64,000 bases of DNA from a virus (lineage: Duplodnaviria; Caudoviricetes): IMG/VR virus record IMGVR_UViG_3300027763_000059, positions 115 to 64,114 of that record; one strand, written 5' to 3'. The notes under the pieces are model-generated. The model saw only the letters and a list, made by a program, of their open reading frames with translations. It ran no database searches and was not told where the DNA came from. How positions within the stretch are numbered: the stretch's first letter is position 1; every line of letters starts with the position of its first letter. A program made the position numbers and the translations under genes. This document shows, piece after piece, positions 1-64,000 of the stretch.

Positions 1-37
1 TTCAACCATTGCTCCAAATGGAACTACAACCGCAGAT
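1..37. repeat. Terminal direct repeat (circular assembly overlap), left copy
   Basis: TTCAACCATTGCTCCAAATGGAACTACAACCGCAGAT is identical to 63964-64000. Confidence 0.97.
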
Positions 38-1534
38 ACAATTACGGATACTGCATCAAGTGGATTAATACTTCAAACATCAGCAAGTGTTAATGAAGGT
101 GCAACAGTTACTCTTTCTCAATATTGTAAGCGTTCAAATAATGATTGGATTTATTTAGGCATGGGCCGAAGTGGTGTAACTACTTATGGTGAAGTTGTCG
201 GATTCTTTAATTTAGCAACGGGAGCAACGGGAAGCAATATAACTTATGGAGCGGGTGTTTTTGTTTCGCTTAATATTGAAAATGTTGGGAATGGTTGGTA
301 TCGTTGTTCGCTTACTGCATATGTTTCAAGTGCAACTGCTTATGTAGTTTATTCGGGTAATGCTAATGCTAATGGAGTTCCTTTTGTTTCAGATATCGGA
401 GATGCTCGTTTTCAATGGGGCGCTCAACTTGTCGAAGGCTCAACCGCGAAGGACTACCAACGTACCGAAACACGCCTAAACATCCCACGACTTGACTACT
501 CAAATGGTACTTGTCCAAGTTTGTTAGTAGAACCGCAGAGGACGAATCTTGTTACTTATTCAGAGCAATTAGATAATGTAGCTTGGACTAAAACAGCAGT
601 AACAATTACCGCAAATAATACAACTGCACCAAACGGCATTTTAACTGCTGACAAAGTAATCCCAACTAACATAAATGCCTTTCATAATATATACAATCTT
701 GCAACTGCATTAACGGGTAATTATTCTTTTAGTGTTTACGCTAAAAAAGGAGGTTTAAATTTTGTCAATTTACAAGACCAATTTGGAGGAGTGTTTAACA
801 CTTGTTTTGATTTAGTCAACGGAACATTTACTTCTTATTTTGGAACAGCTACAATGAAGGCTGTTGGTAATGATTGGTTTTTATGTTCGGTAATTGGCAA
901 CGGATTAGCTGCTACAGTAATTCCTTCAATCATTCCGTCAAACTCACTTTCAAGTTTCCCTATTTTTGTAGGAAACAATGTAGATGGAATATTTATTTGG
1001 GGAGCACAACTCGAAGCGGGTTCATACCCAACATCCTACATCCCTACAACATCAGCAAGTGTAACACGCAACGCGGACGTAGTTTCAAAGACGGGAATTA
1101 GTAGCTTGATTGGACAAACGGAGGGAACTTGTTTTGTTGACTTCTACAACTATGGAAATAGTACAGCTGATTCAAATGTTCCTTTTGCAATTAGCAATGG
1201 AGCGTATGGAAGTGCGGTTTATTTTGAGCAATATTTAGGCAATTGGTACGGTATTATTTACAACGGTTTTGTATCTCAATTTTCATTTAATGCGGGTACG
1301 TTAAGTATTGGAAGACATAAATTTGCTATTGGTTACAAAACAAATGATGTTGTATTCTACGTTGATGGAAATTTAGTGTCAACGGATACGAGTGCAACTA
1401 TTCCCACTTGTTCTCGTGTTGACATAGGAACGGTTGGAACATCAACAACACCCGAAGAGCTTTCAGTCAACGCCACCGCCCTTTGGAAAACTCGCTTAAC
1501 AAATACTCAACTCGCACAACTCACAACGATATGA
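1..1534 (+). CDS. Tail fibre / receptor-binding protein with carbohydrate-binding and LamG-like domains, 3' part (starts at 63728, ~589 aa total)
   Basis: Frame is open from base 2 and continuous with ATG 63728 across the junction. Repeated NL..YSEQ / WGAQLE..S..TSYIPT modules, C-terminal HKFAIGY..YVDG LamG-like segment. Confidence 0.8.
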   Translation, partial: STIAPNGTTTADTITDTASSGLILQTSASVNEGATVTLSQYCKRSNNDWIYLGMGRSGVTTYGEVVGFFNLATGATGSNITYGAGVFVSLNIENVGNGWYRCSLTAYVSSATAYVVYSGNANANGVPFVSDIGDARFQWGAQLVEGSTAKDYQRTETRLNIPRLDYSNGTCPSLLVEPQRTNLVTYSEQLDNVAWTKTAVTITANNTTAPNGILTADKVIPTNINAFHNIYNLATALTGNYSFSVYAKKGGLNFVNLQDQFGGVFNTCFDLVNGTFTSYFGTATMKAVGNDWFLCSVIGNGLAATVIPSIIPSNSLSSFPIFVGNNVDGIFIWGAQLEAGSYPTSYIPTTSASVTRNADVVSKTGISSLIGQTEGTCFVDFYNYGNSTADSNVPFAISNGAYGSAVYFEQYLGNWYGIIYNGFVSQFSFNAGTLSIGRHKFAIGYKTNDVVFYVDGNLVSTDTSATIPTCSRVDIGTVGTSTTPEELSVNATALWKTRLTNTQLAQLTTI

Positions 1535-2112
1535 TAAAAAGTATTGGCATATATAAAATAACAAATCCGAAAGGCAGCATTTATGTAGGTCAATCTATGC
1601 ACATTGAACGTAGGTTTCGAGGTTATAAAAAATTGACAAATTGCAAAGGACAAACAAAATTGTATAATTCACTTGTCAAATACGGAACTATTAATCATAC
1701 TTACGAGGTAATTGAATTATGTGAGGTGCAAATGCTGAATGAACGTGAAAGATTTTGGCAAGAACATTTTGATTGCATAAAAGGTTTGAATTGTAATTAC
1801 GTTTCAACTGAAACTCAAAAGCAAATACCATCGGATGAAGTAAGACGAAAAATGAGTGTAGCAGCTAAAGGTAAAAAACATAGTGCGGAACACGTGGCAA
1901 ATAGAATGATGTCTAAAAAAGGTTATAGACATTCAGACCTTACAAAACAAAAACTATCCGAGAAGCGTAATAAATTAATTATTGATTTATCTACGGGTAT
2001 TTATTTTGACAATACAAAGGATGCTGCAAATTCATTGGGTATAAAAACACCTACATTTCAAGCTATGATGTGTGGTAGAAATAAAAATAAAACATCTTTA
2101 ATTTACGCATAA
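1531..2112 (+). CDS. Free-standing GIY-YIG homing endonuclease with NUMOD3-like repeats
   Basis: GIYKITNPKGSIYVGQS motif, HSAEH/HSDLTKQKLS repeats, ATGA overlap with the upstream stop, AT-rich. Confidence 0.88.
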   Translation: MIKSIGIYKITNPKGSIYVGQSMHIERRFRGYKKLTNCKGQTKLYNSLVKYGTINHTYEVIELCEVQMLNERERFWQEHFDCIKGLNCNYVSTETQKQIPSDEVRRKMSVAAKGKKHSAEHVANRMMSKKGYRHSDLTKQKLSEKRNKLIIDLSTGIYFDNTKDAANSLGIKTPTFQAMMCGRNKNKTSLIYA

Positions 2113-2471
2113 TGACAGAAAAAATATACAAGCTAACATACGAAAACAAGGAACAAGCAACCTCAGACCTTTACGCTAAGGGAATCTTAGTTGAGGTAGA
2201 ATTCAACGGAGAAAAACACGAAGCATACGGAGAAGGTGTGGCTGCGGTTGTCGAGATCGGTCTCATCATGATTGAGCCACCGGTAATGGATGGAATGACA
2301 ATTGTTACACCACCCGTTTATGCGGATGGATATCACTACGACGTAATGTCAGACAATGAGTATGACTTTGGTGCTAATTTGGTTGATCCAAAGAACCCTA
2401 AGCACGCATTTGCAGGACACGCAACAACTGATGAGGTTGAACCGTTTGTTTTAGAGTCATGGCAAAAGTAA
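2112..2471 (+). CDS. Tail-fibre-associated hypothetical protein
   Basis: 119-aa ORF, GYHYDV..PKHAFAG pattern, follows the fibre gene. Confidence 0.6.
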   Translation: MTEKIYKLTYENKEQATSDLYAKGILVEVEFNGEKHEAYGEGVAAVVEIGLIMIEPPVMDGMTIVTPPVYADGYHYDVMSDNEYDFGANLVDPKNPKHAFAGHATTDEVEPFVLESWQK

Positions 2472-2596
2472 AAGAATTTACTAACTTTGTGTCCAATCCT
2501 AAAGTTAAAAGGGTAGGTACACACTCAAAAAGCAAAACGTCTAAGCTCAAGACATCTAAGCTTTATAAAAAAAGATACAGGGGGCAGGGGAAATGA
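2459..2596 (+). CDS. Small basic protein, 45 aa (absent from the ORF track)
   Basis: MAKVKEFTNFVSNPKVKRVGTHSKSKTSKLKTSKLYKKRYRGQGK; its stop overlaps the holin ATG. Confidence 0.7.
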   Translation: MAKVKEFTNFVSNPKVKRVGTHSKSKTSKLKTSKLYKKRYRGQGK

Positions 2597-3087
2597 AAGG
2601 AAAAATAACCATATTCATCGTAGCGTTGACATCTTTATTAACACCGGTAGAGTTATCGGTAATCTGCTTAATGGGTATCATATTGATTGATACCATAGTA
2701 AAATTAATCTCGTTAAGGTACATCGCCAAGAAAGAGAACCGAAGGTACAGAGATGTATTTCAGTCTAAGATGCTTAGACGTGGGTATATATTTAAGTCAC
2801 TTGGGTACGCGTTCTTAGTAGTTCCATTGTTTCCACTTGACTACTACGTATTGACTCCGTTCTTGGATGTAGTGCTTAAGGCGTTAGATTACGACATCGT
2901 ACTTAACAAGGCGGTGCTTACAAATGGATTATTAATTATATTTGCAATCATTGAGCTTGCATCTATCAACGAGAATTGGTTTGACATCTCAGGTAACAAC
3001 GTACTAAGTGGTGTTTGGGTAACTGTTAAAAAGATCCGTAGAGCTGCAGAGGGTGTAGCAGAGACATACAGAAACATAAAGAAATAA
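2593..3087 (+). CDS. Holin
   Basis: Multiple TM segments, D..K..R and IELASINEN motifs typical of Bacteroidetes phage holins, directly upstream of the putative endolysin. Confidence 0.75.
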   Translation: MKGKITIFIVALTSLLTPVELSVICLMGIILIDTIVKLISLRYIAKKENRRYRDVFQSKMLRRGYIFKSLGYAFLVVPLFPLDYYVLTPFLDVVLKALDYDIVLNKAVLTNGLLIIFAIIELASINENWFDISGNNVLSGVWVTVKKIRRAAEGVAETYRNIKK

Positions 3088-3088
3088 T

Positions 3089-3667
3089 ATGGTTCGTGCA
3101 TTTAAAGATATAGAACTCTTAGAAAGAGTTAAACAACTCGACTCTTATAGAGAGATACCCGTTGGCTATTGGCTATTGGGTGTTAGGTCTAAAGAAGACA
3201 CGCCAAATAAGTTTGACGATAAGATATACCTATTTAAGGGTGAAGAGTTTATCGAGGTAACATCAGCTACAACTAATCCGGGTACACCTACACTAAAGCA
3301 ATTTGAGAAGGTGAACAACGATGGGGCTGCTGTAGTTAAGTCTGATGAGTGGTACTACAAGCTTTGGAAGTACGGAAAGCACAACGGAAAGGTAGAGGGA
3401 TTACTTCAGTTAGGAAACAAGATAAAAGTATATCGTGATACTGACAAGGATGTTAAGTCTGAAGAGCAAGGAAAGCTTCAAGAGGGATACTTCGGTATAA
3501 ACTTCCATCCTAACACGTATAACCTTGACAACAAAGTTACTAGTTCAGACATAGGTTGGTTCTCAGCCGGATGCCAAGTAGTAAATAACCCGAACAAGTA
3601 CAAGACTATGATCAGGCTATTGAAGACTGAGAAGTTGGTTACTTACTGTCTAATAAATGAGTTCTAA
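3089..3667 (+). CDS. Putative endolysin, YkuD/L,D-transpeptidase-like cysteine peptidase
   Basis: GINFH-x(18)-SAGC resembles the YkuD H...S.GC catalytic motif; located between holin and spanin. Confidence 0.6.
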   Translation: MVRAFKDIELLERVKQLDSYREIPVGYWLLGVRSKEDTPNKFDDKIYLFKGEEFIEVTSATTNPGTPTLKQFEKVNNDGAAVVKSDEWYYKLWKYGKHNGKVEGLLQLGNKIKVYRDTDKDVKSEEQGKLQEGYFGINFHPNTYNLDNKVTSSDIGWFSAGCQVVNNPNKYKTMIRLLKTEKLVTYCLINEF

Positions 3668-3951
3668 TGAGAAACAAATTAGCAGGTACTAAGACAGGTA
3701 CATCAAAGACAGCAAAGTACTACCACGACAACCCGGAGGCACGCAAGAAAAAGTTAGCCTACGACTCTAAGTACGAGGACACTCCATTAAGACAAAAGTA
3801 CAGAGCGGAGCTACAAAAAATAAACAGAGAGAAGGGAACACACGGTAACGGAGACGGAAAGGACGTAGCACATACGTCAAAGACCAAGACACGTATGCAG
3901 GCTCAGTCTAAAAACCGCGCTGATAAGAAACGCTCATTCTTCAAGTCATGA
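3667..3951 (+). CDS. Small basic protein, degenerate HNH-like
   Basis: GDGKDVAH...SKNR motif. Confidence 0.45.
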   Translation: MRNKLAGTKTGTSKTAKYYHDNPEARKKKLAYDSKYEDTPLRQKYRAELQKINREKGTHGNGDGKDVAHTSKTKTRMQAQSKNRADKKRSFFKS

Positions 3952-4394
3952 AACGAATTGCGCTCATATTTGTTACAGTGCACCTACTATTCTCGTGCTC
4001 TGTAAACTACCATCTTAATAAGGCTATTAAGAAGGGTTACAAATGCGAGGAGGTTTCTGACACAATCAAGATAACGTCAGTAGACTCGTTCCCTGTCATC
4101 GTACACGACTCAATCGTGTGGGAGAAGGTATTAGTTCAAAAGGATACAATCATTCGTAATAAGACCTCTTATGTGCCAAGAACGAGGTATGAGACAAAGC
4201 TAGCTTATAGGTACAAGATAAAGTATGTTAAAGCTGAAGCTCAAAAAGTAAAATACCAAAACAAGTACATAACAAAGTACAAGACGCGTTGGTTATTTGT
4301 AATCATTGCATTTGTATTAGGATTTTTATTAAGAGTAACATTAAGTGAAACATTCCGTAGTAGAATTAGTCTACTTTTTAATTTATTTAAATAA
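3948..4394 (+). CDS. Putative unimolecular spanin
   Basis: N-terminal lipoprotein signal (LLFS-C) plus C-terminal TM helix WLFVIIAFVLGFLL, within the lysis cassette. Confidence 0.7.
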   Translation: MKRIALIFVTVHLLFSCSVNYHLNKAIKKGYKCEEVSDTIKITSVDSFPVIVHDSIVWEKVLVQKDTIIRNKTSYVPRTRYETKLAYRYKIKYVKAEAQKVKYQNKYITKYKTRWLFVIIAFVLGFLLRVTLSETFRSRISLLFNLFK

Positions 4395-4399
4395 AATTT

Positions 4400-5494
4400 A
4401 TGGGTAAAAAAATAGGCCGTCCAATCGTAAGCAAGGGCGTTCCTAGGGTTAGACTTAATCCTCAGGAGTTAGACTTGATCAAGCAGTACAGAGCAATTAA
4501 AGACAAGTCAAATGAGATGGGTCTTAATGAAAACGATGTTAAGCATGGTTGGATTAAGACAAAAGACGCATCACTATTCTTCGCAAACCCATCCTTTGCG
4601 TCCGGAAAAGAACTAGACCTAGACTTCGAGAAGATACTCGAAAGTGCTCCCAAACTAAACATAGAGAAGATAGGTAAGAAGACTTACGAAGGCGAATTCG
4701 ATAAGCTAGTCTTTACAGATGTACACATTGGAATGGACTCAAGCGACAAGGGACGTTCATTGTATCCATCAGAGTGGAACGAGGACATACTATTCGAGCG
4801 TTTGGAGAAGATGGTATCTTACACGTTAGCTAATCAAAAAAGTAATACACTTTACTTACTTGACCTAGGTGACTACCTAGACGGGTTTAACGGTCAGACT
4901 ACACGCGGTGGTCACTCACTACCTCAGAACATGAGCAATCAAAAAGCGTTTGATGTAGGGTTCACGTTTAAGTCAATGCTAATAACGTACCTAGCACCAT
5001 TCTACGATAAGATATACGTGCGTAATATATGCAACGATAACCACAGCGGTGACTTCTCATACTTCGTCAATCAGTTCTTTAAAAAGTACATCGAGAGAGA
5101 CCTAAAGAACGTAACGGTAACCAATCAGACGCTATTTATAGACCATGAGATAGTTGGCAAGTACTGCTTTGTTACAACACACGGTAAGGACACGCACAAC
5201 TTAAAGTTCGGTTTTAGACCGAAGATTGACAACGGTCAGATCAACAAGATTATAGGATACCTAAATACAAAGGACTTACTTAACAAGGGATACGAGATAA
5301 TCTTTGAGAAGGGTGACAGTCACTTGTATCTATTCGATTCGTCAAGCTCTGACGTATTCAAGTACTACAACTACCCTGCGTTTAGTCCATCAAGCAATTG
5401 GGTTGCTACTAACTTCCAACTAGGGAAGAGTGGGTTCGTACACTTTAATTATGGCGTAGATCAAAAGAGTATTAACGAATACTTCTTTAAATAA
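4400..5494 (+). CDS. Calcineurin-like metallophosphoesterase
   Basis: DVHIG, GDYLDG, NDNH, THG and GDSH motifs in canonical order. Confidence 0.85.
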   Translation: MGKKIGRPIVSKGVPRVRLNPQELDLIKQYRAIKDKSNEMGLNENDVKHGWIKTKDASLFFANPSFASGKELDLDFEKILESAPKLNIEKIGKKTYEGEFDKLVFTDVHIGMDSSDKGRSLYPSEWNEDILFERLEKMVSYTLANQKSNTLYLLDLGDYLDGFNGQTTRGGHSLPQNMSNQKAFDVGFTFKSMLITYLAPFYDKIYVRNICNDNHSGDFSYFVNQFFKKYIERDLKNVTVTNQTLFIDHEIVGKYCFVTTHGKDTHNLKFGFRPKIDNGQINKIIGYLNTKDLLNKGYEIIFEKGDSHLYLFDSSSSDVFKYYNYPAFSPSSNWVATNFQLGKSGFVHFNYGVDQKSINEYFFK

Positions 5495-5515
5495 AAATCA
5501 TTATCTAATAAATTG

Positions 5516-5523
5516 TATCTTTG
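5516..5523 (+). promoter_or_regulatory. Bacteroidota sigma-A -7 promoter element
   Basis: TATCTTTG (TAnnTTTG), intergenic, 20 nt before ATG 5544. Confidence 0.7.
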
Positions 5524-5543
5524 TAGAAATTAAATAAAATAAA

Positions 5544-5813
5544 ATGAAAGTAGTAAAAGGAAAACACAACACTGTGGCAGACGTTAAGAAGTTATCACAG
5601 GAAGAATTGGACATGATCCAACAAATGAATTCAGACTTCACTAAGGCTAAGATCTCTTTAGGAGACCTTGAGCTAGAGAAGTATGCGTTGTTACAGAGAA
5701 TTGAACACTTGAAGATGGCGTTCGCAGAGAATGAAAAGCTCTTGATCGTTAAGTACGGTGAAAACTCTGTCATCAACATTAAGACAGGAGAAGTAACAGA
5801 GAAAAACGATTAA
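5544..5813 (+). CDS. Coiled-coil hypothetical protein
   Basis: 89-aa ORF ending KYG...INIKTGE; preceded by a promoter. Confidence 0.7.
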   Translation: MKVVKGKHNTVADVKKLSQEELDMIQQMNSDFTKAKISLGDLELEKYALLQRIEHLKMAFAENEKLLIVKYGENSVINIKTGEVTEKND

Positions 5814-5815
5814 AC

Positions 5816-6565
5816 ATGAAAATTAGTTCATACACAGTATTATCAAATCCACAGCTTGGAGATAAGTTAATTGGTACAGACGTTAATGACATGGATGTAA
5901 CCAAGAACTTTACAATTAGCTCTCTATTTCAACTTGGAGCTTCATCAGGATTATTTGTTCCCTACACGGGAGCAATTGATGATGTTGATTTAGGTTCAAA
6001 TAGTATTACAGCTAGTTCATTTATTAAGTTAGGTGGTACATCATCTCAGTTCTTAAAGGCTGATGGTTCGGTAGATAGTAATACGTATGCAACTTCTTTA
6101 TACTACGGAAGTTTCTTTGATACAACTAATCAGACTGCTGCAGCTATAAATACTGCATATCCTGTTAAATTAAACGGGGTTTTTGGTAGTGCTACAAATG
6201 GTGTGTCTGTAATTTTAGATGCATTTAGTAATAAGACTATTATTAAGACAGCAAATGCAGGTGTATATAACATTGCATTCTCAGCTCAATTAAGACGTGG
6301 TAGTGGTGGATCTTCTGAGACGGTTGATTTTTGGTTGAGAAAGAACGGAGTAAATGTTGTTTACACAAATACATCTGTATCAGTTCAAGCTAACGCAGGC
6401 TTATTAGTAGCTGCTTGGAACTTCTTTATTCAGATGGATGCAGGAGCAGAAGCACAGTTAATGTGGGCAACTACATCAACTGCTATTGATATGGCGTATG
6501 CAGGTGCAACAGCACTTCATCCTGAGACTCCATCAGTAATCTTAACAGTAAATAAAGTTTCCTAA
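5816..6565 (+). CDS. Virion structural / minor fibre protein
   Basis: VPYTGA..DVDLG and GGTSSQFLKADGSVD fibre-type motifs, C1q/BclA-like C-terminus (AGVYNIAFSAQL). Confidence 0.6.
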   Translation: MKISSYTVLSNPQLGDKLIGTDVNDMDVTKNFTISSLFQLGASSGLFVPYTGAIDDVDLGSNSITASSFIKLGGTSSQFLKADGSVDSNTYATSLYYGSFFDTTNQTAAAINTAYPVKLNGVFGSATNGVSVILDAFSNKTIIKTANAGVYNIAFSAQLRRGSGGSSETVDFWLRKNGVNVVYTNTSVSVQANAGLLVAAWNFFIQMDAGAEAQLMWATTSTAIDMAYAGATALHPETPSVILTVNKVS

Positions 6566-6792
6566 TGGAAATTAGAAAGATATCAATTGGTCCTGACTAT
6601 AAGGGTGGTGCAATGCACTACCTTGTAGGGCAGCGTGTATGCGGTGATTCAAATGAGATTCATTTAATCAAGCGTGATGCTACGACTAATTCTATCAAGA
6701 TCTTTATTATTAATGAAAAGGAGGAAGTGGTACTTTGGAAAGAGTTCAACGATACCATTCCCGTTGCAATTGAATATAATATAAATTTTTAA
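6565..6792 (+). CDS. Hypothetical protein
   Basis: 75-aa ORF translationally coupled on both sides. Confidence 0.75.
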   Translation: MEIRKISIGPDYKGGAMHYLVGQRVCGDSNEIHLIKRDATTNSIKIFIINEKEEVVLWKEFNDTIPVAIEYNINF

Positions 6793-7355
6793 TGAAATCT
6801 CCATTCTACTTTATTGCTAAGCCAATAAAGGGGAAAAGATACGACAATACTAAAGAGATAGGTGGATTAGAGCTTATCATTAGTACATCAGAGGAGGACC
6901 ATAAGTTCTCCAATCGTTTTGCTGAAGTTGTTGAGACTCCCTTAGGCTATAAAGGTCCTATCACAATCGGTGATACCCTACTCGTCCACCACAACGTATT
7001 CAAGTTCTATAACGACATGAAGGGTCGTCAGAAAAGTAGCAAGAGCTTCTTTCGTGATGACATATTCTTTGTAGATGCCGAGCAGTTCTATATGTACAAG
7101 CACAACGACACATGGATGGCCTACGACAGGTACTGCTTTGTTCGTCCAATCCCCGCGATTGAGACATACATCAAGAAGCCATTTACAGAGGAGCCACTTA
7201 TGGGGGAGATGGTATACCCAAACGATTACTTAATTAGTCAAGGCGTAAAGCCGGGTGACTACGTATGCTTTAAACCGGATAGCGAGTACGAGTTTACTGT
7301 GGATGGAGAGAAGCTGTACAGGATGTTTGACCATCAAATAACAATTATCTTATGA
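6792..7355 (+). CDS. Tandem GroES-like co-chaperonin
   Basis: Two GroES-like halves: AEVVETP...ITIGDTLLVHHN and VKPGDYVCFKPDSEYEFTVDGEKLYRM. Confidence 0.65.
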   Translation: MKSPFYFIAKPIKGKRYDNTKEIGGLELIISTSEEDHKFSNRFAEVVETPLGYKGPITIGDTLLVHHNVFKFYNDMKGRQKSSKSFFRDDIFFVDAEQFYMYKHNDTWMAYDRYCFVRPIPAIETYIKKPFTEEPLMGEMVYPNDYLISQGVKPGDYVCFKPDSEYEFTVDGEKLYRMFDHQITIIL

Positions 7356-7639
7356 GCAATACAAAAGATATAAAGCTTAGGATCATCGAGGCAGGTGAGT
7401 TTGCTGTTGAGCAACTCATTAAGGTAGCCAAGGAGCAGATTATTAAGCTTGACTCTGAGGACGATTTGGCCGCGGATAGATTAAAGAACGCTGCTGCTAC
7501 AAAAAAATTAGCTATATTCGATGCATTCGAGATACTTAGCCGTATCGAGATGGAGAGAGAGAACATTGAGATCATGGAGCATGGTCCTTCAAAGACAGAT
7601 ACAAAACAAGGGTTTGCAGAACGTAGAGCAGGAAAATAG
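7352..7639 (+). CDS. Probable terminase small subunit
   Basis: Small helical ORF immediately upstream of and overlapping TerL. Confidence 0.55.
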   Translation: MSNTKDIKLRIIEAGEFAVEQLIKVAKEQIIKLDSEDDLAADRLKNAAATKKLAIFDAFEILSRIEMERENIEIMEHGPSKTDTKQGFAERRAGK

Positions 7640-10600
7640 ACTATACCGAGTTGTAGAGAACCACGTTCCCTCCAAGGTAATGAGTCGCAAGAATGGCGGT
7701 AGGACTTGGGTATACGGGTATAACTCTGACTACGACATGGTTGTCATATCTAAGACAGGACAGGTTGGACAGGTTATAAATATCTCAGGACTAAACATTG
7801 GTTTGCCAATTGCACCAAAGGAGTGCATTAAGAGAGGAACGACATCACCCGATCAGTATTGGGAGAGAACAGACCTACCAAAGGAACTAAGCAGGATACA
7901 GTCTATATTCCATTGGAATGATATGCCGTCTGAGTTTAAGAACAGGTGGGTAGACTACATTGAGAGAGAGTTTGATTACAGGGACCAAGGTTGTTGGTTC
8001 ATGAATAAAGGAGTCCCAACATACATTACAGGATCGCACTATATGTACCTTCAATGGTCTAGTATTGATGTTGGGTACCCCGATTACCGAGAGGCAAATA
8101 GAATATTCTTTATATATTGGGAGGCCTGTAGAGCAGACAACAGAAGCTTTGGGATGGTCTACTTAAAGATTAGACGTTCCGGGTTCTCCTATATGTCATC
8201 ATCTGAGTGTGTCAACATAGGAACACTTGCAAAAGATGCAAGGGTTGGTATCCTATCCAAGACAGGATCGGATGCTAAGAAGATGTTTACAGATAAGGTA
8301 GTTCCAATCAATAGCAGACTTCCTTTCTTTTTCAAGCCAATCATGGACGGTATGGACAAGCCTAAGACAGAGCTTGCGTACCGTATCCCGGCATCAAAGA
8401 TTACAAAGAAGAATATGCACGAGCTTGATGACAACGAGATTCAAGGATTGGATACAACAATAGATTGGAAGAATACAGAAGAGAACTCATACGATGGTGA
8501 GAAACTATTGTTCTTGGCACATGACGAATGTTATGCTCCAAATACAAAAATATTAATGAGTGACTTTACTTTTAGAGAGATAAAAGATATTAATATTGGA
8601 GATAAGGTAATTGTTGAGGGAGGAATTGTGAAAACAGTTATGAAAAAAACAAATGGAATAGCTGATAGGTATATAGTTAAACAGCCTTATGGAGAAGATT
8701 ATATAGTTACTAAAAACCATAGACTTGTATTTAATGAGTACAATAAAGGTGAGGTTATAATGAATCCTAAAGAGTATATTAATAGTTCTAAATTCAGAAA
8801 AAAACATTTAACAAGAATTACTTCAAAAGGAATTGAATCATCAGATAAGTTTGATGGTATACCTCCTTATTTATTAGGCCTATGGCTTGGTGATGGAAGA
8901 CAAAGTTCATTAACAATATTAGTTAATAAATATGAAGAACCTGAGATATTACAATATTTAGGAAGGTTTGCAGATATTTATAATATTCCATTTAAATTAA
9001 TAAAAAGTACTTCAGATAAAATTATTGAGTTTAGATTTGAAGGAATTAATTCTGAACTAAGAAAATTAAATGTATATAACAACAAGCATATACCAATGCA
9101 GTATATGCAGTCATCTATTGAAACAAGACTTCAGTTATTAGCGGGTTTAATAGAATCTGATGGTTATTCAGATAAGAAAAAAAACATCATATCTATAGGC
9201 ATGAGTAGAAAAAATCTTATTGAGCAGATTAGATTTTTAGCATTATCTTGTGGATTAAGTTGTAGTAACGTTCAAGAACAAAATACAAATTTTAATACTA
9301 AGTCATATAGAATAAGTATTTCAGGAGAATTATCAAGAATACCTTTGATTACTGAAAAGAAATCATTTGAAGGATATAAACCTATTAGCAGAGGTAGAAG
9401 AAATAAAGTGTCTGTAGAATATTTTGATAAAGGCGAATACGTAGGTATACAGGTAGATGGAGAAAATGATGATGAAAGAAAATTAATACTTGGCGACTTT
9501 ACTATTAGTATGAATAGTGCTAAATGGGTAAAGCCGAATAACATCCTAAACAATTGGCGTGTAACTAAGACGTGTCTACGTTTGGGTTCAAAGATTATTG
9601 GTAAGTGTATGATGGGGTCTACATCAAATGCGTTAAGCAAGGGTGGAGACAACTACAAGAAACTTTACGAGGACTCTCGCGTGACTACACGTAATGCCAA
9701 TGGTCAGACCAAGTCAGGACTATACGCATTGTTCATTCCTATGGAGTGGAACATGGAGGGGTTCATTGACAGGTACGGTATGCCTGTATTACGCAGACCA
9801 CTAGATAAGATAAAGGGTGTAGACAATCAGTGGATAACTAACGGTGCTATTGACTATTGGGAGGCAGAGGTTGACTCGTTAAAGAACGATCCGGATGCAC
9901 TTAATGAGTTTTACCGTCAGTTCCCGCGCACAGAGTCACACGCTTTTAGGGATGAGAGTAAGTCATCACTATTTAACTTGACAAAGATATACCAACAGGT
10001 AGACTACAACGATACATTAATTGAACAGCATTACTTGACACGAGGCTCGTTTCATTGGAGAGATGGTATTAGGGATACAAAGGTTGTATGGACACCTGAC
10101 CCTAAGGGTAGGTTCTTAGTTAGTTGGCTGCCTGCTCAAAGGTTACAGAACAGAGTAACCGATAGGAGTGGGATAAGGTACCCTGCTAACGAGCACCTAG
10201 GGTCATTTGGATGTGACTCCTACGATATCTCAGCTGTAGTAGATGGGCGTGGATCAAACGGTGCGTTACATGGACTGACTAAGTTCCACATGGACGATGC
10301 TCCAACAAATGAGTTCTTCTTGGAGTACATAGCTAGGCCACAGACCGCAGAGATATTCTTTGAGGAGGTACTGATGGCGTGTGTGTTCTATGGTATGCCA
10401 ATCTTAATTGAGAACAATAAGCCAAGGCTATTATATCACTTTAAGAATAGAGGCTACAGAGGATTTTGTTTAAGCAGACCCGACAAGCACTCATCTAAGC
10501 TCTCTAGGACAGAGAAAGAGCTTGGTGGTATACCTAACTCATCTGAGGACGTTAGACAGTCTCACGCGTCAGCTATTGAGGGATACATAGAGAAGTACGT

Positions 10601-10850
10601 TGGTTACGATTCTACAGGAGAGTACAGAGATTCAGATCAGATTGGTAGTATGCCATTTAACAAGACGCTAAACGATTGGGCAAAATTTAACTACGATGAC
10701 CGTACTAAGTTTGATGCCTCGATTAGTTCAGGGTTGGCTATTATGGCCAATCAGAAGCACTTATATGTGCCGGAGAAAAAAGAATCAAAAATAAGCATTA
10801 AATTTGCAAGATATAGTAATAAGGGACACAACAGTGAATTGATTCAATAA
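7521..10850 (+). CDS. terL: Terminase large subunit with intein (true start uncertain: 7581 ATG or 7614 TTG)
   Basis: Walker A LKIRRSGFS, Walker B FLAHDE, motif III MGSTSN, RNase H-like GCDSYD and C-terminal KFDASIS. Confidence 0.92.
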   Translation: MHSRYLAVSRWRERTLRSWSMVLQRQIQNKGLQNVEQENRLYRVVENHVPSKVMSRKNGGRTWVYGYNSDYDMVVISKTGQVGQVINISGLNIGLPIAPKECIKRGTTSPDQYWERTDLPKELSRIQSIFHWNDMPSEFKNRWVDYIEREFDYRDQGCWFMNKGVPTYITGSHYMYLQWSSIDVGYPDYREANRIFFIYWEACRADNRSFGMVYLKIRRSGFSYMSSSECVNIGTLAKDARVGILSKTGSDAKKMFTDKVVPINSRLPFFFKPIMDGMDKPKTELAYRIPASKITKKNMHELDDNEIQGLDTTIDWKNTEENSYDGEKLLFLAHDECYAPNTKILMSDFTFREIKDINIGDKVIVEGGIVKTVMKKTNGIADRYIVKQPYGEDYIVTKNHRLVFNEYNKGEVIMNPKEYINSSKFRKKHLTRITSKGIESSDKFDGIPPYLLGLWLGDGRQSSLTILVNKYEEPEILQYLGRFADIYNIPFKLIKSTSDKIIEFRFEGINSELRKLNVYNNKHIPMQYMQSSIETRLQLLAGLIESDGYSDKKKNIISIGMSRKNLIEQIRFLALSCGLSCSNVQEQNTNFNTKSYRISISGELSRIPLITEKKSFEGYKPISRGRRNKVSVEYFDKGEYVGIQVDGENDDERKLILGDFTISMNSAKWVKPNNILNNWRVTKTCLRLGSKIIGKCMMGSTSNALSKGGDNYKKLYEDSRVTTRNANGQTKSGLYALFIPMEWNMEGFIDRYGMPVLRRPLDKIKGVDNQWITNGAIDYWEAEVDSLKNDPDALNEFYRQFPRTESHAFRDESKSSLFNLTKIYQQVDYNDTLIEQHYLTRGSFHWRDGIRDTKVVWTPDPKGRFLVSWLPAQRLQNRVTDRSGIRYPANEHLGSFGCDSYDISAVVDGRGSNGALHGLTKFHMDDAPTNEFFLEYIARPQTAEIFFEEVLMACVFYGMPILIENNKPRLLYHFKNRGYRGFCLSRPDKHSSKLSRTEKELGGIPNSSEDVRQSHASAIEGYIEKYVGYDSTGEYRDSDQIGSMPFNKTLNDWAKFNYDDRTKFDASISSGLAIMANQKHLYVPEKKESKISIKFARYSNKGHNSELIQ
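8529..9515 (+). mobile_element. Intein (329 aa) with LAGLIDADG homing endonuclease in TerL
   Basis: Starts CYAPNTKILMSD, block B VTKNHRL, LAGLIDADG motifs LLGLWLGDG and LLAGLIESDG, ends ISMN before Ser+1; sharply AT-rich. Confidence 0.93.
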
Positions 10851-11518
10851 TGGCATATTTATACAGACACATACGACTTGATAAAAATGAGCCATTCTAT
10901 ATTGGTATAGGTAGCGATGATAAATATCAAAGAGCTAACTCTAAAACCCATAGAAATAATCATTGGCTGTCCATTGTAGATAAAACTGATTATAGAGTTG
11001 AAATACTTATTGATGATATCAGTTATGACTATGCAAAAGAAAAAGAAATAGAATTTATAGATATCTATAAAAGAACGGAAGATAAAGGTACTCTTTGTAA
11101 TATAACAAAAGGTGGAGATGGTGTTTTAGGTCTAAAGCATACTGAAGAAGCTAGAAGAAAAATGGGGGAACCCAATAAGAATAAGGTAATATCAGAGTGT
11201 CATAGGAAAATAATATCTGAGTTTCATAAAGGTAAAAAACATTCTGAAGAGACTAAACTTAAAATGTCACAAAAAGCATTAGGTGAAAATAACCATATGT
11301 ATGGTAAAAACGTATCTGAAGAGACAAAACAAAAAATGATATCTTCAGCAAAAAGAGGTGAAGATAATTTTTCTTCTAAACTAAAAACTGAAGATGTATT
11401 AGATATTAGAAGATTAAGTAATGAAGGGATGAGTCAAAGAAAATTAGCTAAGCAATTTGATATTGCAAAAAGTAGTATAGCTTGTATTATTAAAAGAATA
11501 ACTTGGAAGCATATATAA
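10850..11518 (+). CDS. GIY-YIG-variant homing endonuclease with NUMOD3 repeats and C-terminal HTH
   Basis: YLYRH...FYIGIG, NITKGGDG, HTEEARRKM/HSEETKLKMS repeats, SQRKLAKQF HTH; AT-rich insert between terL and portal. Confidence 0.85.
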   Translation: MAYLYRHIRLDKNEPFYIGIGSDDKYQRANSKTHRNNHWLSIVDKTDYRVEILIDDISYDYAKEKEIEFIDIYKRTEDKGTLCNITKGGDGVLGLKHTEEARRKMGEPNKNKVISECHRKIISEFHKGKKHSEETKLKMSQKALGENNHMYGKNVSEETKQKMISSAKRGEDNFSSKLKTEDVLDIRRLSNEGMSQRKLAKQFDIAKSSIACIIKRITWKHI

Positions 11519-11519
11519 A

Positions 11520-13958
11520 ATGAAAGAAATAGAAATAAACATATCTCAAACTGCTTTTCCTAGTCAATTTGTCCCGGATTCAGTCAAAGAAACATTTGAA
11601 TTTGGATTGCAAATAGGAAATTCCATACAGTGGGAATGGTTCCGCAAAGACGGAAATCAACAATGTAGATACTACGGTCAGTGGAGAGACTACCATAGAC
11701 TAAGGCTATACGCACGAGGAGAGCAGTCAGTTGCAAAGTACAAGAACGAGCTAGCTATTGACGGTGACTTGTCTTATCTTAATTTAGATTGGACTCCCGT
11801 ACCTGTGCTACCTAAGTTTGTAGATATCGTTGTAAACGGTATGTCCGATCGTTTGTTTAAGGTAAAGGCGTATGCACAAGATGCAATGTCTCAGGCTAAG
11901 AGAAGCAAGTACCAAGATCTAATTGAAGGTCAGATGGTTGCAAAGCCTGTGCTTGAGAAGATTCAACAGAAGACAGGTGTAGACCCGTTCATGATGGACC
12001 CGGCTCAACTTCCACAAACTGATGAGGAGCTATCATTGTATATGCAACTTAACTATAAGCCTGCAATTGAGATTGCAGAGGAAGAGGCTATCAATACAAT
12101 CCTTGACGAGAACCATTACATGGATCTTCGCAAGAGATGTGACTACGACATTACAGTGCTTGGTATTGGTGTAATGAAGCATCAGTTCCTTGCAGGGGCA
12201 GGTGTTCAATTAGACTACGTTGACCCGGCAAATATTGTATACAGCTACACCGAGGACCCATACTTTAAAGATTGTTTCTATTGGGGAGAGATTAAGACAA
12301 TTCCAATTACAGAGATATTAAAGATTGACCCTACGATAACTAACGATCAGTTACAAGAGATCTCTCAGTACAGTCAATCATGGTACAATTACTTTAACGT
12401 AGCTCAGTACTATGAGAACAGTATGTTCTACAGAGACACGTGTACGCTACTATACTTTAACTACAAGACCACTAAGAAGATTGTCTACAAGAAGAAGATC
12501 CTTAAGAATGGTGGTACTCGAATGATTCAAAAGGATGATACCTTCAACCCGCCTGTAGAGATGATGGAAGAAGAGAAATTCGAGAAAGTAGAGAAAACAA
12601 TTGACGTTTGGTACGATGGTGTTATGGTCATGGGTACCAACATCATGCTTAGATGGGAGATGTCCAAGAACATGGTACGTCCTAAGTCATCAAGTCAACA
12701 CGCATTACCAAACTACATCGCGTGTGCACCACGTATGTACAAGGGAGTAGTTGAGTCATTGGTTCGTAGAATGATTCCATTCGCTGACTTGATTCAGATT
12801 ACACACTTAAAGCTACAACAAGTTATTGCAAGAACAGTTCCTGACGGGGTGTTCATCGATGCAGATGGATTGAATGAGGTAGACTTGGGTACGGGTGCAG
12901 CTTACAACCCTGAGGATGCGTTAAGACTATACTTCCAAACGGGTAGTGTAATCGGACGTAGCTACACGCAGGACGGTGAGTTTAACAACGCACGTATTCC
13001 AATCCAACAGCTTACATCTAACTCAGGTGCAAGCAAGACACAGATGTTGATTGCTAACTACAATCACTACATGGGTATGATACGTGACGTTACAGGACTT
13101 AACGAGGCTCGTGATGGGTCTATGCCTGATCCGGACTCATTGGTTGGCTTACAGAAGCTTGCTGCGCTTAACTCGAATACAGCTACACGTCACATCTTAG
13201 ACAGTAGCCTATACATATTTAGATCATTAGCTGAGGCTCTTACATATAGAGTTGCTGATATCTTAGAGTACGCAGACTTCAAAGACGACTTTGCTAATAA
13301 GATTGGTAAGTACAACGTGTCGTTACTAAACGACATCAAGGACCTATACATATACGACTTTGGTATCTTTATTGATATCTCTCCGGATGAAGAGCAAAAA
13401 GCTCAGCTTGAGGCTAACATTCAGATGGCACTTTCTAAAGGTGACATCAACCTTGAGGATGCAATTGACATCCGTGAGATTAGAAACCTTAAGCTTGCAA
13501 ACCAATTGCTTAAACTTAAGAGAACTAAAAAGCAGGAGAGAGAAGAGAAGATGGCTATGCAACAGCAAGCTATCACAGCTCAACAACAACTTCAGTCTCA
13601 ACAGATGGCAGCTCAGACAGCTATGCAAGGTATCCAAGCAGAGACTCAGTCTAAGATTGCAATCAAGCAAGCAGAGGTTGCATTCGACATTCAGAAGATG
13701 GAGAAGGAAGCTGAGTACAAGAAGATGCTAATGGCTGAGGAGTTTAACTACACTATGCAGGTACAGGGTATGACACAGAGTCAACTTGACAAGCGTGAGA
13801 AGGAGAAGGAAGACTCAAAAGCTAAAAGAATTAGCCAACAAAGCGAAGAGCAATCTAAGCTAATTCATCAACGTAAGAACAATTTACCGCCTCAAACATT
13901 CGAGTCAAACGAGGATTCACTTGATGGCTTTGACATGGCGGAGTTCGAGCCGAGATAA
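11520..13958 (+). CDS. Portal protein
   Basis: 812 aa after TerL, PKFVDIVVNG and RDVTGLNEARDG motifs, Q-rich coiled-coil barrel at the C-terminus. Confidence 0.85.
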   Translation: MKEIEINISQTAFPSQFVPDSVKETFEFGLQIGNSIQWEWFRKDGNQQCRYYGQWRDYHRLRLYARGEQSVAKYKNELAIDGDLSYLNLDWTPVPVLPKFVDIVVNGMSDRLFKVKAYAQDAMSQAKRSKYQDLIEGQMVAKPVLEKIQQKTGVDPFMMDPAQLPQTDEELSLYMQLNYKPAIEIAEEEAINTILDENHYMDLRKRCDYDITVLGIGVMKHQFLAGAGVQLDYVDPANIVYSYTEDPYFKDCFYWGEIKTIPITEILKIDPTITNDQLQEISQYSQSWYNYFNVAQYYENSMFYRDTCTLLYFNYKTTKKIVYKKKILKNGGTRMIQKDDTFNPPVEMMEEEKFEKVEKTIDVWYDGVMVMGTNIMLRWEMSKNMVRPKSSSQHALPNYIACAPRMYKGVVESLVRRMIPFADLIQITHLKLQQVIARTVPDGVFIDADGLNEVDLGTGAAYNPEDALRLYFQTGSVIGRSYTQDGEFNNARIPIQQLTSNSGASKTQMLIANYNHYMGMIRDVTGLNEARDGSMPDPDSLVGLQKLAALNSNTATRHILDSSLYIFRSLAEALTYRVADILEYADFKDDFANKIGKYNVSLLNDIKDLYIYDFGIFIDISPDEEQKAQLEANIQMALSKGDINLEDAIDIREIRNLKLANQLLKLKRTKKQEREEKMAMQQQAITAQQQLQSQQMAAQTAMQGIQAETQSKIAIKQAEVAFDIQKMEKEAEYKKMLMAEEFNYTMQVQGMTQSQLDKREKEKEDSKAKRISQQSEEQSKLIHQRKNNLPPQTFESNEDSLDGFDMAEFEPR

Positions 13959-13975
13959 AATACAAAAAAAATGTA

Positions 13976-13983
13976 TAAATTTG
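13976..13983 (+). promoter_or_regulatory. Bacteroidota -7 promoter element
   Basis: TAAATTTG upstream of the scaffold-capsid genes. Confidence 0.65.
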
Positions 13984-14002
13984 TAAACTTAAATATAATC
14001 TA

Positions 14003-15112
14003 ATGGAAATTAAAGTAAAAGAAGTAGGGTTCACTGATTCAAAGAGTGTACAAGAAAGAGAGCGAGAACTTCATGAGCAACATGAACAAATGCTTAACGG
14101 GGAATTAGAGATTAACAACGAGCCGGTTATTAACGCAGGCGACATGGCAATCGACAACGAGCCAATTGTAATTGATGAGGATGAACTTTCGGAAGAAAAA
14201 GTTCTTTCATATTTGGGAAAAAGATACGGCAAAGAAATCAATTCATTTGATGATTTAGTTCAAGAGAGAACTGAGTCTGAAGATATGGATGAGGAGGTTG
14301 CTACGTATTTAAAATATAAGAAGGAGACAGGTAGAGGATTCGATGACTTTAAACAGTTAAGTAAAGACTACGACACCATGGACCCTGATCAACTTCTTAG
14401 AGCTTACCTATCTGCTACGCAGGAAGGTCTTGACTCTGACGATATTGATGTTCTTATGGATGAGTATTCATTCGATGAGGACTTTGATGATGAATCAGAC
14501 GTTAAGAAAATTAAGCTCAAAATGAAAAAGTCTGTAAATGAGGCGAAGAAATTCTTCAATCAACAGAAGGAAAAATATAGAGTGCCGCTTGAGTCAAGCA
14601 GGTCTTCTATTCCGGAAGCTGATAAAGAAGAGTATGAGTCTTATAAACAGTATATACAATCAGCTAAGAATCAAGAGGAGGAAAGCGCGCGTAAGAGTAA
14701 GTGGTTCGAACAAAAGACAGATGAAGTCTTTGGTGGAGAGTTCAAAGGTTTTGAGTTCAACGTCGGAGAGAAAAATATTTCATTTGCACCGGGAGATGCC
14801 GCTGAACTAAAAAAGTTACAATCAAATCCATACAGCTTCATTACGAAGTATTTGGATGAGGATGGAATGATGAAGGACGCAGCAGGATACCATAGATCAT
14901 TAGCGATGGCATTGAACCCTGAGAAGTTTGCCAAGTTCTTTTATGAGCAAGGCCAATCAGATGCTACAGATGACGGGATGCGTAAGATAAAAAACATTAA
15001 TATGTCTGAGCGTCAAGCACCTGTAAACATGAACAAGGGGGAGATGAAAGTAAAGGCTGTTAATCCTGACTCCGGAAGAGGACTCAAGATTCGCAGTATT
15101 AAAAATGTTTAA
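14003..15112 (+). CDS. Capsid scaffolding protein
   Basis: Highly acidic helical protein between portal and capsid. Confidence 0.7.
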   Translation: MEIKVKEVGFTDSKSVQERERELHEQHEQMLNGELEINNEPVINAGDMAIDNEPIVIDEDELSEEKVLSYLGKRYGKEINSFDDLVQERTESEDMDEEVATYLKYKKETGRGFDDFKQLSKDYDTMDPDQLLRAYLSATQEGLDSDDIDVLMDEYSFDEDFDDESDVKKIKLKMKKSVNEAKKFFNQQKEKYRVPLESSRSSIPEADKEEYESYKQYIQSAKNQEEESARKSKWFEQKTDEVFGGEFKGFEFNVGEKNISFAPGDAAELKKLQSNPYSFITKYLDEDGMMKDAAGYHRSLAMALNPEKFAKFFYEQGQSDATDDGMRKIKNINMSERQAPVNMNKGEMKVKAVNPDSGRGLKIRSIKNV

Positions 15113-15130
15113 CTTTAAAAATTAGAAAAA

Positions 15131-16576
15131 ATGCCAACACAATTAAACTCGATACCAACTTATGCGTTGCAGCCGAATGCTCAACAAGTTGCGTTATCAA
15201 CAAATTACATTACTAACTTCGATTTCTTGAATCAGTATCTTCCTGATACATACGAGAAAGAATTCGAGCGTTACGGAAACCGCACAGTTGCGTCTTTCTT
15301 ACGTATGGTAGGAGCTGAGATGCCTTCTAACTCTGACATGATCAAATGGGCAGAACAAGGTCGTCTTCACACTAAGTACATCAACTGTGACTCAAATGCA
15401 AATGTAGCAGCAAATACAGCTACAATTACTGTAAATGATGTTCTTATCCCATCAGGATCAGGTAAGCCAATCGCTATCCGTCCGGGACAAACTGTATCTA
15501 TCTCTGCTAACGTAGGTGGTGCTTCTAACAAAGCAATCGTTACTGCAGTTGATACAACTTTAGGTACATTCGATGTAGCTTACTACGAAGCAGCAGGTCA
15601 AGCATTTGCTAACGCTGACGTAATCACTGTATGGATCTACGGTTCTGAGTTCCGTAAAGGAACAAACGGAATGGTTGGTTCATTAGAAGCTGACGATATC
15701 TTCTTCGAAAACTCTCCAATCATCATCAAAGACAAGTACTCAGTATCAGGTTCTGATATGGCACAAATCGGATGGGTTGAGATCGAAACAGAGAACGGAG
15801 CATCAGGATACCTTTGGTACTTGAAATCAGAGCACGAAACTCGTTTACGTTTTGAAGACTATTTAGAGACAGCTATGATTGAAGCAGTTCCTGCTGAATC
15901 AGGTTCAGGTGCAGCTACACAAACAGCAAATGCTCAAGTTGGAGACAAAGGTTCTGAAGGAGTATTCTACGTAGTAAACAACCGCGGAAACGTATGGGGT
16001 GGTGGTAACCCAACTTCAATCGCTGAGTTTGATACAATCATCTCTCGTTTGGACAAACAAGGTTCTATCGAAGAGAACGCGTTGTTCTTGAATCGTGATT
16101 TCAGCTTGGATATCGACGATATGTTGGCTGCACAAAACTCTTACGGAGCAGGTGGTACATCTTACGGTTTGTTTGATAACGATAAAGACATGGCGTTGAA
16201 CTTAGGGTTCACAGGATTCCGTCGTGGTTCTTACGATTTCTACAAAACAGATTGGAAATACTTGAACGATCCAACAATGCGTGGTGGTCTTTCTACAGGA
16301 GCTAACGCTACAGGTACAGTAACAGGTTTATTGGTTCCTGCAGGTTCAACAACTGTATACGATCAAATCATGGGTCAAAACGCGAAACGTCCGTTCTTAC
16401 ACGTTCGTTACCGTACAGTTAACGCTGAAGACCGTCGTTACAAAACTTGGATTACAGGTTCTGCCGGTGGTGCACAAACAAGTGACTTAGATGCTATGGA
16501 GGTAAACTTCTTGTCTGAGCGTTGTGTATGTACACTTGGAGCGAATAACTTCGTATTGTTCCGTTACGGAGCATAA
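15131..16576 (+). CDS. Major capsid protein
   Basis: 481 aa, strongly biased high-expression codon usage, position after the scaffold, followed by a terminator. Confidence 0.85.
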   Translation: MPTQLNSIPTYALQPNAQQVALSTNYITNFDFLNQYLPDTYEKEFERYGNRTVASFLRMVGAEMPSNSDMIKWAEQGRLHTKYINCDSNANVAANTATITVNDVLIPSGSGKPIAIRPGQTVSISANVGGASNKAIVTAVDTTLGTFDVAYYEAAGQAFANADVITVWIYGSEFRKGTNGMVGSLEADDIFFENSPIIIKDKYSVSGSDMAQIGWVEIETENGASGYLWYLKSEHETRLRFEDYLETAMIEAVPAESGSGAATQTANAQVGDKGSEGVFYVVNNRGNVWGGGNPTSIAEFDTIISRLDKQGSIEENALFLNRDFSLDIDDMLAAQNSYGAGGTSYGLFDNDKDMALNLGFTGFRRGSYDFYKTDWKYLNDPTMRGGLSTGANATGTVTGLLVPAGSTTVYDQIMGQNAKRPFLHVRYRTVNAEDRRYKTWITGSAGGAQTSDLDAMEVNFLSERCVCTLGANNFVLFRYGA

Positions 16577-16584
16577 TAGAAACA

Positions 16585-16624
16585 GAATGGGTGTGTCTTC
16601 AAAGACACACCCTTCTTTTTATTT
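16585..16624 (+). terminator. Intrinsic terminator after the capsid gene
   Basis: GGGTGTGTCTT-CA-AAGACACACCC hairpin followed by a T-rich tract. Confidence 0.8.
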
Positions 16625-16642
16625 TAATTTAAATTATATCTA

Positions 16643-17404
16643 ATGAAAATACAAGCAAACAAACCTGCATTAGCAGACAAGGTGTACAAGTTGAGAAACG
16701 ATGCTGCACCACTTTCTTTTACATTACCATCAAGAAGTAGCAAACGATTTCCGTTACTTTGGTTTGATGAGGAAAACAATGTAAACAGACCATTGCGATA
16801 CGCAATCAATCAAAGGTCCCCATTCGAGGACGAACAAGACGGTAATGCAATTGTAGATCCAATCATTTTTGAAGATGGATTTTTGCACGTACCAAGAACA
16901 AACCCTAACTTACAACAGTTTCTTCACTATCATCCATTAAATGGATCATCATTTGTTGAGGTCAACAATGAGAGAGATGCAGAGCAAGAAGTTGAATGGT
17001 TATCTGTTGAAGCAGATGCGCTTATCAAAGCACGTGAGCTTTCATTAGAAGAGATTGAGTTGATGACACGAGTATTATTTAACCGTGACCCATCTCGATA
17101 CACAACTGCAGAGTTGAGACGCGACATCTTGGTATACGCTAAGAGAGACCCACGTGGATTCTTAAATGTTATGGACGACTCATCTTTACGAGATAAGTCC
17201 CACGTTAGATCATTCTTTGAGGCTAAGCTATTAACTTTTAGAAATAGCAACAAAGAGATTTGGTTTAATACACCATCAAACAAAAAGAAGATGGTAGTCA
17301 TTCCTTACGGAGAAGACCCTTACGAGGTAGCTATTCAATTCCTTCACAGTGACGAAGGTATTGAGTCATTAAAGATGCTTGAGAGCAATATGGAGCTACT
17401 TTAG
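16643..17404 (+). CDS. Conserved hypothetical protein downstream of the capsid gene
   Basis: 253-aa ORF with good coding signal. Confidence 0.75.
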   Translation: MKIQANKPALADKVYKLRNDAAPLSFTLPSRSSKRFPLLWFDEENNVNRPLRYAINQRSPFEDEQDGNAIVDPIIFEDGFLHVPRTNPNLQQFLHYHPLNGSSFVEVNNERDAEQEVEWLSVEADALIKARELSLEEIELMTRVLFNRDPSRYTTAELRRDILVYAKRDPRGFLNVMDDSSLRDKSHVRSFFEAKLLTFRNSNKEIWFNTPSNKKKMVVIPYGEDPYEVAIQFLHSDEGIESLKMLESNMELL

Positions 17405-17425
17405 TAATAATATATATAGAGAGGA

Positions 17426-17464
17426 GAAGGGGGGTTTAGGCTTCCCTTTTTTTATTTATCTTTG
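17426..17464 (+). terminator. Terminator hairpin followed by a TATCTTTG promoter (17457-17464)
   Basis: GAAGGGGGG-TTTAGG-CTTCCCTTT plus T-tract, then TAnnTTTG. Confidence 0.65.
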
Positions 17465-17478
17465 TAAAAAGAATTATA

Positions 17479-18231
17479 ATGATAAATTCGGTTAGAAACA
17501 CAGTACTATCTATACTAAACAAAAATAACTACGGTTATATCTCACCATCAGACTTCAACTTACTTGCGATACAAGCACAGATGGAGATATTTGAGGAGTA
17601 CTTTAGTAGTTATAATAAAGTAATTAACTCAGAGAATGGTCGTGTATCAGGAACAGACTATGCTAATATTGAGAAGAACATCTCAGAGGTATTAGAGTCT
17701 TTCTTAGTAAATGACTTCTTGTCTCAGGTATCACCCTTAACTAATGAGTACTACGTACCATCGTTAACAACTACAGGTTATAGTCCATACATGATAAGCA
17801 AGATTACTTGCTATGATCCAAATACTTCATTAAGATTAAAAGATGCTGAGAAGGTAAACAACGGAAGAATCAATCTTTTGTTGGACTCTATATTAACAGC
17901 TCCAAGCTTGCAGTACCCTGCGTATATCATTGAGGGAGAAAAGATTACAGTTTATCCTGACGTAATCAATGGGGTTAACTCATTGAAGTGTTCTTACTTT
18001 AGAACTCCGTTAGCTCCTAAGTGGACGTACATCAACTTACTAAACGGTGAGCCGGCATTTGATCAAACACAGCCTGACTATCAGGACTTCGAGTTACCGA
18101 TAGAGGATGAGTACAAGTTAGTTACAAAGATGCTTGAGTACTGTGGTATTGTTATCCGTGAGTCTGAGGTGTCTCAGTTCGGAACACAGCAGCAACAACA
18201 CGAGGAACCAACATTCAGTCAACAACAATAA
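17479..18231 (+). CDS. Tail ring / adaptor protein
   Basis: LNKNNYGYISP..FN N-terminus and Y.R.P..PKW..DFEL motif; position in the tail module. Confidence 0.65.
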   Translation: MINSVRNTVLSILNKNNYGYISPSDFNLLAIQAQMEIFEEYFSSYNKVINSENGRVSGTDYANIEKNISEVLESFLVNDFLSQVSPLTNEYYVPSLTTTGYSPYMISKITCYDPNTSLRLKDAEKVNNGRINLLLDSILTAPSLQYPAYIIEGEKITVYPDVINGVNSLKCSYFRTPLAPKWTYINLLNGEPAFDQTQPDYQDFELPIEDEYKLVTKMLEYCGIVIRESEVSQFGTQQQQHEEPTFSQQQ

Positions 18232-18237
18232 TAAGAC

Positions 18238-19161
18238 ATGGCATATATTTCACAGTATCAGTATTATGAGAACGGGGGCAATGCTCCTGAGGATGCCAAT
18301 TGGGGTTCGTATCAGTACGTTAGCTTAGCTGACATCGTTACAAACTTCCAATTGATGTACTCCGGAAACCACTCATTGGTAAACAATGAGGAGCGGTATA
18401 AGATCTTGTTCCACGCAAAGCGTGCGATTCAAGAGTTGAACTACGATGCGTTTAAAGAGATTAAAGTACTTGAGTTGGACGTATGTGAGCAACTACGCTT
18501 TGTATTGCCGTCAGACTACGTTAATTGGGTTCGTATCTCGATGTACAAGGATGGGTATCTATACCCTTTATCCGAAAACATTCAGACCCTATCATCTAGG
18601 GCATACTTACAAGACAACAACTGTAGGATATTATTTGATGAAGATGGTAACGCACTTCAACCTGAGTTCTCCGAGATTGATTGGGAACGAATCAAGGGTA
18701 CAAAGAAGAGTATATACTTAAACCATGGTAATCAGTTTGATGGCCAAGAGGGTTACTGCTGTGATGGAAATTGGTACTTTGACTACGCGATTGGAACTCG
18801 ATACGGTTTAAATACAGAGACAGCTAATAGAAATCCTACATTTAATATCGATAAGAAGGCAGGAGTTATTAACTTTGACTCAGGCATGGCTAATAAGTCT
18901 TGTATCCTTGAGTACGTATCTGATGGTATGGAGAACGGTGACAATAGTTTAATTACCGTAAACAAATTATTTGAGAAGTATGTATACGCTTATATTCAGT
19001 ATGAGATCCTTAACTCTAAGTTAGGTGTTCAAGAGTACATTATTAGTCGTGCACGCAAGGAGAAGACAGCTCTTTGGCGTAATGCAAAAATTAGAATGAG
19101 TAATATACATCCCGGAAGACTCTTAATGAACTTAAGAGGAATGGACAAGTTCATAAAATAA
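18238..19161 (+). CDS. Tail ring / tubular protein
   Basis: LPSDYVNWVRIS and LEYVSDG motifs; position in the tail module. Confidence 0.65.
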   Translation: MAYISQYQYYENGGNAPEDANWGSYQYVSLADIVTNFQLMYSGNHSLVNNEERYKILFHAKRAIQELNYDAFKEIKVLELDVCEQLRFVLPSDYVNWVRISMYKDGYLYPLSENIQTLSSRAYLQDNNCRILFDEDGNALQPEFSEIDWERIKGTKKSIYLNHGNQFDGQEGYCCDGNWYFDYAIGTRYGLNTETANRNPTFNIDKKAGVINFDSGMANKSCILEYVSDGMENGDNSLITVNKLFEKYVYAYIQYEILNSKLGVQEYIISRARKEKTALWRNAKIRMSNIHPGRLLMNLRGMDKFIK

Positions 19162-19162
19162 T

Positions 19163-22100
19163 ATGTCAAACATAACAAGAAACTTTACTGCAGGCCGAAT
19201 GAACAAGCTCGTTGACCAACGACTTGTGCCTAATGGAGAATACGTAGACGCGTTAAATGTAAGGATGGGTTCTACTGAGCAATCAGAGATGGGTGTCATT
19301 GAGAACACTAAGGGAAACCTACCACTTACAGAGATTGGGTACATAGATGGTACACCGTTAAGTATTGAGGCAAGATGTATTGGTGCATTTGAGGACGGAT
19401 CAAAGGAAACTGTGTATTGGTTTGTACATGACCCGAACTTCTCTGTAGGTGCTACAGGGAAACTTGACCTTATCATGTCATTTAATACGTTAACGAACAT
19501 ACTAACGTATCACGTTATTAGTATTGACAATGGAGATGGTTTAGACACAACGCTTAATTTCAATCCAAAGTACTTAATTACAGCTGTAAATAAGATAGAT
19601 GACTTATTATTCTTCTCTGATGACTACAATCCACCAAGATGGATTAATGTTGCGGAGAACTATGCTAACCCATCTCCAACAAATATTGACTACTACGTAG
19701 CAGTTCCTCCAACCGCTATAGCACCTCATCCTGAGATTTTAAGTGAGAGACTTAAGGTTGTTAAGAAGCCACCTGTAGAGTCGCCTACGTTTCAGTTAAC
19801 GAACACAGGAGGACAACAAAACTTCTTGCATGATACATTTATCTGCTTTGCATATCGTTATCGTTATGAAAACAGTCAGTACTCTGCAACATCTCAGTTT
19901 ACTTTACCGGCATTTTTACCGGGTGCATTTGATTTCTCTGCAAGCAGTCTATTGAACAATGGAATGCAGAACTCAATTAATACAGCTATTATTACCTATA
20001 ACTCAGGTGGGCCACTTGTAGTTGGAATTGACCTCTTGTTCAAGGATGCAAGCAATAATATCATTAAGGTAATTGAGAAATTAAACAAGGCGGACCTTGG
20101 TTTAGTTGACAACACTGACTACACTTACACGTTCTCAAATAGCAAAATATTTACAATACTACCTGACTACGAGATACTTAGGTTGTATGATAACGTACCA
20201 CGTCTAGCTAAAGCGCAGACAATTATGGGTAATCGTTTGATGTATGGGAATTACCTTGAAGGATATGACCTACTTGATAAGTATGGAAACCCTGTAAATT
20301 TTCAATACTATACAGAGTTAAATACCGAGGACATTGGATTTATAAATGTACAAGATGCAACAGAAAGTGGAAACTATAATATTGATGGATCTGTTAGTAT
20401 AGGTGATGCAGTTCTTTCATTTGATTTATCAAATTCTAATTTAGTTTCAGGATCTATAATTTCTTTTGATATAACACTAAGTCACGATTCTTTTTCAGGA
20501 AGCACACCGTTTCCTACTGAAGAAAATGTCAATGTTGGAATAACATTTTCTTTTATACTTCCAACAGATTACGCCTCTGTTTACGATTTAGCTATTAGTG
20601 CTTCATTTCAAGAAGCAATTGGAACCATAGGTAACATACAACCAATTACAACTGCTTGTGATGGAACAACTATGACTGATGTGTTTAACTGTGTGATAGC
20701 TCAAAACTTAAATACATACATAAAGTACAATAGTGGTATAAATGCTGTAGGAGAACCGATATTAATTGGAACAAGTCCAAGTAGTGATTTTATATCCTTA
20801 CAATTTCCTGTTGCTGTATATGTTAATAATATTACAACTCCTACGTATACAGTATACGAGTACTTTAATGTTATTGGCTCATCTATAACTTTTCAAGAGA
20901 TATCAAGTACTCAGAGCTTACATAGTAACAGAGGTTATGAGATTGGTATTGTTTACATGGATGACTTTAATAGATCTACTACAGCATTAGTTAGTAAAAA
21001 TAATACTGTTAACGTACCATGTGGAAACTCTCAGTTTAAAAACTACATACGTGTAACTATACCAAGTTCACCTGTTCCACAGATTGCACCTTCATGGGCG
21101 ACAAGATATAAGTTTGTTATTAAGCCTGACAAAGAGGATTATAATACTATATACTCTAACTTGTTCTTTGAAGACCCTAATACAAATAATGTATACTTTT
21201 TACTAGAGGGTGAGAATGCAAGAAAAGTTGAGTCAGGTATTAGACTAATTGTTAAAGCTGACACTGAAGGAGCTACTAACAGTTGCATATATACCACTGT
21301 ACTTGACAAACAATCTCAGCAAGCTGATTTTCTAGAAATACCAAGCTCTGCAAATCCATCTGTAAATCTATCTATTCCTGCAGGTGTTTACATAAAAATA
21401 AACCCTAATAATTTTAGTGTTGTATTTGATGAAGACGCAATCAAGGGAGGATCAACTTCTCAGGCAAGCATGGGTATTGCAGGAGATTTCCCTGCCATTA
21501 CCTATCCAATGAACGGTGCTTTATCACCCACAGGCCCCTTTATTGATTATACAGTTCCTCAAGGGAGTAGAATTGTAATGTCTTTTAAGTTTGAACGCAA
21601 AGGTACAGGAAGCGGAAATCAAAACTGTGAAAGAAGAATATATACATTAGAAAAAACATTAACATCTTCTGCCACCTATAACAACATGAAAGATTGGTGG
21701 GATGGAGATAATGTTCAAGCTATTTTAAATACAGGCACTCAAGAAGTAGGTGGTACAGGAAACTGTCCTGTAGGAAATGTATATGATCCTTTACTTTCAA
21801 GTGTTCCCACTGTTGCACCTGATTTATGTAACAATAAATATCAATTTATTAGAGACCCTTCAAATAACGCTTTATATTTATACGTATCAGGTACAGCATC
21901 TTGTGGTGACTCAGATAAAAAAAAATCAAGTGTAAAAGTACAAATTACAGTATATAGAGCTGATACTACATTTATATTTGAGACAGAACCTAGCGAGGCA
22001 AACCCGGATATATTCTTTGAAAACGATCAATCGTTTGAGATTGACTCAAATGGTCAGCACAAAGGTAATGTACTAAACCAAAACTTAACTTTAGGGATTC

Positions 22101-23833
22101 CTGCTGTTATAGATACGAGTTTCTTTAACTGCTATGCGTTTGGTAACGGAGCAGAGAGCTACAAGATACTTGATTCAATTGTTGGGGACACGTTTAACTT
22201 GGGTAACCGAGTTACTGCTGTAGCCAATGAAGAGTACAAAGCAGCGAGAAGGTTGTCAGATATGACCTATAGTGGTGTATACAACAACGAGACAAACGTA
22301 AATAAACTTAACGAGTTCAACTTAGGCTTGCTTAACTTTAAGCCGTTACAGAGCTCATTTGGGCCTATCTACATACTAGATGCTCGTCAGACTGACGTAC
22401 TTGTTCTACAGGAGGATAAAATATCCTACGTGTTAGCAGGTAAGAACTTATTGTCTGATGCTGCCGGTGGTGGAGCTGTTACGTCTGTACCTGAGGTATT
22501 GGGTACGCAGATTGCGCGTACTGAGAAGTATGGTATTAGCTTTAACCCTGAGAGTTATATCCATTGGGGGTACGACAGATACTTTACGGACGCTAAACGC
22601 GGAGCTGTCATTCAGCTTAAGGGTGGTATGTCAGAGATGGATCAGTTAACTGTTATCTCTGATGACAACATGAGCACTTGGTTCCGTGATTTATTCATCG
22701 AAGACTTTAATACTCAGAAACTTGGTGCATACGATCCTTACTTAGATGAGTACGTGTTAAGCTCTAACAATATTACTATACCAACCGTAACTAATTGTTT
22801 AGCTTGTGGTGTAACTCAAGAGTTTACATTTACAGAAGAAGTTAAAGGATTCGAGTACTGTGTTAACGTAGGTCAAATAGTTGGTGACGTAGAGATTACG
22901 TACAACGTAATATCACTTCCTGTTGATGGAGAGTTCCAAGTTCAAGCTGAGTACAATGGAAATACATTTACAACGGGTATCGTTACCACATCAGGTTCAT
23001 TGGTGGTTAACAAGGACTCAAATATAGAGGATACTGTATTGGTGTCAATTGGAACAAACGGCCCTGCTGTACTTCAAATTAATGTAAACTGTCCAACAGC
23101 AAACGTGTTAAAGATTGTAGAGGTCGTATTGACAGCCGCATCTGAGGCAGGTCAATCAGTTCGTACAGAGTACAGATACACAGACGGTGCGTACGTTGGT
23201 TCATTGCAGTCTAACTTAGTGTTCTTTGATACGGGTACTAACCCGGTAGTGTCAAGGTACAATACAGTTATTGGCTTCCAAGGTACAGCGAGCATTCCTA
23301 CGGATAACAGTACAATGAGGATTATATCAAATGGTGGAGGGTTTCTTACATTCCAATTTGATCCTGCATCAGATAACTTTAGGTACTTAAGAACTAACAC
23401 GTTATACAACAACAACACTGTTGATATTAATGCATTGGTTACTGCATCAAATAATGCAGTTCCTATTTTGGGAGCAGGAGATTATTTCTACGCTGACTTT
23501 AACGTTGGTACTACAGACGACTACTTATACTTGATATGGGACTTTAGAAACTCTGAGCCTGTTGACCTTTGCTACTCTTCAACAGAAGAGGGCATCGCTG
23601 TTATATGCTGTGAATGTACCCCATGTGATGATCCATGTAAGTCTTGGAACTTTAGAAATGTTGGAGAGGGTATAGCTCACGTTCAGTACATAGACTGTAA
23701 TGGAGCACGTCAAGATGTTTATATAAACGAGAAAGCAAATGAGACAGTATGTGCATTAGCATCTACTACACCACAAATAATCTCAGGAAATTTATTAATA
23801 ACGGTTGTCCAAGAGTGTGGATGTCCAAACTAA
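19163..23833 (+). CDS. Tail stabilization (muzzle, P22 gp10-like) protein with Cys-rich C-terminal extension
   Basis: F..GRMNK.VD.RLVPNGEYVDALN start; YGISFNPES and YFTDAKRGAV motifs. Confidence 0.75.
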   Translation: MSNITRNFTAGRMNKLVDQRLVPNGEYVDALNVRMGSTEQSEMGVIENTKGNLPLTEIGYIDGTPLSIEARCIGAFEDGSKETVYWFVHDPNFSVGATGKLDLIMSFNTLTNILTYHVISIDNGDGLDTTLNFNPKYLITAVNKIDDLLFFSDDYNPPRWINVAENYANPSPTNIDYYVAVPPTAIAPHPEILSERLKVVKKPPVESPTFQLTNTGGQQNFLHDTFICFAYRYRYENSQYSATSQFTLPAFLPGAFDFSASSLLNNGMQNSINTAIITYNSGGPLVVGIDLLFKDASNNIIKVIEKLNKADLGLVDNTDYTYTFSNSKIFTILPDYEILRLYDNVPRLAKAQTIMGNRLMYGNYLEGYDLLDKYGNPVNFQYYTELNTEDIGFINVQDATESGNYNIDGSVSIGDAVLSFDLSNSNLVSGSIISFDITLSHDSFSGSTPFPTEENVNVGITFSFILPTDYASVYDLAISASFQEAIGTIGNIQPITTACDGTTMTDVFNCVIAQNLNTYIKYNSGINAVGEPILIGTSPSSDFISLQFPVAVYVNNITTPTYTVYEYFNVIGSSITFQEISSTQSLHSNRGYEIGIVYMDDFNRSTTALVSKNNTVNVPCGNSQFKNYIRVTIPSSPVPQIAPSWATRYKFVIKPDKEDYNTIYSNLFFEDPNTNNVYFLLEGENARKVESGIRLIVKADTEGATNSCIYTTVLDKQSQQADFLEIPSSANPSVNLSIPAGVYIKINPNNFSVVFDEDAIKGGSTSQASMGIAGDFPAITYPMNGALSPTGPFIDYTVPQGSRIVMSFKFERKGTGSGNQNCERRIYTLEKTLTSSATYNNMKDWWDGDNVQAILNTGTQEVGGTGNCPVGNVYDPLLSSVPTVAPDLCNNKYQFIRDPSNNALYLYVSGTASCGDSDKKKSSVKVQITVYRADTTFIFETEPSEANPDIFFENDQSFEIDSNGQHKGNVLNQNLTLGIPAVIDTSFFNCYAFGNGAESYKILDSIVGDTFNLGNRVTAVANEEYKAARRLSDMTYSGVYNNETNVNKLNEFNLGLLNFKPLQSSFGPIYILDARQTDVLVLQEDKISYVLAGKNLLSDAAGGGAVTSVPEVLGTQIARTEKYGISFNPESYIHWGYDRYFTDAKRGAVIQLKGGMSEMDQLTVISDDNMSTWFRDLFIEDFNTQKLGAYDPYLDEYVLSSNNITIPTVTNCLACGVTQEFTFTEEVKGFEYCVNVGQIVGDVEITYNVISLPVDGEFQVQAEYNGNTFTTGIVTTSGSLVVNKDSNIEDTVLVSIGTNGPAVLQINVNCPTANVLKIVEVVLTAASEAGQSVRTEYRYTDGAYVGSLQSNLVFFDTGTNPVVSRYNTVIGFQGTASIPTDNSTMRIISNGGGFLTFQFDPASDNFRYLRTNTLYNNNTVDINALVTASNNAVPILGAGDYFYADFNVGTTDDYLYLIWDFRNSEPVDLCYSSTEEGIAVICCECTPCDDPCKSWNFRNVGEGIAHVQYIDCNGARQDVYINEKANETVCALASTTPQIISGNLLITVVQECGCPN

Positions 23834-23843
23834 ATAATTTAAT

Positions 23844-25154
23844 ATGACTTATTACTTAGATGCCCCATCACTTGGATCAGCAACAGCTGTGTATACGGAT
23901 GCCGCATTAACGATATGTGCGCTTGATGGGTTTTACTCTGACAACTCAATTGTTAGAGAGCTTGTCGGATGTGTACTACAGCCACAACAAATGTGCCCAT
24001 CATGCGGTATAGCTTGTAATAACGAATGTGGAAATTCAGAGTTAAAGGTAGGTGTGTACAAGGTGACAATTGATTTAGGTAATGACCCAACAAGCATTGG
24101 AGCTATTATTATTGAATTTAACCCTCAGGATTATCCTAAAGGATTTGAGGCTGAGTATGATGGTATAGTATACAACGCACTAAGTTCACCAATATATGGA
24201 TTCCTACAAGGGAGTCTTGGTGTACCAACCTATATTGGAGATGAGGATTTAGATTGCGGCTTAACTACAGGATTTCATGTCTTACCAAATTATATATTTA
24301 ATCAGTCTACACTTGTATATGAAATTGATGGCACTACTCAAGTTGTAAATATATTTCCATCTCAAGTACAGACTACAGTCAATAATCCGGCTAATTGTAT
24401 ATTGGTTATACCAAAAACATCTATTAATCCTTCATCATTAACAATTACAATATTCTCACCGTGTAGCTCTAACTTTGATTTAAACGTATCATGTCCAACT
24501 GTACTTCCTATATTTTATGGAGGTCAAACAACGTTGACACCTGAAGAGGCTTGTGAGTTCCAAGATACCATTACCTATTACAGCGCACCTGTAAATGGAA
24601 ACGGTGTAACACTTGGTTTATTTGATTGGGTATTCTTAGATGAGAATGGAGAGTTTCATGCACCGGATGGTTACTACTACGCACCTACAGCTTTAACTCC
24701 ACCGTACGAATGGTTTAGATTAGAGAACGGTGTTATCGTAGAGTTTGGTGAGTGCGGTTATAGCAACTTTATTATTGAGCGTTGTGCAGATGGATTACAG
24801 TTAGTAGCTGACTCATCTATAACAGGTATAAACGTAGGTGACTTTGTGAATATATCTGATCCGTTCTACGGAGGTTGTGTGTTCCAAGTTATGTCTTACA
24901 CGGCAACAACTAATACAGTTACAATTGATACAGAGGTGGCAATTTCAAGCTGCGAAGAGGTATGTGTTAGCTACAAGGTAGACAACTTTACGTTAGACAC
25001 TTACACAGTAGAATACAACGACTGTACAGGAACGCCTCAAACAACTACTGTAGCAGCATCAACAATTATATACGTATGCGCACAAGTAGGCTCTGTAGTA
25101 GTAGTTGGAGAACCTGCAGGTGTGGTAGTATCATTAGAGTCATGCACTTGTTAA
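23844..25154 (+). CDS. Cys-rich virion structural protein
   Basis: 436 aa, beta-rich, many Cys pairs, DGFYS/DGYYY repeats. Confidence 0.6.
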   Translation: MTYYLDAPSLGSATAVYTDAALTICALDGFYSDNSIVRELVGCVLQPQQMCPSCGIACNNECGNSELKVGVYKVTIDLGNDPTSIGAIIIEFNPQDYPKGFEAEYDGIVYNALSSPIYGFLQGSLGVPTYIGDEDLDCGLTTGFHVLPNYIFNQSTLVYEIDGTTQVVNIFPSQVQTTVNNPANCILVIPKTSINPSSLTITIFSPCSSNFDLNVSCPTVLPIFYGGQTTLTPEEACEFQDTITYYSAPVNGNGVTLGLFDWVFLDENGEFHAPDGYYYAPTALTPPYEWFRLENGVIVEFGECGYSNFIIERCADGLQLVADSSITGINVGDFVNISDPFYGGCVFQVMSYTATTNTVTIDTEVAISSCEEVCVSYKVDNFTLDTYTVEYNDCTGTPQTTTVAASTIIYVCAQVGSVVVVGEPAGVVVSLESCTC

Positions 25155-25164
25155 AAATAAATAG

Positions 25165-25962
25165 ATGTCAGAATATACATTAGCATATAGCGAAAAAGTA
25201 AAGGGATGGACATCGTTCTACTCTTTTATCCCCGATTGGATGATTGGGATGAATAACTTCTTTTACACGTTCAAGGGAGGTAACCTATACCGACACAACG
25301 TGAATAGTGTTAGAAATAACTTCTATGGTGATCAGTATAGCTCAACACTACAGACGGTGTTTAACGATGCTCCACTACATAATAAGTTGTTTAAGACCTT
25401 AAACATAGAAGGTGATGACGCTTGGGCAACAACTATGCAGACTGACATTCAGACCACAGGATTCATTGAGTACCCATGGTTTGAGAAAAAAGAAGGGTCA
25501 TGGTTTGCATTTGTTCGTAACTCCGGAACAGTTCCCGCACTCGCAGATGAGTACGCGTTGCGATCATTGAATGGTGTAGGGAGAAGCGCGTCAATCACGG
25601 GTCCTGCAGGTGCATTAGTGATTAACTTCTCGATCGCACCGTTGGTTGCGATCGGAAGCATTGCAAGTATTGGTGACTACCTTTACTACGCATTGCCACC
25701 GTATACCACTCCTGTGCTTTGCGGTGAGATTACAGGCATTACACAGGACTACCCGGCAGGTGACAACTTCTTTGTGGTAGATACTACGGCAGGTGGAGCT
25801 ATTCCGCCTATTCAGACACCGTACTTCTTGTACATCAAGAGCTCAGTTGCTGAGTCACATGGTGTACTTGGTCACTACTGCGTAGTTAACTTAGAGAATG
25901 ACAGTACGTCAAAAGTTGAACTTTTTGCTATTGAGTCCGAGGTAATGAAGAGTTATCCTTAA
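25165..25962 (+). CDS. Tail protein resembling the C-terminal part of the muzzle protein
   Basis: TLAYSEKVKGWTSFYSFIP, KLFKTL, KKEGSWFA, LGHY..V.L motifs. Confidence 0.6.
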   Translation: MSEYTLAYSEKVKGWTSFYSFIPDWMIGMNNFFYTFKGGNLYRHNVNSVRNNFYGDQYSSTLQTVFNDAPLHNKLFKTLNIEGDDAWATTMQTDIQTTGFIEYPWFEKKEGSWFAFVRNSGTVPALADEYALRSLNGVGRSASITGPAGALVINFSIAPLVAIGSIASIGDYLYYALPPYTTPVLCGEITGITQDYPAGDNFFVVDTTAGGAIPPIQTPYFLYIKSSVAESHGVLGHYCVVNLENDSTSKVELFAIESEVMKSYP

Positions 25963-25982
25963 TTTTTAATATCTTTGCACTA

Positions 25983-26405
25983 ATGGATTTAAATACAGGT
26001 TTCAGCATAAGACCATTAGAGGAGAATGACTACGATGATATTCTTTTTGATTGGTGGAAAGATTGGGGGTTTACCCCTCCCGTAAAGGATTTTTTACCTG
26101 AGAATGCAACGGGTGGTATGATTGTTTACGATGGAGATGTACCTGCTTGCGCGGGATTTCTTTATATAACAAACTCTAAGGTTGCCTTAGTTAATTGGAT
26201 AGTATCCAATAAGCAGTATAGAAAGAAACCAAATAGAAGAATAGCAATAGACTTGTTGATACAGTCTTTAACAAATATGGCTAGGTCTTTAGGATACGAG
26301 TACTCTCACGTGTTGATAAAGAACTCAGCACTTGAAAGTACATACGAGAGACTAGGTTATACCAAGTCTATTACTTATACAAATGAATTAATTAAAAAAT
26401 TATAA
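25983..26405 (+). CDS. GNAT-fold acetyltransferase
   Basis: IRPLEENDY start and YERLGY end; own promoter TATCTTTG at 25970-25977. Confidence 0.7.
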   Translation: MDLNTGFSIRPLEENDYDDILFDWWKDWGFTPPVKDFLPENATGGMIVYDGDVPACAGFLYITNSKVALVNWIVSNKQYRKKPNRRIAIDLLIQSLTNMARSLGYEYSHVLIKNSALESTYERLGYTKSITYTNELIKKL

Positions 26406-26406
26406 C

Positions 26407-27303
26407 ATGGCAGTAGGAACAGCTTTAACAATAGCAAGCGTTGCAACAACAGCCGCAGGAGCAGGTATGTCATTTGCTCAGGCAAACAAACAGAAGAAAC
26501 TTTACGAGCAAGCTCAAGAAGATGCAGCAAAGTCAATGGCAGAAGCAAAGAAAGCAATCAACGTAAACTACTACGAAGGCTTAGCTATACCAACTCAAGC
26601 ATATAAAATGGAGGCTGATATCTTAAAGTCAGTAGCAGCACAAGCTATGGAGGCGGGTAGAGAAGGTGATCAAAGAGGTGTAGCTGCAACAGCAGGACGT
26701 GTACAGGCTGCAGTTACCGATAGTGCAAGAGGCATACGTTCCGATATGTCCAAAGAGTTGTACGACTTGAATAAATTAACACAGACTGAGAATAGAGACA
26801 TCGCAACTAAGTTAGCAAACTTAGACTTAGCTGAGGCACAAGGTGCTCAGTTAGCATCAAGAGATGCTCAAGAAGCAAGGTCAGCAGCTATGACTCAAGG
26901 ATTTAAAAGTGTTGCTTCATTGAGTGGTCAGTTAGCAGGAGCAGCTAATCTTTACGGTAAGAGCGACCAAGCTAAACTCTTAGGTGGCATAACAAATGAT
27001 TATGAGAAAGCTCTTAAATCAGGACAATTAGGAGCTGATTACTTAAATCCTGATAGCACAACGATGACAGCTCAGCAAGCAATTGCAAAGGCAGGGGGAT
27101 TTGGTCCTGAGGTAGCAAATTTAAGTGAGGCTGAATTTCAAGATTATATCACTAAGTTGCCTATGGATAAACTTCAGGCACTATACAACAACAAGTCATT
27201 TACTGATAACTTAAGCTCATACGATAAAACTCTTCAGAATAATATGAAGTATCAATTTGACGAGCCTTGGGCGTTACCCGTTAATTCAGTTACAGCACCT
27301 TAA
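26407..27303 (+). CDS. Internal virion (ejection) protein
   Basis: Ala/Gly-rich hydrophobic N-terminus followed by an Ala/Gln coiled coil. Confidence 0.65.
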   Translation: MAVGTALTIASVATTAAGAGMSFAQANKQKKLYEQAQEDAAKSMAEAKKAINVNYYEGLAIPTQAYKMEADILKSVAAQAMEAGREGDQRGVAATAGRVQAAVTDSARGIRSDMSKELYDLNKLTQTENRDIATKLANLDLAEAQGAQLASRDAQEARSAAMTQGFKSVASLSGQLAGAANLYGKSDQAKLLGGITNDYEKALKSGQLGADYLNPDSTTMTAQQAIAKAGGFGPEVANLSEAEFQDYITKLPMDKLQALYNNKSFTDNLSSYDKTLQNNMKYQFDEPWALPVNSVTAP

Positions 27304-27313
27304 TAAATAAACT

Positions 27314-28936
27314 ATGGCAACATATTACAAATATGCTGAGAGAGAAGCGGACAGTCAAATAAATTGGGAGGAGATAAGTAAGAACTTATCCGACACACTT
27401 ACTGAGGCAAATAACTTAAGAGAGCAAAAGAAGACGGCTATTGACGAGTCTACTCGTGCATTCTCAAAAACATTAGCTAACGCTACACAAGGAGAGAATG
27501 GTCTTGTAAACCAAAAAACATTGGATTATGCAGAAAATGCAACTCAGTTAATGTTAATCCAAGAACGATTATTAAAGTCAGGTCAGATGAAGTTTAAGGA
27601 TTACGCTACTGTAAGACAAAACTTAATTGACAGTACAGATCAAGCGTTTGGTTTAGCTAAAGAGTACCAAGAGGAGTACTCGAAGAAAATGCAGCGATTG
27701 GAGTCAGGTGTATCTTCAGGATTAGAATCTTGGGAGATGGAGCAATTAGAAGGTTACGCTAACTTAAGTGGCATGAACTTCTATCTAGACCCTACTACAG
27801 GTAACGTAAGTATGGCTAAGGTACTAAAGAAAGAAATTGATGGGCAGACAGTAGACGTTATGGATGAGGATCCAAACAACTATGTTAATGTCAATACAGC
27901 TCGTAACCGATTGAAATCATACCACGATAAGTTTAAAGTTGAGGAATCTTTGCAAGAAGCTGCCAAGATGTTGGGTAAAAACAAAGAAGATGTTATAAAA
28001 GCAGGTGGTTCGTTTAGAGCAGGTCAGATTATAACAACTTCTGATCCAACTAAAAAGAAGGATCTAGATGGAGCTATCAACCTTTACAACAAGGCTGAGG
28101 AGAACTTTATATCTTCTCGTTTATCTAACGACTACAATGTTCAGTCTGTACTATACGATCACGAGAAATACGATCCGGCTACAGGAGAAGCATATAGATA
28201 CTCATTTGATCCTAAAGACCAAGGGAGTAATGTCATCTTAATGAAGACTGAGAACGGAAGGACTGTAGTTGATACAAGTGGTAAGTACTACAAAGAACAA
28301 TACGGTGTTGCAGAAAAGTATATGCAACAACAGTTACGTAGTATGCTTGACCGTGAGGTTTCAAGAGATACTTATACTGAGCCTTCTAACTATACACCTG
28401 AGTATATTCTTGATAGACAAGATAAAGGAAGAGCTGAAAAACAACAGAAGACTGAGGCTGCAAATATGTTAGGATTACTTTACTATGGTAACGAAGGTGA
28501 TATTCAAGCAGCGTCTACTTACTTCCAACAGAAAGACCCTGATATTGTTAATGTTGTAAGAGGAAACAATGCAATCCTTGTCTATAGACAAATTAGAGAT
28601 AAAGATGGATCTTACTTAAGAACTACTGAAGAGAAGATTCCTTTAAGGGATGTAAATGGAATGAAAATATCTCAGGATAGATTTATTCAGGCTGCATCAC
28701 CTAGATTAGCAGGAATAAATGATATCTTTACAGGATTAGACGAAGGTAGTTACGTTAAAGGCAAACCATTATACAATGTGGAAAAACCTATATACACTAA
28801 AAGTAAAAGCAGTGATTTGCAGCCTTCAGGTAGTAAACCAAATCTGACTGCTGAACAATGGAATACAAAATGGGAAACCCTTAAAAAAGGTCAAACAATG
28901 GTTGGATTAGATGGTAAAACTTATACTAAACAATAA
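27314..28936 (+). CDS. Internal virion (ejection) protein
   Basis: 540-aa helical protein between ejection-type genes. Confidence 0.6.
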   Translation: MATYYKYAEREADSQINWEEISKNLSDTLTEANNLREQKKTAIDESTRAFSKTLANATQGENGLVNQKTLDYAENATQLMLIQERLLKSGQMKFKDYATVRQNLIDSTDQAFGLAKEYQEEYSKKMQRLESGVSSGLESWEMEQLEGYANLSGMNFYLDPTTGNVSMAKVLKKEIDGQTVDVMDEDPNNYVNVNTARNRLKSYHDKFKVEESLQEAAKMLGKNKEDVIKAGGSFRAGQIITTSDPTKKKDLDGAINLYNKAEENFISSRLSNDYNVQSVLYDHEKYDPATGEAYRYSFDPKDQGSNVILMKTENGRTVVDTSGKYYKEQYGVAEKYMQQQLRSMLDREVSRDTYTEPSNYTPEYILDRQDKGRAEKQQKTEAANMLGLLYYGNEGDIQAASTYFQQKDPDIVNVVRGNNAILVYRQIRDKDGSYLRTTEEKIPLRDVNGMKISQDRFIQAASPRLAGINDIFTGLDEGSYVKGKPLYNVEKPIYTKSKSSDLQPSGSKPNLTAEQWNTKWETLKKGQTMVGLDGKTYTKQ

Positions 28937-28942
28937 AATATA

Positions 28943-31900
28943 ATGGCTAAACAATGGACACCACCTAGTGATGGATTAGCAACTAAAAGCACTAAATTTG
29001 TACCACCATCCGATGCAGTTGAAGTAAAAAAAAAAGCTTCTTCAGAATTGGATTCCAAGTTGGAAGAACCTACTTTGGTTTCTTCTGCCAACGAAGTTGA
29101 AGACGGAGGGTTAAAAGTAATTCCGGGCGGGGGTACATTGCGTACACCTGAGAAAATGAAATATACAGGCGATTACAAGCCAACTGAGAAAAAAATATCA
29201 GGAGATGGTGAAGTACTTGAAAGTAATGATGGGACAAAATACCGTTATTATAATGGAAAGTACTATACGTTTACAGATACCTCTGTAGATAAAAAGACAG
29301 GGGCTAAAGTAAATAATTATAATACACAGATTGATAACTCTCAAAGAGTTAAGACGTTAGACAAGATGTTTAACAAGGCTGAGTATTATAAAGGTTATCC
29401 GGGTAAAGAAGAAAAAGAATACCGTTTCAAGTACAATCAATGGTATGAGGATGATAAGTCCGGTAAAGGATTTAAACCTATCCAAGATCCTGTACGAGTA
29501 GGAGCTTTAAATAAGCAATTCAAAAAAGAAGGAAGTACTGTCCTAGGTGAAAAAGTATTTGTTGGTTATCCGGGTAAGGAGTCAAACGAATACAAAGTAT
29601 CAGACGATGGTGCATGGATGTATCGACCAAAGGGAAGTAACAATTGGTCTGTAATTACAAATGAAGGTTCTATACTTTCTTTGAACAAACAATACGGCCA
29701 AAAGGTTGACCCTAAAAAACAAGACCTTCAAAACTTAGCAGTTAAAAACTCAGAGTTAAACGATATCAATCACAAGATTGATGCATACGTTACATCTAAT
29801 TTAATTGACGATAGCGAAGAGGTAGTTACCGATGTCTTATCTAAGAAGTTTCCTCAATTTAATTTTGAGCAATCCAAAGCAGGAGTCGATAGGATGACTG
29901 TCTCGTTAAAGGGAAGCCAAGATCCTAAGGATAGAATCGAAATTGTATTAGACAATTGGGAGGATTCTGATGACAAGTTAAATGCAAACTTACTAAAGAG
30001 TTTCATGAAGGAGAGAGTTAATATGGCTGAGAGTCGTACTAGCTTGCAAGAAAAAGAAAGTCCATTCCTAACAAGAGATATCGAGTCAAAGCAAAGAGCT
30101 CTTGAAGCAGGGTCAGGTCAAAAAGAATTTGAGCAACCTGAGCTTGTTATTAATAAAGATGGAAGCGTGTCTTACGCTGAGAAACCAAAGACTACTGCTA
30201 CACAAAAAGCTGTTCAAGGAATTGAGGAGAAACAACAGTTAAAAGAAGCTAGACAAGAATACTTTTCAGATAAATCAAACTACTTAAAGACAATAAAGAA
30301 TAGCTACTCAAGGGGAGAGATTGACAATAAAGAGTTTCAAACTGCAGTAGCTGCTATTAAGGTAGATGACAAAGAGATTAAAAGAAGTGATGAGTTTATT
30401 AATGACGTTAATTATTCAAGAAAAAAATTAACAGAGTCTCAAGACTTCCAAGAAAAGTACATTAACGATGTAACTGAAAAGTTAAAGTCCGGAGAGATTA
30501 CTCAGGAGCAATACGATGCTGAGTATCAGCCAAAGATTGCCGAGATGAATGACTCTGTAGAAAAACAAAAGGAACAGCTCAATATAGATAACAAGAGCAT
30601 GAACGGTTCGTTGAAAGCTATAGAGAGATCCGTAGCTGAGAATAGACTTGTTCAAGAACAGATTGGTAGCACAGGTGGTGCGATTGCATACAACGCTATT
30701 AAAATGGCTACAGACCTTGGTCGATTAGCAGGGTTAACACCTGAGGATCAAGAGGCGTTTATTCGTGATAATTTTGGAATTGTTACTACTGAAGAATTTA
30801 TAGGCTCTGAAGATAGAACATTTTTGCAACAGGCAGCAATGTCGAGTGCATCTACCGGAGTTGCAATAGCAGCAGGACTTGTAGGTGGTGCTCCACTTGC
30901 CCTTGCTTCGTTATGGGCCGCAGGAACATTTGAGATGTTTGATGATGAAGAATTAAAAGATGTCCCAAAGAGAGATAAATTTTTAATGTCTGCAGCATAC
31001 GGTGTTGTATCATCTTACTTAGAGAAAATAGGTTTAGATGAGTTAGTTGGTGGTGAGATAGGTAAGAAGTTAGCAATGAATGTTGTTAAAGATGCGGCTA
31101 AAAAACTTACTAAGGATGCTCCAAAAGAGTACGTTGAGAACTTATTAATTAGCGAAACCAAATCAAGGCTGCAACAGGCAGGAGTAAAGATTGGTGTTGG
31201 TATGCTTGCTGAAGGAACCACTGAGGCACTTCAATCATTAGCTAATGTAAGTACTAAAGAGGTTTACGATCAATTGAAAGGGACTGAGTACTTCAATAAT
31301 AAAACAGGTTGGGAGATAGCTAGTGACGTACTATACGATGGTGCCTTAGGTGCTGTAGGTGGTGGTATGATCTCTAGTGTTGTAACCGGTGCTCAACAAA
31401 CAGTAGAAGGCAGAAGAGCAAATAAGATGGATGCTGAGATTAAAGCATTGATCGCTGCTGCTGAGACCGAGGGTATGAGTGAAGCGGTTAAGACAACTCT
31501 TAAGGCTAAAATTATTCGTGGAGAGATTACCAAAGCGGATGCAATTAATATATTAGGAGATTTTGACATAATCAAGTCAAAGGTAGATCAGATGCCAAAT
31601 ACCCTTACGGAAGAAGGTAAGGCTGCATCACTTGACTTAATGCTAGAAAAAGATAAACTAGAAAAACAAATTGAAGGGAAAGACCCGAATCTTGTTGAGC
31701 CACAAAAGAAAAGGGTAAATGAGATTAATGATAGACTAAAACAAATTGGAAAAGATGCCGTTCAAAAGCAAACAACAAGTGAAGTTCCTATTCAGTCAGA
31801 AGCCGGAGTTGGCCAAGAAGTGGAGGGAAGAGTCTCCGAACCAACAGTTGAGCAAACTGCCCAAGAAGTTGTCGGAGAAAAAATTGTCGGAGAAGAAGCT

Positions 31901-34900
31901 CAAGGTAAGCAAGCTCAAGCAGAGATCACTCAACAAGAAGAAATAATTGTTAATCCTTCACAAGGATATTCATTTACATATGCTTCAAAAGAAGATGTTC
32001 CAAATGAACTAAAAGGAGTTGAAGCAATAAATGAATCAACTACTACGATAGGAAAAAGTAAAAGTTATAAACTTACATTTAGTGGTCAGCAATTAATAGA
32101 TGCAGGCCTTGGTAAACAAGAAGGGGTAGTACCAACTGAAACAGCTCCAAGTACTGAGGCTGAGTTAGACTTCGAGGTTACGCCTGAGGTTACTCAAGAA
32201 GCTGACGCACTTGAGAAGTTATTGGCTGATGAGGGGATTACGGTAGAATTACCGATGGTAGAGGAGACTGTATCTGAAACTGTTACCGCTCCTGAAGAAA
32301 CTATTGTAGACACCTCTGAGGTGTCCGATAGAGACGTAATGGAGATTGAGGATAACACTGAGAATATAAAGACAGAACAAGATAATATTAAAGAGTATCA
32401 AGATGAGGCTAAAGCCAAGGTTGATAAGATTAATAATTCTAAGTGGTCTCCTGTAAGAAAGAAAAATGAGATTGCTAAAGTTCGTCAAGAGTATAAAGAT
32501 AAGATTGAAGACGCAAGGATTACTATAGCAACTAATAAGAGTGATCTTAAGAAAGCTGAGACACGTGTTCGTAAAGCTACTAAGACAGTTCCTGCTCCGG
32601 TAGTTGAAACTCCTATAGCAGAAGCTGCTCCGGTAGCTGAAGCTAAACCTACTGCAAAACCAAAGGCTGTTAAGAAGTTAACTCAAAAGGAAACTATTCA
32701 AAAGTACAACGATCACATCGACTCATTGATTAAGGATGAGAAGGAAAGATCAGATAGGAGAATTGCTCAGATTGCTAACCAAAGAAACTTAGCTACAGGT
32801 CAAAGACGTACTGAGCTGACTCAAGAGATTCAAGACCTAGAGTTTGCATTTAGAGCTAAGAAACGTGGCTTAGATAGCAAGAAAGATGATAAGCAAGCTG
32901 CTATAGACTTTAATGAGCAAGGGAATATTAATCCTATTGATATACTATTCCAACTTGACTCAGATAAAGAGACAACTGATAAAAAGAAAGAGCTACTAGA
33001 TATAGCTACTGCTATGATGGAAGAGGCTGAGAAAGAAGGATTCTCAGAAGAAGCATTTACAGGAGAACAACCTGAGCCACAAGTAGAGCTAATTACAATT
33101 GACATTAAAGAGAACACCGAGCTAGCTAACAAGGTAAAAAGAATGGGTCTTTCTGAACTTATCGGAAAGAAGATAAACCTTGTAATGGCAGACCAACTAA
33201 AAGTTGATAAAGGACTAATGGGAGGACCGTTCTTTCCTTTGATTAATAAGCTGTTTGGAAAGGTTGCATGGGCATCTATTAACGATACCGCTGCTATTAA
33301 GATTATCAACGGAGCAATTAAGTCTGATTATACTGTGGTCTATAATATGAACCCGGAGGCTATTGATTCTAACGTAGCGGTACTTGACTCATTTGAGAGA
33401 AAGATTCAAGAGCTACCTAAGAAAATGCAACAGCAGGTATTCATAGAACTTACTGAGTACTTAAATGAGAAGAAGTTTGGGGAAAAGACAGATGATATAC
33501 GTAAGATGGCATCAGAGTCAAATAACTTAAATGAGTTCTTGACTAAGCTAAACGAGCTAGATGTTGATACCATTGCTGCAGTTGTTAAGAGCGTGCTTCC
33601 ATCAAAGACTGTTAAGGCAGGCACTAAGATTGGTGCTACTCTTCAGTCTCAAAATATTAGCATTGAGGACATCAGAGAAGAGAACATCGAGCAGTTTGTA
33701 GCAGGACTACCTGCAGGTGCACTGACTATGGTGTTGCAGGTAACTGATAAGAACGGTAACAAGGTAACTAAGCAGACAGCAAGAGAGGCACTTATGAGCA
33801 GAGATCAGCAAAAAGCTGAGGGACTGCCAATACATAAGAACTATCCTGTATACATTAGAGGTAAAGCAGTTGGTATCCTAAAGGAGACTACTCCGTTTTG
33901 GAATGTGTTCAAGGACTCGTTAAACGAAATAAACGTAAAAGTTGCAGGTGTTGTTAAGCACTCTACAGGTAGAAAGATTACATCAAAAGAGGCTGTATCT
34001 AACGAGATGAGAAGTGCGTCAATGACTGCTTCACAGGCTAGAAAAGTTTCTGAGCCTACTGTTGATATGTACAAGAAGTTTGTTAGCGTGTTATCTCGTT
34101 CTATTCCGGGAGTAAATGTTGTTACATCTCAAAAAGAGTTCAATGACCTGCTAGAGAACTTGAATACTCAAAAGCTATCTACTAAAAACCAAAAGGTATA
34201 TGGTGCTGTATATAAGGGTAAGATTTATTTGAATCCATCACTACAGAACTACAACACACCTATCCACGAGTTTGGGCATATTTGGCTTAATGTAACTAAG
34301 ACTGCAAACCAAGAGCTATACAATAAAGGTATTGACCTAGTAAAAGACTCAGAGTATGTTGATCAGATTAGAAACAATAAAGACTATCAGCGTGTAGTTA
34401 ATGAGATGCTTAAGAATGGATCAACTCAAGAAGAGGTTGACAACTACATCTATGAGGAAGCACTTGCTACCGCAATCGGTGATAAGGGTGAGTCATTTGT
34501 TAAGGCATCTCAAGCTCTAAAAGACTTTAAGAGTTGGTTAGATAAGCTATACTCATTTGTGAGAAAGATTACAGGTATATCGAAGTATACAGCTGAGCAA
34601 TTGCAAGACATATCACTTGATGAGTTCTTACAGGCTGTATCTGTTGACTTGTTATCAGGAGAGAAGTTATTTGATGTGACTGAGGAGAGTATGTCTGATG
34701 CGCTTCAGCTAATGTCTAAGAGCGAAAACATATCTAAGATAGTAGATATTGCGGCTAAGAATGGCGTATCTAATGAGGCTGTTAAGACATTGCTAGCGAG
34801 AAAAGGATTCTCGATTAGTGATATCAACGCTGCATTTGTTAAGAAAGCAGCTCCTATTAAAAAAGGAAAGGTATCCAAGGTAACAGTTAACGAGAAGACT

Positions 34901-37900
34901 GCGTTGAAGGATCAAATTAGATTTGAAGCTCGTGCAGCTCGTGAGGCCAAGAAAGATTTGAACGATAAGAGAAAAGACTTAGCTAAGACTATCTCTGACA
35001 TGGAGACCACAGGTAAGATTACCACTAAGCAGGCTCAGGCATTAATGGCGCGTATAAGCAAGATTAACATGGACAACCCGGCAAAGGTTGATGCATTTGT
35101 TGAGTACGCAGGTCGAGTATTTGAGAACGCTGAGTTTGCACAGGATGTAGCTAGAGCTAACGCACTTAAGTCAAAAGTTAAGAACAACGCTAAGACTAAG
35201 CTTGGTATCGCTAACGACTTGATCTCTGAGATTTTGAAAATGGCTTCTATTAATCCATCATTGATTCCATCTAAGGTATTCGATACGTACTTGGAGACTA
35301 TGGAGATGCTTGGTCAAAGAACGACTGTTCTGAAGCTTGAGGATAGGGGAGAGCTTACGCAAAAAGTGTCCGACATATTGGACGCGGTTAACGAGGAGTT
35401 ATCCGTAGCCGGTGAAATGTCTGAGCGTTTTGAAGCTTATGACAAGAAAGAAGTTGATAGTGAAGGGAAGATAGACTTTGCTAAGACATTAAGTAAGATG
35501 GTAGCTGACGGTACGATTACCGAAGAAGATGCTGACATCATGCGCAAATACAAGTCTGAGATAATTGACAAGGAGTCAACTAAGATGACTGAGGAAGAAC
35601 TTGAGACAGAGAAAAAATCATTGATTAGCATACTTAAAAAAGATGTTATAACTGATGAGGCTATCAAAGATCTACCATCAAGACTAGAAAGAGATGATGC
35701 TAAATCACTTAAAGAATTAATTAATACTGATGCAGTTAAGTCATTGAATAACACTACGTTAAAGAACTTACTAAAATTAGTTGATAACGTAAACAACGGT
35801 TTCTTTCCTCACTTTGGAAAGGTAATGCAAAGAAGATTAAATTCTATTAATAATGCTCCTACATTAAAATCTTCTGTTAAAAATGCTAATCCACTAAGAG
35901 TTAGTTCTGCTCTAAGTAAGATTAAATCATTGTTTGTAAAGAAAAGAAATTATGTTTTAGATATGGAACGTAGTATTTCTTTAGCAAATATTGATCAGGT
36001 ATTCGGAGATTTTAAAACAGAGAATATTTCAGAGACAATGTTTGATCCATCTCGAAAAGCGCACGCTGCATTTGAATCCACGTTTAGAGTGATTCAAGAT
36101 AAGTTAGAGAAAGCTAGACAAGATGTATTTATTTCTTTGGGTAAAAGTCCGAATAAAGCAATTATGTCTGACTTTAAGACTATGACTTATTTACTTCAAC
36201 TTGAGAAAGAGTCTAACCCTGATAGCAAACAAGTAAACAATGCTGTTGACTTTATTAATGCTACAATAAGTCAAATTAATGATGAGTCATCAAATTACAC
36301 AGAGAAAGATGCTAAGTTCTTACAGGAGATATTAGATGAATATACTAATAAAAAAGCTTTAGTAAAAGAGTATGGTAAACCATATGAAAAATTTACTGCA
36401 GTTGAAAAGTCAAGTATTGAATTAGATAACAAAAAACTTTACAACTCGTTTAATGCATCTGAGAAAGCTTCTATTAAAGCTATTCAGGAAGCAAATGAAT
36501 CTATGACTGAGAAGGCTGTATACACATCAGGAATTATTAGAGGTGATAAGATTGACCCAATTGCTAACTATGTACCACACGTTGTACTTGCAGAGGTTAG
36601 ACCGGGAGAAAAAATATCAGGAGCAAGTGATGTAGATAGCTTTAATAAATCAAGAAAGCCATCTACTAAGGCTAATAACTTAGTAAAACGTACAGGTACT
36701 GTAACAGCTATTAGCTTTGATCCATATCAATCTACTCTTAATGCAACTAAGAACGTATTGCTAGATTTCTATATGACCGATCCAATTATTACAGCGAGAA
36801 TGACTATTAATGAGACTCGTAAAAAATTAGAAGAGGAAGGTATTACGAAGGAACAAAATTTATTTTTAAATGCAATTAGAGACGCATTTGAAGAGGCTAC
36901 AAAAAATGTATTAGTAAATAGTTTCCAACAAGATGAGATCTTAAGCAAGGTGGCTAGAGTTATTACAAAGGCAGGATATAGATCTTTGTTAGGTACAAGC
37001 ACAGTTCGTACTGCATCAGAGTTACTATCTAACATGAGTGCTGTTGCATTGATGGAAGGAAAAGCATTTCTTAAAGGGGCATCTAAAGAATTCAGGAAAT
37101 ACTCAAATCCTGAAGAAGGAATTGATATCATGATAAATAGTGGAGCCACTCAAATTAAGCGTGTTATGGGTGGTAATACTCAAGGTAGTATGTTTATTGA
37201 TCCTGCTATTATGAATAGCGTTGTTGGTATGAAAGATGGAAAAGCAAAATCCAAATTAGAGAACACGATGCAAATGATTTATAATAGATCACTTAAGAAT
37301 CCTGTTAATTGGATTGAGGCTACATCAGATGTTATGATGTCTGCTCCCGATATACTTGTAACAAGACCCACTTGGTTTGGAGCATTTGCTAATGAGTTTG
37401 AGAAGGTGTCAGGAAATAAGGTTGACTTTGATAAGATTAAGGCCAATGATGAGGCTTACATGAACGATAACAAGGATGCTATTGAAGCTGCAAGAAAGAG
37501 AGCAGATAAGGCTGTATTCAAGTTGAGTGCTACGAATAACCCTTACATGGGTGTATTAAAGAATAATATATCACCTGATATTAGTGGAATTGCTAAGACT
37601 ATTAAAATATTCGATAACTACTTGAATACATTTACTATGTATGAGTATACTAATGCTCGTACTGCAATCTATGCATTGGCAGGTCAAGGTATGATTAGTA
37701 AGAAAGAGGCTATATTATTATTAGCAGGTGTTACTACGCGTATGATCACATACTCATTACTATTAAAGGTATTAGGTAGTTCTTTATTAGGATTATTTAT
37801 GGGGGATGATGATGAAGATGATGATAAGACCTTCATGCAAAAGCTTGGGCAAGCTGCGGCATCTGCCGGGACGACAATGATGCTTGGTAGAAACTTCGGT

Positions 37901-38626
37901 AACATTGCAAGAAATGTTATGGGATATGGTGCTGAGCAATTCAATAAGAATTATCTTACAGCACTAAGAGAAGGTGACTACGATGCGTATGAGGATGCTA
38001 TTCAGTATACAGTATTGCCTCAAGAGAAGAAACAAGATATGGGTCAAGGTGTTGAACTATTTGATATATATCAAAATATGTTAGGGCCTGCAGGACCATT
38101 TGTTAAGTCACTTGATTATTCACTCAAGAAGTTAACTGAGAAGGATAGAGTTGCTCCGAAAGAAAGCGATAGCGATGCTGTTAAAGCTAAGAGAAGAGAG
38201 GCTGTACTTAGACAGCAGAGAGAGAGAAATATTCGTGTTCCTTTAGAACTTACAGGAACCTTGGGATATGTACCATTCTATAAAGATATTAGAAAGGTAG
38301 TCAATGAAATGATCTATACTGATCTTAAGAAGTCTCTAAAAGAACAAGAGGCTAATAAGGAAAAGAAGGCTGAGATGTTGATGGGCTACGAGAGCAAAGC
38401 TGACATGGAGCTACAGAATCCTAAGCTATACGAGAAACTTTACGATAAAGGTGGTAAATACTATGCTCAAGAAGAGGTTAGGTTAGCTAATGAGAATCTA
38501 AAGAATAACATCAAAAAGATTCAGGATAGAGAAAAGTACGGGGATATTAGTCCAATGTATGCTAGAAACCTAAAGAAAGCTGAGGAAAGAAAAGCAAGGA
38601 CAAGGATAAAAAGAGCAAACAGATAA
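28943..38626 (+). CDS. Giant polyvalent ejection protein (3227 aa) with zincin metallopeptidase domain
   Basis: PIHEFGHIW...EEALA zincin motif, hydrophobic Gly/Ala segments, coiled coils; last gene of the virion arm. Confidence 0.75.
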   Translation: MAKQWTPPSDGLATKSTKFVPPSDAVEVKKKASSELDSKLEEPTLVSSANEVEDGGLKVIPGGGTLRTPEKMKYTGDYKPTEKKISGDGEVLESNDGTKYRYYNGKYYTFTDTSVDKKTGAKVNNYNTQIDNSQRVKTLDKMFNKAEYYKGYPGKEEKEYRFKYNQWYEDDKSGKGFKPIQDPVRVGALNKQFKKEGSTVLGEKVFVGYPGKESNEYKVSDDGAWMYRPKGSNNWSVITNEGSILSLNKQYGQKVDPKKQDLQNLAVKNSELNDINHKIDAYVTSNLIDDSEEVVTDVLSKKFPQFNFEQSKAGVDRMTVSLKGSQDPKDRIEIVLDNWEDSDDKLNANLLKSFMKERVNMAESRTSLQEKESPFLTRDIESKQRALEAGSGQKEFEQPELVINKDGSVSYAEKPKTTATQKAVQGIEEKQQLKEARQEYFSDKSNYLKTIKNSYSRGEIDNKEFQTAVAAIKVDDKEIKRSDEFINDVNYSRKKLTESQDFQEKYINDVTEKLKSGEITQEQYDAEYQPKIAEMNDSVEKQKEQLNIDNKSMNGSLKAIERSVAENRLVQEQIGSTGGAIAYNAIKMATDLGRLAGLTPEDQEAFIRDNFGIVTTEEFIGSEDRTFLQQAAMSSASTGVAIAAGLVGGAPLALASLWAAGTFEMFDDEELKDVPKRDKFLMSAAYGVVSSYLEKIGLDELVGGEIGKKLAMNVVKDAAKKLTKDAPKEYVENLLISETKSRLQQAGVKIGVGMLAEGTTEALQSLANVSTKEVYDQLKGTEYFNNKTGWEIASDVLYDGALGAVGGGMISSVVTGAQQTVEGRRANKMDAEIKALIAAAETEGMSEAVKTTLKAKIIRGEITKADAINILGDFDIIKSKVDQMPNTLTEEGKAASLDLMLEKDKLEKQIEGKDPNLVEPQKKRVNEINDRLKQIGKDAVQKQTTSEVPIQSEAGVGQEVEGRVSEPTVEQTAQEVVGEKIVGEEAQGKQAQAEITQQEEIIVNPSQGYSFTYASKEDVPNELKGVEAINESTTTIGKSKSYKLTFSGQQLIDAGLGKQEGVVPTETAPSTEAELDFEVTPEVTQEADALEKLLADEGITVELPMVEETVSETVTAPEETIVDTSEVSDRDVMEIEDNTENIKTEQDNIKEYQDEAKAKVDKINNSKWSPVRKKNEIAKVRQEYKDKIEDARITIATNKSDLKKAETRVRKATKTVPAPVVETPIAEAAPVAEAKPTAKPKAVKKLTQKETIQKYNDHIDSLIKDEKERSDRRIAQIANQRNLATGQRRTELTQEIQDLEFAFRAKKRGLDSKKDDKQAAIDFNEQGNINPIDILFQLDSDKETTDKKKELLDIATAMMEEAEKEGFSEEAFTGEQPEPQVELITIDIKENTELANKVKRMGLSELIGKKINLVMADQLKVDKGLMGGPFFPLINKLFGKVAWASINDTAAIKIINGAIKSDYTVVYNMNPEAIDSNVAVLDSFERKIQELPKKMQQQVFIELTEYLNEKKFGEKTDDIRKMASESNNLNEFLTKLNELDVDTIAAVVKSVLPSKTVKAGTKIGATLQSQNISIEDIREENIEQFVAGLPAGALTMVLQVTDKNGNKVTKQTAREALMSRDQQKAEGLPIHKNYPVYIRGKAVGILKETTPFWNVFKDSLNEINVKVAGVVKHSTGRKITSKEAVSNEMRSASMTASQARKVSEPTVDMYKKFVSVLSRSIPGVNVVTSQKEFNDLLENLNTQKLSTKNQKVYGAVYKGKIYLNPSLQNYNTPIHEFGHIWLNVTKTANQELYNKGIDLVKDSEYVDQIRNNKDYQRVVNEMLKNGSTQEEVDNYIYEEALATAIGDKGESFVKASQALKDFKSWLDKLYSFVRKITGISKYTAEQLQDISLDEFLQAVSVDLLSGEKLFDVTEESMSDALQLMSKSENISKIVDIAAKNGVSNEAVKTLLARKGFSISDINAAFVKKAAPIKKGKVSKVTVNEKTALKDQIRFEARAAREAKKDLNDKRKDLAKTISDMETTGKITTKQAQALMARISKINMDNPAKVDAFVEYAGRVFENAEFAQDVARANALKSKVKNNAKTKLGIANDLISEILKMASINPSLIPSKVFDTYLETMEMLGQRTTVLKLEDRGELTQKVSDILDAVNEELSVAGEMSERFEAYDKKEVDSEGKIDFAKTLSKMVADGTITEEDADIMRKYKSEIIDKESTKMTEEELETEKKSLISILKKDVITDEAIKDLPSRLERDDAKSLKELINTDAVKSLNNTTLKNLLKLVDNVNNGFFPHFGKVMQRRLNSINNAPTLKSSVKNANPLRVSSALSKIKSLFVKKRNYVLDMERSISLANIDQVFGDFKTENISETMFDPSRKAHAAFESTFRVIQDKLEKARQDVFISLGKSPNKAIMSDFKTMTYLLQLEKESNPDSKQVNNAVDFINATISQINDESSNYTEKDAKFLQEILDEYTNKKALVKEYGKPYEKFTAVEKSSIELDNKKLYNSFNASEKASIKAIQEANESMTEKAVYTSGIIRGDKIDPIANYVPHVVLAEVRPGEKISGASDVDSFNKSRKPSTKANNLVKRTGTVTAISFDPYQSTLNATKNVLLDFYMTDPIITARMTINETRKKLEEEGITKEQNLFLNAIRDAFEEATKNVLVNSFQQDEILSKVARVITKAGYRSLLGTSTVRTASELLSNMSAVALMEGKAFLKGASKEFRKYSNPEEGIDIMINSGATQIKRVMGGNTQGSMFIDPAIMNSVVGMKDGKAKSKLENTMQMIYNRSLKNPVNWIEATSDVMMSAPDILVTRPTWFGAFANEFEKVSGNKVDFDKIKANDEAYMNDNKDAIEAARKRADKAVFKLSATNNPYMGVLKNNISPDISGIAKTIKIFDNYLNTFTMYEYTNARTAIYALAGQGMISKKEAILLLAGVTTRMITYSLLLKVLGSSLLGLFMGDDDEDDDKTFMQKLGQAAASAGTTMMLGRNFGNIARNVMGYGAEQFNKNYLTALREGDYDAYEDAIQYTVLPQEKKQDMGQGVELFDIYQNMLGPAGPFVKSLDYSLKKLTEKDRVAPKESDSDAVKAKRREAVLRQQRERNIRVPLELTGTLGYVPFYKDIRKVVNEMIYTDLKKSLKEQEANKEKKAEMLMGYESKADMELQNPKLYEKLYDKGGKYYAQEEVRLANENLKNNIKKIQDREKYGDISPMYARNLKKAEERKARTRIKRANR

Positions 38627-38627
38627 G

Positions 38628-38650
38628 AGTAGTGCCGAGAGGCACTACTT
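38628..38650. terminator. Hairpin at the convergence of the two transcriptional arms
   Basis: AGTAGTGCC-GAGA-GGCACTACT perfect stem between convergent stops. Confidence 0.7.
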
Positions 38651-39058
38651 AAACCTTATGTACTTAAACTCTTTTTGTTTGTCGTAGTAGGCCATTAACT
38701 CGTTATCGTTAGTTGCTCCTTCTCTGTTTGGTCTACCACCCAACCGGATGGTTCCATACAGCGAGAACATCTTACCATAGATGATACCATCATCGCACGA
38801 CCATATAACCACGGGGTTAAGTCTTTTCTCTGACAACTTGTGTAGCTTACGTATAGCAATAGGGAGAGGATACGCGTCTCTCAATGCACGTATCCTTCCC
38901 TTTACCTCGACATAAGCAATTAGTTTCTTGTCCTTATCAAAGACCTTATAGTCTACATCGTGTGGGCCTAACTTCTCGTATGACCCTCCGAATATTGCAA
39001 CAAATGTTTCTATGGCTTTTTTCTCTCGTCTTCTGTCTTCTTCTGATTCAAAAGTCAT
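38645..39058 (-). CDS. PD-(D/E)XK nuclease-like protein
   Basis: DVDY...YVEVKGR motif. Confidence 0.65.
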   Translation of the reverse strand: MTFESEEDRRREKKAIETFVAIFGGSYEKLGPHDVDYKVFDKDKKLIAYVEVKGRIRALRDAYPLPIAIRKLHKLSEKRLNPVVIWSCDDGIIYGKMFSLYGTIRLGGRPNREGATNDNELMAYYDKQKEFKYIRFK

Positions 39059-39236
39059 CGTGCTCTATAGATTTTAGAAGCATACGTAGCTCGGAGATAA
39101 CGGAGATGATATCCTTGTCGACCTTGTGAAACTCACGGTCAACTAACTTTTCATAGATATCAGCTAAGGACCTGTGACATATGTCAATAGTGAAGGCGAT
39201 GCGCCTTGCTCTGTCCATTTCATTATTTCCTTCCAT
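39048..39236 (-). CDS. Hypothetical protein
   Basis: 62-aa ORF in the tightly packed minus-strand operon. Confidence 0.6.
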   Translation of the reverse strand: MEGNNEMDRARRIAFTIDICHRSLADIYEKLVDREFHKVDKDIISVISELRMLLKSIEHDDF

Positions 39237-39240
39237 ACGC

Positions 39241-39783
39241 TTACCTCATTATAAGACTATTAAAAAAATTATGAAGCCTAGCTTCAACGTAATCCTCTTG
39301 GCCGATAGGCGTTCTATCGTTGATTACCCAAAGGATTTTCTGTAGTCTATCGTACTTTAGTTTCTCGCTTAAGTACTTTTCATTTTTCAAAGATAAACTT
39401 TCTATTTGTTTGTGCAACATCATTGAGTTATTTATTATCTTAATCTCCTGAATATCTTTTAGTTTTGGTTTCATCTCCATGAACTTTTCCTTGAGGTAGA
39501 GGTACGTCTCACGAAACTCTGTGCTGCTACTAAACAACCAATCAAAGTTCTTCATGTAGTGTATAATAGTTGCGTGGTCTTTACCAATATGTTTACCAAT
39601 AGCCTTGTACGAGTGGTTAGATTCGCGTGCAATCTTTGCATAGATAATGCGTGCATCTACAAGGTTTCTCTTCCTTGAGTCACCAAATATACTGATGTCT
39701 AACTCACCCTCCACAATAATCTTAATTGCATCTAATTCAGTCTTTGGGATTCTCTCCTCTAAATACTTCTGTTCTAATTCCAT
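39241..39783 (-). CDS. DnaA C-terminal (domain IV)-like DNA-binding protein
   Basis: SRKRNLVDAR...SYKAIGKHIGKDHATIIH resembles DnaA R.R....R...IG..FGGRDHTTV.H. Confidence 0.75.
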   Translation of the reverse strand: MELEQKYLEERIPKTELDAIKIIVEGELDISIFGDSRKRNLVDARIIYAKIARESNHSYKAIGKHIGKDHATIIHYMKNFDWLFSSSTEFRETYLYLKEKFMEMKPKLKDIQEIKIINNSMMLHKQIESLSLKNEKYLSEKLKYDRLQKILWVINDRTPIGQEDYVEARLHNFFNSLIMR

Positions 39784-39991
39784 GTTTATTTAATTCTTTA
39801 ATTCTAAACTCTTGTAACTTACTTAGCTTTCCATCCGGACGCTTGACCTCGCTGAACAGCACACCTGTGTTAGGTGGTATAGCGATAAGGTCCGGGATAC
39901 CGTTCTTGTTTGTCTTGATTAGCTTTATGACGTAGTATCCTTCAGCCTCAAGTGACTTAATACGCTTGGCTTGAATCTGTTGCTCGGTCAT
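39737..39991 (-). CDS. VRR-NUC nuclease
   Basis: EQQIQ...GIPDL...EVKRPDGKLSKLQ. Confidence 0.85.
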   Translation of the reverse strand: MTEQQIQAKRIKSLEAEGYYVIKLIKTNKNGIPDLIAIPPNTGVLFSEVKRPDGKLSKLQEFRIKELNKHGIRTEVFRGENPKD

Positions 39992-40199
39992 AGATTTCTA
40001 TTTCTTGTTTAACCCCCATCCAATAATCAACTTGAGTGGTATAGTTTTCGTGTACTTCATCGTAATCTTTACAGCACTTAATTGCTATATCAACTGCAAT
40101 CAATGCACATTGCTTGGCTTGTTCCCAATCATCACAATGACAAGGTATTTCATCGCGCATTTTATCTATTAACTCTTTTGCTTTTTCTTTTGGTGTCAT
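39957..40199 (-). CDS. Hypothetical protein
   Basis: MTPKEKAKEL...AKQCALIAVD...YW..VKQEIE, a common small phage ORF type. Confidence 0.7.
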   Translation of the reverse strand: MTPKEKAKELIDKMRDEIPCHCDDWEQAKQCALIAVDIAIKCCKDYDEVHENYTTQVDYWMGVKQEIEIYDRATDSSQAY

Positions 40200-40825
40200 A
40201 ACTTTTCTATTTTATTTGATTTCCTTAAATTGTCTTCAGCCCATAACGGCTGTATATTAGTATAATGATTTAATCTTATAACGTCTTCTTCGTTATTAGC
40301 CATAGATAATGGTATTATGTGATCTAAATGCCATTTACCATAATTTTCAAATGACATTCCTTCTGATAATTTACTTGATATGTATCCTGTAAAGAATCCA
40401 ACAGTGCAACATAGTATATCTTCAGTTTTTTTAGACTTTTTGAATTTATTATTAAATGATCTTCTAAAAGAATCTCTAATTAATCCCCTTACTCTTGTTT
40501 TGAATCTAAATAAAGAATCTGATTTTAATCTAGCTGTAGTTCTAATTAAAACCTTTCTGTTTATCTCTTTTTTATTTAAGTGATAATACTCTAATTTTTT
40601 TTTATTTAACTCTTCTCTATTTTTAGAGCTCCATTTAGCCCAATTAGCTTTATCTCTTTCTTTATTTTTTAGTTTATACTTTTTGCTTTTTATAGGACAG
40701 TAATGTCTTTTATCATCTTTTGCTTTACATTCTTTACAATAATTATAACACCCATCCGGTCTATTTCTAGCTTTACTAAAAGCTATATAATCTTTTTTTT
40801 CTTTACATTTTGCACATACTTTCAT
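40196..40825 (-). CDS. HNH homing endonuclease with N-terminal Zn finger
   Basis: CAKC/CKEC plus WHLDHIIPL...NHYTNIQPLWAEDNLRKSNK; very AT-rich. Confidence 0.85.
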   Translation of the reverse strand: MKVCAKCKEKKDYIAFSKARNRPDGCYNYCKECKAKDDKRHYCPIKSKKYKLKNKERDKANWAKWSSKNREELNKKKLEYYHLNKKEINRKVLIRTTARLKSDSLFRFKTRVRGLIRDSFRRSFNNKFKKSKKTEDILCCTVGFFTGYISSKLSEGMSFENYGKWHLDHIIPLSMANNEEDVIRLNHYTNIQPLWAEDNLRKSNKIEKL

Positions 40826-40828
40826 AAT

Positions 40829-40924
40829 AAAAAACCCATCGCTTTTCGAGGTTGCGGTCTCTACTCAGCAATGGGTATTGTTAAATGTTTTTAAATGTAG
40901 CCGCAACTCTACTATACAAATTTA
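40829..40924 (-). promoter_or_regulatory. Promoter plus structured attenuator-like leader of the HNH gene
   Basis: TAAATTTG at 40917-40924, hairpin 40834-40876 with U-tract, loop complementary to 40901-40907. Confidence 0.65.
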
Positions 40925-42354
40925 GCACAATCTTTTTTAAATATGTTTAATGTATAGTCTTTTTTATTTTTTACAGCTTTATATATATCTTCTTCAATTC
41001 CACCAACACTAAATATCCAATATACTTTATTGAATTTTCTTTTCATAGTAGTCATTCTATCTTTTGATTGGAAGTACGAAGTCGCACTGAAGTCGATGTT
41101 GTAGTACACCAAGTAGTCGGCATTTTTTAAGGATATACCCTCACGACCGGATACAATTTGTAAGGCTATAACCTGATATCCATCGTTGTCAAACTTGTCA
41201 AGCTCAGTTGTAAGCTTATCACCAAACACTTGCTTGAGTGCCTTGAGCTCTTCCTTAAACTTGTAGAAGACACCTATCTTAAAGGACGAAAACTTCGACC
41301 TTATAAACTCAGCCTTGCTTAGGTCAAGTATCATAGAGTTTCCACTCTCGAACTTAATGGTTCCACTGCATAGCTGATGTACTTTCTGCATAAGCTTCAC
41401 CGGTGTGTCGGCTAAGATTAGCTCTTCCTTCCCCTCAATCACCAAGTCTTTCTTAAGCTTCTTGATCATTGCGTAGGTCGAAGGCTTCAGGCTAACGTAC
41501 AGGATCTCCTCCTCTACTTCACTATCAAAGCCTGCTTCCTTCTGCGTGTAGCTTATCATGTAAGGCTTCATTAGCTCAAGAATAGATGGCTTTCCATCTG
41601 AGTAGTCTCTGATGCGTAGGCTGTTGATCATTCGCTCCTTCACGTTCACGTGCTCGTTTGCAAACTTGTAGAACGTAGGGCATCCTCTGAACGGGTTACC
41701 GGGGATTGCGCTTACTTGGTGATACATCTGTGAGTAAGACTCAGGCGTTGGTGTACCCGACAGCAAGATAACGTATGGCTTGTTGACTCTGATGAACTCA
41801 GCTACAATCTTCGCTCTATTACTTGCCTTAGGAAACGCACCCATACCATGGGCCTCGTCCAATATGATGAAGTCGTATCCGGTCTTCTCAATTGTGTGAA
41901 GGCTCTCGTAGTTGATGACGTTTATTCTAAACGATGGGTCTAACAACTCATAATCTTTTTGGATTGTTGATATGGCTTTCTTCTTGGTTACGAATAAGAC
42001 CTTCTTAGCGTTCAATAGCTCGCATATGCCGAGACTTGTGAGTGTCTTACCTGTCCTTACCTCCATCGCTAAATAAACGAAGTTATACGCCACTAAAATA
42101 TCATACGCTTTTTGAATAATTTCTTTTTGATAATCTCTAAACTCTATCTTCATGTTCTTATATTTTTCAATGCTACGTTTAACTTTCTCAATGGGTTCTT
42201 TCATGTTGCGATACATAGGTACCTCTGTAGATACAATGTTCTTACCTCTTCCTGAGGTAGCGATCTTGGTCTTACTCATTACCTTAAATACTGCGTTGAG
42301 TTGATCAAGCATCATCTTGTTGCTGTATCCGGGTATTCGTTCTATTGTATCCAT
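40912..42354 (-). CDS. SNF2-family helicase
   Basis: FRDYQ, MEVRTGKT, ILDEAH, LSGTP, GREGISL, QSKDR motifs. Confidence 0.9.
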   Translation of the reverse strand: MDTIERIPGYSNKMMLDQLNAVFKVMSKTKIATSGRGKNIVSTEVPMYRNMKEPIEKVKRSIEKYKNMKIEFRDYQKEIIQKAYDILVAYNFVYLAMEVRTGKTLTSLGICELLNAKKVLFVTKKKAISTIQKDYELLDPSFRINVINYESLHTIEKTGYDFIILDEAHGMGAFPKASNRAKIVAEFIRVNKPYVILLSGTPTPESYSQMYHQVSAIPGNPFRGCPTFYKFANEHVNVKERMINSLRIRDYSDGKPSILELMKPYMISYTQKEAGFDSEVEEEILYVSLKPSTYAMIKKLKKDLVIEGKEELILADTPVKLMQKVHQLCSGTIKFESGNSMILDLSKAEFIRSKFSSFKIGVFYKFKEELKALKQVFGDKLTTELDKFDNDGYQVIALQIVSGREGISLKNADYLVYYNIDFSATSYFQSKDRMTTMKRKFNKVYWIFSVGGIEEDIYKAVKNKKDYTLNIFKKDCAKFV

Positions 42355-42355
42355 G

Positions 42356-42694
42356 CTAACGTGTTATTATGTTCTTACACACAGCACACCTCACCTCATC
42401 GTACTCATAGCTTAAGATGTCGGGGTAGTCACACTGACACTCGTAGTCATTTGGTGTACCATCAAACTTAAACCTCAGGTCGTATACCTTCTTTAGATAA
42501 GCGCAGTGCTCGAACATCTCCTTGTCTTCAAAGTAAGTAATTATCATCTTGATATTACCTGAGTCTAGTGGCTCATCAGGTAGGTGAGCGAACATAGCAA
42601 TTGGCGACTCAACTATCTCATCGTAAGTTGCGTTACGTGTGATCAAGTTGTATGAGTTAAGCATAGCTACGTGCAGTAATTGTTTTTGTCTCAT
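42356..42694 (-). CDS. Hypothetical protein with C-terminal Cys cluster
   Basis: YFEDKEMFEHCA segment, CQC...CAVC. Confidence 0.65.
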   Translation of the reverse strand: MRQKQLLHVAMLNSYNLITRNATYDEIVESPIAMFAHLPDEPLDSGNIKMIITYFEDKEMFEHCAYLKKVYDLRFKFDGTPNDYECQCDYPDILSYEYDEVRCAVCKNIITR

Positions 42695-42876
42695 CTTGTG
42701 CTTTGTTTGTAATCAATTATAAATCCTATTGCTACTACGATATTCAATCCGATTGACGTTACAATCTCTGTAATGTCTTCGTATACGCTTGTCATTAGAT
42801 GGATGTGACCTATAGACCAAAACGGGATGGCTAGGTTCTGACTGATCCAAACTACTAAGAACGTAACAAATCTCAT
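42691..42876 (-). CDS. Small membrane protein
   Basis: 61 aa, two hydrophobic segments, ATGA coupling. Confidence 0.6.
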   Translation of the reverse strand: MRFVTFLVVWISQNLAIPFWSIGHIHLMTSVYEDITEIVTSIGLNIVVAIGFIIDYKQSTR

Positions 42877-43130
42877 TTTATCTCGTACTTAACTTTTATC
42901 TCTTGCTTGATGTCCTTCAACTCCTTCTTCATAGACTCAAGCTCTTGCTTGATTCGCTCAATGTACAGGCTTAAGTCCATCGCTTCTTCCTGTGCGTGAG
43001 TTAACCAATCAGTTAACTCTAGGTCATCACGCGTTAGCATTGTTCCGTACTTATTAATTCCTGCCTGACTACGCTCGTAGTACTTTGCCATGACCTTCAA
43101 TACGATTGGGTCTTCTACCTTCTGTTTCAT
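42873..43130 (-). CDS. MazG-like all-alpha nucleotide pyrophosphohydrolase-type protein
   Basis: RSQAGINKYG.....D...WL.HAQEEAMDLSLY motif; start likely MKQKVED. Confidence 0.55.
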   Translation of the reverse strand: MKQKVEDPIVLKVMAKYYERSQAGINKYGTMLTRDDLELTDWLTHAQEEAMDLSLYIERIKQELESMKKELKDIKQEIKVKYEIK

Positions 43131-43131
43131 A

Positions 43132-43437
43132 TTATTCTTCTGTGTTATTTGGTTTAAAACTAGGGAAATCTGAAAATGATAATCCATATTGTAAACTAAA
43201 CCATTGCATTTGTTTTTCTGCTAGTTTAGCCGGTGTGCGTAAATTTGTTTGAAGGTATTTTTTACCCCACGTTTGCCATTCCTCATTTTGAGCTATGGTC
43301 ATAGTATACTGTTGAAACCAATTATCTTGGCGCGTTTTAACGTCTTCAAATGTAACATCATGGCCTGCTATGATAAACATTTGGTTGATTAAATCTTCAA
43401 CAGATTTTTCTTTCTTTTGTTCTCTTGTTAGTCTCAT
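43132..43437 (-). CDS. Hypothetical protein
   Basis: 101-aa AT-rich ORF. Confidence 0.65.
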   Translation of the reverse strand: MRLTREQKKEKSVEDLINQMFIIAGHDVTFEDVKTRQDNWFQQYTMTIAQNEEWQTWGKKYLQTNLRTPAKLAEKQMQWFSLQYGLSFSDFPSFKPNNTEE

Positions 43438-43829
43438 TTGTCTAGTTTTTTGTGCAATAAACTTGACCTATAGTCTATCTCTTTCCTAATGATATCAAGG
43501 TGCCACTCAGCTCCACCATACTCTAAGATTGCCCATAGGTAGTCGTCCTTGATATCGCATATCGGAATATACGTTAGTGGCTGTCTGCCATCCACACCAC
43601 GGCTACCTCGTACGGCATACTTCCGTACAATCTCGAATGGATCGTCTGCGTATATGTATTTGGTCTCAATCTTCTCCATGTCTATGGCTCCGTATCTCTC
43701 GTACTCATTACCTCCATCAACCATGGCGCTGTTAGGGCATCCACAGGTATTGTAATCGTGCAGGCTGTAGCTTACTATTGTCTCGCCACACTCAAGGCAC
43801 TTAATCGCGTTATATACTATCTGTCTCAT
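43434..43829 (-). CDS. Zn-binding conserved phage protein
   Basis: CLECG...HDY..CGC...VDGG. Confidence 0.7.
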   Translation of the reverse strand: MRQIVYNAIKCLECGETIVSYSLHDYNTCGCPNSAMVDGGNEYERYGAIDMEKIETKYIYADDPFEIVRKYAVRGSRGVDGRQPLTYIPICDIKDDYLWAILEYGGAEWHLDIIRKEIDYRSSLLHKKLDK

Positions 43830-44074
43830 ATCATATTGTTTTTAGTGAAGTAATCTGCCACCTGACCGATGTCATCGAACTTAATGTTATCAAATCTCTT
43901 CTCCTCAAAGTTGTACTGCACAAGGCTTTGGCTCTTAACCGATCGCTCAAACGTACATATCTTACAGACCCTGTTTCTTCCAAGGTCTGTCTTCAATGTG
44001 TAATGCCTTCTATTCTCGGTGAAGCTTTCCAAAGGTAACATCCTTCTACAACTAAAGCACTGCTTCGACTCCAT
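43826..44074 (-). CDS. Zn-finger hypothetical protein
   Basis: CFSC...CKIC. Confidence 0.6.
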   Translation of the reverse strand: MESKQCFSCRRMLPLESFTENRRHYTLKTDLGRNRVCKICTFERSVKSQSLVQYNFEEKRFDNIKFDDIGQVADYFTKNNMI

Positions 44075-46472
44075 CCTCGTTAGGTTTGCGATTAATAACT
44101 ATCCATCTGCCTTTGTCCTCTCTGCCCTCAGTTGGCATGACCCCGTGCTTGTACATTGAGTAAGACACTAACCACTTGTAGAACTTCGTTCGACTGATCG
44201 TCATCTTAGCCTTCGGTCCGTAGTCAGGGTACTCGTTGATGAAGTCAAAGTATAGGTCGTTCTTGAAATACTTGATGCTTGGGTACAACCTTTGGTCATC
44301 CTTGTTGGCATCGTCAATCAATCCAACCCACTCAATGAAGTCATGACAGGTCTCAGCAGATAGCTGACGTATCTTAAGGTTAACGAACTTAGACTTAACT
44401 AATCCGGTGTTCAGGTACCCTTGTAGACAAGCTACCATGTAGTTATCAAACTCACACCAATCCTCATCGTTCCAATCTGCAAAGAAGTGACGGCCGAACT
44501 CATCCTGAGGAGTGAAGTTCATGTTGTAGTGCTGATGCAGTTCCAACTCCCACTTACGTCTTGCGAATGAGTTACCGGCTCCCTTGATTGCGTAGTTCGT
44601 TGTGATAGCTACCTTAGGTGACTTACTGAATGGTATCTTGATTGCGTCCTTGTTCTTCTTCTCAAGCGTTAATCCCTCTGTAATGACAGAGAACAGTCTC
44701 TCGAAGTCAAAGTATCGTTTAACGTCATCAAAGCATAGTATCTGTGTGTCTGCACTAAGTAGCTGATATGGGAAAGACTTCTCAAATGCGAACGCCTTAC
44801 CATCTATCACTACTAGCTTCTTCATCTGACTAAGCGCGTTCATGAACAGACCCTTACCCGTACCACCCTCAGGGTTATCACTGATCACCTCATCGTTTAG
44901 GATGACAGCCGGACAGAACGATAGGTTCTTGTACCCGTGCATAAGGAATCCAATCGTGCTCTCCATCGTAGCTACTCTATACTCATCGTTAGCACAGATG
45001 TTAGAGATGAACTGAACGTAGTCGCACTTGTCAGTGATGTCGCAGATGTTAAAGCTTCTGTCAATGACGTGCTCCTTCCACACGTACCCACCTAAGTCCA
45101 AGTAGTCGATGGTCTTTATCTCTCCCTTGGATATGTGAACAGCGCAGTTCCTGTAGTACAGGTACGCTGAGTCCTTGGTGTCCTCGATGAAGTAGATGTC
45201 AATCGTTGCTAACATAGATAAGAACTCTTCCTTAAAGAATCGCGTGTTGTCAGCGAAGTAGTTGTACACGTTGATGTCATCCAAGTTCAGTAAAAGGTCA
45301 AGGATAAAGTCCTTTATCTCCTTCTCTGATGTGTGGTCTATCAAGTTGTTAGTTACCTTCACGAACACGTAGTTCTTACCACCCTCCGGGCAGTACTTGT
45401 AGAACCCATTGTCTTCCAAGAACTGCTTGAATAGTATGTGTACTACCTTGATGATTCCCTTGTCGTTCTTTGACCAAAACGTAGAGTTAGCGTTCTCCTC
45501 CTCTACCTTGTTCAGTACTGAATCGATTGTCTCCGTATCCAAATGGGAATCTTGTAGCTGAATACGTATCTCCTTTTTTGATACACCTCGTCTTAGCTTT
45601 GCTTTGACTTGATTTACTCTCTCCTCGTCCTCGTAGTACTTGGTACCGAAGTTAGCTGTGTTCTTGTACGCTGAGTCAATTGTAATTGATATCTCAGACA
45701 ACGTGAAGTCTTTTGTAGCGAACTGATTAAGCACGTAGGATGCAAGGCTCTTGTTGATGCCGAAGTCATTGAACGCCATCGCTAGAATGTACGCGTTGTG
45801 ATTGCGTTGTCCCTCAACCATCGGGTGCTTCTTCTCCCACCACTTTAGTAGTATCTCAACTACCTTGTTCTCATCGGTGATTGGAATGGTAGCTATGTCT
45901 CTAAACTTTGTTACCTCTTGGTACTCAGGCTCCTCGATTACATCCCAAAGAGATGAGTTCTCGTTGACAAAGATTAACGGATCGTATGACTCGTAGCACA
46001 CGCGACTGATGTTCTTTGATGTCTTGTCGAAGTATGGTGAGTCAAAGTACTTCTCTAGGCTGTTGAAGTAGTTCGTGTGGTTCTCTGAGTCCTTAGGAAC
46101 TTTAACCAATACCTTTAGTCCGTTACCTGATGGTGAGATAAACACCGAGTACACGTACTTGTTCTTTGATATGTTCTCCTTGTCCTGAAGTAACTCCTTT
46201 TGTTTTTGGTAACCATCGAAGTCCAAGCAGATGAGACCGCTGTGTTCCACCAAAGAGCTGTCTGTACGCTTCGTAAAGGTACCGCTGAAGCAAACTGCAG
46301 GTAAAAGCTTTTTAAGGTCGTTACGCACGTCCTTACGCTTCTCTACGCGTATCTTCTTAACTAAGTCCTTGGACGCTCCATTCTTAATCCTATCAATGAT
46401 GTTCTCAACATCTCTGTAGAACGGAGTGTCTGTCTCCTTAATGTTTTTGAATATTGTTATGGTGTATGTCAT
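44052..46472 (-). CDS. Primase-helicase (VirE_N/BT4734-like primase-polymerase, PriCT-like domain, P-loop helicase)
   Basis: K..LP.V.FSG, HSGLICLDFD, F.SPSGNGLK, SRVCYESYDP, GQRN, Walker A GGTGKG, FDD. Confidence 0.88.
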   Translation of the reverse strand: MTYTITIFKNIKETDTPFYRDVENIIDRIKNGASKDLVKKIRVEKRKDVRNDLKKLLPAVCFSGTFTKRTDSSLVEHSGLICLDFDGYQKQKELLQDKENISKNKYVYSVFISPSGNGLKVLVKVPKDSENHTNYFNSLEKYFDSPYFDKTSKNISRVCYESYDPLIFVNENSSLWDVIEEPEYQEVTKFRDIATIPITDENKVVEILLKWWEKKHPMVEGQRNHNAYILAMAFNDFGINKSLASYVLNQFATKDFTLSEISITIDSAYKNTANFGTKYYEDEERVNQVKAKLRRGVSKKEIRIQLQDSHLDTETIDSVLNKVEEENANSTFWSKNDKGIIKVVHILFKQFLEDNGFYKYCPEGGKNYVFVKVTNNLIDHTSEKEIKDFILDLLLNLDDINVYNYFADNTRFFKEEFLSMLATIDIYFIEDTKDSAYLYYRNCAVHISKGEIKTIDYLDLGGYVWKEHVIDRSFNICDITDKCDYVQFISNICANDEYRVATMESTIGFLMHGYKNLSFCPAVILNDEVISDNPEGGTGKGLFMNALSQMKKLVVIDGKAFAFEKSFPYQLLSADTQILCFDDVKRYFDFERLFSVITEGLTLEKKNKDAIKIPFSKSPKVAITTNYAIKGAGNSFARRKWELELHQHYNMNFTPQDEFGRHFFADWNDEDWCEFDNYMVACLQGYLNTGLVKSKFVNLKIRQLSAETCHDFIEWVGLIDDANKDDQRLYPSIKYFKNDLYFDFINEYPDYGPKAKMTISRTKFYKWLVSYSMYKHGVMPTEGREDKGRWIVINRKPNEDGVEAVL

Positions 46473-46477
46473 CTTAA

Positions 46478-46630
46478 TGTCGATTTAATGTCGTTTTCAA
46501 ATTATAAATCCCTTTATTAATAAGGGTTATGTCGATTCTGTCGATTTTATTTCCTTGTATATAAGAATAAAAAATAATATATATAAATATATATAGAGAA
46601 GTATATAGAGAGATATTTTTTCTTGTCATT
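46478..46630. repeat. Iteron-like TGTCG(A) array plus AT-rich tract, putative origin copy 1
   Basis: TGTCG at 46478, 46489, 46530, 46539 around palindrome CCCTT-N7-AAGGG, then a TA-rich tract; next to the primase start. Confidence 0.6.
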
Positions 46631-46645
46631 TAATTCTTAGGGGTT

Positions 46646-46671
46646 AAAAAAGGGGAGCGCTAACTCCCCTT
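46646..46671 (-). terminator. Intrinsic terminator after the SSB-like gene
   Basis: AAGGGGAG-CGCTAA-CTCCCCTT with an A-tract on the left. Confidence 0.8.
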
Positions 46672-46692
46672 GACTAACTGATAATCAATAGG

Positions 46693-46992
46693 TTAGAACG
46701 GTAAGTCCTCTTCATCTTCCTCTTGCATAGCCGGTTTAGAACTGACATTAGGTCTCTTAGATTCGGCATTGGAATCATTTCCCTTACCCTCGTAGGTGTC
46801 TAACTCAAGGTATGGGTTGCCACTACGTCCGTACTTGGCATCTAGGTTTACCCACCCGTTCTTCTCGTTCTGACGTAGGAATGCGATAGCCTCGTCTACT
46901 TTGATTGATAGCCTACCGATCACGAAGTCCGGTGCATCTTCTCTTCGCTTGAAAATAAATCCGTCTGCGAATACTTTTTCTTTTTGTTCCAT
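46693..46992 (-). CDS. Single-stranded DNA-binding protein-like
   Basis: Small beta-rich protein with acidic tail EEDLPF, next to primase and recombinase genes. Confidence 0.65.
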   Translation of the reverse strand: MEQKEKVFADGFIFKRREDAPDFVIGRLSIKVDEAIAFLRQNEKNGWVNLDAKYGRSGNPYLELDTYEGKGNDSNAESKRPNVSSKPAMQEEDEEDLPF

Positions 46993-47010
46993 TGTATTTA
47001 ATTTAATTGA

Positions 47011-47127
47011 TTACTTAAAAAATATTTGTTGTATTAACGCGCCAACAACTAACGATAAGCTTATTGCTACGACAGCTCCCGTAACGTAGAAGGAGAACTC
47101 TTCCTTCTGTCTTTGTCTCCAACTCAT
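47011..47127 (-). CDS. Small membrane protein, 38 aa (absent from the ORF track)
   Basis: MSWRQRQKEEFSFYVTGAVVAISLSLVVGALIQQIFFK fills the gap between neighbours. Confidence 0.5.
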   Translation of the reverse strand: MSWRQRQKEEFSFYVTGAVVAISLSLVVGALIQQIFFK

Positions 47128-47128
47128 C

Positions 47129-47353
47129 TTACCAAGATTGTACGTTGGTGATGCAGTAGTCACTGCCGGGATGAGCGTTCATCCAATCACCTTCACTAAG
47201 GTAGAATGTCTTGTTGTTACCTGAGCAACTATTCCTAATTACTATGGAGTAGTCTGCTACGTTATCACTTTGAATTACACCGCAGTTGCAGTTCTCTTTT
47301 GTGCAAGACATCATCGTCAATGTGATTCCCGCGATTAAAATTAATTTTTTCAT
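47129..47353 (-). CDS. Small Cys-rich lipoprotein
   Basis: MKKLILIAGITLTMMS-C lipobox. Confidence 0.7.
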   Translation of the reverse strand: MKKLILIAGITLTMMSCTKENCNCGVIQSDNVADYSIVIRNSCSGNNKTFYLSEGDWMNAHPGSDYCITNVQSW

Positions 47354-47625
47354 TGTTCTTGTTGTTTAGTAATAACTAAATCCTAATTGACTTTGAGCAA
47401 GAAATGTATCTTCTTCCTCATCACTTACTAATCCTAGTGATATACTTTCACCATGGCAAGTACAAGTTGGATTTCCATCTTCATCTATTCCAAAGTAAAT
47501 GAAACCTGCACTAATTGGATTCATATGTTTGAAGTCACTATGTACCATAATTTCTCCAAAGACAATAATTTCTTTGTCTTTTGTCTTAATGTATTTTATT
47601 TTTTTCATTGTTCTTGTTGTTTAGT
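47345..47625. repeat. 26-bp direct repeats flanking one gene
   Basis: TTTTTTCATTGTTCTTGTTGTTTAGT at 47345-47370 and 47600-47625. Confidence 0.85.
47366..47608 (-). CDS. Hypothetical protein
   Basis: 80 aa, IIVF...H...PISAGF...C.GESISLGL pattern. Confidence 0.7.
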   Translation of the reverse strand: MKKIKYIKTKDKEIIVFGEIMVHSDFKHMNPISAGFIYFGIDEDGNPTCTCHGESISLGLVSDEEEDTFLAQSQLGFSYY

Positions 47626-47830
47626 TATCATTTCTATTTAAGATATGTGGTAAAAATTGCCACTTATTCTTTATTGTTTTGTTATCAAACATTTGCCACT
47701 ATTTTGATTTAGTGGCATTTGTTAGTCATACTCTTCGTTCTTGTACCTATCCATGATAAATCTCCATGACCTTATCACCTTTAGGTATCGTCTGTGCAAT
47801 ACTTTTTGCAGTGGGCTCGTTATTCTCATG

Positions 47831-48565
47831 CTAGTCTAGTGTCTCGTCAATGTAATGGTTGTCCACCTCGTCTAGCTGATTCTCTCCAAAGAACGTGTCG
47901 TACACGACAATCGCCTTCTCTACCTTTCTCTCACCACCCAACAAGAAGTTCTCTGTTGGTCTGAAGATACCTAGCTGACCCGTTAGCTTGTCAATCACAA
48001 AGAAGATTAACGGCTTACCGAATAGCTTTTGGTAGATGTACGCTTGGCTGTCGTAGTTGTACGCCTTCGCTGAGTACTTGAACTTGTGTATGTCGCTCGT
48101 TGTCTTTAGATCAATGATGACCTCGTCTGTTACGATGTCAGCCTTTCCCTTCCACATACGCCCTTGAATCTCACCGATTGCGGGTTGCTCGTACACATTT
48201 CCATCCTTGTATATCTCGTCAAAGAAGTAGATGTTTTGTCTCATGACAGATGCCAATCGCTCCATCTCCTCCTTCTCGCTCTGTAGCATACAGAATGGGA
48301 TGTTGTTCTCTGTGCAGTAGTCCTTGTACAGCTTTGTGTTGCGCGTGGATGCCTCAACGAAGTACGCCACGTCCGCCTTGTCAGGCTCAATCAATAGCTG
48401 ATGAAAGTACCTGCCCTCTGCGAAGTTCTTGTTATCCTCACGTGTTACACCAAACTCCCTTGGGTTGCGAAGTAGGACACCGATGTCTGAATTGGAGAGG
48501 TACTTCTTTCCCTCTCCACCATAGTACTCGGCATCGTTACGTAGGATGTCAATTACGCTGTCCAT
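47831..48565 (-). CDS. RecE/exonuclease VIII-like PD-(D/E)XK exonuclease (DUF3799-type)
   Basis: LSNSDI, GRYFHQLL.EP, KGKADI...IDLKTT, YNYDSQA..Y. Confidence 0.85.
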   Translation of the reverse strand: MDSVIDILRNDAEYYGGEGKKYLSNSDIGVLLRNPREFGVTREDNKNFAEGRYFHQLLIEPDKADVAYFVEASTRNTKLYKDYCTENNIPFCMLQSEKEEMERLASVMRQNIYFFDEIYKDGNVYEQPAIGEIQGRMWKGKADIVTDEVIIDLKTTSDIHKFKYSAKAYNYDSQAYIYQKLFGKPLIFFVIDKLTGQLGIFRPTENFLLGGERKVEKAIVVYDTFFGENQLDEVDNHYIDETLD

Positions 48566-49191
48566 TACTTGAACATATTTTGAATCATCTTACGGGACAG
48601 AGCTGATAGCAAGTACTTGCGACCTATCTGCTTAACTATCTTGTCCTCACCAAGTGCCTTGTTTGCGTTGATGTACTCCTCAATCTTAGTGAACTCAGGT
48701 GTGTTTGGCTTAAGGATTGGCAACTGCTCGTCCTCGCCCTCTTTCTTCTCACTATCAACTCTCTTCTTTGCTACGTTAGGCTTGGCTGTCACCATCTCAG
48801 GCATATCCTCACCCGTCCACAGCTGAAGTCCTAGCCCGTGCATAGCGATTGCCTTAGCAGTCGAACGCTGAATAGCCTTGTTCACGTCCATGGACGTTAG
48901 CTTGTCTAGTCTGATTGACTGATTACGGAAGTCCATGATTGGTAGGTAGTCGATGTTCTCCATCCCCTCTACGTCAACGCCAACCTTCACGTATGCCGTG
49001 TTGCCGTCTGTGAAGTAGTTAAGGTTTGTGTCAGGATTCTCATAGATAATCCTCTTGGCTTTTGGGTAGTTCATCTTTAGTATCTCCCATGCGTATGACC
49101 ATGACATATACTTTACGTTACCCTTCGTCTCGATTTTTTTACTAATGTCTACAGACGACAAGACATCAAAAACTGATTTTTGCTTTTCCAT
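48565..49191 (-). CDS. Sak3-like single-strand annealing protein (DUF1071)
   Basis: YMSWSYAW, LPIMDFRN, DVNKAIQR..AKAIAMHGLGL.L..GED. Confidence 0.85.
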   Translation of the reverse strand: MEKQKSVFDVLSSVDISKKIETKGNVKYMSWSYAWEILKMNYPKAKRIIYENPDTNLNYFTDGNTAYVKVGVDVEGMENIDYLPIMDFRNQSIRLDKLTSMDVNKAIQRSTAKAIAMHGLGLQLWTGEDMPEMVTAKPNVAKKRVDSEKKEGEDEQLPILKPNTPEFTKIEEYINANKALGEDKIVKQIGRKYLLSALSRKMIQNMFK

Positions 49192-49209
49192 TTTATTTGA
49201 TTTTATTGG

Positions 49210-49506
49210 TTATATACTCCTGTTAATTGTGTTGATGATGGACGCGATGTCCTTGTCCTCGTTCATGCGTAGTTGCATCTGCTTAACGCCATGAATTATA
49301 GTCGTGTGAGAGACATCAACGTCTCTCTCCTTAAGGTACTCCTGAATGGTGGTGTACCTCATGTCTCTGAGCGCACATAGGAAGTATAGCAGTTGTCTTG
49401 CGTCAACTACGCTACGCTTCTTGCTCTGTGCAAACATCTCATCCTCAGTTATGTTGAATAGCTTGGTGATGGACTTGATGAAGTGATTAAAGATTTGTTT
49501 TTTCAT
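49210..49506 (-). CDS. Second DnaA domain IV-like protein
   Basis: SKKRSVVDARQLLYFL...SHTTIIHG; own promoter TATATTTG at 49519-49526. Confidence 0.7.
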   Translation of the reverse strand: MKKQIFNHFIKSITKLFNITEDEMFAQSKKRSVVDARQLLYFLCALRDMRYTTIQEYLKERDVDVSHTTIIHGVKQMQLRMNEDKDIASIINTINRSI

Positions 49507-49541
49507 TTGATTTGTTCACAAATATAGTTAATAAGATTTAA

Positions 49542-50762
49542 TTATGTGCAATTTTTGAAACTTTTTTCGCACTCAAGTAGATCATTGTACTTTACGTACA
49601 CGAATCCCTCGTGGATTATTTTCTTGCAGTTATTCCATTTGTATTCGTGTTGATACTCTACTTCCATTGCCTTAGCTTTTTGAAACTCATTGAATAGTAG
49701 ACGCATCCTATCAACACCTAAACATTGTGTCATAACATCCTCTAAGTACTCTACTGCGGTCTGTTTCATATCTCATTTACTTTAAATTTACCCATGTCGT
49801 AGCCTCCCTTGTTTAAAAGTTCAGACTTCATCCAATAGGCTAATGACCTATTGTTGAACGTCCACTCTTGGACTACTTTCTTTCCGATTTGATATATTAG
49901 CTTGTACCTCATGTCTCTTGATTTTATCCGTATACTACTTCGCCTAACGCCATGTACTGAAAGCACATATCCGATGATGTTGCGTCACCTTGCTCGGCTA
50001 TCTCATCGAACAACGCCCATCCATCGCCCTCGTCTACCATCTTCTGTAGCCCATGCATGATGGTGTCCTCGTTGATAACGCCAATTGGCTCATCGTTCTC
50101 CATGTCCTCTATGTCATGTACCTCAATGCTAATGCGCTTGTCAAGTATAGCCTTGGCAAATGCCATGGAGAAAGATGGCTCTTCCTCTCTGCTAACTGCC
50201 TCACGTACCTTTCTTCCGTTCTCGTTGTTGATGTAGTACCAATAGTTGCTACCACCCTCTAGTGCAGTCACGAATATGTTCTCTAATACGTCTCTGCTTA
50301 CTTCTCTTTGAATGTTAAATTTCATTTGATTTAAATTTTTCGTTATACAATACAAGGCTTATCTCCAACCAATCCGATATGATATCGTCAGGTGCGTTTA
50401 CCTCTCTTAGTCCCTCTGTGATGTAGCCTACGCACTCTAAGGCGCACTCTGTTGCCATCTCTAAGGTCATCATCTCTCCTCGCTTAGTCTGTAACTTAAG
50501 GAAAGAAAAACGCAGGTCGAATACCTTGCGCTCAATCTTTTTTTGTCGCTCAGTCTTTTCCATTGTAGATGTGATTTAGGTACTGTTCTTTTCTTCCCGT
50601 AAACTTGCCATGCCAATCGGCTATGGTCTTAACAGATGTTGATGCCACCGATGGAGTGTGTGTCCTTGGTATAGGCTTTGCTTCACATGACTTGAGTGTC
50701 ATGTAGGTCAGTAGTATACCCACGCAGAGATACCCAACCCGTTGGATTGTTTTTGCTTTCAT
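49542..50762 (-). CDS. Block of five small early hypothetical ORFs (49542-49769, 49766-49912, 49924-50325, 50315-50563, 50550-50762)
   Basis: Co-oriented, tightly packed or overlapping, A-rich start regions. Confidence 0.6.
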
Positions 50763-50787
50763 TACATTTGATTTAAGTTTAAAATAT

Positions 50788-50813
50788 GTGCGTTAACGAG
50801 GCGCACCCCTCGT
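50788..50813. other. Compact H-type RNA pseudoknot
   Basis: GTGCG(50788-92)/CGCAC(50802-06) interleaved with ACGAGG(50796-801)/CCTCGT(50808-13). Confidence 0.55.
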
Positions 50814-50818
50814 GTGCA

Positions 50819-51160
50819 TTAAGATAGAGTCAACAAGTACAATGTCTCGTTTACCAATCCTAACATCTCGTCCATGATATTCTGTAGGTCAGACGCGTAG
50901 TTTACTCGCTCAGCCTCTAACATCTTCTGCATATCCTTCATGTGCGCAACTGCGTCCATGTTCTTAGCCTCAGGGATTACAAACTCAACGCGCTTGTTAC
51001 GTCCGAAGAACTTCTCTGTGAAGCTATCCGTTAGGTCAAGGATGTTGTCGTAGTAGTTGTTCAATGCCTTGTGTTCAGCAAACGATGTCGTCTGCAAGTG
51101 AGCGATGTGCATCATGTCTCTTGACTGAAACAACGCCCCGATAAATTTACTTGGTGTCAT
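50819..51160 (-). CDS. Ferritin/Dps-like protein (DUF5856-type)
   Basis: HIAHLQTTSFAEHKAL..YY.....LTD.F.E..FG ... LQNI.DEM......TLYLLTL; own promoter at 51184-51191. Confidence 0.8.
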   Translation of the reverse strand: MTPSKFIGALFQSRDMMHIAHLQTTSFAEHKALNNYYDNILDLTDSFTEKFFGRNKRVEFVIPEAKNMDAVAHMKDMQKMLEAERVNYASDLQNIMDEMLGLVNETLYLLTLS

Positions 51161-51191
51161 AATGAATAGTTTAAATATTTACACAAAGATA

Positions 51192-54100
51192 CTACATTTC
51201 TCGCACGGGTACAAAGACCTTGATACCACGATCGTTGACCTCGTTATCTAACGGGAACGCCTCAAATGAGCCAATCAATATCTCCATGAATACCTCACGT
51301 CTCTTGCTTGGCAGGTACAACATTCGGTCAATCACCTCTTGGATGACCTCTTTTCTTTTCTGTTCTGTTAATGGTAGTGTGTACATATCTCTTAGTTTAA
51401 AATTTTAGTTCGTCAAATTCTGTGTACATATCCACGTACTGCTCGGGATATCTCTTCTTTAATGCGTCCAACAACGTGTCGTTGTCGTAGTAGCCCTCGC
51501 CATCACGCTCTGCGTTAACGAGGGGGTTAATTACTTCTACGATGTCTTGGTCATCTAACGTAGTCACTAGGTAGAAGTCCTCTTCTGACCATGCCGTTGT
51601 GTTAACTCTAATTACTCTCATGTCTCTTAGTCTTTAAATTCTTTAATACCTGATGCCTCTAGTAACTCTACGTCATCCTTGTCAATATACTTTGCTAGGC
51701 TCTGTAACTCTATTAACTCGCCTATGCTTATTCTCTCTGCTCTAAGTTCTTGTCTTAGGTACTCTAGTCTCTCTGTCATTTGATTTTGTTTTTTAGGTAG
51801 TTATTAATCTTTGTAATCATCTTCTCGTACGATGTCTCCACGTCCATGTGACTGAACGTACCGAACATCGCCTCATCAAATAGGTAGGCAACTGATGTAG
51901 TTGCCCCACCCTCTTGCATGGTCTCAATTATCTTGAATCCCTTATACATTGCTTCCATGTCGTTTAGTTTATTAGTTGTCTCTATCTCTAAAGTATTCTG
52001 CAATATTGATTAAGTCATCGAGCAATTGCTCGTCAGTTTTCAAGGCTAACTTTAATACATCGTCAGCCGTTTCGAATTCGTCTCGTGCCATGTCGTAGAT
52101 GGCGTTAATTAGTTTCTCTCTCATGATTTCTAAGTTTTAAAGTTCTGCTGTGAATTCGCAGTATCCGTTCTCGTTTATGCAGTCAAGTATTTGCTTACCT
52201 AACTTGTAGTCTGCGTAGTCACGTAGGTTACTTATGTGAAGTAAGTTCTCAGTCAATGTCTCATCGCTGTACGATGTGTTCTTGCTGAAGAAGTCATCCA
52301 TTTTATGTAGGTGTTCTCCTAACGTCTCCTCTATTCTCTTTAGTTCAGCCTCAATATCTTCTTTGCTATCTTCATCAAAACAATATTCTATGAAGTTAGG
52401 TACATGCCCCGTTACTCCAAATCTATCTGCCGAATCGCTTGGTTGAACGGCAAACCAAAATTTGCCTTCAATGTCTCCGTTATAATATCTTCCCATGTTT
52501 TCTATTTTTTTAAAGTTTATAATTAATTGTACGCATCGCAAATGTGGTGATGCTTCTTGTGATGGTCAGCCTTCAATGGCTTGTACTTTGTCTTGTACGC
52601 ATCGCATGGATGGTACTTCGTGCTACCACATGACGTTAATAAAATTGTTAGTCCGATTGTTATAAGAATTGCTTTCATTTTGTTTTGGTTTTTAGTTAGT
52701 TATTAATTATTGTACTCGTTTCCTTCTGCATCGTACCACTCGTCATCAATGTCATACATATCCCACTCCGTGTAGTAGTAATAGTTTTCGTTGTAGAAAT
52801 ATTCTAACAATTGGTCTACCTCTAGATCTTTTGATTTTACACCATTGCTATCTTCCCAATTTAGTTCTCTTAAATGGTATAATAAATCCTCTTCATTACC
52901 AAAGCAAAGCTCTCCGTCTCCTACAACGTATCCTTCGTTAATGCCTTTTCCCGTAGCATCACAACGTCTTGCAAATTTTTCCATCTTAGTTTAGTTTTAA
53001 TCGTTCGTTAATCGCCTTCTTAATTCCATGTGGGATATGGTCTAGCATAGTCCCAAGGTGGTCACCTTCCTCAATCTCCGTTCGGTCACCGATGTACATA
53101 TTGAATCCAACCCCTTGGTCGCTCATTCCGTACACGTCATCACCGATAAAGATTGTGTATCGGTCTAGGGTCTCCCCTCCGTTGTCGTAGATTACTACGT
53201 TCGCTTCCTTTCTCACTATCATCTCTTTTAGTTTAGTTTAATATCTCCGATAGGTACAATGGGACAACGTGTAATGCGCCCGTATCAGCGCATCGCACAA
53301 TATAATGTCCCGTAGAACTTACTTGACCGATTAACTCGTAGTAACCGCTTAATGTTGAATGCATCCCGTCAATCAACATCGTATCTCTTTCTCTTAATTC
53401 AATTAGCATATCTCTTTTTTTAATGTGTTGAACCTACAGGTATTCCAATCTCATATCCCTTCTCTAACGCATCGTTCAATTCGTTATGCGTATCAATTAG
53501 ACTCTCTGAATCATCGTCCCATATGATGTATAAATCAAATAGGTTTAGGTCAAAAATTTGTCTTGCTCTTTTTTCGTTTACTAGCTTGTAAACAAATCCG
53601 TCGTTCATTACTTTCATGTCGTTTAGTTTAGTCGTTTAACTCTTTAATGAATACCTTTCCGTATCGCGCGAATCGTCCCGTAGGCTTTTCAATGCGTACA
53701 ATGAAATCGTCCGTCTCAAAGTCATTGCCTTGCGCCAATCGTCCATGCACCGCGTTACGCGTTATCTTGAATAGGTCAACCAACCAATCCGATGTGAACG
53801 TATACTTTAATTCCCACACGTCATCTACGTTTAACTCCATGTATGGTTTGATTTGAGCAAAGAAATACTTGTCGGGTGTAGTGTCATAGAACTCCTTTAG
53901 AAAGTACTTCCACAATTGTGGCTTTGTCTCTATTCGGTTACACCATTGCGCATCTTGTGTTGACCATGCGCCATCAATTACCATTGCGTTTCCGTCTTGT
54001 ATCCAAGACTCGAATCCTTCTAATTCAAATGTTTTCATGTTGTTTAGTTTTAAATAAAAATTACTTTGTTAGTTGATAATTCGGGAATACAATACGCATC

Positions 54101-54241
54101 CCAATCACCATTGTTTATTTTTTCATTAGCATAATCAATTGCTTTTTCCTCTTGGATGTTTACGCAAGGACAATCCTTGTAAATCTCATATGGTGTTTCT
54201 GATACAAAAACATCATTGTAATAAATGGTAACTAATTTCAT
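51192..54241 (-). CDS. Block of about 13 small early hypothetical ORFs (incl. 51627-51779, 51776-51958, 51972-52124, 52137-52496, 52703-52984, 52986-53222, 53233-53409, 53420-53617, 53628-54038, 54050-54241)
   Basis: Co-oriented, mostly acidic small ORFs with a shared start motif. Confidence 0.6.
52523..52678 (-). CDS. 51-aa His-rich lipoprotein (absent from the ORF track)
   Basis: MKAILITIGLTILLTS-CGSTKYHPCDAYKTKYKPLKADHHKKHHHICDAYN. Confidence 0.65.
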   Translation of the reverse strand: MKAILITIGLTILLTSCGSTKYHPCDAYKTKYKPLKADHHKKHHHICDAYN

Positions 54242-54246
54242 GTCGT

Positions 54247-54939
54247 TTAGTGGTTTAAAATGTAAATACTCTTCTTTCCTTTTCCTTCAGTTCCCGAACA
54301 CAATCCACATTTAGAACATGAACTTTTATATCCGCTTTCCTTGGATGCGGGACAATTAACGTACTCGTCTAGCTTTGTCTCCGTAGCTATGTACGAACGA
54401 TATCCTTTGTCACTTGCATTTGCTTCACCTTGTGCATCGTGAACGGATGCCATAAAGTACTTGCCTAGGTCATTACGCATCCACTGATGTGTATATCCCG
54501 TCCAATTTTGTGCGACGTTTACCATCCCCTCAATTAACTCAAACGGATGTAGTGAAGGCTCTCCGTACGTTCCGAATCGGATGAACTTATTCGCGCTCAT
54601 GCTAACAATCACCGCACCGATAAACTCATCGTATTCAGGAACATCTTCCCAAGTTTTAAACTCATTCTTGATTGATTTTAGCATGGATTTGAATCCGACG
54701 TATTGATTGAATTTGTGTGTGTAACACTTGCCGAATTCGTTAAACGGACAATCCAAACAATTTGTATCTGCATGACTGAAAAACTCGCGCATCCCGTTTA
54801 AATCCTTCTCAAATTGTGAACGTGAAAAGGTATACGTTTGAACTATCTTGCGTTTCTTGTCTGATTCGATTTTGTCGTTTGTCGTGTTATCCAATCTGAA
54901 TACTTGTAACGTTTCCTTGTGTTTGAATACTAATCTCAT
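54247..54939 (-). CDS. Cys-rich early phage enzyme (Gp88-like, possible Fe-S protein)
   Basis: CLDCPF...CY, RFGTYGEP, WTGYTHQW, FMASV, CPASKE...CSKCGLC. Confidence 0.55.
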   Translation of the reverse strand: MRLVFKHKETLQVFRLDNTTNDKIESDKKRKIVQTYTFSRSQFEKDLNGMREFFSHADTNCLDCPFNEFGKCYTHKFNQYVGFKSMLKSIKNEFKTWEDVPEYDEFIGAVIVSMSANKFIRFGTYGEPSLHPFELIEGMVNVAQNWTGYTHQWMRNDLGKYFMASVHDAQGEANASDKGYRSYIATETKLDEYVNCPASKESGYKSSCSKCGLCSGTEGKGKKSIYILNH

Positions 54940-54958
54940 GTCGTTATTTTTTTAGTTG

Positions 54959-55806
54959 TTATTTTTTACTGCATTTATTACACGTGCCAAAGGCGTTAAC
55001 TTCAGTAACATCCTTACCACATTTATTACATCCTATTACAAATTCCTCGTCCTCTTCATAGTCATCGTTATCCTCTATAGGATACATATCCTTGAAGTAA
55101 TGTTCGATGTTATCCAATACATCTTGGTATTCTTTTCCATCTATTAGTATTCCTCGTCCCATTGGATTGAATGCGTAGTACAATCCATCTCTCTTTGTTT
55201 TGTGTAGGAAAGAGAATCCTAGGCTTTCGATTTGTGATTTGATTATGCTCATCTTAATTATTGTTTATTGCGTTAATAAATGCACGTTTGATGTGCGTTA
55301 AATTATACTTTAATGCGTCCAATCCATTGTCCTCCCAAATGGCTAACTTATCTACGTTGAATCTAGATTTGCCTATGAAATCGTATTGACTCATTGATGC
55401 AGTTTCGATAGTCACGAACTGATTTTTTATTACGATTTGTTTGATGTTTACGATGTAAGGATGTGTTCCTCCTCCATACGTGTATGCGGTCAATTCCAAA
55501 TCATTTGCTATCTGAATCAATTCGTTGATTTCAGTGATGCGTTTTGTTAGTGATGTGCTTACTTTTTTCATTGCTATTTGATTTTAAAGTTTATATTTTT
55601 GAACGTATTTCGTTGAATGATACGTTATTTCTTTGCTCATCTAATCTCGTCTCTATCTCGTATCTTTTTTGACCATGAACTATCTTTCCGTTTAAGTAGA
55701 ATTGATTAGTTGATTTATGAGTCTTATCATCGAATTTTTGTGTACGAATCATCTTGTATTCGTTTCCATTGTGAATCAATGTGTTGATGTGTTTAATGAC
55801 TTCCAT
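54959..55806 (-). CDS. First three early ORFs (54959-55252, 55254-55571, 55591-55806)
   Basis: Co-oriented ORFs directly downstream of the early leader. Confidence 0.65.
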
Positions 55807-56108
55807 GTCGTTGTGTTTTAAAAGTTAGTCAATGCGGTGAGTATCGCTCTCATCAAATGCTCATTGCATCCGCATTGTTATTAGATTGCACCACGCTTAT
55901 ATAGGTAGAATCGAACTACCACAATCTATAGGGGATGTCATGCTCCCCTTAATACCTTTCGGTATGCTTGCTCTATCTTTTCGGTAACTAACCACCTGCT
56001 TTAGCTCGCAGTCTCTTGATACTAATACCCTCAAGTAAGGGAGTGACCTGTTGTAGATGTGTTACTGAACTTCGCATCATCTTACGGATTGCCGATTCCG
56101 TTTTAGCT
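55807..56108 (-). ncRNA. ~300-nt structured early leader or ncRNA
   Basis: No ORF, promoter at 56113-56120, at least 7 hairpins including a GAAA tetraloop and two T-loop-like arms. Confidence 0.6.
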
Positions 56109-56112
56109 GAAG

Positions 56113-56164
56113 CAAAGATATGTATTCTTTGTGTAACTAATGCACATTAAATGAATTATTTTTG
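56113..56164. promoter_or_regulatory. Divergent promoter pair at the switch between the two arms
   Basis: Minus-strand TATCTTTG at 56113-56120 and plus-strand TATTTTTG at 56157-56164. Confidence 0.6.
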
Positions 56165-56619
56165 TGCAATACTCTGTATCCCTTATACAGCAAGGGATTC
56201 ACGAGTAGTGATGAACGAAAGTTTTTTAAGATGCTAGGGAATAAAGGGATTGATTGCCTATAATTAATTAGTTAGGATAGAAATTCGAGGGGATGTTAAG
56301 CCTTCTCTCGCTGTATGCGTATTGTATTCGTGTCTTCGAAGACACAGCACCGCGCGAAACGTAGCAACAGCCTATGTGCTACAGCCTAGTGGGATGCCAA
56401 TACGTAGCATGGACAAGGGATGCGGACGTAAGGGATGACCATGTGCGCGTCTAGTCCCTAGGGAAAAGCCAAAAAATCTGCAGGAAATTTCCCTTTTTGC
56501 ACCCCCCCACCTCGTTTAAAAAGCAGTTTCCGATCGGGGGCCGAGCGCGTCAAACGTGGTACAACCCCACTACTACGGATATCTAATATTATTTTTTACC
56601 TTTGTAAAAACTTAAGATT

Positions 56620-56838
56620 ATGATGAACAAGAAAGGAAACTTAGACGGACTAGAGGTACGTAACGGAAGGTTGATTAACAACGCGCCTGATGGTATGACC
56701 GGAATCCAAAAGATTGCGATTGCAAGAAAGGCAATGCGTATTGAAGAGAAGACCATGATCATGGAAAATGCAATGTATCGAGCAGAGATGAGAGCTGATA
56801 TGATGGAGAACATGATGGGTAGTAAGGGCATAGACTAG
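56620..56838 (+). CDS. Met-rich small protein, monocistronic
   Basis: Promoter TACCTTTG at 56597-56604 and a terminator just downstream. Confidence 0.75.
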   Translation: MMNKKGNLDGLEVRNGRLINNAPDGMTGIQKIAIARKAMRIEEKTMIMENAMYRAEMRADMMENMMGSKGID

Positions 56839-56860
56839 TCTTTTATCGCAACTTTTTAGG

Positions 56861-56891
56861 AAGGGAGGTTTTTATTAATCTCCCTTTTTTT
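56861..56891 (+). terminator. Intrinsic terminator
   Basis: AAGGGAGG...TCTCCCTT plus T-tract. Confidence 0.75.
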
Positions 56892-56897
56892 ATGTTC

Positions 56898-57073
56898 TAT
56901 GTCGATAATCGACATAATTATTGATTTTTATGTCGAGAGAATGTCGACTAAAGTACTGATAATCAACTCACTGTCGATAATGTCGATTTTATCTTCTAAT
57001 TCTAGTGGGAAAAAAATTATATATATAATAATATATATATATATATATAGAGAAACTATTTTTGTCAATTGAC
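56898..57073. repeat. Iteron-like TGTCGA array plus (TA)n tract, putative origin copy 2
   Basis: TGTCGA at 56900, 56931, 56942, 56972, 56981 and inverted at 56909, then a TA-rich tract. Confidence 0.6.
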
Positions 57074-57122
57074 AGGATTAAAATTTTTATTGTTTATTTG
57101 AATAATAGTAATATCTTTGTGA

Positions 57123-57188
57123 TGCATTATTGCTTTTGCGTTTGGTTTAAGAAAGGGGTATCAGTTGAAAGCGGTGCCCCTTTTTTTT
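57123..57188 (+). ncRNA. Putative ~65-nt small RNA
   Basis: Promoter TATCTTTG at 57112-57119, U/G-rich single-stranded part, GGGGTATC/GGTGCCCC hairpin plus T8; the next gene has a separate promoter at 57192-57199. Confidence 0.6.
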
Positions 57189-57229
57189 ATGTATATTTGT
57201 ACTTTATAAACCCATTTAATTTTTTAGAC

Positions 57230-57520
57230 ATGGAAAAGTTTTTAAGTATCCCGGTAACAAGTGAGCAGAACCAATTATTATCTGCAACAGGTATCGTATT
57301 AATTGAGCAAGAGTCAACAACTACTGTTCACGTTCATTACAAAGCGAGTACAGCAACTGACGTTGTAGTAATTACTCATGCTGCAGTTCCTGCGGGAAGT
57401 GAGGCTATGCGTGATGCGATCCAAGGTGCAGTTATTGCTGCATTGGCTACGCCATGGACGGCAGTAGCTTACCAAGTTGGTGTATTACCATACGCGGTAT
57501 CAGGTATTACTATCTCTTAA
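57230..57520 (+). CDS. Hypothetical (possibly virion) protein, 96 aa
   Basis: Start MEKFLSIPV after promoter TATATTTG; terminator downstream. Confidence 0.7.
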   Translation: MEKFLSIPVTSEQNQLLSATGIVLIEQESTTTVHVHYKASTATDVVVITHAAVPAGSEAMRDAIQGAVIAALATPWTAVAYQVGVLPYAVSGITIS

Positions 57521-57537
57521 TTAATAGTATACTACTT

Positions 57538-57569
57538 AAAGGGCATCTCTAACGGGGTGCCTTTTTTTT
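57538..57569 (+). terminator. Intrinsic terminator
   Basis: AAAGGGCATC...GGTGCCTTT plus T-tract. Confidence 0.75.
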
Positions 57570-57698
57570 GTTTCCTATAAATGTGGATAAGTGGCAACAT
57601 AAGGGATAAAAACACATTATAATGTGCTTTTTATGGCACATTATACTTAATAGTCACAATTTATTGTTATTTTTGTGACATAATTAATCAAATCAAAT

Positions 57699-59309
57699 AT
57701 GCAAGGACAAGGTTATATGCCGAAGGATTTATACTTCGAGGAGGAGGGCAGACGAAAGTTAATCTCCGGTGTTAAGAAGATGGCAGCAGCTGTCAAGAGT
57801 ACGTTGGGTCCCCACGGGAACACGGTACTTATAGAGTCACCACACCACACACATGGTATCACAGTAACAAAGGACGGAGTGACGGTCGCTAAGTCGATCG
57901 AGCTAATGGATCCGGTTGAGAACCTAGCGGTCAAGATGATGAAAGAGGCATCTGACAGGACGGCTACTACAGCGGGTGACGGAACGACTACGGCAATCGT
58001 GTTGACTGAGGCCATGGTATTGGGTGGTATGGAGCTCATCAAGCCTGAGCACAACAGAACTCAGGTGCTAAGGCACATGACAGAGATAAGTGACTTGGTA
58101 GTTGAGCGTCTTAAGAAGAAGAGCAAGAAGGTCACTACGGGGATGTTAGCGGACGTTGCGACCATCTCGGCAAACAATGACAGGACCATAGGTAAGATAA
58201 TCGCTGACGTGTACAAGGACGTTGGTAAGACGGGTATCGTAACGGTTGAGAAGTCACAGTCGACTACAACATACGCTGAGACCACAGACGGACTACGCGT
58301 ACAGAGGGGGTACTTATCGCCTATGTTTATAAATAATCAGGAGAAGGACGAGTGTGTCTTTGACGACACGCTTGTGTTGGTCTCTGACATGGAGATAGGG
58401 AACATACTACAGATCGAGGCTGTGTTGAAGCCACTCGTTAAGGACGGGAAGAAGCTGTTGATCATCGCGCCTTGTTCTACAAACATGACAAACACCTTGG
58501 CTGCTAACGTAGTTAAGAACGGTTTAAAGATATGCGCTATCCAACCACCGAACTTCGGGTACAAGCAGCACGAGCTGATGCAAGACATCGCGGTAAGTGT
58601 TGGTGCTACCTACTTCAGTGAGAAGACGGGTGACGACTTGAGCCACATGACGTACGCGGACTTGGGTCACGCGGGTAAGGTGATCGTTGGACGAGACGAG
58701 ACCATCATCATGACGAGTGATGTGAAGGCTGACCAAGCAGAGATAGACGAGAGAGTCGCTCAGTTGTGGAAGGCTAACGAGGCAGCTACGAAAAAGAACG
58801 ACAAGGACTTCATCTTGGAGCGAATTGCATCCCTAACGGGTGGAGTTGGTGTCATCTTTGCAGGTGGGAACACTGACCTAGAGCAAAAGGAGCTGTACGA
58901 CAGGATTGATGACGCGGTTTGCGCGGTACGTTCAGCCTTGGAGGAAGGAATTTTGCCGGGTGGTGGTAAAGCCTTGGGTGAGATGAACATATTCGAGGGC
59001 TTAGGCTTCGCAACTGACACACAGGAGAAGGTAATCGCTGCTAAGATCATGCAGTTGGCTGTAAATATGCCACTGATGCAGATCCTTAAGAACGCGGGTG
59101 TACCATTTGAGGACGTAGCGGACTGTATGGTAAACGATGGCTTTGGATACAACGTAAAGACAGGTGAGAAGGGTGACCTAATCAAGATGGGCGTAATCGA
59201 TCCGTTAAAGGTAACACGCTCAGCACTGCAGAACGCGGTGAGTGTAGCGGTTACGATACTAAGTACTAACGCTATCGTAACGATGGCACGCACAATCGGT
59301 GTAGAATGA
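57699..59309 (+). CDS. groEL: Chaperonin GroEL (phage-type)
   Basis: TLGP.G, VTKDGVTVAK, AGDGTTTA, ISANND, EEGILPGGG, GVIDPLKVTRSALQNA; lacks the GGM tail. Confidence 0.97.
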   Translation: MQGQGYMPKDLYFEEEGRRKLISGVKKMAAAVKSTLGPHGNTVLIESPHHTHGITVTKDGVTVAKSIELMDPVENLAVKMMKEASDRTATTAGDGTTTAIVLTEAMVLGGMELIKPEHNRTQVLRHMTEISDLVVERLKKKSKKVTTGMLADVATISANNDRTIGKIIADVYKDVGKTGIVTVEKSQSTTTYAETTDGLRVQRGYLSPMFINNQEKDECVFDDTLVLVSDMEIGNILQIEAVLKPLVKDGKKLLIIAPCSTNMTNTLAANVVKNGLKICAIQPPNFGYKQHELMQDIAVSVGATYFSEKTGDDLSHMTYADLGHAGKVIVGRDETIIMTSDVKADQAEIDERVAQLWKANEAATKKNDKDFILERIASLTGGVGVIFAGGNTDLEQKELYDRIDDAVCAVRSALEEGILPGGGKALGEMNIFEGLGFATDTQEKVIAAKIMQLAVNMPLMQILKNAGVPFEDVADCMVNDGFGYNVKTGEKGDLIKMGVIDPLKVTRSALQNAVSVAVTILSTNAIVTMARTIGVE

Positions 59310-59563
59310 AGGCAATCGGAAAAAATTTAGTGATTAAGACAGTAGAGGAGGAGATTAAGACCTCATCCGGTCTACTCTTGTCGGGAGAGGACTCCAATCA
59401 GATGAGATACAAGAAGGCTGTTGTCGCTGTCGCGGGTACGGACGTGAGTGCAATTAGCACGGGCGACTACATCTACTACGACAAGTCAAATAGCTACACG
59501 ATGGTCATCAACGATGAGCAGTACACAATAATTCAGGAGAGAGACGTGGTGGTTGTACTATAG
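59306..59563 (+). CDS. groES: Co-chaperonin GroES
   Basis: EEIKTSSGLLL mobile loop, VVAVG-like, GD.IYYDK, II.ERDVV; coupled to groEL. Confidence 0.9.
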   Translation: MKAIGKNLVIKTVEEEIKTSSGLLLSGEDSNQMRYKKAVVAVAGTDVSAISTGDYIYYDKSNSYTMVINDEQYTIIQERDVVVVL

Positions 59564-59568
59564 TACAA

Positions 59569-60012
59569 CTACTCTGTCTCATTTTTTAGTTTGTTAGCCT
59601 TGATCTCCTCGTTCATTGAGATGATCATATTTCGGTACACCTTATCGCTGTAGCTAACGTTCCTTTTAAACATCGGGTTAAAGTTCTCGTGTGTGGCAAT
59701 CTCCTCACCGTTAAGCTTCTTGTAAACGACCTCGATCATCTTCTTGGTTCTGTGAGGTAGGTGGTATAGGTTCTTACGCGGGCCGCTTCCTTTTCTAAAC
59801 ACCTCGATCCAACCATCACGTAGTAAGTTACCAAATCGGTTCTTGTCCCATGGGAACACTTGATTGAACTCAAGGAATCTGTCCTTGCTAAAGTAGCTCT
59901 CGGACTTAAGGAACAGGAGCATCTCTAGGTCTGCTTGTGTTATCCCATACTTGGCCTTGATATAGTACTTTACTATACGCCAATATTTTAAGTAGTCATT
60001 CTTTTTTTCCAT
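59569..60012 (-). CDS. Winged-helix (MarR-like) protein
   Basis: GITQADLEMLLFL...LLRDGWIEV pattern; the only minus-strand gene inside the plus arm. Confidence 0.55.
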   Translation of the reverse strand: MEKKNDYLKYWRIVKYYIKAKYGITQADLEMLLFLKSESYFSKDRFLEFNQVFPWDKNRFGNLLRDGWIEVFRKGSGPRKNLYHLPHRTKKMIEVVYKKLNGEEIATHENFNPMFKRNVSYSDKVYRNMIISMNEEIKANKLKNETE

Positions 60013-60060
60013 TAGATTATATTTATTACTTTTGTAAAGTTAATTATTAAAATATAAAAG

Positions 60061-60198
60061 ATGGCAACTAAAGCAACACCAAATTTACCGGCAGCTTCAA
60101 GATTGAAGGGACCTGCTGCAACAAATCAATCATCTGTTAAGCCTAAAGGCGCAATGGGTAAGCCTGCTAAGAAAATGATGGGCAAAAAAGCTTGTTAA
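60061..60198 (+). CDS. Small basic protein, 45 aa
   Basis: MATKATPNLPAASRL...KKMMGKKAC after promoter TACTTTTG at 60027-60034. Confidence 0.65.
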   Translation: MATKATPNLPAASRLKGPAATNQSSVKPKGAMGKPAKKMMGKKAC

Positions 60199-60207
60199 GA
60201 AATTAAC

Positions 60208-60483
60208 ATGACAAAGAAAGTATCTTTATCAATTGGTAGAGGTGAGAAATCGAAAACCGGTGGACTTACACAGAAGGGTATTAACAAATACAATAGTGCC
60301 ACCGGATCGAATCTCAAGATGGCAGTTACGACTAAGCCATCAAAGTTAAAACCGGGTAGTAAGGATGCGAATAGACGCAAGTCATTCTGCGCTAGATCCG
60401 CAGGGCAGATGGCTAAATTTCCAAATGCTGCAAAAGATCCAAATAGTAGATTAAGACTAGCAAGAAAAAAATGGAACTGTTGA
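60208..60483 (+). CDS. Basic protein (DUF6321-like)
   Basis: GGLTQKG..KY....GSNLK, RRKSFCARS, NSRL..ARKKWNC. Confidence 0.75.
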   Translation: MTKKVSLSIGRGEKSKTGGLTQKGINKYNSATGSNLKMAVTTKPSKLKPGSKDANRRKSFCARSAGQMAKFPNAAKDPNSRLRLARKKWNC

Positions 60484-60502
60484 ATTATTAAAAACAAATA
60501 TT

Positions 60503-60795
60503 ATGATGAATAGAGAATTCCCATTAGCACCTACTGACTTTGGAGACAAAGAGACAAGAATGAAGAAGAAGGCTGCAAGAAAAGAGAACAGAGAGATCAA
60601 CAAGGCTGAGAGAAAAATCAAAAACAGCACAGGTCTTGAGTACGAGCCGCGTGTTAGAAAACGCGACATGAATCTATGAAGAAGATAATTAAGAAGGCTG
60701 CAAAGTTTGAGTCTAAAAAATCTTTGGACGGTGCTATGAAGTTTCTAAAGGGAAACGTTGGCAAGGCAGTTAAGCCTAAAAACAAACTAAAATAA
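60503..60795 (+). CDS. Two small basic proteins (60503-60679, 60676-60795)
   Basis: MMNREFPLAPT... and MKKIIKKAAK..., ATGA-coupled. Confidence 0.6.
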
Positions 60796-60811
60796 TACCT
60801 ATCTTTGTCTC

Positions 60812-61024
60812 ATGGAACTAAGAACAGTTGTTACAGGCGTAAGACGCGATAGCATTGGACTAGGCGACACGATAGAGAAGTTCACGAGGGCAACAGGAAT
60901 TAAGAAGTTTGTTGACACGGTATCTGATCTAACAGGAGTTGACTGCGGTTGTTCCGCGAGAAAGGAGGCTTTAAATGAGCCAAATATATTAGTAAATAAA
61001 TTATTTTATAATAAAGACAAGTAA
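60812..61024 (+). CDS. Conserved small phage protein
   Basis: GLGDTIEKFT.ATGIKK.V...DCGC..RKE.LN; promoter at 60800-60807. Confidence 0.75.
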   Translation: MELRTVVTGVRRDSIGLGDTIEKFTRATGIKKFVDTVSDLTGVDCGCSARKEALNEPNILVNKLFYNKDK

Positions 61025-62376
61025 TGGCAGTAGTACCATCAGGACAGAAGTTTCACACGGTAGCAAGTACTGTAGTGACAACAAATTTAGGATCAGCTTT
61101 AGCTAACGCACAGCGTGAGATCTTTACGATGCAGGACATCATCGACACTGTCGGAGGTGGATTGGGAGGAACTCAGTATGTATTTGTAGCCGCAGATGGT
61201 ACAGATTTAGAGAACGCAGCAGAGCTACAAGCGGCTTATGTTACAGCTACGGGAATGTCTCCAAGTGCAACAAATAGAATCACTGTAATAGCTGCTCCGG
61301 GTAACTATAATTTTGATACTGTGAATTTTGTAATGGACACATCGTACATTGACTTAGTTTCATTAGATGGAAATAGGAGCATAGTATTTAATGGCATAAA
61401 TACAATAGAGATAACTGCAAATGATGTATTTGTCAGAGGTGTAGATGTCGGAACATTAAACTTTGCAATAGCAGACTCATTAAATTTATTAAAGGTTGAA
61501 AACTGCTCAGGCGGAGCTAATTCATTTAGTGTCCCTTATGGCACAATATTAGGTACGTTCACTAATTGCACAGGTGGAGATAATTCATTTGGTGGTGATG
61601 GTTCCACAGCATCAGGTGTGTTTACTAATTGCATAGGTGCAAATTTTTCATTTGGAAGTGGTTATGATAGTTCCACAGCATCAGGTGTGTTTACTAATTG
61701 CATAGGTGCAAATTTTTCATTTGGAAGTTCTTCATTTGGTGGTTCATCAGCATCAGGTGTGTTTATTGATTGCACAGGTGGTATAGCATCTTTTGCCGCA
61801 GGTGGAGCCGCATCAGGCATATTCACTAATTGCATAGGTGGAAATTCACAATATGGAAACGGTTCATTTGGTGGTGGTTATGCACAATATGCGTCAGGAA
61901 CATTTACTAATTGTAAAGGAGGTAGTAGTTCATTTGGTGGTGGTGGTGGATCAGCCGAAGGTGTATTTATTGATTGCCAAGGTGGAGATTCTTCATTCGG
62001 TGGGTCAAGCGGAAATGCATCAGGTGTATTCACTAATTGCACAGGTGGAGATGATTCATTTAGTGGTAATGGTGGCACAGCAAGTGGTGTGTTTAATAGT
62101 TGCATAGGTGGAGATCGGGCATTTGCCGGTCAAGGAGGCACAGCAAGTGGTGTGTTTAATAGTTGCATAGGTGGAGATCGGCCATTTGGTGGTCAAGGCA
62201 CAGCAAGTGGTGTGTTTAATAGTTGTATAGGTGGAAATCGGGGATTTGGCGAAAGTGGCACACTTGATGGATTTTTATATTATTGCAGACTAACATCAGG
62301 GACATTTGCAACTGTATCAGGTTTTGGTAGAACTGTATTATGTATAGATGGAAATAACGATCAAAATAATCAATAA
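61024..62376 (+). CDS. Gly/Cys-rich solenoid (beta-helix-like) repeat protein, putative tailspike or adhesin
   Basis: More than 10 repeats of ASGVF(T/N)xCxGGxxSFGG, with near-identical DNA repeats. Confidence 0.7.
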   Translation: MAVVPSGQKFHTVASTVVTTNLGSALANAQREIFTMQDIIDTVGGGLGGTQYVFVAADGTDLENAAELQAAYVTATGMSPSATNRITVIAAPGNYNFDTVNFVMDTSYIDLVSLDGNRSIVFNGINTIEITANDVFVRGVDVGTLNFAIADSLNLLKVENCSGGANSFSVPYGTILGTFTNCTGGDNSFGGDGSTASGVFTNCIGANFSFGSGYDSSTASGVFTNCIGANFSFGSSSFGGSSASGVFIDCTGGIASFAAGGAASGIFTNCIGGNSQYGNGSFGGGYAQYASGTFTNCKGGSSSFGGGGGSAEGVFIDCQGGDSSFGGSSGNASGVFTNCTGGDDSFSGNGGTASGVFNSCIGGDRAFAGQGGTASGVFNSCIGGDRPFGGQGTASGVFNSCIGGNRGFGESGTLDGFLYYCRLTSGTFATVSGFGRTVLCIDGNNDQNNQ

Positions 62377-62377
62377 C

Positions 62378-62707
62378 ATGAAAACATATCAATCAACTAC
62401 AGAAGGAACTTGGGTAGAAATACTTAAAGTAAAATTAACAGAAGAACAAAAAGCTCTTATGGTGTCAACTAATGAAGAAGACAAAGAAGCTCGATTAACT
62501 TTAGTGCAAAGTATTAAAGCTCAAAGAGAGGCTGTAGTGCCTGAAGGTAAAGCAGCAGAGTTAATTTCTTTCTACAATACAATTAAACCTGTATTAAAAG
62601 AAACAGATGTTTATCAGCTAATCTCTGCAGACTTATCTGAAGCAACTCCATTTCAAGGTATCTTAAACTGTAGAGTTAATGGAGAGCACACTCAGATTAG
62701 ATTTTAA
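62378..62707 (+). CDS. Hypothetical protein
   Basis: 109 aa, follows the repeat protein; terminator at 62748-62772. Confidence 0.7.
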   Translation: MKTYQSTTEGTWVEILKVKLTEEQKALMVSTNEEDKEARLTLVQSIKAQREAVVPEGKAAELISFYNTIKPVLKETDVYQLISADLSEATPFQGILNCRVNGEHTQIRF

Positions 62708-62747
62708 GTAATATATTATTTTAGTGATTCCAACACAAAGTAATCGA

Positions 62748-62796
62748 GCCACCTTAACCGGGTGGCTTTTTTGTTTTAAAATATTGCTTATCTTTG
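62748..62796 (+). terminator. Terminator followed by promoter TATCTTTG (62789-62796)
   Basis: AGCCACC-TTAACCG-GGTGGCT plus T-tract. Confidence 0.75.
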
Positions 62797-62815
62797 CCTT
62801 ATAAATTAATAAGAC

Positions 62816-63292
62816 ATGGCAAATTATCAAAAGTTGCAGGTTAGTACTGCTCTTAATATAGTAAAATCTGATAACGCAAACATTCCCTTTACAGCGCAAA
62901 TTGCTGTAGGGGTTAATGGATCACCGTCACTTAACGAGCTAGAAGACGTTACGGGTACATTTATTACGTCAAATGTACAAACAGGTGACGTAGTATACAA
63001 CACAACTACAGGGACTTCTGCAACTGTTACTAGAGTAATTAGCGAGACTAACTTATTTTTAAATGCAGACTTATTTTCGGGATCAGGAGACGCTTTTATT
63101 ATCTACTCTCAGAACAGTCCAAAAGAAGGGTGTGTACTTTACATTGGTACCGGAGGAAATCTTCGCGTGCTTACCTCTTCAAGTAACGATGTTACATTTT
63201 ACAACGTATTAGGTGGTACATTCTTACCGGTTCAGGTGCTTAAGGTATTCTCAACAGGTACGAGTGCGTCAGACCTTGTAGCTCTTTGGTAA
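62816..63292 (+). CDS. Virion structural protein
   Basis: LYIGTGGNL.V...GTFLPVQV.KVFSTGT.ASDLVALW C-terminus. Confidence 0.7.
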   Translation: MANYQKLQVSTALNIVKSDNANIPFTAQIAVGVNGSPSLNELEDVTGTFITSNVQTGDVVYNTTTGTSATVTRVISETNLFLNADLFSGSGDAFIIYSQNSPKEGCVLYIGTGGNLRVLTSSSNDVTFYNVLGGTFLPVQVLKVFSTGTSASDLVALW

Positions 63293-63293
63293 G

Positions 63294-63731
63294 ATGATAG
63301 GTATAGCGATAGGTAATAGTGTTGGACTTGACATTAGGGGAGCACTGCACCCTTATAATCAGTCACCACCCGTAATAAGCGGTGTTGGTATTGAGTATAG
63401 TACACTCACATTAACATCACCCGGTACTTGGTACGGGGTACCTGTTATCACTTATACATATCAGTGGACAAGAAACGGGTTACCTATACTAGGTGCTACA
63501 TCTACTACGTATACACTAGTAGGTGCTGATGCATCTACAAACGTAGCGTGTGTTGTTACAGCTACTAACTCAGTAGGGTTTAGCGTTGCATCATCAAATG
63601 TCATATCTGTTATCAGCTATCCTCAGTACTTAATTAATCAATTTATTATAAGAGTAAGCAATGATGGAGGCTTTTACGAGGCAGAGTCTTGTCAGTTAGC
63701 ACAGCTCACATTCCTAAATAACATATTATGA
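63294..63731 (+). CDS. Ig-like domain virion protein
   Basis: PVISG...GTW.G.P..TYTYQW.RNG..I.GATSTTYTL..AD....C.VTATN. Confidence 0.75.
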   Translation: MIGIAIGNSVGLDIRGALHPYNQSPPVISGVGIEYSTLTLTSPGTWYGVPVITYTYQWTRNGLPILGATSTTYTLVGADASTNVACVVTATNSVGFSVASSNVISVISYPQYLINQFIIRVSNDGGFYEAESCQLAQLTFLNNIL

Positions 63732-64000
63732 GTCTACTAACTACAGCCTCTTTGGTCATCACACCGAATGCAGGAGATGAAGGTACGTTGTATTCCGTTA
63801 TTCCATCCGATGGTTCGGGAGATATGTCCGTTGTGAGAGCAACAACTGCAACGCGTGTGAATAGTGCGGGGTTAGTTGAGTTAGTGCCTTATAATTTGTT
63901 GCAATACTCGGAGCAATTTAACAATGGGGTTTATAATCAAAGTAATGTTTCAGTTACAAGCAATTCAACCATTGCTCCAAATGGAACTACAACCGCAGAT
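63728..64000 (+). CDS. 5' part of the tail fibre gene that continues at base 38
   Basis: MSLLTTASLVITP...RATTATRVNSAGL...NLLQYSEQF, in frame with ORF 161-1534 via the terminal repeat. Confidence 0.85.
   Translation, partial: MSLLTTASLVITPNAGDEGTLYSVIPSDGSGDMSVVRATTATRVNSAGLVELVPYNLLQYSEQFNNGVYNQSNVSVTSNSTIAPNGTTTAD
63964..64000. repeat. Terminal direct repeat, right copy
   Basis: Identical to bases 1-37. Confidence 0.97.

Follow-up and report, generated by a model that had tools for sequence, protein, structure and literature searches.

The phage is represented by a single-contig virus record of 64,114 bp, nearly all of which is covered by the window, the stretch of 64,000 nucleotides analysed here. 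Its terminase, portal and virion genes lie on the + strand, and a leftward block on the - strand (38.6-55.8 kb) carries a helicase, a primase-helicase, a Sak-type annealing protein and about 30 small ORFs. The rightward block holds, in order, a 72-aa ORF (56620-56838), the putative small-RNA unit that concerns us here, a 96-aa ORF (57230-57520) and the chaperonin genes of the phage, those for GroEL (57699-59309) and GroES. Boxes of the form TAnnTTTG, which we take to be the Bacteroidota sigma-A -7 consensus and apply as a motif match only, stand before the gene starts of this block. Two -7 boxes (25970-25985 and 60800-60814) end 5-6 nt 5' of the ATGs at 25983 and 60812, which makes leaderless mRNAs possible for these two genes. 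A stretch of about 760 nt (55830-56590) that separates the divergent gene blocks is ORF-free and GC-richer; its right ~330 nt (about 56280-56590) are well conserved in three relatives (L266, L103 and L081) and partly in a fourth (L267), and an Rfam search of the stretch gave no match. The stretch might encode a large non-coding RNA or serve in packaging or replication.

Searches of Pfam and PHROGs assigned no family to the 72-aa and 96-aa proteins or to the four proteins that appear below as predicted targets, no tRNA or tmRNA was found in the window, and a DNA search of the unit region against 50,697 phage records returned no match. GroEL-carrying Bacteroidetes phages related to Cellulophaga phi38:1 are known (PMC5332604); the nearest GroEL among named records, at 62% identity, comes from an uncultured phage. 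The initial annotation had described the phage as having no sigma factor or RNA polymerase of its own. This is not established, because the 3,227-aa product of ORF 28943-38626 has no assignable function: it matched solely a PHROG of unknown function, a PDB sequence search gave no match, and a crude pattern search found D.D[GA]D, [NG]AD[FY]DGD and D[FYLIVM]D.D all absent. The protein may be a virion RNA polymerase or an injection protein, a choice that bears on how the early genes would be transcribed.

The unit (57089-57188) consists of a promoter, a free part and a terminator, with a new promoter close behind, just as the initial annotation had laid out. Promoter P1 (57089-57119, + strand) comprises a -33-like ATTG (57089-57092), a 19-nt spacer and the -7 box TATCTTTG (57112-57119). 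It is followed on the same strand by a U/G-rich, unstructured 5' part of about 30 nt, GCAUUAUUGCUUUUGCGUUUGGUUUAAGAAA (57124-57154), which contains the conserved core UUGCUUUUGCGUUUGGUUU (about 57130-57148), then by the hairpin GGGGTATC/AGTTGAAAGC/GGTGCCCC (57155-57180), with an 8-bp stem and a 10-nt loop, and by a T8 tail of the intrinsic-terminator type (57181-57188). A/U pairs extend the stem, which counted in this way has 8-11 bp, and, with a loop of 10, the hairpin escaped a simple terminator scan that allowed loops of up to 8. The second promoter box, P2 (TATATTTG, 57192-57199, + strand), lies outside the RNA and serves the downstream 96-aa gene, 31 nt before its ATG. The predicted RNA folds with -21.1 kcal/mol (z -2.73; 3 of 200 shuffles were as good), and its 5' 25 nt are essentially open in this fold.

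P1 has the elements of a promoter in its own right, with a -33 element (TTTG/ATTG), a spacer of 19-20 nt and TAnnTTTG, by motif match. Its position is unusual. Eleven of the 13 intergenic same-sense TAnnTTTG boxes sit 5-31 nt before an ATG, and P1 is one of the two exceptions, with 111 nt to the ATG and a terminator in between. Nor is the hairpin simply the terminator of the gene upstream, since the 72-aa gene has its own (56858-56889), and about 230 nt of iterons and (TA)n, then P1, lie between the two. On the - strand, no conserved ORF or promoter was found at 57100-57200, which argues against a cis-antisense RNA of the sar/OOP type. Rfam 15 gave 0 matches in the window at gathering thresholds; at permissive thresholds the best match over the unit was DapZ, which scored 20 bits (E = 2) where the family threshold is 56.

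Upstream of the unit, ATGTCGA-type iterons (56899-56987), among them the palindromes TGTCGAtaaTCGACA (56900-56914) and CTGATAATCA, are followed by an AT-rich (TA)n tract (57017-57049) and by a perfect palindrome, TGTCAATTGACA (57063-57074), about 50 nt 5' of the predicted RNA start. The iterons are 89-94% identical in four relatives (L081, L085, L102 and L103), and they may form the upstream control region, or an origin-like region, of the conserved module to which the unit belongs. The palindrome TGTCAATTGACA, whose half-site resembles the iteron, is a candidate operator of P1. Distant relatives show the same layout at the same place with other iterons (GTGTTGAC / ATGTTAAC) and (GA)n; that the iterons differ suggests a lineage-specific DNA-binding protein, for which the always-adjacent 72-aa ORF, without family as it is, is a candidate.

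Another way to view the promoter is as part of a replication origin, in which P1 would fire beside the iterons and AT-rich tract to help open the origin, with the terminator only limiting the transcript. Directly upstream, all the relatives shown do have lineage-dependent iterons, a (TA)n or (GA)n tract and a conserved palindrome, and the gene blocks diverge and the cumulative GC skew turns at the site. The skew turn, however, equally follows gene orientation, P1 lies 3' of the (TA)n tract and faces away from it, and the origin is itself putative. As this explanation also has nothing to say about the conserved core and its complementarity, described below, we consider it distinctly improbable.

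The frame 57122-57520 is open, with an ATG at 57122 in frame with the 96-aa ORF, so that the segment might be translated, either as an N-terminal extension of that ORF or as a micro-ORF. The relatives refute this. All 80 kept homologues of the 96-aa ORF align from residue 1, which is M57230, with unrelated sequences upstream, and the ORF is not behind the unit in the six fetched relatives. Additionally, ATG 57122 is missing in L081, L102, L103 and L179, from which we conclude that the unit segment is not translated. A micro-ORF on the - strand was rejected as well, being not conserved in the relatives' sequences. Translation together with the downstream ORF, the outcome that the initial annotation had named as fatal to its own proposal, is thus not what the comparison with relatives shows, and we give a translated segment hardly any credence. 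The 96-aa ORF (57230-57520, + strand), to which no function is assigned, constitutes a cassette distinct from the unit, with a promoter and a terminator of its own. It has 330 relatives in IMG/VR, always with their own TAnnTTTG box and a conserved leader, and occupies many different contexts, like a mobile cassette.

Lying ahead of the 96-aa gene and GroEL, the unit might instead act in cis, as a leader or attenuator controlling read-through into the downstream genes, and the tails in L081 and L082 are indeed imperfect U-runs. However, the downstream genes carry their own -7 boxes (57192 and 57668), the gene that lies downstream varies between relatives, and no alternative antiterminator fold was found in six versions of the unit, which leaves a cis-acting role very unlikely. 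Before GroEL, at 57566-57698, there are a conserved inverted repeat, AAAAACACATTATAATGTGCTTTTT, and repeated GCACATTATA motifs, which are also present in L085, L102, L103 and L179 and are possibly the operator of the chaperonin genes.

Relatives were found by an exact search for the hairpin, through the 72-aa protein in IMG/VR and metagenomes, and by a GroEL search. Units of promoter, U-rich part and terminator, for which the initial annotation had suggested searching, occur in six further distinct versions: L081, L085, L102 (=L105), L103 (=L104), L179 and L082. We built a covariance model from six of the unit's versions, which scored the unit above 66 bits in the window as in the six further versions (66-91 bits), always at this position, and nothing else above 27 bits in 300 sources (~1.55 Mb); the model search left out 47 of the 347 loci, namely near-duplicates, loci added later and the L244-L267 set. 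The core pattern is present in 11 of 267 loci, each time at this site. Each of the six full-length versions retains the -33 and -7 boxes of P1, spaced by 19-20 nt, the core (C/U)UUUU(C)GC(G/A)UUUGGUUU, the hairpin and, on the + strand, a U-rich tail; this tail is found in all seven versions, and a tail on the - strand is not kept.

Identity to the window, given in the order L081, L085, L102 and L103, is 17/19, 18/18, 18/18 and 16/18 over the core and 26/26, 17/26, 26/26 and 23/26 over the hairpin, and ranges over the four from 3 to 10 of 11 at the RNA 5' end, from 3/8 to 5/7 in the linker and from 13 to 16 of 19 in the promoter spacer. With both of its flanks variable, the core forms an island of conservation. 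A DNA contig (X4) that spans 56600-57568 with the window's full arrangement has 37 differences, none of the 34 that are listed falling in 56970-57260, so that there are at most 3 in that interval. The hairpin is paired in 98.5% of 66 cells, and in four of its pairs both partners have changed (in L103, for example, a G-C has become U-A); 0-2 of 500 shuffles equalled this result, and slid controls were 42-61% paired. This covariation, the energies of -19.5 to -22.6 kcal/mol in six versions and the U-rich tail in 7/7 are those of an intrinsic terminator. The unit is thus stand-alone, untranslated and conserved in relatives from promoter to terminator, as had been proposed. Its full-length versions all come from one narrow clade, in which the 72-aa protein is 78-84% identical, and its conservation is for that reason partly shared ancestry. 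An exact 22-mer of the free part had 0 matches in IMG/VR, and an 18-mer of the hairpin core added one match there, by chance, inside coding sequence (L083). A looser pattern, TTTGGTTT-gap-GGKTATCA, gave more than 119 matches in IMG/VR, and the 80 loci kept from these are chance matches, as they lack a match to the model at E <= 0.1.

In wider relatives without the unit, the layout of iterons, (TA)n and promoter drives the 96-aa gene or GroEL directly. In 17 of 80 loci, (TA)n stands at -89 to -117 from the ATG of the gene (-201 in the window), with a single promoter and the gene within ~100 nt, where the window has ~105 nt extra, and of the 14 displayed core-less loci of the 72-aa family (L086-L101), 12 have GroEL under direct control of a promoter at the same position. 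The unit is thus a derived feature of a narrow clade. These observations are also what gives force to the main rival of a small-RNA gene, namely that an orphan promoter and a cassette-boundary terminator yield a transcript that is a by-product or insulator, without function in trans. P1 would then originally have been the promoter of either GroEL or the 96-aa gene, the terminator would have been left by cassette exchange, and the antisense look of the free part would be the relic of an inverted or decayed gene start. In keeping with this, similarity ends exactly behind the hairpin, where four different modules follow: the 96-aa cassette in the window, a repeat-bearing spacer in L081 and L179, another segment in L103, and the GroEL upstream region directly in L085 and L102. 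The T-run abuts a cassette that in L008 follows a different terminator. L082 keeps the hairpin exactly between unalignable flanks, and a 13-nt repeat in its unrelated 5' part recurs elsewhere in that phage, at the 3' end and terminator of a gene, which suggests that the hairpin began as a cassette terminator. This rival, however, does not account for a conserved core between variable flanks, for a U-tail kept in 7/7 versions on the + strand and not on the other, or for the fact that complementarity is confined to start regions and to one orientation, and we regard the by-product as a serious possibility that nevertheless falls well short of probable. In two of the relatives, the unit is followed by tandem AACTAAGTAAGT repeats and a CCC(C)-TCC-GGG(G) hairpin (L081, 1120-1200; L179, 130-190), of which L103 shares the hairpin.

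The window, L081, L102 and L082 share exactly the same 26-nt hairpin. Such identity exceeds the needs of a plain terminator and would be consistent with a real small RNA in another role, either pairing with host mRNA or acting on a protein, by binding or titration, through its invariant loop AGUUGAAAGC. Such a role appears improbable, since L085 combines the same free part with another loop, the complement of the loop is not enriched in the phage (3 matches, one of them itself, where 6.2 were expected), and the hairpin pattern had 0 matches in one genome each for 185,579 species.

Much of the case for a trans-acting RNA turns on the pairing of the free part with translation start regions, which had first been described for an 11-mer. 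The 11-nt pairings exist, with G-U only, at 50767-50777 (TTTGATTTAAG) and 50325-50335 (TTTGATTTAAA). The 11-mer is nevertheless at chance level (41 matches with <=2 mismatches against 34.3 +/- 5.8 expected; 14 of 100 shuffles reach 41) and by itself means nothing, and the partial matches that had been listed near 49196, 49506, 51779, 52685, 55577 and groEL, at -11 to -15 kcal/mol, are within the range of shuffles. We used RNAduplex to score the whole free part (57125-57154) against positions -30 to +15 of each gene in a set of 84, defined by a simple ORF rule from which 56899-57072, 57122-57520 and 60061-60198 were dropped as spurious or mis-started and to which 57230-57520 and 59569-60012 (- strand) were added. 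Across the 84 start regions the minimum was -22.9, the mean -10.8 and the mean of the best five -20.4 kcal/mol, compared with -16.6 +/- 1.8, -8.9 +/- 0.5 and -14.6 +/- 1.1 for 500 dinucleotide shuffles, of which 1, 0 and 0, respectively, were as good. The comparison with composition-matched shuffles that the initial annotation had called for thus favours the whole free part and not the 11-mer, and the proposal that the free part is antisense to start regions beyond its composition holds.

The effect depends on both place and orientation. In the interiors of the same 84 genes the free part did no better than shuffles (114, 35 and 136 of 200), and the effect disappeared when the RNA was reversed (-16.2 and -14.8 kcal/mol for minimum and best-5 mean) or the targets were (-18.8 and -16.6). 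Among 1,867 sampled 30-mers of the + strand the free part ranks first for its best-5 mean, with 5 others matching its minimum. The four strongest sites among the start regions are all in small genes of the leftward block (- strand). The first predicted target, 50752-50778, spans -16 to +10 of a 70-aa gene (50550-50762) with 22 bp at -22.9 kcal/mol, and the second, 51946-51972, spans -14 to +12 of a 60-aa gene (51776-51958) with 22 bp at -21.8 kcal/mol; the third (53604-53631; 65-aa gene 53420-53617) has 23 bp at -21.1 kcal/mol and the fourth (53213-53242; 78-aa gene 52986-53222) 24 bp at -19.5 kcal/mol. These four predicted duplexes, of 22-24 bp including 3-5 G-U pairs, run across the AUG from about -16 to +13. 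The initial annotation had also drawn attention to a CAU, or anti-AUG, at the start of the free part; it is present (57125-57127), though it is not the partner of the AUG in the best duplexes and is missing in L103. Sites at or below -19 are found in 4 of the 30 small leftward genes, in 0 of 14 leftward replication genes and in 0 of 39 rightward genes, and leftward and rightward pairing energies differ (Mann-Whitney p = 0.003).

These numbers have to be read with some care. The strong starts share a motif complementary to the free part, UAAACUAAACGAC-AUG-RAAGYAA, so the four targets are not independent, and the site had been picked by the initial annotation partly for its pairing. A scan of all mRNA-sense sequence gave 30 distinct sites at or below -19.0, of which 26 lie away from start codons and 4 (ranks 1, 3, 9 and 19) at them, where a rough estimate would expect ~1; it is therefore not the energy that is distinctive, only the placement. 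Of the interior windows, 2 of 152 reached -19. The free part thus offers a conserved single-stranded seed with complementarity above chance, a finding weakened by the many interior sites.

Only one relative, L266, has both the unit and the leftward block, and it has the same core as the window. Its own free part again pairs with start regions better than shuffles (1 of 300 matching the minimum, 0 of 300 the best-5 mean). Pairing is kept in the orthologues of target 2 (-21.8 in the window, -22.1 in L266) and target 4 (-19.5 and -18.2); it is lost at the top target 1 (-22.9 to -10.8), and one of the four targets has no orthologue. With the window's start regions as a stand-in, the best-5 mean was reached by 0 of 100 shuffles for the L102 variant, 1 for L103, 3 for L081, 5 for L082 and 18 for L179 (not significant), the variants being homologous and these tests consequently not independent. 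The 5' part of L082 did no better than shuffles against its own 46 start regions (116, 28 and 52 of 300).

The RNA data consisted of assembled contigs of two metatranscriptome runs holding small shares of this sequence. In one (X19), a 400-nt contig of a relative lies over 56748-57147 (30 other letters, 4 gaps) and ends before the hairpin; it also spans the iteron region, which looks untranscribed, and may be DNA. The contig of the other (X20) covers 56611-56822 only. Since contigs show neither transcription nor RNA ends, we count these two neither for nor against the unit.

A conserved orphan promoter, a conserved open core, a covarying terminator that is retained on one strand only and an oriented complementarity to start regions are, taken together, best explained by a small-RNA gene. 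Our best reading of its function is that of a trans-acting antisense repressor of early-gene translation, which we advance tentatively, our doubts still somewhat outweighing our confidence. Bacteroidota initiate translation on A-rich, unstructured leaders, without Shine-Dalgarno pairing. We infer that host RNA polymerase would start at P1, at about 57123-57126, and stop at the hairpin and U tail, at about 57188, giving an RNA of ~65 nt. Its single-stranded 5' 30 nt would be the antisense of the start pattern of the leftward small genes, UAAAC[U/C]AAACG..AUG.AAGCAA, and would base-pair in trans with a few mRNAs (starts 50762, 51958, 53222 and 53617), from about -15 to +12. A duplex covering the AUG would block 30S binding in this Shine-Dalgarno-less system, and the target genes would be turned down once the rightward block is active. 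A bolder version, in which a virulent-type Bacteroidota phage silences a set of early mRNAs at translation initiation with one antisense RNA to the start consensus, as an RNA-based temporal switch that would suit a host phylum initiating without Shine-Dalgarno pairing, and in which the hairpin is a scaffold for different 5' seeds across related phages (as L082 might suggest), we hold to be rather doubtful.

If the antisense reading is true, the phage would time its own genes post-transcriptionally, in a phylum without Shine-Dalgarno-led start recognition, and the unit would be a natural antisense tool for the Bacteroidota translation system. It makes a testable case, with four defined start regions, an invariant 8 nt (UUUGGUUU) and natural G/A variants of the core (GCG or GCA, at window position 57142), in the almost unstudied field of trans-acting small RNAs of virulent phages.

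Several phage RNAs resemble the unit in part. P22 sar and lambda OOP are short RNAs (~70 nt) that possess both a promoter and a terminator of their own and act antisense on phage mRNA, OOP lying beside the origin region. Both are cis-encoded opposite their target, whereas the unit has nothing opposite and its predicted pairing is imperfect and in trans (targets at 50.7-53.6 kb). The c4 RNA of P1/P7 is a small antisense RNA that acts in trans, pairing around the ribosome-binding site and blocking translation of a phage gene (PMC12197685), and trans antisense action on the translation initiation of phage genes is likewise what we propose for the unit. It belongs to temperate phages, in which it controls an antirepressor within the immunity operon, while the unit has its own promoter and terminator, its candidate targets, unlike that of c4, are several small genes 3.5-6.5 kb away, and it has no Rfam match. 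LPR1/PreS of lambda is a base-pairing phage sRNA that activates host genes (dnaN) in an Hfq-using host (bioRxiv 10.1101/2024.10.31.621285). It shares with the unit base pairing and a link to translation initiation, but the candidate targets of the unit are phage genes and its proposed effect is repression, in a phylum where initiation is not led by Shine-Dalgarno pairing.

Within the host phylum, GibS is a chromosomal sRNA of Bacteroides that serves as a cellular metabolic regulator (PMC7366714). By description, sRNAs of this type and the unit have in common a sigma-A-type promoter, a short unstructured seed, an intrinsic terminator and the Bacteroidota setting. The literature that we covered on phage small RNAs, which took in phage sRNAs and Bacteroides chromosomal sRNAs, yielded nothing for Bacteroidota phages. 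For virulent phages in general, only the T4 band C and D RNAs were known, according to PMC4933390, before sRNA1 and sRNA2 of the virulent Pseudomonas phage PAK_P3. These two are intergenic and were seen by RNA-seq, and a role in trans was proposed for them from 11-nt matches only, one candidate phage target being an early ORFan (PMC4933390). The PAK_P3 small RNAs are the nearest counterparts in virulent phages: they are observed RNAs with no known function, and the unit is a predicted RNA whose complementarity, 22-24 bp at start codons, has been tested with controls.
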